Below are positions 1 through 32,000 of a DNA stretch of 32,000 bases, piece by piece. Made by a program: the position numbers and the translations under genes. Every line of letters begins with the position of its first letter. The first letter of the stretch is position 1. The notes under the pieces are model-generated. The model worked only from the letters and a program-made list of their open reading frames with translations. It was not told the origin of the DNA and did no database searches. Source of the stretch: Crocosphaera subtropica ATCC 51142 (lineage in GTDB: Bacteria; Cyanobacteriota; Cyanobacteriia; Cyanobacteriales; Microcystaceae); NCBI RefSeq assembly GCF_000017845.1, contig NC_010546.1, forward strand, positions 1,740,001-1,772,000, given 5' to 3'.

Positions 1-114
1 TAATAATTGCTCAGCTATGATAGGTATCACATTTAACCAACGATAAAAATCATACTCTGAGGAGCAATTTTTTAGAGAGATTTGGGAATACTCGATAATA
101 AATGCTACTTTACC

Positions 115-723
115 ATGCGTAATTCTATGAAAATCGCCCTTACTCTCTTCACAACCCTTGTTTCTAGTAGTTTAATCATGGCAGGTTCAGTTACTGCTCA
201 AGATTATTCTCGCAGTCGTTCCCGTAACGTTGATAATTGCGATTATGGTAATTATATGGTGACAAATAATGGTCGCTGTGTGGATTTATCTGGAGATGAT
301 TCCAACCGTTATAATTTTTATGAGCAGAAGTTTTTTACAGCTTTGAAAAATGCAGGAATTTCTATTAGTTATGAAACTTGTGAAGCTGGTTTATTAGGGT
401 ATTATCAGCCTGATTATAATCGAATGACCATGTGTCAAAATAATCGACAAGACTTTAATCTTTATATCGAAACCTTAGCCCATGAAAGTTGGCACGTTGT
501 TCAAGATTGTGCTGCCGGGTTAAATAATGGAGAAGTGGTTCCTATTATGAATGCTGATTCTTCTACTTTTCGCTCTATTTTAGCTAGTTTAGGTTCAGCG
601 GATTGGGAAAGTTTAAATCTCTATGACCCCCAAGATTTACCCTACGAAGGGGAAGCCTTTCTCATGGAAAAACATCCCGATAAGGTATTACAAGCCTTAA
701 ATGCTTGTGCTACTGGCCGTTAA
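115..723 (+). CDS. Secreted hypothetical protein with HExxH motif (possible small zinc metallopeptidase)
   Basis: ORF 82..723 starts at TTG. An ATG at 115 (or 127) gives a signal-peptide-like N-terminus, MRNSMKIALTLFTTLVSSSLIMAGSVTAQ. It has an HESWH motif and several Cys. No family recognised. Confidence 0.55.
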   Translation: MRNSMKIALTLFTTLVSSSLIMAGSVTAQDYSRSRSRNVDNCDYGNYMVTNNGRCVDLSGDDSNRYNFYEQKFFTALKNAGISISYETCEAGLLGYYQPDYNRMTMCQNNRQDFNLYIETLAHESWHVVQDCAAGLNNGEVVPIMNADSSTFRSILASLGSADWESLNLYDPQDLPYEGEAFLMEKHPDKVLQALNACATGR

Positions 724-833
724 GGTTATTTTAAATCCATTCTCAAAAGTTACTAGAGACTTAATTAATATTAACTGGTCATTAATCACTCACGCTAACA
801 CTCGATCATCACCTATTTTTCTTAAACTCAGGT

Positions 834-839
834 TATAAT
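834..839 (+). promoter_or_regulatory. Candidate -10 box (TATAAT) upstream of the tRNA gene
   Basis: Exact TATAAT lies 15 nt upstream of tRNA position 1 (854). No convincing -35 was seen. Confidence 0.3.
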
Positions 840-853
840 AGGCAATGGTAAAT

Positions 854-1195
854 GGGGCTGTGGCTCAGTTGGATAGAGCAAGCGCCTCCTGAGCAATCGG
901 GCATCCTGTACGGAAACGTCAGGCATGAATGTGGTCAAATTCAAGGAAGCCTAAGTCTAGACATTAGATAGGGTAATCTTGAGCCAAGCTCTACGTCCCT
1001 GGTAGAGAAGGTGCAGAGACTGGTTATCAGTGACCTAGGGGAAATTTGAATTAAGGGTATAACAACAACGCTGATAACGTAACGGCCACCACCTACGGAT
1101 AAAAAATTATCTAGGGTGAAGGAATAGTCCAGAGAGTAGGGAAACCTACACCAATCTGAAGCGCTAGGTCGCCGGTTCAAATCCGGCCAGTCCCG
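854..1195 (+). tRNA. tRNA-Arg(CCU) interrupted by a group I intron (exons 854..890 and 1159..1195)
   Basis: Acceptor stem GGGGCTG/CAGTCCC (one G-U pair). D arm GCTC-AGTTGGATA-GAGC. Anticodon stem AGCGC/GCGCT with spliced loop CT-CCT-AA. T arm GCCGG-TTCAAAT-CCGGC. Discriminator G. No encoded CCA. Confidence 0.85.
891..1158 (+). ncRNA. Group I (IC3-like) intron inserted after anticodon nucleotide 36
   Basis: The 5' exon ends in U and the intron ends in G (1158). P2 is CCTG-T-ACG GAAA CGT CAGG (905..923). P3 is GTGGTC (931..936)/GGCCAC (1084..1089). P4 is TTCAAG (940..945)/CTTGAG (978..983). P6 is CTCTAC (989..994)/GTAGAG (1002..1007). An extra helix is GTTATCAG (1023..1030)/CTGATAAC (1071..1078). 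P9 is GTAGG-GAAA-CCTAC (1136..1149). Core strings GTCAAATTC, CCTAAG, GAGCCAAGC and AAGGTGCAGAGACT resemble bacterial tRNA introns, from memory. Confidence 0.85.
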
Positions 1196-1236
1196 TTTAA
1201 TACTAAATCCGATTGCCATAACCCTCTTTTGTAAAA

Positions 1237-1363
1237 GCAGGGGAGCAGGGAGAGAGAAATCTATAAGTAGGTTTTTGTTTGCGGATTTGGTCTAATATTT
1301 ACACTCAGTTCGCAAAAATTGCTTATTGAGCCAAGTAGGGGGAGCAGAGGGAGTAGAGAAGAA
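1237..1363. repeat. Two purine-rich GGAGCAG(A)GGGAG-type motifs (1237..1258 and 1335..1363) in the tRNA/alaS spacer
   Basis: GCAGGGGAGCAGGGAGAGAGAA and GTAGGGGGAGCAGAGGGAGTAGAGAAGAA. Related copies occur at 12299..12320 and 20542..20575. Confidence 0.5.
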
Positions 1364-1386
1364 CTTTTGTGTTACACCAAATTCAA

Positions 1387-1421
1387 TCTCAACTCCGAAC
1401 TCCTCATATAACCCCGAACTC
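1387..1421 (-). repeat. Degenerate heptamer tandem repeat (GTTCGGA type) directly downstream of the alaS stop
   Basis: The minus strand reads TAA-CCTGAGTTCGGGGTTATATGAGGAGTTCGGAGTTGAGA. It shares the 12-mer GAGTTCGGAGTT with the repeat after the histidine kinase stop at 17161. Confidence 0.6.
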
Positions 1422-1424
1422 AGG

Positions 1425-4064
1425 TTACTTTAAGCTTTCTGTTAGCTGCTCTTTAGCAGTTAATAAGGCTTCAGATAGTTTACTGGGTTCTCGCCCTCCA
1501 GCTTGGGCTAAGTTAGGACGACCGCCACCGCCACCCCCGCATATTTTAGCAATTTGTCCGATGAATTTTCCAGCTTGAAGTTGCTTTTCTTGATTGACTT
1601 TTTTACTAAAAGCTGCTACTAAACTCACTTTTCCTTCTGAGGGAATTGACCCTAAAATAACCGCTCCTTCTCCTAGTTTTTGCTGTAATCTTTCCGCTGC
1701 GGTTTGCAAAGCTTTTGCGTCCATTTCTCCCATGTCTGAAACCAAAAGTTTAAACTCACCAATGGACTCAGCTTCGGTTAATAATTGGTCAGATTTGGCT
1801 ACAGCCAGGTCTTGTTTAACCGCTTCTAATTCCTTTTGAGTGGTTTTGAGTTCAGACTGTAAAGTAGTAATACGATCGCTAATTTCTTCGGGTTTAATTT
1901 TAAAGCGATCGCAGAGATCCTTAACCACCGTTTCCCGTACTTTTAAATACTCTAAAACCGCTGGTCCGGCCACCGCTTCAATACGTCTTACCCCTGAAGA
2001 AATACCGCTTTCTGACATAATTTTAAACAAGCCAATTTCTGCGGTATTTTTAACATGAGTTCCCCCACACAATTCCATAGAAACTCCAGGCACATCGATC
2101 ACTCGAACTTCTGATCCGTATTTTTCACCAAACATAGCGATCGCCCCTTTTTCTTTAGCAGTTTCAATGGGCATCACTGCGATTTCTGTCTCGTGTGCCT
2201 CAGCGATCCAAGTATTAATTAAATCCTCAATTTCTTGTAATTCTTCTGAGGTTACCGCACGGGGACAATTAAAGTCAAATCTCAATCGATCAAAAGCCAC
2301 TAAGGAACCCGCTTGAGAGATAGACTTATCGACAACTTTCTTCAAAGCTGCCTGTAATAAATGGGTTGCGGTATGATTCGCTTGTACCTGACGACGACAA
2401 GCCCGATCAATGGTAGCTGTGACCTGATCATTAACGGAAACACTGCCCCTTTCTACCCGACCAAAATGAACAAAAATACCTGATTCTTTTTGAACATCCT
2501 CGACACGAATCACTAAATTTTCTCCTGTCAGAAATCCCCGATCACCTATCTGTCCCCCTGATTCTCCGTAAAATGGAGTCTGATCTAATACGATTTGAAC
2601 CTCTGATCCGGCTTCGGCTGTGTCAACGGTTTTTCCTTGAATTAAAACCGCTTCAACTTTAGCAGTTAATTGTAAGTCAGTATAGCCTAAAAATGCCGTC
2701 GGATGGATATGTTCAGCTAATTTATCTAAGCTACCTTGTACCGTTAAATCAATGGTTTCATGGGCAGCTTTTGATCGTTCTTGTTGCTGCCTCATTTCTG
2801 CTTCAAATTCTTCTATATTCACGGTTAAATTGCTTTCTTCTGCAATTTCTTGGGTGAGTTCTAAAGGAAAGCCATAGGTATCATATAAGGTAAAGGCATC
2901 TACCCCTGAAATTTGCCCTTGTGTCTCGGTTTTTTCAATGATTTCAGCGAGTAATTTTTCTCCTCGTTCTAAGGTTTTTAAGAAAGCGGTTTCTTCCCGT
3001 TCTAATTCTCCTTTAATAAAGCTTTCCCTTTCCCTAACTTGGGGGTAAGCGTTTTCAGAAAGTTCGATAGCCGTTTCTGCCACTTGCTTGATAAATTGCC
3101 CTTCAATTCCAATTAAGCGGCCATGACGCACTACCCGTCGAATTAAACGACGTAAAACATAACCTCTATCAGTGTTCGATGCAGTAATTCCATCAGCAAT
3201 CATGTGAACCACTGACCGCACATGATCCCCAATTACTTTTAAAGAAACTTTTGTTTTTTCTGTCGCTTTTTGGTAGTCAATGTTAGCAATGTTAGCAGCC
3301 GTTTCAATAATGGGAAAAATGAGATCCGTCTCATAATTATTGGGAACTTTTTGTAAGATTTGGGCCATCCGTTCTAACCCCATTCCCGTATCAATATTTT
3401 TGTTTTGTAATGGGGCTAAATTTCCCTCAGCATCTCGGTTATATTCCATAAATACCAAGTTATAAAACTCGATAAACCGAGAATCATCTTCTAGATCAAT
3501 ATTATCCTCTCCTAATTCGGGATGAAAGTCATAATATAGTTCTGAACAAGGACCACAAGGACCAGTGGGGCCAGCTTTCCAAAAGTTATCTTTTTCTCCC
3601 ATGCGTTTAATGCGTTGGGGAGGAATACCGATCATTTCTTCCCACAATTTAAAGGCTTCATCGTCCTTTTCAAACACACTCACCACAATATTTTCTGGGG
3701 GTAACCGATACACTTTCGTAGACAGTTCCCAGGCCCATTTAATCGCTTGTTCTTTGAAATAGTCCCCAAAACTAAAATTACCCAACATTTCAAAGAAGGT
3801 ATGATGTCTAGCGGTGCGTCCCACATTTTCAATATCATTGGTTCTAATACACTTTTGAGACGTGGTAGCACGAGGAAAGTCTGGCTGTTTTTGGCCGAGA
3901 AAAATGGGTTTAAACGGAAGCATCCCGGCGATGGTGAGGAGGACAGTGGGATCTTCAGGAACTAGAGAAGCACTGGGCAAAATTTGGTGATTGTGTTGAG
4001 CGTAAAATTGTAAAAAGCGATCGCGTATTTGATTTCCAGTCAGAAAGGGTGCAGTTGTGGTCAT
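1425..4064 (-). CDS. alaS: Alanine--tRNA ligase
   Basis: 879 aa. Class II AlaRS motifs are present ([15 protein letters not shown], editing-domain HTATHLL and CGGTH, C-terminal [15 protein letters not shown]). Confidence 0.97.
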
Positions 4065-4433
4065 TATCCTTTGTCTCGTTTCAGTCCATCTTTTAGTGTT
4101 ACATTTTCACCCCCCTTTGACCACTAATATGAGGCCAGTGGGAAAGATAGTTTTATAAAAAGGATAAAGTGAAATCAGAAAAATTATGGATCTGTTTTGT
4201 TCTGAAGCTATGAACAATTATAAATAATTATCAATAATTGTCACGACTCACTCATTTGGGGACACAAGAGAGAATTCGGTAGGTTATGGTAAATGCAATT
4301 ACTGATAAGCTTTATCTAGAGTTAACGTTAAGTTCTAGAACAAAACAGTCTCCCTTCTCTGTCCGTAGTTTGTTGTTCCCTTGTAACCAAAGTCAATTAC
4401 TTTACCGAATTAGATTATTCTAAGGAGTTGATT

Positions 4434-6461
4434 ATGGATTCAACAATAAGTGGACTGTACCAAGATACAGATAATAATAGCGAATTGAGATTAGATGTGG
4501 ATGGGTATTACCCCCTGATGGTTGCAAGTGGAAAGTTTAATGTTAACATGGCAACCTCTATTCATTGGATAGCAGATTTAACGAAAACTGGATCATTGAG
4601 TTGGGAAGGAGGAATTAACTATCAAAACCCTGTTACTGTTAACTTTCCTTTTACAAGGGTAAACATAACAGTTGATTCTTGTAAAAGTATAAGCAATCCA
4701 AGGGTTGTTGTGGTATTTTCAGGTCTAGAACAATCGGATATAACCCATGTTTATCACTTCACATCCCCTCATTTCCACACCGTGGAATTTGAATACGATA
4801 TAGCTGAAGGAACAGAAGCGGTAACATCCATTGAAACCCATGCTCATCCAGACCGTCCTGCCACCCTGGCTAACGAAACCCTGACCATTGAAAAAGTTTA
4901 CGAACGAGCAGGGTTTGAGGTCAAGGTTTCCCCTGGTACTGGATCAGTCATTTCTATTACTGGAGCAGCCAGTCCAGGAGAGAGATTTCGCGATCGTAGT
5001 TTATGGGATGATGCAGAAATGCACGATGCGATGCAAACTTTTTGGTCACGGTTTGAGAACCAAGCTCAATGGTCAATGTGGGTCTTCTTTGCTAAACTCC
5101 ATGAGGAAGGGGAATCCCTTGGTGGAATCATGTTTGATGACATTGGACCCAATCATCGCCAAGGGACGGCAATGTTTAATGATTCTTTTATTGCTCAAGC
5201 TCCAATCGGTGATGGCAATGCTGAAGCGTGGGTGCGTCGTATGCGGTTCTGGACAGCCGTGCATGAAATGGGACACGCTTTTAATTTAGCTCATGCTTGG
5301 CAAAAAAATATTCCCAACTTTGGCTCTAGTTGGGTACCTTTAGAAAATAGTTACGACTATCTCAGTTTCATGAATTATCCTTTCTTATATGAAACTGGTA
5401 ACTTTTCTGATGGGAATACAGTTAATTTCTTCCGACGTTTTGAATATCGTTTTAGCGATGATGAACTGAGGTTTATGCGTCACGCTCCCGAATCCTTTGT
5501 ACAGATGGGTAATGCCAATTGGTTTGATAATCATGGTTTTGAAAATGCCAATGTCTCTCCTATTCCGTCTCTACAATTAGAAATTCGGGTGAATCGGCCT
5601 CAAGCCATTTTTGAGTTTTTAGAACCAGTTTCTCTAGAACTCAAATTAAAAAATGTTTCTTCTCAGCCGCAAATCGTAGACTCCCATATTTTAGACGATT
5701 TGGATGAAATGATCATCATTATCAAAAAAGATAAGCAATCAGCCCGACAATTTATCCCTTATGCACGACATTGTTGGCGATCGCACAATCAAGTGTTAAG
5801 GCCAGGGGAATCTATCTACAAGTCTTTGTTTATTTCTGCGGGAAATAATGGCTGGGACCTGGCTGAACCTGGTTATTACACCCTGCAAATGGCCTTAGAA
5901 AAGGGAGAAGAATATATCCTTTCTAATGCCCTGAGAATTCGCATTACCCCACCCAAAAACTATGATGAAGAATTTTTAGCCCAAGACTATTTTTGTGAGG
6001 ATGTAGCCCGCATTTTAAACTTTAAGGGGAGTCTTTTCTTATCGAAAGGGAATGATATTCTGCGAGAAATTTCTGCCCAATTAAGCGATCGCCGAGTTGC
6101 CATTCATGCAGAAGTTGCCCTAGAAACGCCGATGATGCGTCATTTTAAACAGTTAGTTGTGCCGGAGGGTGCATCGAATCTTCAACAGGCAAAAATTAGC
6201 ACCCATGATCCCGATGTTAAACAAGTTAAAGAAAAGCTCTCAAAAGCTCTTCTTGACAACAAAACAACCGCAGCCGAAACCCTAGGCAATATTAACTTTA
6301 AAGCCTCCCTTGATCGCTTAAGTGACTTTTTAGCCGATATGGGGGAAAAACACGAAGCCGTCAAAGTACAAGAGGATCTCCTAAAAACCCTATCAGAAAG
6401 AGGGGTGAAAAAAAGAGTGCTAGAAGCCTGTCAGGCGAAAAAAGAGAAGTATCAGCAATGA
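4434..6461 (+). CDS. Large cytoplasmic protein with metzincin-like HExxHxxxxxH motif (putative zinc metalloprotease, family unknown)
   Basis: SD AAGGAG (4422..4427) lies 6 nt before the ATG at 4434. HEMGHAFNLAH is encoded at 5262..5294. No signal peptide or TM segment is visible. The C-terminal ~150 aa is K/E-rich and helical-looking. Confidence 0.75.
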   Translation: MDSTISGLYQDTDNNSELRLDVDGYYPLMVASGKFNVNMATSIHWIADLTKTGSLSWEGGINYQNPVTVNFPFTRVNITVDSCKSISNPRVVVVFSGLEQSDITHVYHFTSPHFHTVEFEYDIAEGTEAVTSIETHAHPDRPATLANETLTIEKVYERAGFEVKVSPGTGSVISITGAASPGERFRDRSLWDDAEMHDAMQTFWSRFENQAQWSMWVFFAKLHEEGESLGGIMFDDIGPNHRQGTAMFNDSFIAQAPIGDGNAEAWVRRMRFWTAVHEMGHAFNLAHAWQKNIPNFGSSWVPLENSYDYLSFMNYPFLYETGNFSDGNTVNFFRRFEYRFSDDELRFMRHAPESFVQMGNANWFDNHGFENANVSPIPSLQLEIRVNRPQAIFEFLEPVSLELKLKNVSSQPQIVDSHILDDLDEMIIIIKKDKQSARQFIPYARHCWRSHNQVLRPGESIYKSLFISAGNNGWDLAEPGYYTLQMALEKGEEYILSNALRIRITPPKNYDEEFLAQDYFCEDVARILNFKGSLFLSKGNDILREISAQLSDRRVAIHAEVALETPMMRHFKQLVVPEGASNLQQAKISTHDPDVKQVKEKLSKALLDNKTTAAETLGNINFKASLDRLSDFLADMGEKHEAVKVQEDLLKTLSERGVKKRVLEACQAKKEKYQQ

Positions 6462-6478
6462 TTAGAGTTAAATCAGTA

Positions 6479-6500
6479 GGGGTCAACGGCCGTTGACCCC
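6479..6500. terminator. Perfect 22-nt palindrome GGGGTCAACGGCCGTTGACCCC between convergent genes (candidate bidirectional terminator or REP-like element)
   Basis: It lies 18 nt after the stop of the 4434..6461 gene and 100 nt beyond the stop of the minus-strand gene at 6601. A near-identical copy is at 24424..24445. Confidence 0.5.
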
Positions 6501-6580
6501 TTCGAGTCTAGTTTGTCAATCAATTATAGACTTCAAGATGATCGCTTTTGGGATGACGGGGAGAGAATACATAAATCATT

Positions 6581-6601
6581 TCTCCCAGTCTCCCAGTCTC
6601 C
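6581..6601. repeat. Octamer tandem repeat (TCTCCCAG) x2.6 abutting the stop codon of the minus-strand gene
   Basis: TCTCCCAGTCTCCCAGTCTCC. The minus-strand stop codon (CTA on plus) is at 6601..6603. Confidence 0.7.
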
Positions 6602-7209
6602 TAATTAGAAGTGGCTGCTTGGGCTTCGTCAGCAAAAGGAACATCCACAAAGCCCAATTCATACAATTGTTGATAAGATTTTTTACCTAAATCTGTAGTA
6701 GGGTTTTGCGATCGAATGATTTGAACCAACAGAGGAACCGCTAATTCAGGTTGATCTTGGGCCCGATGAACTAAGGCTAACTGATAAGTGGCAGAGTCTC
6801 TCATTTGCCCTGTTTCTAGCGCGCTTGCCCTTTGAGCATCATATACGTTGGTATCAATACCAGAAAAGCTATTCGCGAGTTGTAAATGAAAGTTAGATAA
6901 CTGGTTAAAGACTTTACGGGCCTGTTGTAACTTACTAACCGCTAAGTCATAATTTTCTTGGTTAATGGCTTCGGTAGCTTCGTTCATTAATTTTTCTCCC
7001 CCTTGCAAACTCAAAAGACTATCTGCTTGAGTCAGAGGACGGAGATTATTCGGATCGGACGGATCATCGCTAGGAACTTCTGTTGCGTCTGAAGGAGTCT
7101 CCTGGGCTACAATCTGAGCGGATACAGAGCCAGAGATACCTATTCCTAGAATGGAAGAGACAGCAACTATACTAGGTAAACTAAGGCTAAAAAGGCAAGA
7201 TTTTAACAT
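6601..7209 (-). CDS. Secreted hypothetical protein (helical, function unknown)
   Basis: ORF 6601..7287. An internal ATG at 7209 gives the signal peptide MLKSCLFSLSLPSIVAVSSILGIGISGSVSAQ. It lies downstream of, and in the same orientation as, the response regulator. Confidence 0.6.
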   Translation of the reverse strand: MLKSCLFSLSLPSIVAVSSILGIGISGSVSAQIVAQETPSDATEVPSDDPSDPNNLRPLTQADSLLSLQGGEKLMNEATEAINQENYDLAVSKLQQARKVFNQLSNFHLQLANSFSGIDTNVYDAQRASALETGQMRDSATYQLALVHRAQDQPELAVPLLVQIIRSQNPTTDLGKKSYQQLYELGFVDVPFADEAQAATSN

Positions 7210-7380
7210 GGTATGACTAAATAAAACAAAAAGATAAAAGGATACTTTGAGGAATCTGTGAGATATCTTAACATTTGTGGGAAACATCGGTGCTTTTGGA
7301 AGAGGCAGAAGATAACAAGAAAATTCTCGTTAATCGTTTGTTCTGTGGTTCTCGATGTTTCTTTCTCTGTGTCTCTTGTG

Positions 7381-8094
7381 TTAACTTGACGTTTCATCTT
7401 CAAATTTATATCCCACTCCGACAACGGTTTTGATAAAAGTCGGGTTGGCGGTGTCAGGTTCAATTTTTTTGCGGAGTCTTCTGACATGAGTATCCACCAC
7501 TCTTTCATCCCCAAAAAAGTCATTTCCCCATAATTTGTCGATGAGTTGCGTTCGACTCCAGACTCTTCCTGGATAACTCATAAATGTGGATAATAAGTTA
7601 AATTCTAAGGTGGTTAATTCTAGTGTATCTTCGGTGTTATCCTCTAATTTTTTGACAGCTGAATGTTTGTCCAAATCAACCATAAAATGAGGAGTTTCAT
7701 AAACATTATTTTGGCTTCCACCGTGTCTTAAACTTCGTCTCAATAAGGCACGAACTCTAGCAACTAATTCAATGGGACTAAAGGGTTTCACTAAATAATC
7801 ATCGGCCCCGGTTGATAGGCCAATGACTCGGTCTATTTCTTCTCCTTTTGCGGTTAACATCAAAATATAAGGGTCTTTCGTGTTAACTTTTTGACGAATA
7901 CGGGTACAAACTTCTAACCCATCTAATTTAGGTAACATTAAATCTAAAATAATCAGATCCGGTGCTTGTTGTTGGAATAAATCTAAAGCCGTTAACCCGT
8001 CATAAGCAACCATACAATCAAAAGATTCTCTTTCTAATGTGGTTTGGATGATTTTAGCGATTTCCATTTCGTCTTCAACAATTAATATTTTCAT
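7381..8094 (-). CDS. OmpR-family two-component response regulator (receiver + winged-helix)
   Basis: MKILIVEDE...DLIILDLMLPKLDG...TAKG...ADDYLVKPF receiver motifs, and C-terminal LT..EF.LL....G.V.SR..L....WG trans_reg_C motifs. Confidence 0.93.
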   Translation of the reverse strand: MKILIVEDEMEIAKIIQTTLERESFDCMVAYDGLTALDLFQQQAPDLIILDLMLPKLDGLEVCTRIRQKVNTKDPYILMLTAKGEEIDRVIGLSTGADDYLVKPFSPIELVARVRALLRRSLRHGGSQNNVYETPHFMVDLDKHSAVKKLEDNTEDTLELTTLEFNLLSTFMSYPGRVWSRTQLIDKLWGNDFFGDERVVDTHVRRLRKKIEPDTANPTFIKTVVGVGYKFEDETSS

Positions 8095-8176
8095 CTATAT
8101 TTTTACTTTCAATTATCAATAATCAAAAAAAACTTATTTTGCTACAATAATTATACGATGCAATGATAATATTTTT

Positions 8177-8950
8177 ATGGAAACCCTTTCCCCCTATCTT
8201 AAGTTACCCAAAGATGAACTCATTTATGATGACGGAGAACCCTTGGAAACAAACCGCCACCGCATTGCGATGAATGTTTTAATTGACTCGGTTTATCAAG
8301 CATTATTGCCCCGTGAGGACTTTTTTGCTGGCGGTAATATGTTTGTTTATTATAGTGCTACCCAACGAATGAATCGAGATTTTCGAGGGCCTGATTTTTT
8401 TGTCACTTTGAATGTAGATGGGACTCTAGATCGCAAAGCTTGGATTGTTTGGCAAGAAAATGGGCGTTATCCTGATGTTATTGTGGAGTTAATGTCTGAT
8501 TCTACAGCGAATATTGATAAAACAGACAAAAAAAACCTTTATGAGCAAATTTTTAAAACAAGAGAATATTATATTTATGATCCTTATGATGCCAGTTCTT
8601 TGCAAGGATGGCGGTTAAATGGACAGCAAACCTATAGCGAGATTATAGTCGATCAACGAGGATGGTTATTTTGTGAGACGTTACAGTTATATTTAGGAAC
8701 TTGGGAAGGAAAGGTATTAAATGAGTCCGCTTTTTGGCTAAGATTTTACGATTTACAGGGAAATTTAGTCTTATTACCGAAGGAAGAAGCAGAAATTGAA
8801 CATCAACGGGCAGAAATGGAACGTCAACGGGCTGACTCTGAACGACAACAAGCAGAAACCGAACGGCAACGGGCAGAAACTGAAAGGCAACGGGCAGAAC
8901 GTTTAGCAGCAAGATTAAAAGAATTAGGGATTGATCCTAATGAAATTTAG
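8177..8950 (+). CDS. Uma2-family (DUF820) PD-(D/E)xK-like endonuclease with C-terminal ERQRAE repeat tail
   Basis: PDFFV ... PDVIVELMSDST ... KKNLYEQIFKTREYYIYDP is the typical Uma2 core. The tail is (E-R/H-Q-R/Q-A-E/D-x) x5. Confidence 0.85.
   Translation: METLSPYLKLPKDELIYDDGEPLETNRHRIAMNVLIDSVYQALLPREDFFAGGNMFVYYSATQRMNRDFRGPDFFVTLNVDGTLDRKAWIVWQENGRYPDVIVELMSDSTANIDKTDKKNLYEQIFKTREYYIYDPYDASSLQGWRLNGQQTYSEIIVDQRGWLFCETLQLYLGTWEGKVLNESAFWLRFYDLQGNLVLLPKEEAEIEHQRAEMERQRADSERQQAETERQRAETERQRAERLAARLKELGIDPNEI
8798..8902 (+). repeat. 5 x 21-bp in-frame tandem repeat (GAACGNCAACGGGCAGAAAC-type) inside the Uma2 gene
   Basis: Units are at 8798, 8819, 8840, 8861 and 8882. Each encodes a 7-aa ERQRAEx unit. 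Confidence 0.85.
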
Positions 8951-8953
8951 TGC

Positions 8954-9289
8954 TTAATCTTCTATTTCTCGGTATTTTTCAACTTCAATTAAGGCTTTAA
9001 AATCATCAAATTGAAAAGCATTATTAGTCATATCTGTGCTTCCTTTTTTTTGTAATTGTTGGAAACAGTGAAGCATAGAATTCGTAGAAGTTAATAAACC
9101 TGATAACGCATAAGCCACGATTTTAAAGCCTATCTCTTCTAACTCTTCTAAGGATAAACAAGGGGTTTTCCCTCCTTCTATGATATTAGCTAATAAAGGA
9201 ATATCAGGAAAATAGTTACTAATTTTTTCTAATTCTTCTCTAGTTTGTGGGGCTTCGATAAAGATAATATCAGCACCGGCTTCTTGATG
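8954..9289 (-). pseudogene. C-terminal fragment of a PEP mutase/isocitrate lyase family gene (PrpB-like), truncated by the IS
   Basis: The minus-strand frame reads (K)HQEAGADIIFIEAPQTREELEKISNYFPDIPLLANIIEGGKTPCLSLEELEEIGFKIVAYALSG...IED-stop. This matches the EAGAD...EA...ANxxEGGKTP region of the family. No start codon or N-terminal half is attached. Confidence 0.7.
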
Positions 9290-10666
9290 TTTTTTACCAG
9301 GGTAAGCTCATCTAAAATCCGCTTGACAGAAGGAATTGAGAACAGTCATCATATAGTTGTTGTTCATAGCAGCTTGCTTCATTTTCTGGCGAAGACTACG
9401 TTTAAATGTTTTTTCTTGATGGAGAACATTAAGAGCCAATCGTCTTAGAAGAGCAAAGTTCTGTGGACTATATTCTGACCGAATACGGCATTGATCTTCA
9501 GAAAAAGTGACATCGAGTGTCCAATGAAGGTTATTCTCAATGCTCCAATGGGTGCGGATCGCATGGCAAAGGAATTGGGCATTGGGAGGTAAAGAGGTCA
9601 GATAAAACTGAATATCGTGGGTAGTCTTGTTCCACAAGTGACGGATGCGTTCGACTACGACAATAGTTTGCAGTCCATGCCATTGTTGTTGCTGGTAAAG
9701 CTCTCCCATAGCTGCTACTGGTATAGCCCAAACGTATCGTTTCTCGGTGCGGTGGTGGCCCTTGGTTACACTTTTGTAGTAATCATGTTCAATGCCATCC
9801 CAGCCATTGTTTTGGGTATCAGTAAACCATTGCTTGACTTGAGAAAATAAAGTAGGATGGTTAGCTTTGAGAGTAACAATGTAGTCAGCTTTTTGCCGAC
9901 AAATTTGTTGGATAATGCTGGTTTGAGTTCCCATTGCATCAATGGTAATGATCGAGCCTGTAATGTCTAATAGTTCGAGTAAGGCAGGAATGGCCGTAAT
10001 TTCATTGGAGTAGTTTTCAACTTTGACTTGTCCTAACACCAGACTCTGCTGGGATGCCCACGCTGTGACCGTATGTAAAGCGCACTGTCCGGCGTTGCGA
10101 TCGTAAGAACCCCTTAATGTTTTGCCATCGATGGGGATAATTTCTCCTTGAATTGAATTCATTATAGATTGAACCCATTTTTGTAGGCATTTTTGCAGCG
10201 ATTCTGGATCAATTCTCTCAAAAACTCTTCTAAATGTGTCATCACTCGGGATTCCGTGAGGGAGTTCTAGAAACTCTGATAACCACTCCTGTTTTGCGAT
10301 ACCATAGTTCTCCATATCTTCCCAACCTTGGGACCCTGCAATGACTGCCAATATAGCGATCGCCAATACATCTTTAAGGAGGTGTTTTTTGCTTCTTTGT
10401 ACTCTAGGATCTTCTATTTCTTTGACATAGCCTAATAAATTGTTTTGGATTTCATCAATAGATGCTATATTTCCCTTTTCCTTTTTTTTCTTACTAGATT
10501 GTTTTTGGTCTGCAAACCCCTTGGCCATGTTCTGATTCCATAATTACGAAAGTCCTAATTGTACTTTGTTTTTTTATTTTAAGTCCCTTTTTGCCTCACC
10601 TAGACTTTACTTTCTTAGTCAAGTACATTTTATACCATTTTAGATGAGCTTACCCTGGTTAAAAAA
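9290..10666 (-). mobile_element. ISAs1-family insertion sequence (about 1.36-1.38 kb)
   Basis: Terminal inverted repeats are TTTTTTACCAGGGTAAGCTCATCTAAAAT (9290..9318) and ATTTTAGATGAGCTTACCCTGGTTAAAAAA (10637..10666), matching 29/30 with one indel. The minimal unambiguous IR is GGGTAAGCTCATCTAAAAT. It holds a single transposase ORF whose stop codon lies inside the IR. No direct target duplication is seen. Confidence 0.8.
9308..10528 (-). CDS. ISAs1-family (H-repeat-associated) DDE transposase
   Basis: 406 aa. Motifs PRVQRSKKHLLKDVLAIAILAVIAG, IPIDGKTLRGS and IITIDAMGTQ are typical of ISAs1 transposases. Confidence 0.9.
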   Translation of the reverse strand: MAKGFADQKQSSKKKKEKGNIASIDEIQNNLLGYVKEIEDPRVQRSKKHLLKDVLAIAILAVIAGSQGWEDMENYGIAKQEWLSEFLELPHGIPSDDTFRRVFERIDPESLQKCLQKWVQSIMNSIQGEIIPIDGKTLRGSYDRNAGQCALHTVTAWASQQSLVLGQVKVENYSNEITAIPALLELLDITGSIITIDAMGTQTSIIQQICRQKADYIVTLKANHPTLFSQVKQWFTDTQNNGWDGIEHDYYKSVTKGHHRTEKRYVWAIPVAAMGELYQQQQWHGLQTIVVVERIRHLWNKTTHDIQFYLTSLPPNAQFLCHAIRTHWSIENNLHWTLDVTFSEDQCRIRSEYSPQNFALLRRLALNVLHQEKTFKRSLRQKMKQAAMNNNYMMTVLNSFCQADFR

Positions 10667-10836
10667 CCCAGATCAGGCAGTCCTAATAAAGAGGCTGACA
10701 TCCCAAACCCACTGGTAAAAATAAAAGAAAATTCTGCTTTTTGGGCCAACTTAGATCCGATACAATCATAAACAGCAGGGGCTGCAATAATGCCAGGTTT
10801 ATCTAATAGTTGGCGTAACGTTTTTGCTGAGTTCAT
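10666..10836 (-). pseudogene. N-terminal fragment (about 57 codons) of the same PEP mutase/isocitrate lyase family gene
   Basis: MNSAKTLRQLLDKPGIIAAPAVYDCIGSKLAQKAEFSFIFTSGFGMSASLLGLPDLG, then reading runs into the IS end and stops. This matches the family N-terminus (..SG.G.SAS.LG.PD.G). Confidence 0.7.
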
Positions 10837-10844
10837 AAACTATT

Positions 10845-11390
10845 TTAATCAAAGAATTCTGCTGCTTTAAAAGGTAAACCTTCTTGATCTTTTTTAGATA
10901 ATTTGGGTTCGTCTTTTAATTGCCAGTCGATGGCGAGATCGGGATCATTCCATAAAATACTTCTTTCATATTGTGGAGCATAATAATCAGTGGTTTTGTA
11001 TAAAAATTCAGCAGCATCAGATAAAACAACAAACCCGTGAGCAAACCCTTCAGGAACCCAAAACTGACGCTTATTTTCTTCACTTAATAGACAGCTTACC
11101 CACTGACCAAAAGTCGGGGAACTTTTACGAATATCCACCGCAACATCTAACACTTCACCCACCACAACACGGACTAATTTTCCTTGAGGTTGTTGAATTT
11201 GATAATGAAGTCCTCGGAGGACATTTTTTTGTGATCGCGAATGATTATCCTGTACAAAATTTCGTTCTATTCCTGTTGCTTCTGTGAAAGCTTTTTGATT
11301 ATAACTTTCATAAAAAAAGCCACGGTCATCACCAAAGACACGAGGTTCAATAATAACAACATCAGGAATTTTTGTTTGAATTACATTCAT
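10845..11390 (-). CDS. rfbC: dTDP-4-dehydrorhamnose 3,5-epimerase
   Basis: 181 aa. RmlC cupin signatures are FGDDRGFFYESYN, RGLHYQ, QGKLVRVV.GEVLDVAVDIR and VPEGFAHGF. Confidence 0.92.
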   Translation of the reverse strand: MNVIQTKIPDVVIIEPRVFGDDRGFFYESYNQKAFTEATGIERNFVQDNHSRSQKNVLRGLHYQIQQPQGKLVRVVVGEVLDVAVDIRKSSPTFGQWVSCLLSEENKRQFWVPEGFAHGFVVLSDAAEFLYKTTDYYAPQYERSILWNDPDLAIDWQLKDEPKLSKKDQEGLPFKAAEFFD

Positions 11391-11418
11391 AATTAATAAC
11401 TAATAATTGGTAACTGAA

Positions 11419-12072
11419 TTAAACTTCCACTGTCACCCAATTTTGTAACGCTTCCCATCCCAACCCTTGACGAATAATAGAAGGAGGATCAGAAGTCATA
11501 TCTAAAATAGTAGACACATCAAAACCTGGTTCTAAACTATTATCAATAATCATATCAACCTGACTTTCTAATATATCAAACAATCTCGCTTTTTCTAAAC
11601 CAATGGTGGGAAACTCTCCCTCTTCGTCTGGTAAATGAGCAGAAGTCGAAATAATCGGATTATTTAATTCTGTTAAAATAGCTTGACAAATGGGATGATC
11701 AGGAACCCGAATACCTGTGGTTTTTCGTTTAGGACTCATCACTAATTTTGGCACAGCTTTAGTCGCTGGTAATAGGAAAGTATATGGGCCAGGAATTACT
11801 CGTTTCATGATACGATAAGCTTCATCTGTAACCCCGGCATATTCAGAAATATTGGACAAAGAAGAACATAAAAAGGTCAAAGGTTTATCATTAGATAATT
11901 GCTTTAATTGTCGCACCCGTTGCACGGCTGATTTACTATTAAGATCACAACCGATCGCATACACTGTATCGGTAGGATATAACATAATCGCCCCTTTTCT
12001 CAGGGAATCACAAATTTCGTCGATGCGACGGGGTTGAGGGTTTTCGGGATGAAGATCGTATAAAATAGCCAT
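11419..12072 (-). CDS. tsaC: L-threonylcarbamoyladenylate synthase, YrdC/TsaC/Sua5 family
   Basis: [19 protein letters not shown] and GIRVPDHPI are YrdC-domain motifs. The ATG at 12072 (MAILYDL) is preferred over the TTG at 12084. Confidence 0.85.
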
Positions 12073-12076
12073 AATT

Positions 12077-13374
12077 ATGACCAAAATAGCTTATTTAGAC
12101 TGTGTGACAGGTATTGCAGGGGATATGTGCTTAGGGGCTTTAGTGGATAGCGGTGTTCCTTTAGAATACTTGATTGAGCAACTCCAAGGGTTAAAAATTG
12201 ACCACGAATATGAGTTAAGTCAAGAAAAAGTACAACGCAAAGGACAACAAGCCACTAAGGTTTATGTTAGCTTGGTAGAGCAAGATTCTCCTATAGATGA
12301 GCAGAGGAGCAGAGGGAGCAAAAATGATCATAGTGTTAAAACTTCTGCCCAAACTACCCCTAAAAGCCATCATCACCATCATACCTCTGCCCGTCATCTT
12401 CCTGAAATTGAAGCAATGATTAAAGCGGCCAACTTACCGCCACGGGTGACACAGTGGAGTCTAGATATATTCCGTCGTTTAGCCATCGCAGAAGGGGCTG
12501 TACACGGGATTTCACCGGAAAAGGTACATTTTCATGAAGTGGGGGCAACGGATGCCATCGTGGATATTGTCGGCAGTTGTCTGGGGTTAGATTATTTAGA
12601 GATAGATGAGTTATATTGTTCGGCGTTACCTACCGGTGGGGGGACGGTTTGGGCTGCCCATGGCCGTTTGCCGGTGCCGGTGCCTGCGGTATTGAAGTTA
12701 TGGGAGTCCCGACAAGTTCCTATTTATAGTAACAAGATTGAGAAAGAATTAGTCACGCCTACCGGGGCTGCGATCGCTGTTACCTTAGTTAAAAGTTTTG
12801 GTGAACCTCCCAATATGATACTAGAAAAAGTCGGGTTAGGTGCCGGTTCAAAAGACTTATCTTTGCCTAATATTTTGCGTCTGTGGATAGGGGAAAAAGT
12901 GACAGAAAAAAAAACAGTAATGTCGATGTAGTTGCGGTGTTAGAAACCCAAATAGACGATCTCAGTCCGCAGGTTTTTGGTTATTTATTTGAGGTTTTAT
13001 TGAATGTTGGTGCGTTAGATGTATTTACTCAGTCAGTGATGATGAAAAAATCACGGCCAGGTATATTATTAACGGTTATTTGTCCCATTGATAAAATAAA
13101 TGTTTGTGAAACTATTATTTTTAGAGAAACCACCACATTAGGTATTCGTCAAACGATTCAAAAACGTTCAATTTTAGACCGAGAAATCAAAACGGTTAAT
13201 ACACAATATGGAGAAGTTAGGGTTAAAATAGCTAGTCAAGGAACAGGAGAGAATACAAACCTTATTAATGTACAACCAGAATATGAAGATTGTGCGACTA
13301 TAGCGAGAAAGTTTAATGAACCTTTAACAACGATTCAAAAAATAGTTTTAGATGCTTTTTATTCTATAGATTGA
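12077..13374 (+). CDS. larC: LarC-family nickel-insertion protein (DUF111), split into two ORFs (12077..12931 and 12883..13374) that need a -1 frameshift
   Basis: The N-terminus [26 protein letters not shown], the His-rich stretch [12 protein letters not shown] and [16 protein letters not shown] lie in frame 2. The conserved continuation [15 protein letters not shown]... lies in frame 1. The frames meet at the A9 run. Confidence 0.8.
12906..12914 (+). other. A9 homopolymer slippery site at the larC frame junction
   Basis: GAA AAA AAA ACA in the zero frame and A AAA AAA AAC in the -1 frame. The zero-frame stop TAG is at 12929..12931. Confidence 0.7.
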
Positions 13375-13441
13375 TTTTATTATAATAGTTGAGCATACTT
13401 AATACTATAGAACTCAATTCTCAATATTTAAAGGAGTTTTT

Positions 13442-13685
13442 ATGAACGAACAAATATTACTCAATAAATGGCAAATCTTAGATCCAGATGATCAAGAAAA
13501 AGTCATTGTTTTTATGGATGTCTTACAACAGAAAAATTTTGATTATCTTATCAACCAAAAACAGAACTGGGTAAAAAACTCTGGAAACTGAGACAAAAAA
13601 ATTGGCTGATCCCAATGTTAAATTATTAGATTGGGAAGGAGTAGAAGCTGAACTAGATAACATCAGAGGTCAAAATCAAGGATAA
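13442..13685 (+). pseudogene. Decayed small antitoxin-like gene (two apparent frameshifts)
   Basis: Frame a reads MNEQILLNKWQILDPDDQEKVIVFMDVLQQKNFDYL..stop at 13591. Frame b reads PKTELGKKLWKLRQK. Frame c reads LADPNVKLLDWEGVEAELDNIRGQNQG-stop at 13685. Together these resemble small cyanobacterial 85-90 aa proteins that I recall. The shifts fall at A-runs. Confidence 0.35.
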
Positions 13686-13767
13686 AAACCTATCTCGATT
13701 ACACAGAGTTACGGAACTTCAAGTTATTTCTATTGCTAATTTAGTTTAATGTTAAAATAGTTGTGTT

Positions 13768-14688
13768 ATGTCATCAACCAAAGCTTATTTAAAGTGGATA
13801 GTCCTAGGGATTACCTTATTTTTTATTGTTTCTACCTTTAGAAATCATTGGCAAGCTGTCACAGAAATCACAATTAATTCTCAAGGATGGCTGTTTTTAT
13901 TGTTAGCTTTAATTATTACTTTATTGGCACATATTTGGTCAGCTTTTGTTTGGATAAAAATACTTTATTTATTTAAACAGTCTTGTTCGTATAAATGGGG
14001 TTTGAAAATATATTTAGTCACTAATATTTATAAGTATTTACCTGGAAATGTTGGTCATTTTTATGGTCGTATTAATGCTGTTTCTAAGCAAGGTGTTTCT
14101 TTATCGGTGGCTAGTTTAAGTGTCTTGTTAGAACCATTATTAATGGCGGCGGCTGCGTTATTTATTGCTTTATTAAGTCATAGTATTGGTATTATTGAAA
14201 CTACGAAAAACTTGACTATCTTATTTTTACAATGCTTTCTCTTAATTAGTGTTTTAGTTGGAATTCACCCTTTTATTATTAATGGACTTCTTCGCTTTAT
14301 TAAAAAGATAAAATCCAAAGACAATCAAGAAACAGAAACCATCTATGTACAGAAATATCCTGGTATCATTTTAATAGGAGAAATTATATTTTTATTATTA
14401 AGAGGATTAGGATTTATTTTAGCTTTAATGGCCTTTATGTCTATCTCTTTTCAACAAATACCCATTATTATTAGTGCCTTTAGCTTTGCTTGGTTACTAG
14501 GTTTAGTTATTCCTGGTGCGCCTGGGGGTTTAGGGGTTTTTGAAGCAACAATTATCGCGTTATTAGAAACATCATCTCTACCCATCGGCATCGTTTTAAC
14601 CACCATTGCTATTTTCAGAATTATTAGTATTTTAGCCGAAGTAATCGGAGCAGGATTAGGTTATTTAGGGTTTCAAAGCAATAGTTAG
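13768..14688 (+). CDS. UPF0104 / lysylphosphatidylglycerol-synthase-TM-region-like integral membrane protein
   Basis: 306 aa with about 8 hydrophobic segments. Motifs are YLPGNVGHFYGRI and IPGAPGGLGVFEA. Confidence 0.75.
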   Translation: MSSTKAYLKWIVLGITLFFIVSTFRNHWQAVTEITINSQGWLFLLLALIITLLAHIWSAFVWIKILYLFKQSCSYKWGLKIYLVTNIYKYLPGNVGHFYGRINAVSKQGVSLSVASLSVLLEPLLMAAAALFIALLSHSIGIIETTKNLTILFLQCFLLISVLVGIHPFIINGLLRFIKKIKSKDNQETETIYVQKYPGIILIGEIIFLLLRGLGFILALMAFMSISFQQIPIIISAFSFAWLLGLVIPGAPGGLGVFEATIIALLETSSLPIGIVLTTIAIFRIISILAEVIGAGLGYLGFQSNS

Positions 14689-14709
14689 GAGATAATAATC
14701 CCCTAACTA
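14682..14709. terminator. Hairpin TAGTTAGG-N12-CCTAACTA between convergent genes
   Basis: An 8-bp stem overlaps the stop codon of the 13768..14688 gene. There is no clear U-tract. Confidence 0.3.
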
Positions 14710-14723
14710 CTTATTAAAACTAA

Positions 14724-15530
14724 TTATTCGTTGCTAATATAGCGAGCAACAAAGTCTTTGGCAGCTTTAGCAAAAGAACTTCTTGCTTCTGGTTCTTCAT
14801 CAGGAAGTCCATAAACCGAAGCACCCGGTTCTTTAGGTTTCTCAGTCACTTTAGGTTGAGCAGGGGTTTCTGTTGGCTTTTTAGCCTCGGTTTTAGTTTC
14901 CTTGGGGGTTGGTTCTTTAAGTTCAGAACTAGGAGGAGTTTCTATTGGCTTTTTAGCCTCGGTTTCAGTTTCCTTGGGGGTTGGTTCTTTAAGTTCGGAA
15001 CTAGGAGGAGTTTCTGTTGGCTTTTTGGCCTCGGTTTCAGTTTCTTTGGTAGGGGGTTCTTTCGCTTCAGAAGTAGCAGAGGTTTCTGTTGGCTTTTTAG
15101 CTTCAGGCGTTTCTAGATTATTTTCTTTTAATTGTGTCATAGGACTCGTTTCTTCTGATTCTGTTGTGTTATCGGTTGAATCTATATTGTCCACTTCTTC
15201 TGTAGAAGTGTCCTGATTTGATGGTGTTATTGTAGCAGGTGAATCGGAAATTGTCGTTTCAGAGGGAGAAGTTGGGGAAGTTTCTTGCGGTTCGGGGGGT
15301 TGTAAAACTTTGATAAACTGCTTTAATTGTTCTTCTTCTGTAACGGAGAGATGACGAACTTCTTCTACTTTTTTAGCGATTTCTGTCTCACCTAGATAGG
15401 CTAACCAGTTCTCAAAATCCCCACGTTTCAAATAATATATGACTTCTTGAGGAGACTGATGGCAGACTCCAATTAAATCTTGTACGCTATAAGCGAGGTG
15501 ACCACTGCTAAATCTAAAGGGTTCTGGCAT
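14724..15530 (-). CDS. Hypothetical protein with a conserved-looking N-terminal domain and an E/K/P/T-rich 24-aa tandem-repeat region
   Basis: The ATG at 15530 (MPEPFRFSSGHLAY...) is preferred over the TTG at 15554. The repeat unit is EAKKPTETPPSSELKEPTPKETET, about 3.4 copies. Confidence 0.65.
   Translation of the reverse strand: MPEPFRFSSGHLAYSVQDLIGVCHQSPQEVIYYLKRGDFENWLAYLGETEIAKKVEEVRHLSVTEEEQLKQFIKVLQPPEPQETSPTSPSETTISDSPATITPSNQDTSTEEVDNIDSTDNTTESEETSPMTQLKENNLETPEAKKPTETSATSEAKEPPTKETETEAKKPTETPPSSELKEPTPKETETEAKKPIETPPSSELKEPTPKETKTEAKKPTETPAQPKVTEKPKEPGASVYGLPDEEPEARSSFAKAAKDFVARYISNE
14866..15112 (-). repeat. 72-bp in-frame tandem repeat, about 3.4 copies
   Basis: Units start at 14866, 14938, 15010 and 15082 (GTTTCTGTTGGCTTTTTAGCCTCGG...). 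Copies 1 and 2 are nearly identical. Confidence 0.9.
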
Positions 15531-15741
15531 GGTTTCTTTTGTAATGTATAACAATAATTGAAGAGATTAAACTCTCTTTCTCAAGATACTATCAAATAGC
15601 CTCACCTCTACGCTATCATCCAATAGTTAGGGTAAAGATTATCATGATAAATCTTTCTTTCAGCTAAAACTCAGCTTTCTATCATTTAGAGTTTAGTGAA
15701 TTGTGAGAGTATGAGCATAGACTTATCTTACATTGTCAACA

Positions 15742-17163
15742 ATGTTCCTCATCAAATCGTTCCCTAATGTGAAACAACTTTCTCATCTGAGTTCTTTACG
15801 ACTTCGACTAACCGTAGGAATTGCTGCGATGTCGATTTTAGGATTAAGTGGCGTGGTACTTTGGATTAGTTGGCAAATGCAGAGTATCCTAGTTGTTACT
15901 CATAAAAATAATACACGCTACATTGTCGGTCGCTTTCCTGCTGATGTAGAAATCTATAGCGATATGGTTTCAGTAGAAGAGGGAACCCAAAAAGCCATTG
16001 ATAACCTGTCGAACCCTCAAACTTTATTATGGGTGAAAACCCCTCAAGGAAAAATTTTTGCTCAGTCTCAAGCTTTACAAATGGGGATGACAGGCAGTAA
16101 TTTAGTCTCGTTGACAAATATTCCCCCACAACCAGAATTACAAAAGGTTAATAACCGTTATTGGTTGTTATGTTCGACGCAATTAGTGGTAAAAGGGGTA
16201 ACCCTTGGAGATTTTTATATTGCTCAAGATATTACCAAAGATCAGATGATGTTTTGGCGTGTGATGCGTAGTCTGCTAATGATTAGTATCATTGCAACTA
16301 TCGTGATGACAATAGCCATTGCTTGGTACATCCAGACTTCTTTGACACCCCTAAAGCGCATGAGTCAGATGACAAAGGATATTTCCCCGGAAACCCTAGG
16401 AGAAGTTCAAATTCAATTAGAAAATGCTCCTAGTGAGGTCAAAGAATTAGCCGGAACCCTACAAACTACCCTAACTCGTCTTTCTCATGCTTGGGACAAT
16501 CAACGTCAGTTAGTCAGCAATGTTTCCCACGAGTTACGCACGCCGTTAACCGTAGTGTCTGGCTATTTACAAAGTACCTTACGACGGGGTAATAATTTGA
16601 CGGATATGCAACGAGAAGCCTTAGAAACCGCTTCATCGGAAGCTGATCGTACCGTTCAATTATTACAGGATTTGTTAGATTTAGCTAGGGCTGAACATGG
16701 AGGGATGTATTTTAACCTAGAAACCATTGTCCTTAATGAGTTATTAACGGAACTCGAGGGAATGGTGCATCAATATCCTATCCCTGTAAAGCTTTCTCTC
16801 CCTGATCAATTGATCAAGGTAAAAGGGGATAAAAATCGCCTCAAACAAGTATTTTTAAACTTAATTGACAACGCCGTTAAATATTCCCATTCCCCTGAAC
16901 CCATTACCCTTAAATTGAGTCACAATAAACAACAGGCAAAGATAGAAGTGTGCGATCGCGGTGTGGGTATTCCTTTAGCGGATCAAACTCGCATCTTTGA
17001 GCGATTTTATCGGGTAGATGAAGCCAGAAGTCGTAATGTTGGGGGAACCGGACTCGGTTTATCTATCGTCAAAACATTAGTAGAAGGGATGGGGGGAAGC
17101 ATTAACGTTATTTCTCAACTCAATCAAGGCACAACCTTTGTAATTCTGTTACCCTTGTCTTGA
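15742..17163 (+). CDS. Sensor histidine kinase (2 TM + HAMP-like + HisKA + HATPase_c)
   Basis: H-box VSNVSHELRTPLT. N box LIDNAVKYS. G boxes DRGVGIP and GGTGLGLSIV. The ATG at 15742 is preferred over the TTG at 15733. Confidence 0.9.
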   Translation: MFLIKSFPNVKQLSHLSSLRLRLTVGIAAMSILGLSGVVLWISWQMQSILVVTHKNNTRYIVGRFPADVEIYSDMVSVEEGTQKAIDNLSNPQTLLWVKTPQGKIFAQSQALQMGMTGSNLVSLTNIPPQPELQKVNNRYWLLCSTQLVVKGVTLGDFYIAQDITKDQMMFWRVMRSLLMISIIATIVMTIAIAWYIQTSLTPLKRMSQMTKDISPETLGEVQIQLENAPSEVKELAGTLQTTLTRLSHAWDNQRQLVSNVSHELRTPLTVVSGYLQSTLRRGNNLTDMQREALETASSEADRTVQLLQDLLDLARAEHGGMYFNLETIVLNELLTELEGMVHQYPIPVKLSLPDQLIKVKGDKNRLKQVFLNLIDNAVKYSHSPEPITLKLSHNKQQAKIEVCDRGVGIPLADQTRIFERFYRVDEARSRNVGGTGLGLSIVKTLVEGMGGSINVISQLNQGTTFVILLPLS

Positions 17164-17179
17164 GTTCGGAGTTCGGAGT
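17164..17179 (+). repeat. Heptamer tandem repeat (GTTCGGA) x2.3 immediately after the kinase stop codon
   Basis: TGA-GTTCGGAGTTCGGAGT. Confidence 0.7.
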
Positions 17180-17259
17180 AATTATTCTTTGAACTATGAT
17201 AACTTTAAATAATGCTTGACCATCTAATCTCTATTTCCTATTTTTATAATTAATTGAGG

Positions 17260-18438
17260 ATGAAAACAACAACCAAAGAAACCAACCAATATTTATTATT
17301 ATCGGGAGATGCTGAACGGAAGAAATTAGAAGTTAATTTCTGGTTAGTATCTGTGATAGCTTTATTGTTATTTATCGCTATTTATACCCTGACTTTGCTA
17401 TTCCTAAGACAGACATTTATTGGAGTCCTTTTATACGAAAGAGGGTTTACCCAGTTTTTGGTGATTTATTTAGCTTGTTTTGTGGTTTCTTTGACTACTC
17501 TGAAACTGATTAAATTACAACAAGAAGCCTTAGCTTTGCGTCGTTCCTGGGTTCCTCAAACGGTCACCTTTGATAATCCGCGATCGAGAGATTTACTAAC
17601 ATTACAAAACAATTTAACTAAACATAATCAACTTCTGCCGATTCGTTGTAGTCGCATTTTGGGAGCTTATATTCAGTCAGGAAGCCGTAAAATTGCTTCA
17701 GAATTAGCTCTAGATGATTCTACCTTTTATTTAAGTGCGTCCGAGTCTTCTTATAGTTTTCCCCGTGTTCTCGTTTGGGCAATTCCATTATTAGGATTTA
17801 TTGGTACCGTTATTGGTATTAGTCAAGCGGTAAATGGGTTTTCTAGTTTCCTAGAACAAGCAGGAGAAATAGAACAAATTAAAGAAGGAATAGGAACGGT
17901 AACCAGTGGTTTAGCAGTGGCATTTGATACTACTTTATTAGCTTTATTACTCAGTGTTTTGGTAATGATTCCTTTAGTTTTAGTGGAAAGAATGGAATCT
18001 CGTTTGCTGCTGAGAATCGATATCTATGTCAATGATTTAGTGTTACCTCGCCTCAAAGAGAGGAGTGAAAACTTAGATTATGATGGTATTAATCAATCCA
18101 TTCGTAAAGCATTTCAAGACTATTTACCTAACCCAGAAGCCTTAATTGAACCAGCACAGATTTATGCTAAACAAGCAGCCGAAACTTTTTCTCACAGCTT
18201 TATCTCAGAAATTGAAAAACTACAACAGTTAAGTGGTCATTTAATTGAACAAATAGAAAAAATCAATAATATGAGTATCGAAGAAAAAAGCAAATTTCTA
18301 GAAACCTTAGACCAACAATTAAATGTCAATCGGGAACTTTCCCAGTCTATGATCACAGAAATTAAACACATTCAACCCATTCTAGAAAAACTAAGTAAAC
18401 CCCGTTTAATAACCTTTACTGACTCAGAAGAACTTTAA
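17260..18438 (+). CDS. MotA/TolQ/ExbB-family proton-channel protein with a long C-terminal helical tail
   Basis: Four hydrophobic helices. Family-like motifs LLGFIGTVIGISQAVNGF and SGLAVAFDTTLLALLLSVLVMIPLVLVE. The ~140-aa tail (..EIEKLQQLSGHLIEQIEKINNMSIEEKSKFLETLDQQLNVNRELSQ..) looks coiled-coil. Confidence 0.8.
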   Translation: MKTTTKETNQYLLLSGDAERKKLEVNFWLVSVIALLLFIAIYTLTLLFLRQTFIGVLLYERGFTQFLVIYLACFVVSLTTLKLIKLQQEALALRRSWVPQTVTFDNPRSRDLLTLQNNLTKHNQLLPIRCSRILGAYIQSGSRKIASELALDDSTFYLSASESSYSFPRVLVWAIPLLGFIGTVIGISQAVNGFSSFLEQAGEIEQIKEGIGTVTSGLAVAFDTTLLALLLSVLVMIPLVLVERMESRLLLRIDIYVNDLVLPRLKERSENLDYDGINQSIRKAFQDYLPNPEALIEPAQIYAKQAAETFSHSFISEIEKLQQLSGHLIEQIEKINNMSIEEKSKFLETLDQQLNVNRELSQSMITEIKHIQPILEKLSKPRLITFTDSEEL

Positions 18439-18477
18439 TTTATAATGTTTCGCCGAAGGGGATATCTAAAATTTAAT

Positions 18478-18505
18478 TCCTGACTCCTGACTCCTGATTC
18501 CTAAA
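18478..18505 (+). repeat. Heptamer tandem repeat (TCCTGAC) x4, last units degenerate, in the intergenic gap
   Basis: TCCTGAC TCCTGAC TCCTGAT TCCTAAA. Confidence 0.75.
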
Positions 18506-18545
18506 ACTAAAAAACTTTGTACCTTATCAGTATGAGAACTACTAT

Positions 18546-19022
18546 ATGCGTCGTCGTTCTTTTTCTAAAAATTCCCTAGAAGTTGAATTATTCCCCTTTC
18601 TTTCTATTTTAGCCTGTACCATTGGCACTCTCATTTTATTGATCATTGTTTTAACCACCCAACTATTAAAAAATGAACGGGAAATTACCATTATTGCTAA
18701 ACAAGAAACCACAGGGGAAAATCAAGGTAAAATCCCGAAATACATAGAATGCAGAGAGGATGGTGTTTTATTACATCCGAGTCAAGTGTTTGTTCCCAAA
18801 TCTGAAATTGATAATCGGCGATCGCCCTTAAATCAATTAATTAGGGAGGTACAAAAAAACAAAGATAAACAATATTTAATTGTTGTCCTTCGTCCCCAAG
18901 GAATTGATGTCTTTCAACAAGTTAGAGACATGGTAGAAAAACGGGGGATCGATATTGGATACGAACCCATTGATCAAGATTGGAAATTAAAAATAGAAGA
19001 AGCAAACAACAATGAGAACTAG
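18546..19022 (+). CDS. ExbD/TolR-like single-pass membrane protein lacking the TM aspartate
   Basis: The N-terminal TM LFPFLSILACTIGTLILLIIVL has Ser where ExbD/TolR have Asp. The C-terminal module is YLIVVLRPQGIDVFQQVRDMVEKRGIDIGYEPI. Confidence 0.65.
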   Translation: MRRRSFSKNSLEVELFPFLSILACTIGTLILLIIVLTTQLLKNEREITIIAKQETTGENQGKIPKYIECREDGVLLHPSQVFVPKSEIDNRRSPLNQLIREVQKNKDKQYLIVVLRPQGIDVFQQVRDMVEKRGIDIGYEPIDQDWKLKIEEANNNEN

Positions 19023-19713
19023 AAGATATCGTAAGCTAAACTCACCCAGTCAAAACCTAGATTCTTTTTTAGATATTCTCACTAATACCGTGGGAGTATT
19101 AATGTTTATTAGTTTATTTATTACCGTTGTCGCAGTAGAATCAAGTACCATTGTTACAACTCCTTTGGTGTCAAATACTGAAAAGAAACCCCGCTTTTTT
19201 GAGGTTAGGAATAATAAAATAGCTTATATTAATGATGAAGAAGTTGATCGTCAGATTGCCCTTTTAATGAAGAATTTACCTGAATGTTCGGTTCCTGAAC
19301 TTCCCACAAATTTAGACACTTATACCTACCAATTTTATCTCAATCGTATTCAAGAATATGAAAATTGTCGAGCGCAAACGATTCAGAGTTTTCGACAATT
19401 CAAAGGAGAAACAGAACATTACAAAGTAACATTTTATGACCTTGATGCACTCATTTATGAACCTTTAACTCCCGAAACAGGAGAATCTTATAAAACCATT
19501 GCTCAAACCGATTCAAACTTTAATAAAACTTTAGAAAATTTCAATCCTAACACTGATTATTTAGCGTTTCTAGTACGTCCCGATAGTTTTTCTGCATTTA
19601 GAGCAGCGAGAAAACAAGCATGGAAAGCGGGCTATAATGTAGGTTGGGAACCTTTAAAAGAAGAAACTCCCATTGTTTTTGGCTCTAATGGAAGAAGTGT
19701 CGGAGTACAATAG
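19012..19713 (+). CDS. ExbD/TolR-like single-pass membrane protein retaining the TM aspartate, with an enlarged extracytoplasmic domain
   Basis: The start overlaps the upstream stop (ATGAGAACTAG). The TM LDSFLDILTNTVGVLMFISLFI contains the FLD motif. The C-terminal module YLAFLVRPDSFSAFRAARKQAWKAGYNVGWEPL is paralogous to the previous ORF. Confidence 0.65.
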   Translation: MRTRRYRKLNSPSQNLDSFLDILTNTVGVLMFISLFITVVAVESSTIVTTPLVSNTEKKPRFFEVRNNKIAYINDEEVDRQIALLMKNLPECSVPELPTNLDTYTYQFYLNRIQEYENCRAQTIQSFRQFKGETEHYKVTFYDLDALIYEPLTPETGESYKTIAQTDSNFNKTLENFNPNTDYLAFLVRPDSFSAFRAARKQAWKAGYNVGWEPLKEETPIVFGSNGRSVGVQ

Positions 19714-19733
19714 ATTTTTAGTTAGGTTATCTT

Positions 19734-19835
19734 ATGAGTAGCAATTTATATGAGACTGACTATGCTCAATGGACGCGATCCCAAATTGAAGCATTGAAAG
19801 CAAAAGATTGGGAAAGCATAGATTTTGAGCATTAA
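19734..19835 (+). pseudogene. Truncated DUF29-like fragment (33 codons)
   Basis: MSSNLYETDYAQWTRSQIEALKAKDWESIDFEH-stop resembles the N-terminus of cyanobacterial DUF29 proteins (normally about 140 aa) as I recall them. Confidence 0.45.
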
Positions 19836-19925
19836 AAGTAAAAGAAAGATATAATATTTATGTTCAACGCGCAAGAATCATTTAAAAACCAATTAAAATT
19901 AATTAAAAAGTTATTATTAATAATT

Positions 19926-20495
19926 ATGATTCAAACATCAGAAAAAATATACAGCTTTCAAGATTATTGTCAATATAATGATGAATCAGACAATCGGTAT
20001 GAATTAGTTGATGGAAAGTTAGTATTGATGAATCCTCCTAGTTTTCAACATTTATTAATCGCCAAATTTTTAGAGTCATATTTTGATAATTTAATTAAAG
20101 AAAAATCCTTACCTTTACTATGCTTTAAAGAAGCAGGAGTAAGGACAGGATGGCGAAAATCTCGTATTAGTGATCTTTATATTATTGAAGCAAATACCAT
20201 TCAACAATTGTTAAATCAGTCAGCTATTGTAGACATCCCACCATTACTAATTGTTGAAATTGTCAGTCCCGAATCTGTTACTAGGGACTATCGTTATAAA
20301 CGTTCAGAATATGCAGCGTTAGGGGTTAATGAGTATTGGATTGTTGATCCAAAAAATGAGAAAATCACTATTCTTTTATTAGAGGAAGGTTTATACGAAG
20401 AAACGGTTTATCATTTATCAGATACCTTAGTATCTCGTTTATTTCCTGAGTTAAGTTTAACCGTTAATCAAGTTTTAGTTTCTGGGAATCGTTAG
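19926..20495 (+). CDS. Uma2-family (DUF820) endonuclease, second copy
   Basis: YELVDGKLVLMNPPS ... SDLYII ... PPLLIVEIVSPESVTRDYRYKRSEYAALGVNEYWIVDP. The ATG at 19926 is preferred over 19860. Confidence 0.85.
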   Translation: MIQTSEKIYSFQDYCQYNDESDNRYELVDGKLVLMNPPSFQHLLIAKFLESYFDNLIKEKSLPLLCFKEAGVRTGWRKSRISDLYIIEANTIQQLLNQSAIVDIPPLLIVEIVSPESVTRDYRYKRSEYAALGVNEYWIVDPKNEKITILLLEEGLYEETVYHLSDTLVSRLFPELSLTVNQVLVSGNR

Positions 20496-20541
20496 ACAGT
20501 TTTTAAGCACCTGGACAAAAATAAACGTTACTGTGAAGTGA

Positions 20542-20575
20542 GTGGGAGAGTCGGGAGAAGGCAGCAGGGAGAGGG
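20542..20575. repeat. Purine-rich GGGAG-type motif cluster
   Basis: GTGGGAGAGTCGGGAGAAGGCAGCAGGGAGAGGGG. It is related to the motifs at 1237, 1335 and 12299. Confidence 0.4.
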
Positions 20576-20655
20576 GTTACGACTTATTTACCTTTCTTAA
20601 GACAGTTAATTATATTTATGTCCGACTACTTAGTAATGAATAAGTAAGCTTTTAA

Positions 20656-21144
20656 TTATTTATTTGAGTTATCTTTTAAATAAAAATCATTAATTTCCTT
20701 TTCTATAGATTTAATTACTTTTTTTACAGAATTTTTCAAAATCGGACTAATTTCTAATCCTAATCCTAAGTTTTCTGCTTCAATTAAATAAACTGTTACA
20801 TCATTAGGAAACTGATCTTTAAAAATTTTTCTCCCTGCTGCTAAAGCATGATCCCATCGAAAGTCATGTAAACTATAACTAGCTTCTGGTAATTCTTCTA
20901 ATTCTTCTCCTGGTACTCTATAAATAGTTCCTGGTTCCGAATCTGTCGAACAAGCATCAATAATAATTAATTTTTCACTTCCTCTTGCTTGGAACATTAC
21001 TTCCATTCCTGCGGTTCCACAATCATAAATTTGTAAATTAGATATGTTTTGATCTCTAAAAATCTCTTGTAATTTTTGAGCAATGATAACTCCTACTGCA
21101 TCATCACATCGATTTAGATTACCACACCCAATAACTGTTAACAT
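20656..21144 (-). CDS. hoxW: Hydrogenase maturation endopeptidase (HoxW/HupW/HyaD family)
   Basis: MLTVIGCGNLNRCDDAVG, LIIIDA and SLHDF motifs. 162 aa. Confidence 0.85.
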   Translation of the reverse strand: MLTVIGCGNLNRCDDAVGVIIAQKLQEIFRDQNISNLQIYDCGTAGMEVMFQARGSEKLIIIDACSTDSEPGTIYRVPGEELEELPEASYSLHDFRWDHALAAGRKIFKDQFPNDVTVYLIEAENLGLGLEISPILKNSVKKVIKSIEKEINDFYLKDNSNK

Positions 21145-21298
21145 ATATCATTTATTTAAACTAGAGTATTAATTATTGTAGGAAATTGTTTGTAACTTGA
21201 ATCTTAAAATAATTAAAATTCTTCTATTTAGCGAGAAATTTCCACCTAGTGGTGGGTTACGACGGATTATTATATTCTACCCACCCTACTGTATATCT

Positions 21299-22360
21299 TT
21301 AAGCGCAAATATCTGATAATGCTTGAAGTAGTTTATTATTTTCCCTAAATGTACGCACTGCGATGCGAAAATAACGATCGCCTAAGGTTTCAAAAGTAGA
21401 ACAATCTCGAATTAAAATCCGATGCTTTTGTAATAATTCTAGTTGTAATTGAGAACTGGGAATTTGAGTTTTAACTAAGATAAAATTCACCGAACTAGGA
21501 ACAGGTTCTAACCCTTGAATTTGTAATAATCCTGTTAGTAACTGCTCATAAGCTGATAATAACCATTGTCTGGTTTGTTGGGCAAAAGCTTTGTCTTGTA
21601 TCGCTGTAATGGCCGCAGTAACGGCTAAACTATTGACTGGCCAAGGATCTCGCCAGGTTTGCCACTGTTGTAAACGGGTAGGATGAGCGATCGCATAACC
21701 TAAACGTAGCCCCGGAAGACTGTAAAATTTAGTCAGCGATCGCACAATCACCAAATTAGGATAATCTCCAATCCAAGGAATTAAACTTTGTTGTCGAGAA
21801 GAGGGGACAAAATCCATAAATGCCTCGTCAACCACCACTAATTTAAACCGTTCTAATAGGGGTAATAAAGCCTCTCTAGGGAATAATTGGCCCGTCGGAT
21901 TATGGGGATTATTAATAATAATACCGGCCTCGGTTTCGGGACAGTTATCCAAAAGGCTAAGAGAATTAGGGGTTTGCCAAGGAAAAGAAATGGGGGTAAT
22001 GGTTGCCCCAAATGTTTGTAACCCTCGCCAATAATCCCGAAATCCAGGAATCATGACATAAGTGTGTTTTTGCGCTGCCAAGTCACGACTGGCCCAGGTT
22101 AATAACTCTGCTGCCCCATTCCCTGGCAAAATCCACTCAGAGGGCAATTGGTGCCATTCTGAAAGGGCTTGTCTCAAATTTGTGTATTGGGGATCAGGAT
22201 AGTGTTTAAGGCTGTCCAACGCCATTTTAATAGCGGTTAAGACAGTCTGAGGAGGACCAAGGGGATTAATACTAGCAGAGAAATCTAAAATAGAAGAAAC
22301 TGGACAGCCAATTTGAGCAGCTGCCCAGACTAAATTACCACCATGAACGGGTTGTTTCAT
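21299..22360 (-). CDS. cobD: Threonine-phosphate decarboxylase (CobD), class I/II aminotransferase fold
   Basis: HGGNLVWAAAQIGCPVSSILDFSASINPLGPP, NNPHNPTG and SLTKFYSLPGLRLGY (PLP Lys). The ATG at 22360 is preferred. The TTG at 22387 would overlap hup. Confidence 0.85.
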   Translation of the reverse strand: MKQPVHGGNLVWAAAQIGCPVSSILDFSASINPLGPPQTVLTAIKMALDSLKHYPDPQYTNLRQALSEWHQLPSEWILPGNGAAELLTWASRDLAAQKHTYVMIPGFRDYWRGLQTFGATITPISFPWQTPNSLSLLDNCPETEAGIIINNPHNPTGQLFPREALLPLLERFKLVVVDEAFMDFVPSSRQQSLIPWIGDYPNLVIVRSLTKFYSLPGLRLGYAIAHPTRLQQWQTWRDPWPVNSLAVTAAITAIQDKAFAQQTRQWLLSAYEQLLTGLLQIQGLEPVPSSVNFILVKTQIPSSQLQLELLQKHRILIRDCSTFETLGDRYFRIAVRTFRENNKLLQALSDICA

Positions 22361-22362
22361 CT

Positions 22363-22383
22363 GCCGAAAACTACTTTTTCGGC
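22363..22383 (-). promoter_or_regulatory. Perfect 8-bp hairpin GCCGAAAA-AGTAG-TTTTCGGC spanning the hup stop codon, 2 nt upstream of the cobD ATG
   Basis: Read directly on the minus strand. The hup TAG sits in the loop. No U-tract follows. Confidence 0.4.
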
Positions 22384-22652
22384 GCAACCCGTTCTTTAAA
22401 CAGCTTTCCAGCCGAGAAAGCAGGAACTTTAGTCGCAGGAATACTCATTTTTTCATTGGTTTTGGGGTTACGGCCTTCACGCGCTTTGCGATCGCGCGCT
22501 TCAAAAGACCCAAAGCCCACTAGGGTGACTTTATCATCTCCAGCCACGGCTTCCATAATGGTTTCTATGGTGGCACTAATCACGGTTTCTGCTTGTTTTT
22601 TGGTAACTTCAGCCTTATTAGCGACTGCATCAATTAATTCACCTTTATTCAT
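22371..22652 (-). CDS. hup: HU-family DNA-binding protein
   Basis: MNKGELIDAVA...VTLVGFGSFEARDRKAREGRNPKTNEKMSIPATKVPAFSAGKLFKE is a canonical HU sequence. Confidence 0.95.
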   Translation of the reverse strand: MNKGELIDAVANKAEVTKKQAETVISATIETIMEAVAGDDKVTLVGFGSFEARDRKAREGRNPKTNEKMSIPATKVPAFSAGKLFKERVAPKK

Positions 22653-22972
22653 TGAGTAATCTCCTTGTATTGTGTATTATGTCCTATGGTGTTTTGGCAC
22701 ATCCTAGTTAGAAAAGGATGAGTTATAAGTAATCTTAATAGACATAAATCGCCAAAATCCCCATAGGCTAAATGTTTCACTGCATTATTCTAAGCCGAAT
22801 TGTCCCCAATCGATCCCCTAAAACAGTAATTTATATAGATTTTTTGCATTTCCGTTCCCATGAATTAGATGGAGAAGAAGAAAAGTTTAAGGATTTTTTA
22901 CCAATGCGTTAGAGGATAACGATAACATAGGAAAATATAAGTCGCTAAACAAAGCAACCTAGGAGATGGATT

Positions 22973-23359
22973 GTGAATAATTATTCTCCCAAACTACTAT
23001 GGCTCAATAATTCTGGGTTAGGGTGTTTATTAAATTTATTGCTACTGGCCATTTTATTAGTCTCACTTGGCTTGGGATGGGTGGTTAATGGGTTTTTGAT
23101 TTTATTGGGGGTAATTTTAATTACTCCTGTGATTGGGTTATGGATATTACGATGGTGGGTTCAGCGTAACTTAGTCGAAGATCACTGTCCTGTGTGTAGC
23201 TACGAATTTACAGGGTTTAATGGGGTAGAAACACGTTGTCCTAGTTGTGGCGAAGCTTTAGAAGTTGAAAACGGCAAATTTAAGCGGGTGACTCCTCCAG
23301 GAACCATTGATGTTGATGTGGTGGATGTCTCGGTCAAACAATTTGATGATCCTGATTAG
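22973..23359 (+). CDS. Small membrane protein with C-terminal CxxC...CxxC zinc-ribbon
   Basis: GTG start. Two hydrophobic helices, then CPVCSYEF...CPSCGE. Confidence 0.5.
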   Translation: MNNYSPKLLWLNNSGLGCLLNLLLLAILLVSLGLGWVVNGFLILLGVILITPVIGLWILRWWVQRNLVEDHCPVCSYEFTGFNGVETRCPSCGEALEVENGKFKRVTPPGTIDVDVVDVSVKQFDDPD

Positions 23360-23482
23360 GCATCAAGTGTTACATAATTTAAAGTTCTACAACAATTTTT
23401 ATGAGGAGATTCTGTCACTGCGGTAAACTAGCCCTTAATCCTGACTATTTTTACAACAGACAGATAAGATACTCTTAAGTCT

Positions 23483-23511
23483 TTGTTCAGTTAGGAAACC
23501 TCGACTAGAAT
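23483..23511 (+). promoter_or_regulatory. Candidate sigma70-type promoter of psaC (TTGTTC-17 nt-TAGAAT)
   Basis: The hexamers are at 23483..23488 and 23506..23511, about 57 nt upstream of the psaC ATG. Confidence 0.3.
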
Positions 23512-23538
23512 TTATGTTTAGTTGGGGTGCTTGACTAA

Positions 23539-23814
<276 letters not shown>

Positions 23815-23851
23815 AAAACCTGCAATTAATTTTGTCATTCGTGACATTTCC

Positions 23852-23887
23852 CCCACCTAACCATTTATCGGGTAGGTGGGATTTTTA
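23852..23887 (+). terminator. Rho-independent terminator of psaC
   Basis: CCCACCTA(ACC)-ATTTATC-(GGG)TAGGTGGG followed by ATTTTTA. Confidence 0.6.
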
Positions 23888-23993
23888 CTTTTATATCGTT
23901 CATAACATAATTCTCAAGAAAGATGTATCTAACCAGATATCAAAGATAAAATTAAAAAAAATTTAGACTCAATTTTAGGAGCCATTACTTATC

Positions 23994-24257
23994 ATGAATA
24001 TTATTGCTTGGATTATTTTAGGTTTATTAGCAGGGGCGATCGCTAAATGGATTTTTCCTGGTCATCAGGGTGGGGGCTTTCTGGCTACCATGTTTCTGGG
24101 AATCATCGGGGCATTTATTGGCGGAACGCTGATGACTTTCATTAGGACAGGAACCCTACAATTGGTTGGAGCCTCTTTAAGTATTCCAGGGGTTGTTGTG
24201 GCTGTTTTAGGAGCTATTATTGCCATCTGGCTTTGGGGTTTAATTAATCGTGGCTAA
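23994..24257 (+). CDS. GlsB/YeaQ/YmgE-family (transglycosylase-associated) small membrane protein
   Basis: MNIIAWIILGLLAGAIAKWIFPGHQGGGFLATMFLGIIGAFIGG is the typical family sequence. Confidence 0.85.
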   Translation: MNIIAWIILGLLAGAIAKWIFPGHQGGGFLATMFLGIIGAFIGGTLMTFIRTGTLQLVGASLSIPGVVVAVLGAIIAIWLWGLINRG

Positions 24258-24323
24258 CTCATATCTCACCGTTTCGATTACATTAGCTACTTTATAAGCA
24301 TTCAGCTATCGGCTTAAAAATGT

Positions 24324-24351
24324 TGACCACTGAACGCTAACCATTGACTAC
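24324..24351 (+). repeat. Degenerate heptamer tandem repeat (TGACCAC type, 4 units)
   Basis: TGACCAC TGAACGC TAACCAT TGACTAC, period 7. Confidence 0.4.
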
Positions 24352-24420
24352 TTACTAATTTAAGTTTATTTGTAAGGAGTGCAAGATATCAGTTAATCTT
24401 GGCTAAGATTCAGCATTTTT

Positions 24421-24448
24421 AAAGGGGTCAACAACCGTTGACCCCTTT
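24421..24448. terminator. 12-bp stem hairpin AAAGGGGTCAAC-AACC-GTTGACCCCTTT between convergent genes, second copy of the GGGGTCAAC palindrome
   Basis: Perfect stem. It lies 13 nt beyond the stop of the minus-strand gene at 24461 and 164 nt after the plus-strand gene. Confidence 0.55.
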
Positions 24449-24460
24449 AACATTTATTGT

Positions 24461-26086
24461 CTAGTTTTGTTTGATGTTATTTAACCATTCTCGTAGTTGT
24501 TCGCCAGCCACTTCTCGTCCCCCTAACCCAAAGGCTAAGGCGATCGCCGCAGCAATCCCTCCTACTAATAAGCCAAAGGCTAAATTAACAATATTCGGAG
24601 CAATGCCCATCTGTTGCAAGGCCATAGCCACCACAAAAATAAGAATAGAAATTCGGGCAGTGTGGCCTAAAAATTTAGCTTGACGAGTGCCTGAGTTGGT
24701 AATTAAGTTAAAGCAAAGATTAGCTAAATAAAGTCCTAACGCTAAAACAGCCAGTCCTACTAAAACTTGACCAGCGATCGCTAACAACACGCCAACTACG
24801 GCTCTTAAGGCTTCGATTTCAAGAATATCTACCGCCGTCAAAGAGGCAAGTAACATCACTACCACTAAAACAACGATACCGGCGATTTCTGACGGGGTTC
24901 GGGTTGGAGTCTTAGCAGTTGAAATGGGAGTCGTATCAGTTGAAGTCGCAGGGGGTACACTGGTAGGAACTTCAGTGGTAGAAGTTGGTGTTGGAGTTGT
25001 AGGAGTAGGGGGGGTTTTTGTCGTTTGAGCAATACCCAACCATTGAAAAATGTTGTTGAAGCCGACACTTCTTAACACATTAGTTACCATGTCTGAGAGA
25101 TATTGTCCCCCAACATAAGCTAACCCTAAGACCACTGTGGCTGCAAATAATTTAGGCAAGAGATTTAAGACTTGATTGAGCATTTCCGTCGCTGGTTCGG
25201 AAATAGCTTGAATTTGCAGCGCATCTAAGGCAGTAATGGCAACAGGAATTAAAATGAGGACATTAACAACCGTGCCAATGATATTGGATAGGGAGTTACC
25301 AGTAGGATCGCTCGATAAGCCAAATTTTTCCCCTACCTGGTTGATGGGGGTTGTAGCCAGTAAACTGCTAACCACCCGTTGCACAATTTTAGCGACAACC
25401 CAGCCCACGGCTGCAATAATGACAGCAGCAAGAATATTGGGGATAATGGCTAAAATTTGGTCTAAGAGTCCTTGTACCGGGGCTAAAGTTCCTTCAAGAC
25501 TCAGGGTACTGAGAATCGAGGGTAAAAACAGCAGAATAACTAGCCAGTAAACAGCATTACCGATGGTTTGGGATACGGAGATTTCCTCTGTGTCTCCTCC
25601 TAACCGTTGTTCAAGATTAAAAGTCCCTAAAAGACGGGTAATAAGTGTCTTAGATAGGGTCGCTAATATCCAAGCAATGGCCACTAAAATACCAGCCCCC
25701 AGAAGTTTTGGTAGGAAACTGGTAATTTCTTCGAGAAGGGCATTGAGGGGTTGATAAACCGCCTCCAGTTGCAAGGTGTTTAAAAAAGCAACAACAGCGA
25801 AGAGAATAATTAGCCAATAGGCAAAATCAGATAGCCATTTTTCTATAGGAATCGAGCTACCGGATGAATCATCTCCAGCAATCCAAGCAGCGATTTGATT
25901 ATCGATTTCGGTACTCTGGAGAACTTTTTTAACAACGCCTCTAACAATCGAGGCGATAATCCAACCAACTAACAGAATAATTAGACCTTGTAACAAAGTC
26001 CAACCATCTGAAAATAGTTGATTCAATAAAGACGGATCAACAATAGGGGTTTCTTGTGCCAGAAACCAGCGGGTTAAGGTAGTCAT
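24461..26086 (-). CDS. Multi-pass membrane protein built of repeated 'conserved TM helix' units with a P/T-rich linker
   Basis: Recurrent helices of the form LL.GLIILLVGWIIASIVRGVVKKVL, LLGAGILVAIAWILATLSKTLITRLL and ILAAVIIAAVGWVVAKIVQRVVSSLL. The linker is TKTPPTPTTPTPTSTTEVPTSVPPATSTDTTP. No MscS beta-domain was recognised. Confidence 0.7.
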   Translation of the reverse strand: MTTLTRWFLAQETPIVDPSLLNQLFSDGWTLLQGLIILLVGWIIASIVRGVVKKVLQSTEIDNQIAAWIAGDDSSGSSIPIEKWLSDFAYWLIILFAVVAFLNTLQLEAVYQPLNALLEEITSFLPKLLGAGILVAIAWILATLSKTLITRLLGTFNLEQRLGGDTEEISVSQTIGNAVYWLVILLFLPSILSTLSLEGTLAPVQGLLDQILAIIPNILAAVIIAAVGWVVAKIVQRVVSSLLATTPINQVGEKFGLSSDPTGNSLSNIIGTVVNVLILIPVAITALDALQIQAISEPATEMLNQVLNLLPKLFAATVVLGLAYVGGQYLSDMVTNVLRSVGFNNIFQWLGIAQTTKTPPTPTTPTPTSTTEVPTSVPPATSTDTTPISTAKTPTRTPSEIAGIVVLVVVMLLASLTAVDILEIEALRAVVGVLLAIAGQVLVGLAVLALGLYLANLCFNLITNSGTRQAKFLGHTARISILIFVVAMALQQMGIAPNIVNLAFGLLVGGIAAAIALAFGLGGREVAGEQLREWLNNIKQN

Positions 26087-26216
26087 GATATAACCTTTGA
26101 AAAATCAAGCGGTATATTTTCGGTTTTAATATAACGAAATACCAACTTAATGTTCAAAATATGTCAAGTTACTTTAGACTACCCTTAACAATTAATCATA
26201 ATTCCTTTGTAGTCCA

Positions 26217-26918
26217 TTAAGAGGGACTTCCTGTCAAACTAGGAAGGGGTTGATGGGTTAAACAATGCCAATAACAAGTAAATAAATTGGGATGGGGATA
26301 GCTTAGGGAAGCGATGGCAGGGGCTGCTGGAAACGGCCATAAACGATCAAACACAATGGTTTGACCCTTAAGGCTAAACTGTAACAAATACAGGGAGGGA
26401 GGAGCATCGAGAGAGTCTAACAGTCCTTGTGCTAAATCAAACAGAGAACGATGTAAGGACTTATTCAAGGTAATGGGTTGCTCGTAGGAATTGGGATAAA
26501 CGCCTTCGCCAATAATTTCCCCATAGATTAATTCTGCGGGGGTAACGGCGATGGGTAGCCATAAATCCCCTAACCAAGAATCCCCAATACTGGTTTTATA
26601 CCCTAAGGTTTTCTCAACCCATAATCTTCGTCCCTTCACATCTTTGCAATCTTGATAAATTTTCTGTTCCCGAAAGGGCAGCCACGTTGGTATGTCTATG
26701 GTCAGGGGACAATAGATTGTATCGAGATCAGCTTTGGGAGGCTGAACCGTTTTTGACCATAATGTGGCTGCTGCTATCACTTCAACCTGAGTTGAGGGAG
26801 AATCAGCATGAATGGCTGTTTCAAGTGCCATCACCATTTTTTCGGTTGCTGGAGAAGCTAGATAGGTTGTCCCTTCAGCTTTGACCTCAGCATTGACGAT
26901 AACTAAAGCTTTACGCAT
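26217..26918 (-). CDS. Hypothetical protein downstream of sasA
   Basis: 233-aa ORF with ATG start, same orientation as sasA, 88-nt gap. No motif recognised. Confidence 0.55.
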   Translation of the reverse strand: MRKALVIVNAEVKAEGTTYLASPATEKMVMALETAIHADSPSTQVEVIAAATLWSKTVQPPKADLDTIYCPLTIDIPTWLPFREQKIYQDCKDVKGRRLWVEKTLGYKTSIGDSWLGDLWLPIAVTPAELIYGEIIGEGVYPNSYEQPITLNKSLHRSLFDLAQGLLDSLDAPPSLYLLQFSLKGQTIVFDRLWPFPAAPAIASLSYPHPNLFTCYWHCLTHQPLPSLTGSPS

Positions 26919-27006
26919 ATCGGTTGAATGATTGAGCGAGTCTTGTCTTTTCTAGTCAGTGGAAAAATCTAACACACCTCTATACAGAGATTACCCAGGT
27001 TAATCG

Positions 27007-28101
27007 TTAACGATAAACGGGTAATGTAAAATGAAAACAACTACCTTGTCCGGGTACACTATCAACCCAAATTTGGCCATAGTGGACACGAATAATTTTA
27101 CGACATAAGGATAACCCTAATCCATAACCTTCTTTTCCTTGATCCCGTTGCAAACGGAAGTGGCCTTCAAAAATGCGTTCCTGTTTTTCTTCAGGAATTC
27201 CAGGCCCGGTATCACAGACACTCACTTGTACTTTTTGACTGGTCCGATGGAGAATTGATAGGGTAATTTCTCCTCCTTCTGATGTATATTTAATCGCATT
27301 ATCGATCAGGTTGACAATCACCTGACGGATTAATTCTTCATCGGCATAAACCCCAGGTACGTCTTGGGGAACATCTTGGATTAATTTTAAGGATTTTTCT
27401 GTTAACAAATCGTTATATTGTTCTACAATCTCTTTGGATAAGCGAGGTAAGAAAACTTCTGTCTGGTGAACTTGCAGTTGAGCATTCATGCTTTTGGATG
27501 CTTGTAAAATGTCTGTAATCAGACGATTCATCACCCGAAATTGGTTACGGGTTTGGTTGAATAGTTGTGCTGTTAATTTTTGTTGCTTCTCAGTTGGGTC
27601 TTGATTTTTGGCCAATTCTAGGGTTTCTACGGCAATGGAAGCAGCGGTTAGGGGACTGCGTAAATCATGGGCTAACATGGCTAACACTTGATCTTTGAAC
27701 TTCAGTTGTTCTTGTAAATTTTCTTTGTCTTTCTTCAGACGAAATATCTCATCGGAAAGACGCATTAGCTCCCCTGAATAACCAACATTGCTCGATTTTT
27801 CTAGTAATGAATCATGATGATTTTCTTCTAAAGATGATAGCCATTTGGGCCACCATTTTTTCAATTGATTGACAAGATTGCTTCCCGCTAGGGTTTGTCT
27901 GGGTTCTGGTACCACTTTAACCAATGCCGGGGTTGCGACTAACCGAAAATGCTCAACGAGGTGGGGCTGTTCGTGAATTTCAATAACTTCTAATTGGCAA
28001 GGACAATCTTGACTGACGGTTTTGATATAATCGCGGATCGGTTGAATATACTCATGGGAACTGGGACGCTCATCGACAAACAACAATAACTGAATCGACA
28101 T
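27007..28101 (-). CDS. sasA: Adaptive-response sensory kinase SasA (KaiB-like N-terminal domain + HisKA + HATPase_c)
   Basis: The N-terminus MSIQLLLFVDERPSS...QPHLVEHFRLVATPALVKVVPEPRQTLAGSNLVNQLKKWW is KaiB/thioredoxin-like. H-box LAMLAHDLRSPLT. N/G boxes LIDNAIKYT, DTGPGIP and GYGLGLSLC. An alternative GTG start is at 28155. Confidence 0.9.
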   Translation of the reverse strand: MSIQLLLFVDERPSSHEYIQPIRDYIKTVSQDCPCQLEVIEIHEQPHLVEHFRLVATPALVKVVPEPRQTLAGSNLVNQLKKWWPKWLSSLEENHHDSLLEKSSNVGYSGELMRLSDEIFRLKKDKENLQEQLKFKDQVLAMLAHDLRSPLTAASIAVETLELAKNQDPTEKQQKLTAQLFNQTRNQFRVMNRLITDILQASKSMNAQLQVHQTEVFLPRLSKEIVEQYNDLLTEKSLKLIQDVPQDVPGVYADEELIRQVIVNLIDNAIKYTSEGGEITLSILHRTSQKVQVSVCDTGPGIPEEKQERIFEGHFRLQRDQGKEGYGLGLSLCRKIIRVHYGQIWVDSVPGQGSCFHFTLPVYR

Positions 28102-28313
28102 AGATGCAGCCTGATCAGTTTTAGCGGTTGTTTGATGGTTGGGGGGTTCTAGCACTGCAACTCGATACTATATACTGACAAATAAGGAAGGTTCTTAGAT
28201 TAAGAGATTTTTCCTATCTATTCTATTCTAGATTCTTAAGATAGTCTAAAATCAACTACACTTAATCTTAAAGCTTAATGGCAAAAACTTCACTGTAGTG
28301 GTTGAAAACAATT

Positions 28314-29936
28314 ATGGCTCTTGGCTATGTTGCCCTCGTCCTTCACGCACACTTACCGTTTGTCCGACATCCTGAACGGGATTATGTCTTAGAGGAAGAG
28401 TGGCTTTATGAAGCTATTACAGAAACTTATATTCCTCTGCTTCGGGTTTTTGAGGGACTACAACGGGATGGCATCGATTTCAAAATAACGATGAGCTTAA
28501 CACCGCCTTTGGTGTCGATGTTGCGAGATCCTTTACTCCAAGAACGCTACCATGAGCATCTAGGTAAGTTAGAAGAACTGACGCTCAAAGAAATTGAGAA
28601 TAATCAACACAATGGCCATGTTCGCTATTTAGCTGAATTTTATTATCAAGAATTTACCCAAATTCGCCAAACTTGGGCAAAATATAACGGAGATTTAATT
28701 GTCGGGTTTCAACAGTTTCTAGAGAGTAATAATCTCGAAATCATGACTTCTGGGGCAACTCACGGTTATCTCCCTTTGATGAAAATGTACCCTCAAGCGG
28801 TGTGGTCCCAAATTAAAGTAGCCTGTGACCATTATAACGAAACCTTTGGTCGTCCCCCGAAAGGTATCTGGTTGCCTGAATGTGCCTATTATGAAGGGTT
28901 AGAAAAGATGCTGGCTAAGGCGGGTTTACGTTACTTTATTATTGATGGTCATGGTATTTTATACGCCCACCCTCGCCCCCGTTATGGCACCTATGCCCCT
29001 GTGTTTACAGAAACCGGGGTGGCAGCTTTTGGTCGAGATCATGAATCTTCTAGTCAGGTTTGGTCTTCTAAAATGGGCTATCCGGGTGATCCTGAATATC
29101 GAGAATTTTACAAGGATTTGGGTTGGGAAGCTGATTACGATTACATCAAACCCTACATTATGCCCAATGGTCAACGGAAGAACACGGGGATTAAGTACCA
29201 TAAAATTACCAATACTCAGGGCAATATGGGAAATAAGGAGTTTTATGATCCCTATTGGGCCAGAGAAAAGGCAGCCGAACACGCAGGGAATTTTATGTAC
29301 AATCGTGAGCAACAAATTTCCCATTTAGCTAATATGATGCAACGTCCCCCTGTGGTGGTGGCTCCCTATGATGCAGAGTTGTTCGGCCATTGGTGGTACG
29401 AAGGGCCTTGGTTTCTAGATTATTTATTCCGTAAGACGTGGTACGACCAAAGTACCTTTGATATGGTTCATTTAGCTGACTATCTACGTCATAACCCGAC
29501 TCAGCAATTGTGTCGTCTCTCTCAGTCGAGTTGGGGTTATAAGGGGTTTCATGAGTTTTGGCTCAATGACTCGAATACTTGGATTTATCCCCATCTCCAT
29601 GCAGCAACAGAACGGATGATAGATTTAAGTAATCTAGAACCGGCTGATGAATTAGAAGAAAGGGCTTTAAATCAAGCAGCACGGGAGTTATTATTGGCTC
29701 AATCTTCTGACTGGGCGTTTATTATGCGTACAGGAACAATGGTTCCTTATGCAGTGGAGCGCACGAAAACCCATCTTTTGCGATTTAATCAGATTTATGA
29801 TGATTTTCAACTAGGAACGATTAATGCTAATTTCTTAGATAGCATCGAGGCAATTGATAATATTTTTCCCAATATTGATTATCGGGTTTATCGTTTCTCA
29901 GGAAACAGGGAACAGGGAACAGGGAACAGAAAATAA
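28314..29936 (+). CDS. GH57-family 1,4-alpha-glucan branching enzyme-like protein
   Basis: GYVALVLHAHLPFVRHPE, WLPECAY and APYDAELFGHWWYEGP are GH57/DUF1957 signatures. The ATG at 28314 is preferred over the TTG at 28302. Confidence 0.88.
   Translation: MALGYVALVLHAHLPFVRHPERDYVLEEEWLYEAITETYIPLLRVFEGLQRDGIDFKITMSLTPPLVSMLRDPLLQERYHEHLGKLEELTLKEIENNQHNGHVRYLAEFYYQEFTQIRQTWAKYNGDLIVGFQQFLESNNLEIMTSGATHGYLPLMKMYPQAVWSQIKVACDHYNETFGRPPKGIWLPECAYYEGLEKMLAKAGLRYFIIDGHGILYAHPRPRYGTYAPVFTETGVAAFGRDHESSSQVWSSKMGYPGDPEYREFYKDLGWEADYDYIKPYIMPNGQRKNTGIKYHKITNTQGNMGNKEFYDPYWAREKAAEHAGNFMYNREQQISHLANMMQRPPVVVAPYDAELFGHWWYEGPWFLDYLFRKTWYDQSTFDMVHLADYLRHNPTQQLCRLSQSSWGYKGFHEFWLNDSNTWIYPHLHAATERMIDLSNLEPADELEERALNQAARELLLAQSSDWAFIMRTGTMVPYAVERTKTHLLRFNQIYDDFQLGTINANFLDSIEAIDNIFPNIDYRVYRFSGNREQGTGNRK
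29901..29935 (+). repeat. Heptamer tandem repeat (GGGAACA) x about 4.5 forming the last 11 codons and the stop of the GH57 gene
   Basis: GGAAACA GGGAACA GGGAACA GGGAACA GAAAATA, translated as GNREQGTGNRK-stop. Confidence 0.8.
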
Positions 29937-29972
29937 TGGCATTAGTTGTTCTCAGTTCCCCTAATTATGGGG

Positions 29973-30311
29973 TTAATTACTTCCACTAAAAGTAACTTCT
30001 GGAAACTTACTTTGAGCTTCCTTCATGGTAATACTTTTACCTTGGTTACGGAGGTCTTGCCAGTAATTAATCACTTCTGTGGCTTTATTGAGTATTTCGA
30101 TTCTTTCTGTTTCTAAAATCCAGTGTTTGGCTTCTAATTCGTCTTTTAATTCTTGCCAAGCATCGTTACGTGGCCAGAAAAAATAAGCTGTTAGTGGGCT
30201 AGTTCCTTTTCCGACTACTTGATCAACTGCGATCGCTACGTTGGCATCTAACCACAGCACTTTTAATATAAATCTAGGCTCCAATTGCCCCTCCAGTTGA
30301 ATAAACGACAA
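29973..30311 (-). CDS. ycf65: PSRP-3/Ycf65-like 30S ribosomal protein
   Basis: [52 protein letters not shown] matches the conserved PSRP-3 core as I recall it. There is no in-frame ATG near the N-terminus, so a TTG start is assumed. Confidence 0.8.
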
Positions 30312-30345
30312 CTATATTTCATAACATACAACACCCCATTATACC

Positions 30346-30960
30346 CTATTGAGTCACAGTTTGACTATTAAACAGGCTCATAGCTTTTTCAATGCCTTCT
30401 TTTAAGCTAGTTTCAATGGCATCAACCACTAAGGGGAAGGTTTTATCAACAATCTTTCTTTCTTCGGGAGCAAATCGCCCTAAAACATGAGAAACGGTAT
30501 TATCGAGTTGACCAGATTTGCCAATACCGATGCGTAAACGGGGAAAGTTTTGCTCCCCTAAATGGGAAATAATGGATTTCATACCATTATGACCGCCGGC
30601 TGACCCTGATAGACGCATTCTCATGCGACCAATAGGCAGATCCATATCATCATAAATGACTAAAACATCCGTTGCTATTAGTTTATACCAGTCGGTCACA
30701 GCCCGCACCGACTGACCCGAACGATTCATATAAGTTAAAGGTTTGAGTAGATAAATTTTTTGATAAGTGGGACTATTCCCTTCTGCGATTAGTCCTTGAA
30801 AACGGCGGTTCTCTTTCCAAGAGAGTCCCCAAGTTTCAGCTAAAATATCGACAATTTCAAACCCAATATTATGACGAGTCTTATCGTATTTAGGTTCAGG
30901 ATTTCCCAATCCCACAATCAGCTTAGGAATAATGAGTGAGTTAGATTTTGTTTCGGACAT
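30346..30960 (-). CDS. pth: Peptidyl-tRNA hydrolase
   Basis: LIVGLGNPEPKYDKTRHNIGF, YMNRSGQSV, GGHNGMKSI and RLRIGIG motifs. Confidence 0.95.
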   Translation of the reverse strand: MSETKSNSLIIPKLIVGLGNPEPKYDKTRHNIGFEIVDILAETWGLSWKENRRFQGLIAEGNSPTYQKIYLLKPLTYMNRSGQSVRAVTDWYKLIATDVLVIYDDMDLPIGRMRMRLSGSAGGHNGMKSIISHLGEQNFPRLRIGIGKSGQLDNTVSHVLGRFAPEERKIVDKTFPLVVDAIETSLKEGIEKAMSLFNSQTVTQ

Positions 30961-31236
30961 TTAGCTAGGTATGGTTTTTTGTTTGATTCTTTATTTAAAG
31001 TATAGTAATGTTCAAGATTATTGGCTAGATAAGACAAGAGATCATATTGACACTCTGAACAAAGAATAAGCAGAAAAATAGCTTTTAAAATATAGGTTCA
31101 ATCACTCAATTGATTCAGATAAGATTCGTCATCTTGTTCAACAAGAGTCAACCTTCTCCTCGGTAGTAATTGACAGTTCTCAGGCAGATAAGTCAAGATA
31201 TTAATATAACGTAAATCTTTGTAAAGCTTGACCTAA

Positions 31237-31866
31237 ATGTCAATCGAATTTCTGTCACTAGAGAACATTCAAGAAATTGCACGTCAATACGGGTATTGGG
31301 CAGTATTTATTGGCATTGCCTTGGAAAATACTGGAATCCCCATTCCTGGCGAAACTATCACTATCGTGGGCGGTTTTTTAGCTGGAAGCGGAGAACTGGG
31401 CTACTGGATCGTCTTAGGAAGTGCGATCGCTGGTGCTGTCATCGGCGATAATTTTGGTTATTGGATTGGCCGCTGGGGAGGTTGGCCATTATTAATAAAA
31501 GTAGGAAGCTTTTTTAACATCTCCACCAAACAACTAGAAGGAGTAAGAAACAAGTTTAGTAAAAATGCAGCCAAAGCAGTCTTTTTTGGCCGTTTTGTTA
31601 CTTTATTAAGGGTCTTTGCAGGACCCATTGCCGGTATCGCCCAAATGCCTTATTATCGATTCCTATTATGTAATTTAGGAGGGGCGACGGTTTGGGCGTT
31701 AATTATGGTAAGCTTATCCTTTTTTGTGGGAAGATTAGTTCCTTTACCTGAATTAATTCATTGGATCACTCAATTTGGTATTTTGGCTTTAATTCTGGTG
31801 ATTGCATGGGTAGGAATGACATTATGGTTAGAGTTTGGTAAACCTGGATTAGAAGGAAAAGATTAA
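31237..31866 (+). CDS. dedA: DedA/VTT-domain family membrane protein
   Basis: GYWAVFIGIALENTGIPIPGETITIVGGFLAG ... GDNFGYWIGRWGG ... FFGRFVTLLR are typical DedA motifs. Confidence 0.88.
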   Translation: MSIEFLSLENIQEIARQYGYWAVFIGIALENTGIPIPGETITIVGGFLAGSGELGYWIVLGSAIAGAVIGDNFGYWIGRWGGWPLLIKVGSFFNISTKQLEGVRNKFSKNAAKAVFFGRFVTLLRVFAGPIAGIAQMPYYRFLLCNLGGATVWALIMVSLSFFVGRLVPLPELIHWITQFGILALILVIAWVGMTLWLEFGKPGLEGKD

Positions 31867-32000
31867 GGATTTTTTAAGCTGAAACAAGCTAAAATAAACG
31901 ACTCTTAAACCCAGGAATTTAACAAAACAGAATGGTTATTTAACCAATGGGGGTTTGATAGACATTAGAAGTAATTTGTTTGAACTTACGAATTAAATTG

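Follow-up and report, generated by a model that had tools for sequence, protein, structure and literature searches.

The only tRNA-Arg(CCU) gene of Crocosphaera subtropica ATCC 51142, found in a 32,000-nt stretch of the genome (the window), is interrupted by an IC3-type group I intron of class Arg.5Ug. This intron contains a 62-nt arm between P7 and the 3′ strand of P3 (P3′), and the loop of this arm most likely kisses L6. The intron is without an ORF, would splice as its well-studied homologs do, and appears to have been inherited vertically within Crocosphaera. We hold this reading as a whole with considerable confidence. A broader proposal, to which we give an even chance, is that a large clade of cyanobacterial Arg(CCU) IC3 introns shares a previously undescribed P7–P3′ arm which pairs with L6, clamps the two halves of the ribozyme together, and later became the site where a LAGLIDADG gene inserted. 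The intron itself belongs to a textbook class, and the arm is the part that deserves specialist attention. For group I folding, IC3 introns such as that of Azoarcus serve as the standard minimal models, and the introns with the arm form a sister clade. If the proposal is true, this clade would be a natural system for studying how peripheral elements stabilize a ribozyme core.

ARAGORN, run without its intron mode, found no tRNA in the window. When the two exons (Table 1) are joined, the same program gives a regular tRNA-Arg(cct) cloverleaf with the anticodon loop CUCCU-AA regained (the hyphen marks the junction), and in intron-aware mode it reports cct i(39,268), that is, 268 nt in the anticodon loop. 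The splice site is after U36 of the CCU anticodon, between U36 and A37, and the last base of the intron is G1158. A whole-genome ARAGORN run (5.46 Mb in six contigs, 99.99% complete) showed a single copy of tRNA-Arg(CCU), which is the split gene; the other Arg tRNA genes have the anticodons UCU, CCG, and ACG. Thus, a default tRNA finder overlooks the sole tRNA-Arg(CCU) gene present in the genome, and this gives the locus some value for annotation.

Strict σ70 promoter and intrinsic terminator scans at the locus found neither element, and a lone TATAAT is located upstream of the tRNA. The alignment of congeners begins at about position 823 and the remainder of the upstream spacer does not align, so the stretch around the TATAAT is conserved, unlike the rest of the spacer. 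We list this hexamer as a candidate promoter element. The gene downstream of the tRNA is alaS, on the opposite strand at 1425–4064. Farther upstream, positions 82–723 of the plus strand encode a 213-amino acid protein whose match to DUF6782, a putative metallopeptidase family, is weak and below threshold.

The Rfam model RF00028 (Intron_gpI) matches positions 824–1151 of the plus strand over its full length (model positions 1–253) with 64.1 bits and E = 3.1e-14, above the gathering score of 50 bits. All pairs of the core were verified base by base, and the P3–P7 pseudoknot and the P4–P6 and P3–P9 domains follow one another in canonical order. P1 consists of 3 bp between the exon CCU and the intron GGG, with a U890-G899 wobble at the 5′ splice site. 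P7 would, by homology, be the guanosine-binding helix. P5 (949–974) bears the motif CCUAAG...UAGGG, which resembles a tetraloop receptor and which we take to be one from the Azoarcus architecture. The core is of the compact IC3 type: P2 and P9 end in GAAA loops, P8 and P5 contain receptor motifs into which these loops presumably dock, and P5abc is absent. Minimal IC3 introns have no J7/3 element beyond 4–6 nt, and the 62-nt arm differs from them in this respect. This arm is a variation within subgroup IC3 and not a ground for excluding the intron from it.

Table 1. Features of the split tRNA-Arg(CCU) gene, in positions of the window.
Feature	Position	Strand	Basis
-10-like hexamer TATAAT, candidate promoter element, 14 nt 5′ of the tRNA start	834–839	+	Sequence read
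tRNA-Arg(CCU) 5′ exon, tRNA positions 1–36; anticodon CCU 888–890	854–890	+	ARAGORN, joined and intron-aware
Group I intron, 268 nt, IC3-type, class Arg.5Ug; ωG at 1158	891–1158	+	Rfam RF00028 and helix check
Internal guide sequence GGG, pairing with exon CCU (P1)	899–901	+	Base-by-base pairing
P2 hairpin, 10 pairs, two single-base bulges; GAAA tetraloop 913–916	902–927	+	Base-by-base pairing
P3 5′ strand GUGGUC; partner 1084–1089, 6/6 pairs	931–936	+	Base-by-base pairing, Rfam alignment
P4 UUCAAG/CUUGAG, 940–945/978–983, around P5 949–974	940–983	+	Base-by-base pairing, Rfam
P6 hairpin; terminal loop L6 GUCCCUG 995–1001	984–1011	+	Base-by-base pairing
P7 5′ strand G-AGACU, bulged A 1017; pairs with 1126–1130	1016–1021	+	Base-by-base pairing
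Extra arm, 62 nt; P7.1-like stem 1023–1032/1069–1078, inner stem 1033–1036/1055–1058, 18-nt loop	1022–1083	+	MFE fold, covariation
Arm loop motif UAGGGG, complementary to L6 996–1001; proposed loop-loop (kissing) pairing	1036–1041	+	Duplex energy, permutations
P3 3′ strand GGCCAC	1084–1089	+	Base-by-base pairing
P8 hairpin, receptor-like motif CCUACG...CUAGGG	1090–1118	+	Rfam, base-by-base pairing
P7 3′ strand AGUCC	1126–1130	+	Base-by-base pairing
P9 hairpin; GAAA tetraloop 1141–1144	1136–1149	+	Rfam, base-by-base pairing
tRNA-Arg(CCU) 3′ exon, positions 37–73; CCA not encoded, TTT next	1159–1195	+	Sequence and ARAGORN

An ORF scan found no frame of homing-endonuclease size inside the intron, and none in the arm. 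As there is no ORF in it, this copy cannot home by itself. A 92-amino acid ORF on the minus strand (941–1219) is at risk of being annotated as a hypothetical protein; it lies wholly over the intron and the 3′ exon, and so it is probably spurious. A preliminary description of this DNA, made from the sequence, had already recognized the tRNA-Arg(CCU) gene split by a 268-nt group I intron, with a cloverleaf that forms only after removal of 891–1158, a junction after the U of CCU, and a terminal G. Each of these points is borne out by the ARAGORN results and by the location of U890 and G1158. The helices that it named (P2, P3, P4, P6, and P9) all pair without mismatch, and its assignment to the IC3 type agrees with the core, the insertion point, and the Arg.5Ug class. 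The covariance model that it had proposed as a check scores above its gathering threshold. It had also been correct that there is no homing-endonuclease ORF, the 92-amino acid frame being the only one there, and the second, intact tRNA-Arg(CCU) which it had envisaged as counterevidence is absent from the whole-genome run.

The arm was described previously as an extra 8-bp helix enclosing about 40 nt next to the P7/P3 junction. This helix, GUUAUCAG/CUGAUAAC at 1023–1030/1071–1078, does pair and does enclose 40 nt, and it can be extended to 10 bp. The minimum free energy fold of the arm, a stem with a 4-bp inner stem, has –13.2 kcal/mol (z = –2.95). Its 18-nt loop starts with AGGGGAAA, in which AGGGG is unpaired in the fold, and the tail of the arm in J7/3 is GUAAC (1079–1083).

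We surveyed the stretch between the 5′ strand of P7 (AGAGACU) and the 3′ strand of P3 in 127 related introns of 201–1088 nt. It is 4–6 nt long in 46 of them, as in the Azoarcus type, a hairpin of 36–147 nt in 64, and about 630 nt long in 17. A maximum likelihood tree of the cores, from which the P7–P3′ stretch had been removed, separates an arm-less clade from an arm clade with 99% support. The arm-less clade has 41 rows, from Nostocales, Microcoleus, Moorena, and others, and the arm clade has 86, comprising the 64 hairpins, the 17 long inserts, and 5 introns without either. The earlier suggestion that the insertion is lineage-specific does not hold, given that the arm is present in 64 of the 127 introns, characterizes one large clade, and is homologous to the LAGLIDADG-bearing arm of the 17 with long inserts. 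Some introns of the arm-less clade (L084 from Pelatocladus, L066, L096, L040, and others) have large insertions in P5 or P6 without a long ORF, up to about 430 nt in L084, and these may be repeats or decayed genes.

Is the arm a structure or only a passenger? Among 43 distinct sequences, 86.9% of the cells of the closing stem are paired, compared with 29–48% when the partner strand is slid. Nine of the ten pairs show changes on both sides, and the observed covariation score was reached by 0 of 500 shuffles. The inner stem also varies among congeners, as ACCU/GGGU, UCCC/GGGA, and GCUC/GAGC or GCUA/UAGC. From these comparisons, the arm looks like a selected structural element, with stems kept by compensatory change, rather than a passive insertion.

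The 17 long inserts, all in introns of related species, carry an ORF of about 206 codons in the same arm. The ORF starts just 3′ of the 5′ strand of the closing stem, and the frame continues through the 3′ strand, J7/3, and P3′; its stop codon is mostly the UAA within the CCUAAG motif of P8. The product matches PF03161 (LAGLIDADG_2) with E = 1e-33, and I-SceI weakly. In these introns (L030-type, e.g., L023, at intron positions of about 150–784), the LAGLIDADG frame overlaps the ribozyme core. The 5′ strand of their closing stem is Shine–Dalgarno-like (GAGAG/AGGAG) and is paired with CCUCCU, which could limit translation. The core tree, when left free, places the ORF-bearing introns in three or four groups. 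Several independent ORF-bearing groups need not be assumed, as the constraint to one clade is compatible with the data and is not rejected (AU p = 0.53).

The arm loops of different introns have nothing in common except a short purine motif that is complementary to L6 of the same intron (Table 2). In the window, the L6/arm duplex has –9.8 kcal/mol. For 38 distinct introns with long arms, the best L6/arm duplexes have a mean of –8.9 kcal/mol for cognate pairs versus –6.8 ± 0.3 kcal/mol for permuted ones, and 0 of 10 000 permutations were as low as the cognate pairs. When each of 12 lineages is given a single representative, the values are –9.3 versus –6.1 ± 0.6 kcal/mol, with 0 of 20 000 as low. 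No complement to L6 is present in the short arms of 36–41 nt (Okeania, Trichodesmium, and some Oscillatoriales). Based on this complementarity and the permutation tests on best duplexes, the arm loop and L6 most likely form a kissing contact that links the P4–P6 and P3–P9 domains and stabilizes the fold.

Table 2. Complementary motifs of L6 and the arm loop.
Intron	L6	Arm loop
This window	GUCCCUG	UAGGGG
Xenococcaceae	UUGCUGU	ACAGCAA
L072, L079, L148	CUCUG	CAGAG
Waterburya	AUUCCUG	CAGGAAU
Chroococcus	GCUCC	GGAGC
Aphanothece	ACUCC	GGAGU
L018	AUUCUC	GGGAAU
L103	UCUCCCG	CGGGGGA
L085	UCCCUA	UAGGGA
L137 (strands swapped)	GGG	CCC

The arm could instead be the scar of a lost homing-endonuclease gene, an intron with the ORF having invaded first, the ORF then having decayed and been deleted, and the closing stem left behind with no structural role. 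In the homing cycle, an ORF is usually lost once the intron has become fixed, and arms with and without an ORF do share, at one and the same junction, their closing stem and flanks (GGUUGUAGAG.../...CCUCCUACAAC-AUAAC); the scattering of the ORF-bearing introns over the free tree would also fit. However, when an nhmmer profile was built from the 17 ORF inserts, its matches to ORF-less arms were confined to the closing stems and did not reach the loops, so that this explanation gained no support from it. The loops are not free to drift, since their motif covaries with L6 in many lineages, and the inner helix shows compensatory changes. Furthermore, the 17 ORF rows may be one clade nested among arm-bearing introns, and they have no complementarity to L6 beyond that of shuffled controls. 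The earliest branches of the arm clade in the core tree are ORF-less arms with the kissing motif. A scar is in our view unlikely. It is more economical to suppose that a structured arm came first and that its loop was then colonized once by the endonuclease gene, an order which depends on rooting the tree, of about 235 columns and poorly resolved, at the arm-less clade. The ORF-bearing relatives would then show an endonuclease gene both colonizing the arm and overlapping the core.

A second alternative accepts the L6/arm complementarity as real but makes it an alternative or regulatory pairing, in a folding intermediate for example, or a by-product of shared composition. The argument above is based on best-duplex energies, which correlated C-rich and G-rich composition can inflate; minimal IC3 introns fold without any arm (46 of the 127 introns surveyed have none), and the short arms lack the complement. 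On the other hand, the variants are specific in sequence, for example ACAGCAA/UUGCUGU, CAGGAAU/AUUCCUG, and CAGAG/CUCUG, and in one intron the two strands have been swapped. In addition, the cognate arm ranks first of 12 for several of the lineage representatives. We regard a non-stabilizing pairing as quite unlikely, and we retain the stabilizing kissing contact.

The proposed mechanism is as follows. The pre-tRNA would be transcribed, possibly from the TATAAT. P1 would form between the guide GGG and the anticodon CCU, its U-G wobble lying at the splice site, and the anticodon stem would keep the two exons in contact. Docking would bring the GAAA tetraloops of P2 and P9 into the receptor-like motifs of P8 and P5, respectively, and the P3/P7 pseudoknot would provide the guanosine site. 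Free GTP would attack the bond between 890 and 891, after which G1158 would occupy the same site, and ligation of the exons would give a 74-nt tRNA to which CCA is added afterward. During this process, the contact between the arm and L6 would tie the P4–P6 domain to the P3–P9 domain, in a role like that which peripheral contacts play in larger group I introns. In one sub-lineage, the arm loop would have been taken over by the LAGLIDADG homing-endonuclease gene. We infer transcription, guanosine-initiated two-step splicing, and tetraloop-receptor docking by homology to the well-studied IC3 ribozymes.

Within the genus, the intron is present in 8 of 13 other Crocosphaera species, with 92–94% identity. 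The remaining 5 have an uninterrupted tRNA-Arg(CCU), and the exon sequences are identical with and without the intron. At three of the intron-less loci, alaS is also found downstream, so these are the same locus, and the presence or absence of the intron is precise. The spacers on either side of the tRNA gene cannot be aligned between congeners, while the intron can, at 92–94% identity, which points to purifying selection on the intron. In a tree of an alaS segment, the window copy has an intron-less species as its closest relative; the intron state has to change at least twice on this tree, and none of the bootstrap trees needs only one change, which is modest evidence from a single gene and six taxa. 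We propose that the intron has been inherited vertically in Crocosphaera and sometimes lost precisely. The earlier idea of possible horizontal movement is not supported as a recent arrival in this genome, because the Crocosphaera copies group together in the intron tree.

The wider distribution was scanned with one conserved 22-nt P7′–P9 motif in a species-representative genome collection. The motif matches at least 120 contigs and more than 110 cyanobacterial species. Among the matches listed, intron-aware ARAGORN reads 100 loci as a tRNA-Arg(CCU) gene that is split at the same site as in the window, nearly all of them in cyanobacterial records; hosts among the matches listed include Nostoc, Calothrix, Trichodesmium, Microcoleus, Spirulina, Moorena, Prochloron, and diatom endosymbionts. 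Of 401 genomes sampled evenly across the phylum, 44 have the motif, almost all of them from the same order as the window, in which roughly a third of the sampled genomes have it. The frequency per family is very uneven (22/25, 7/20, 3/45, and 0/29). The sporadic distribution claimed in the preliminary description is therefore correct for the genus, where 5 of 13 species lack the intron, but not as rarity in cyanobacteria, given more than 110 species. Williams (2020, bioRxiv 10.1101/2020.01.27.920355) lists Arg.5Ug among the four classical types of bacterial tRNA intron and finds no phylum richer in split tRNA genes than the cyanobacteria. This listing and the wide cyanobacterial distribution make the class a known and common one, and positions 854–1195 almost certainly contain a real intron of this class that is functional, as judged from its sequence and conservation.

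The absence of another CCU copy is no proof that this gene has to function, as tRNA-Arg(UCU) could read AGG by wobble. With a tRNA-Arg(UCU) gene present in the genome, the intron might have ceased to splice and the tRNA have become dispensable, but such a dead gene is very improbable, since the exons and all core helices are intact, the helices are maintained by compensatory change, and conservation of the intron far exceeds that of the flanking spacers, in 8 congeners and more than 100 species.

A metagenome-assembled genome labeled Candidatus Sericytochromatia contains a tRNA-Arg(CCU) intron (L052) nested among cyanobacterial introns of the Leptolyngbyaceae type, and its contig may be mis-binned rather than an example from a non-photosynthetic lineage. 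A 2017 paper on 'group I introns' of 22–49 nt in cyanobacterial tRNAs (PMC5733544) concerns a different subject.

How does this intron compare with known systems? Group I introns in tRNA-Arg(CCU) of alpha-proteobacteria were reportedly described by Reinhold-Hurek and Shub in 1992 and by Paquin and coworkers in 1999. That Arg.5Ug class has the same tRNA and an IC3-type core, is inserted behind anticodon position 36, and has U at –1 and G at ω; the present intron differs in its cyanobacterial host and perhaps also in its P7–P3′ arm. The Azoarcus-type tRNA-Ile(CAU) intron, an IC3 intron whose ribozyme has been crystallized, shares the 3-bp P1, the GAAA-capped P2 and P9, the receptor-like motifs of P5 and P8, and the core strings. 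It differs in the guide, GUG instead of GGG, and in J7/3, 4 nt instead of 62 nt; with a J7/3 this short, it has neither the arm nor a partner for L6. Two Burkholderiaceae metagenome-assembled genomes (L087 and L136) contain introns of 222–224 nt in tRNA(CAU) of the Ile2 type, with exactly the same 22-nt P7′–P9 motif as the cyanobacterial Arg introns. These resemble the arm-less clade, but the guide position is GUG, matching CAU, instead of GGG.

The position of the arm is one that we take to be equivalent to that of P7.1/P7.2 in subgroup IA (phage Twort and T4 td), which likewise has one or more extra hairpins in the P7 region. However, subgroup IA is another subgroup and there is no sequence relation. 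IA introns have two hairpins and an IA core, and here there is one bipartite arm in an IC3 core, so that the likeness is positional only. In the literature searched, pairing of an arm with L6 is not described for the IA P7.1/P7.2 elements. The P7.1/P7.2 hairpins of Twort are part of the peripheral structures encircling the guanosine pocket (Haugen et al. 2007, PMC1995217).

The tRNA-fMet intron of Synechocystis PCC 6803 encodes I-Ssp6803I, a PD-(D/E)XK endonuclease, according to a 2007 review, which gives bacterial LAGLIDADG genes for rRNA introns only. That intron is also a cyanobacterial tRNA group I intron with a homing endonuclease in some species only, but it is in another tRNA, and its endonuclease is of the PD-(D/E)XK family rather than the LAGLIDADG_2 found in relatives of the window intron. 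Neither a LAGLIDADG gene nor a contact with L6 is described for tRNA-Arg(CCU) introns of cyanobacteria in the literature searched, which did not include the older primary papers.

Rfam identifies three group I introns in this genome, in tRNA-Arg, in tRNA-Leu(UAA), and in a ribonucleotide-reductase-like gene. The tRNA-Leu(UAA) gene (C1:415293–415604, locus L002) has a 229-nt intron of the same subgroup, also found in this phylum, with a core 79% identical to that of the window intron over about 87 nt. It differs in the tRNA and in the insertion point, at U34/A35, and the copy in this genome has a J7/3 without the arm. The third intron (C2:118057–118279, locus L001; Rfam, 82 bits) is in a protein-coding gene on the 430-kb second replicon, and its flanks translate into ribonucleotide-reductase-like sequence (…GGVGVNLSRIR… / …IWHLDIPEFLEMR…).

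Follow-up and report, generated by a model that had tools for sequence, protein, structure and literature searches.

The ion-driven motors of the 5:2 class, such as MotAB, ExbBD, TolQR, GldLM and ZorAB, are explained by two equivalent carboxylates of the B subunits that bind protons alternately; the protonatable residue of GldLM is located on the A subunit. The Myxococcus system AglR-AglQ-AglS comprises one TolQ/ExbB-like A gene and two different TolR/ExbD-like B genes for a single motor, and operons of the ExbB-ExbD1-ExbD2 type exist in other bacteria. We know of no A-subunit tail described for AglR. Jiang et al. in 2015 are said to have found three exbB/exbD clusters to be redundant and the triple mutant to be lethal. 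AglRQS has been described as a 5:2-like motor (PMC13104615). The Synechocystis genes sll0477-0479 form one transcription unit, annotated as 'ExbB-like', HP and HP, which is 6.7-fold up-regulated under iron stress (PMC4195498), and are listed as the exbB/exbD3/exbD4 set (PMC8634477); in the passage of PMC7676907 that cites Jiang et al. 2015, ExbB-ExbD complexes are reported to be essential for the inorganic iron uptake. The unit has been treated as ExbBD. The preliminary description of the locus considered here had named it as a similar ExbB-like trio, in agreement with the literature, and it is presumed to be the Synechocystis counterpart of that locus. Basal cyanobacteria are reported to possess ExbB/D homologues, mostly without TonB.

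In the window, that is the whole stretch of 32,000 nucleotides of Crocosphaera subtropica ATCC 51142 that was analysed (positions are counted from its first letter, and all the features lie on the + strand), the genes ORF1 (A subunit), ORF2 (B1) and ORF3 (B2) probably encode a PMF-driven motor of the 5:2 class whose axle would be a B1:B2 heterodimer with only one protonatable Asp, a reading to which a probability of about 0.55 is given. The trio shares with ExbB-ExbD and TolQ-TolR the MotA_ExbB A subunit with a small cytoplasmic domain, which in structure matches TolQ and ExbB best, the short N-in single-pass B subunits with the TM motif P-F-[IL]-D-[VI], and perhaps the small periplasmic domain of the beta-beta-alpha-beta-alpha-beta order, without an OmpA-like domain. 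However, it differs from both by two paired and diverged B paralogues, one of them without the Asp, by an A subunit of four TM helices (versus three) with a conserved tail of 150-440 aa and a terminal motif, by a neighbourhood without TonB, TolA, TBDT or Pal, and by B domains which in the window proteins have diverged beyond the reach of the Pfam ExbD model, B2 having an inserted Cys subdomain. The four-TM A subunit and the single, putatively coupling Asp on the B TM helix are as in MotAB/PomAB, but the OmpA-like peptidoglycan-binding domain, the large FliG-binding cytoplasmic domain and the flagellar genes are absent, and ORF1 is structurally nearer to TolQ/ExbB than to MotA. Zorya ZorA-ZorB also combines an A subunit of the MotA/ExbB family with a long cytoplasmic helical tail that varies among homologues; the tail of the trio is much shorter, its two B genes are ExbD-like rather than of the ZorB peptidoglycan-binding type, and it belongs to the core genome, with no effector genes and no defence island. 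The likeness to AglRQS lies in the gene architecture, one A gene with two distinct B paralogues, and no Glt gliding genes are found near the trio. As to the GldL-GldM 5:2 motor, the out-group trios resemble it in that B may carry a long periplasm-spanning extension (the long B1 forms), although the B subunits are not homologous and the GldLM motor is not known from cyanobacteria.

ORF1 (17260..18438) codes for a protein of 392 aa in which a helical tail in the cytoplasm follows four TM helices; the reading frame extends from 17254 or 17260 to 18438, and the ATG at 17260 is preceded by GAGG. With the Pfam model MotA_ExbB (PF01618), whose use had been proposed in the preliminary description, ORF1 scored 30.3 bits (cut-off 22.9, E = 3.8e-7) over residues 161-242, and this match covers the helix pair that had been claimed there as the signature of the MotA/TolQ/ExbB family, namely TM3 and TM4. 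This channel core (17767..17985) holds the invariant columns of the 54-sequence alignment A3: TM3 (residues 170-191) carries the motif PLLGFIGTVxGI, and in TM4 (residues 217-242) F222-D223-T224-T225 and P238 are invariant, the D223 position being acidic also in the out-group A subunits (FDAT in locus L026, FETT in L028). The AF2 model (pLDDT 77.8) has a TM helical hairpin core with long helices reaching into the cytoplasm, as in A subunits, and its top 50 Foldseek matches in the PDB are exclusively ExbB, TolQ, ZorA, MotA or PomA, with probabilities mostly of 0.9-1.0, E-values of only 0.014-0.27 and a best target-normalised TM-score of 0.60, to TolQ. More than 1,000 homologues of ORF1 are distributed across cyanobacteria, and its profile aligns from end to end, including the tail, with an out-group A subunit (E = 6e-57). 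The assignment of ORF1 as a tailed A subunit of the MotA/ExbB/TolQ class is supported.

The tail (17989..18435, residues 244-392, ~150 aa) had been described as helical and heptad-like. Its helical nature was recovered in the AF2 model (H274-288, H292-336 and H340-378, pLDDT about 55-80), but the heptad periodicity proved weak, the contrast being a modest z = 2.0 that 16 of 500 shuffles reach; the tail is a candidate coiled coil. The tail profile picks up generic coiled coils, among them the ZorA tail, syntaxin, apolipoproteins and designed bundles. ORF1 has the shortest version in the family, in which the tail ranges from 150 to 440 aa and ends with a terminal motif, the proteins having a median length of 465 aa and a maximum of 682 aa; the surplus consists of inserted helical repeats (alignment A3). 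The conserved C-terminal motif IQPILEKLSKPRLITF (18370..18417, residues 371-386) answers the question of the tail conservation in orthologues: KPRx[IVL]x[FLYIM] occurs within the final 40 aa in 105/116 ORF1 homologues, and the out-group A subunits have it as well (LKKPRELRIV in L028, LSRPRKVVF in L035).

The two downstream genes encode single-pass, ExbD-like proteins: ORF2 (18546..19022, 158 aa), with Ser20 at the position of the ExbD Asp, and its paralogue ORF3 (19012..19713, 233 aa), in which the TM residues Asp21 and Asn25 are kept. Their paralogy, in both the TM helix and the C-terminal module, was apparent by BLASTP, where the C-terminal module gave E = 7e-8 and the N-terminal part E = 2e-4, and by hhalign of the ORF2 family (alignment A1) against the ORF3 family (A2), with a probability of 98.1% and E = 7.8e-14 over 137 columns. 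The end of ORF2 and the beginning of ORF3 share 11 nt, ATGAGAACTAG, stop and start codon included, exactly at the position given in the preliminary description (19012..19022), and 4-nt overlaps occupy this junction in L023, L024 and L030; such overlaps suggest translational coupling and a roughly equimolar synthesis of B1 and B2. The same description had it that only the second B gene keeps the Asp, the first having Ser instead, and the family alignments agree: Ser20 and Asp21 share one alignment column, each being invariant in about 60 cyanobacterial homologues. The Ser20 codon (18603..18605) is in register with Asp25 of E. coli ExbD by hhalign, the residue being invariant in 62 diverse cyanobacterial homologues as part of the motif L15-F16-P17-F18-L19-S20, and the Asp21 codon (19072..19074) encodes the putative protonatable residue, invariant in 61 homologues and likewise opposite ExbD D25.

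The relation of the B subunits to ExbD/TolR, which the preliminary description had exposed to refutation by profile searches, is seen at the level of family profiles and not in the Pfam searches of the window proteins. The ORF2 family aligned collinearly with an ExbD/TolR alignment over 111 columns, comprising the TM helix and the periplasmic domain (hhalign, E = 2e-5), and the ORF3 family with E = 2.7e-3; ExbD is the sole Pfam family matched repeatedly by the ORF2 homologues, weakly and in 18/62 of them (best E = 1.4e-4). ORF2 and ORF3 of the window had no match in Pfam, NCBIfam or PADLOC, the Pfam ExbD model (PF02472) matched 0/61 ORF3 homologues, the family-profile searches of the PDB sequences reached neither ExbD nor TolR, and the HMM-versus-sequence scores for the link were only ~3 bits above the shuffled controls. 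In the Foldseek search with the ORF3 model nothing was below E = 0.1, and ExbD and TolR were absent from the top 50. These comparisons support the two proteins as paralogous, divergent and probably remote relatives of ExbD/TolR, a putative ExbD assignment made from remote profile evidence only.

ORF3 is distinguished by a periplasmic insertion (19276..19506, approximately residues 89-165), a gap in the A1-A2 profile alignment, which brings the about 90 extra Cys-bearing residues noted earlier to ~80 aa. It contains the invariant Cys92 and Cys119, which may form a disulfide, and the AF2 elements H103-128, E131-133, E137-142 and E146-151. The periplasmic part is modelled with a pLDDT of ~90 (10-residue block means of 86-94 for residues 61-220), and the secondary structure follows the order beta-beta-alpha ... 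beta-alpha-beta, which would fit the ExbD/TolR topology. The C terminus of ORF3 is Q in 120/120 homologues and GVQ in 110/120.

With the ORF2-type profile, 2,974 representative proteins were retrieved. Among the top representatives, the Asp column of the 126 alignable sequences is occupied by Ala (48), Ser (44), Asp (23), Asn (8), Gly (2) and Thr (1), i.e. ~82% carry one of the five residues other than Asp there. The B1 TM helix otherwise retains the ExbD-like pore signature FPFLxxLxCxxGxL with a small residue in place of the Asp, which fits a helix still packed inside the ring. The cyanobacterial ORF2 proteins are of only ~150 aa, with a short linker, and many out-group B1 proteins are of 450-970 aa, with the same TM motif, a long helical stretch, the ExbD-like domain around residue 190-300 and several hundred residues after it; in 45/52 of the long forms having an aligned TM helix the Asp position is Ala.

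The suspected conservation of the trio was established in a neighbourhood comparison. The order A-B1-B2 is found in all the sufficiently long cyanobacterial loci except L011 and L012, two Crocosphaera MAGs in which ORF1 is present and B1 and B2 are absent from ~9-10 kb downstream. It occurs also in the out-group loci L026, L027/L028, L029, L030, L033 and L035, apparently on non-cyanobacterial contigs (GC mostly 52-67%, with the exception of L033 at 38%, versus 37-48% in the cyanobacterial loci). The out-group B2 keeps the Asp in 6/6 loci where it is visible, and B1 has at this position Ala, Ala, Ser, Ser, Asp and Asp. The heteromeric, half-inactivated B pair that had been proposed gains support from this recurrent pairing and from the Asp asymmetry, but not as a rule for the whole family, since in L027 and L030 both B subunits keep the Asp and the single-Asp state is thus not universal.

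The Pfam scan of the window ORFs of at least 100 aa (five of them without any match) revealed no TonB, TonB-dependent receptor, Tol-Pal, flagellar or OmpA-like domain, as had been stated beforehand, and no OmpA-like domain was found by Pfam in ORF2 and ORF3. TonB_C, Plug and TonB_dep_Rec were likewise missing from the window and from the flanks of L016, L020, L023, L024, L025, L026, L027/L028 and L033, nine contexts in total, six cyanobacterial and three out-group; the possibility that the orthologous trios regularly adjoin tonB and receptor genes, raised in advance, found no instance there. The neighbours are variable, ordinary housekeeping genes, and no conserved neighbouring gene hinting at a cargo was found around the trio. 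One trio orthologue adjoins a Cmr CRISPR locus. The trio is a real operon and a self-contained module with variable neighbours; new here are this self-contained character, the absence of adjacent tonB/TBDT genes in the nine contexts, its apparent occurrence beyond cyanobacteria, the breadth of the ORF2-type profile and the Asp asymmetry of B1 and B2.

In the proposed mechanism, the products of ORF1-3 would form a single inner-membrane ion-driven motor of the MotAB/ExbBD/TolQR 5:2 class, with five ORF1 copies as the ring and the ORF2:ORF3 heterodimer as the axle inside it. The protonatable Asp would be contributed by B2 alone (D21, with N25 one helical turn off) and the small non-ionisable Ser20 by B1 at the same position, so that each complex would work with a single site for proton binding in place of two. 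The conserved periplasmic domains of both B subunits would anchor the axle, either to the cell wall or to a partner in the periplasm, with B2 adding the Cys-containing subdomain and the strictly conserved C-terminal Gln, and the five A tails would make up a cytoplasmic helical bundle of variable length, the KPRxITF tip of which could dock a cytoplasmic partner. The 5:1:1 stoichiometry, the rotation and the direction of output are likewise proposals. The idea of a heteromeric axle is strengthened by the recurrence of the B1-then-B2 pairing outside cyanobacteria, with the Asp of B2 in 6/6 loci and that of B1 mostly lost.

The trio might instead be a divergent ordinary Ton energiser, ExbB with two ExbD copies driving a TonB encoded elsewhere, e.g. 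for iron uptake, the tail and the Ser being incidental lineage-specific features. The closest relatives in sequence and structure, ExbB/TolQ for ORF1 and ExbD/TolR for the B subunits, the known ExbB-ExbD1-ExbD2 operons, and the iron-stress induction of sll0477-0479 with its exbB/exbD3/exbD4 listing and the reported need of ExbB-ExbD for iron uptake are all in its favour. However, sll0477-0479 is a presumed counterpart only, tonB/TBDT genes adjoin the trio in 0/9 contexts, and basal cyanobacteria are reported to have their ExbB/D homologues mostly without TonB; a conserved, motif-tipped tail of 150-440 aa is missing from canonical ExbB, and canonical ExbD keeps the Asp that ~82% of the B1-type proteins have lost. 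This explanation is considered unlikely. It is quite improbable, too, that the ORF1 pentamer encloses an ORF3 homodimer with two Asp residues, ORF2 being a peripheral force transducer like TonB or TolA whose Asp became dispensable once B1 had left the pore. The Asp is always kept in B2, and the long out-group forms of B1 (450-970 aa), almost all with Ala at the Asp position (45/52), are reminiscent of TolA, TonB or GldM, but the B1 TM helix has the ExbD-like FPFLxxLxCxxGxL, unlike the SHLS motif of the TonB/TolA type, the cyanobacterial B1 is of only ~150 aa with a short linker, and the Asp is still present in B1 of some loci.

There is hardly any chance that the trio is a Zorya-like anti-phage module, in which the tailed MotA homologue would sense the envelope perturbation and signal via the tail, and the gene context largely refutes it. 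The weak ZorA matches of ORF1 in NCBIfam and PADLOC (E = 1.8e-5 to 1e-2), the ZorA structures among its Foldseek matches, the weak match of its tail profile to the ZorA tail and the Cmr CRISPR locus next to one orthologue would agree with such a function; yet the NCBIfam ZorA score is 24 bits versus a cut-off of 100 and concerns the shared TM core only, the tail match is a generic coiled-coil similarity, PADLOC gives no ZorB, ZorC or ZorD, and neither a ZorB-type peptidoglycan-binding domain nor a ZorC, ZorD or ZorE-like effector was present in the neighbourhoods examined. The trio lies on the chromosome among ordinary variable housekeeping genes and is widespread over many cyanobacterial genera, unlike patchy defence islands.

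For the motor with the B1:B2 axle, the physiological role is most likely a housekeeping function in the envelope or uptake, possibly in the iron acquisition, by analogy with what has been reported for the presumed Synechocystis counterpart. A bolder version, i.e. an unrecognised, phylum-spanning class of 5:2 motors with an obligate one-Asp B1:B2 axle and a pentameric tail that gives a mechanical or conformational output inside the cell, independent of TonB, is put forward tentatively, as a possibility rather than an expectation; if true, the trio would be a widely conserved cyanobacterial housekeeping machine and could account for the 'ExbBD' that basal cyanobacteria would use independently of TonB.

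The definition of a new family is warranted, since Pfam offers no model for the B-subunit domain despite the 2,974 representatives found by profile. In the genetics of iron uptake, such a family would be a reason to keep the operons of the sll0477-0479 type apart from canonical ExbBD. A family in which one B partner is systematically without the carboxylate and the other always has it would be a built-in test of the two-site mechanism: whether one site can rotate the motor, and with what step size. For the cell biology of cyanobacteria, the trio would be a further conserved membrane machine, and it could explain the cyanobacterial 'ExbB/D' genes that occur without TonB.

The trio comprises a ring subunit (A, ORF1) and two ExbD-like subunits (B1, ORF2; B2, ORF3), whose co-directional genes together span 17260-19713 of the window. 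ORF1 (392 aa), identical (100%) to the NCBI protein of Crocosphaera subtropica (Cyanothece ATCC 51142), starts at 17260 with an ATG preceded by GAGG, and ORF2 (18546-19022, 158 aa) overlaps ORF3 (19012-19713, 233 aa) by 11 nt, ATGAGAACTAG; stop-start overlaps at the B1/B2 junction were seen again in other loci. The promoter and terminator scans returned nothing beyond chance. Heptanucleotide tandem repeats are present in both spacers flanking ORF1, at ~17163-17181 (GAGTTCG GAGTTCG GAGT) and ~18480-18503 (CCTGACT CCTGACT CCTGATT). The ORF1-ORF2 spacer measures 107 nt in the window, and most sister Crocosphaera/Cyanothece genomes have ~3 nt there (~120 nt in the compared locus L004), so that a small repeat-bearing insertion appears to separate the two genes in the window strain.

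ORF1 belongs to the A subunits of the MotA/ExbB/TolQ class, as it matched Pfam MotA_ExbB with 30.3 bits (gathering score 22.9) over residues 161-242, and the NCBIfam and PADLOC libraries returned only weak ZorA matches confined to the same TM core. The AF2 model, built on 54 homologues, is all-helical (pLDDT 77.8), and its best 50 Foldseek matches in the PDB were exclusively ExbB, TolQ, ZorA, MotA and PomA chains, with a target-normalised TM-score up to 0.60 (TolQ) at modest E-values of 0.014-0.27. Four TM helices were located by hydropathy and the model (27-49, 63-81, 170-191 and 217-242), the family-invariant residues of TM3 and TM4 being P176, G179, G182, T183 and F222-D223-T224-T225, P238, and the C-terminus is placed in the cytoplasm by homology. 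The tail (residues 244-392) is helical by prediction, at moderate confidence, with a modest heptad signal (z = 2.0; 16 of 500 shuffles were equally high). Across the family the protein length is 389-682 aa (median 465) and the tail length is highly variable, the added length consisting of inserted helical repeats, with the shortest version in Crocosphaera; a conserved motif at the tail end, LKPxLEKLSKPRxITF, was found in 105 of 116 homologues, and its terminal KPR was seen again in the out-group loci L028 and L035. Generic coiled coils (designed bundles, the ZorA tail, syntaxin, apolipoproteins) dominated the matches when PDB sequences were searched with the full-length profile of ORF1, and the tail therefore has the appearance of a helical spacer whose tip is functional.

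ORF2 and ORF3 are judged to be paralogous from the BLASTP match of their C-terminal modules (E = 7e-8) and from the comparison of their family profiles (probability 98.1%, E = 7.8e-14, 137 columns), ORF3 carrying an insertion of ~80 residues relative to ORF2. Both families are strongly conserved among the cyanobacterial homologues (547 matches for ORF2 and 453 for ORF3), with the invariant residues L15-F16-P17-F18-L19-S20 in ORF2 and N15, L16, S18-F19-L20-D21, L23, N25 in ORF3. The window proteins themselves had zero matches to Pfam, NCBIfam or PADLOC models, and ExbD and TolR were not found in the searches of PDB sequences with the two family profiles; Pfam ExbD, the sole recurring family, was matched by 18 of 62 ORF2 homologues (best E = 1.4e-4). 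With a small reference alignment of E. coli ExbD (PDB-checked, with one correction), Serratia ExbD and a provisional E. coli TolR sequence, hhalign matched the ORF2 family collinearly from the TM helix through the periplasmic domain, over 111 columns (E = 2e-5, probability 77%), and the ORF3 family over 73 columns (E = 2.7e-3), the column of ExbD Asp25 being occupied by Ser20 in ORF2 and Asp21 in ORF3. By plain HMM scoring, the real ExbD and TolR ranked on top versus 400 shuffles, with a margin of only ~3 bits. For ORF3, AF2 modelled the periplasmic part with confidence (pLDDT ~90), and the element order there is beta-beta-alpha, insertion, beta-alpha-beta-beta, which fits the ExbD/TolR topology; Foldseek with this model returned nothing significant, ExbD and TolR being absent from the top 50. 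ORF2 and ORF3 are therefore called ExbD-like, as probable remote homologues, and are at most putative members of PF02472. The tailed A subunit with two paralogous B subunits, one of them with the Asp, as claimed in the preliminary description, is a real observation.

The main new result is the apparent extension of the family outside cyanobacteria. An exhaustive search with the ORF2 profile yielded 2,974 representative proteins at E <= 1e-3 (1,223 at E <= 1e-10), among which are small ExbD-sized forms, long forms of 450-970 aa in which the same TM motif precedes an extended helical stretch, with the domain near residues 190-300, and secreted stand-alone forms; ten sampled representatives had no significant Pfam match. 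The A-B1-B2 module is repeated on the contigs of sampled members. L026 and L033 encode an A subunit of 448 aa, B1 with Ala (FPFLAVLLC) and B2 with Asp (DSFLDVVANVVG); L029 and L035 carry an A-tail fragment, B1 with Ser and B2 with Asp; and L027/L028 and L030 have Asp in both B subunits. These out-group contigs are set apart from cyanobacteria by GC content only (52-67% in most versus 37-48% in the cyanobacterial loci), and L033, at 38%, not even thereby. The ORF1 profile matched the A subunit of L027 from end to end, including the tail (E = 6e-57), and those of L026 and L033 at E ~1e-26 to 1e-28; the C-terminal Gln of B2 is present in 120 of 120 cyanobacterial homologues and in all five full-length out-group B2 proteins (B2 of L035 is cut by the contig end). 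When the 150 best of the 2,974 representatives were aligned to the ORF2 profile with hmmalign, the Ser20 column held Ala in 48, Ser in 44, Asp in 23, Asn in 8, Gly in 2 and Thr in 1, the other 24 being without an alignable TM helix. From this tally, and from the Asp of B2 in every case examined, it follows that the carboxylate has given way to small residues in most of the B1 lineage, and that the B2 lineage has retained it.

In two loci, L031 (6001-6840) and L032 (992-1831), the ORF2-type periplasmic domain is encoded as a secreted stand-alone protein of 279 aa that has a signal peptide and contains the domain twice. The gene is remote from any MotA/ExbB gene, its neighbours including a porin and an ECF sigma factor; the domain therefore exists outside the motor context too. 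In L027 (1706-3370, 8271-14535; also L028), an HSP70/MreB-like ATPase borders the module on one side, and the opposite side has a fusion of a Ser/Thr kinase with an FGE-sulfatase domain, followed by a giant WD40 protein. These are possible partners, but in this single lineage only.

Within cyanobacteria, the gene order A, B1 (~153 aa), B2 (~233 aa) is retained in Crocosphaera/Cyanothece relatives, Gloeothece PCC 7424, Lusitaniella, Cuspidothrix, Symploca and Caldora, and the flanking genes vary between loci. The membrane histidine kinase directly upstream of ORF1 (15733-17163, + strand) was rejected as a module partner, since its synteny with the trio is limited to the Crocosphaera-Gloeothece group; the window also encodes a SasA-type kinase (KaiB domain, HisKA and HATPase; 27007-28155, - strand) and an OmpR-type response regulator (7381-8094, - strand). 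Homologues of ORF2 and ORF3 are absent across the ~20 kb locus in two Crocosphaera MAGs, L011 and L012, where ORF1 is followed by an unrelated gene and the B genes have been either relocated or lost; the arrangement there (from ~11186 onward in L011 and ~10882 onward in L012) is the upstream kinase, ORF1 and a ~640-aa gene, possibly a sulfite reductase as its N-terminus was judged by eye. Two Uma2-family (putative restriction endonuclease-like) genes lie at 8177-8950 and 19860-20495 (both + strand), the latter directly downstream of ORF3, and an IS-type DDE transposase at 9308-10528 (- strand); Gloeothece (L023) and Cuspidothrix (L025) have Uma2 genes close to the trio as well, a recurrence that probably reflects the abundance of this family in cyanobacteria. 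The distance between the trio and a gene for a GH57-type glucan branching enzyme is ~8.6 kb in the window (28302-29936, + strand) and ~400 bp in Lusitaniella (L024, 13132-14721, - strand), which may be remnant synteny or coincidence.

Elsewhere in the window, the LarC nickel-insertion protein (Pfam Ni_insertion, + strand) is split into two overlapping ORFs, 12077-12931 and 12883-13374, corresponding to the profile positions 1-245 and 237-374. The split is conserved and not a sequencing error, because it is common to the related loci L003 and L013; it is reminiscent of larC1/larC2 in Lactiplantibacillus, for which a programmed frameshift has been reported. A 276-aa protein without a Pfam match (14724-15554, - strand) has a C-terminal half made up of Pro-, Glu-, Thr- and Lys-rich tandem repeats (TETEAKKPTETPPSSELKEPTPKE), and its identity among relatives drops fast, to ~45-50% already within Crocosphaera.

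In the simplest model, the trio would form a motor of the 5:2 class (five A and two B subunits) whose axle would be a B1:B2 heterodimer with one protonatable Asp. A position of the B1 helix inside the pore is favoured by its retention of the whole ExbD-like TM signature, by the replacement of the Asp with small residues only, and by the co-inheritance of the B1 and B2 genes, for which translational coupling is frequent. In the chief structural alternative, the core would be A5:B2:B2 and B1 would serve as a peripheral transducer comparable to TonB or TolA, which is plausible because the out-group B1 proteins bear long periplasmic extensions. The structural reading given in the preliminary description is largely right; the subunit numbers, the direction in which the output is delivered and the trio's role in the cell are inferences.

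As regards function, the chief alternative is that the trio is simply a divergent ExbBD that works for TonB. The presumed Synechocystis counterpart, sll0477-0479, is a single transcription unit annotated as 'ExbB-like / HP / HP', a pattern that fits the trio, with 6.7-fold induction under iron stress (PMC4195498), and is listed as exbB/exbD3/exbD4 (PMC8634477); ExbB-ExbD complexes are reported to be indispensable for taking up inorganic iron (PMC7676907). However, TonB or TonB-dependent receptor synteny was absent in all contexts examined, and the conserved tail on A, the missing Asp of B1 and the basal cyanobacteria, which reportedly have ExbB/D homologues mostly without TonB, also speak against such a service. 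The window and the examined cyanobacterial flanks contained no Tol-Pal, flagellar or OmpA-like genes either. A Zorya-like defence role, hinted at by the weak ZorA matches of the TM core, is unlikely, as the ZorB, ZorC and ZorD genes are absent, the neighbours are ordinary and the trio is conserved in the manner of a core-genome gene set. Anabaena exbB2 (alr4587), whose insertion mutant does not grow without fixed nitrogen (PMC8262864), was dropped as an unsupported candidate orthologue of ORF1 after a weak test, in which its four gene-specific primers (Table S1, PMC8262864), with <=5 mismatches allowed and sensible geometry required, remained unmapped on the ORF1 orthologues, including that of the nostocalean L025.

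The recent surveys of MotAB/ExbBD evolution and of 5:2 motors describe neither this clade nor a cyanobacterial tailed motor, and the literature searches for a named cyanobacterial MotA/ExbB motor clade gave nothing specific. Within the superfamily of 5:2 motors, the trio is a variant of its own, widespread and essentially uncharacterised, with the defining oddity of paired B subunits and an asymmetry of the Asp between them, a pattern conserved across distant lineages.
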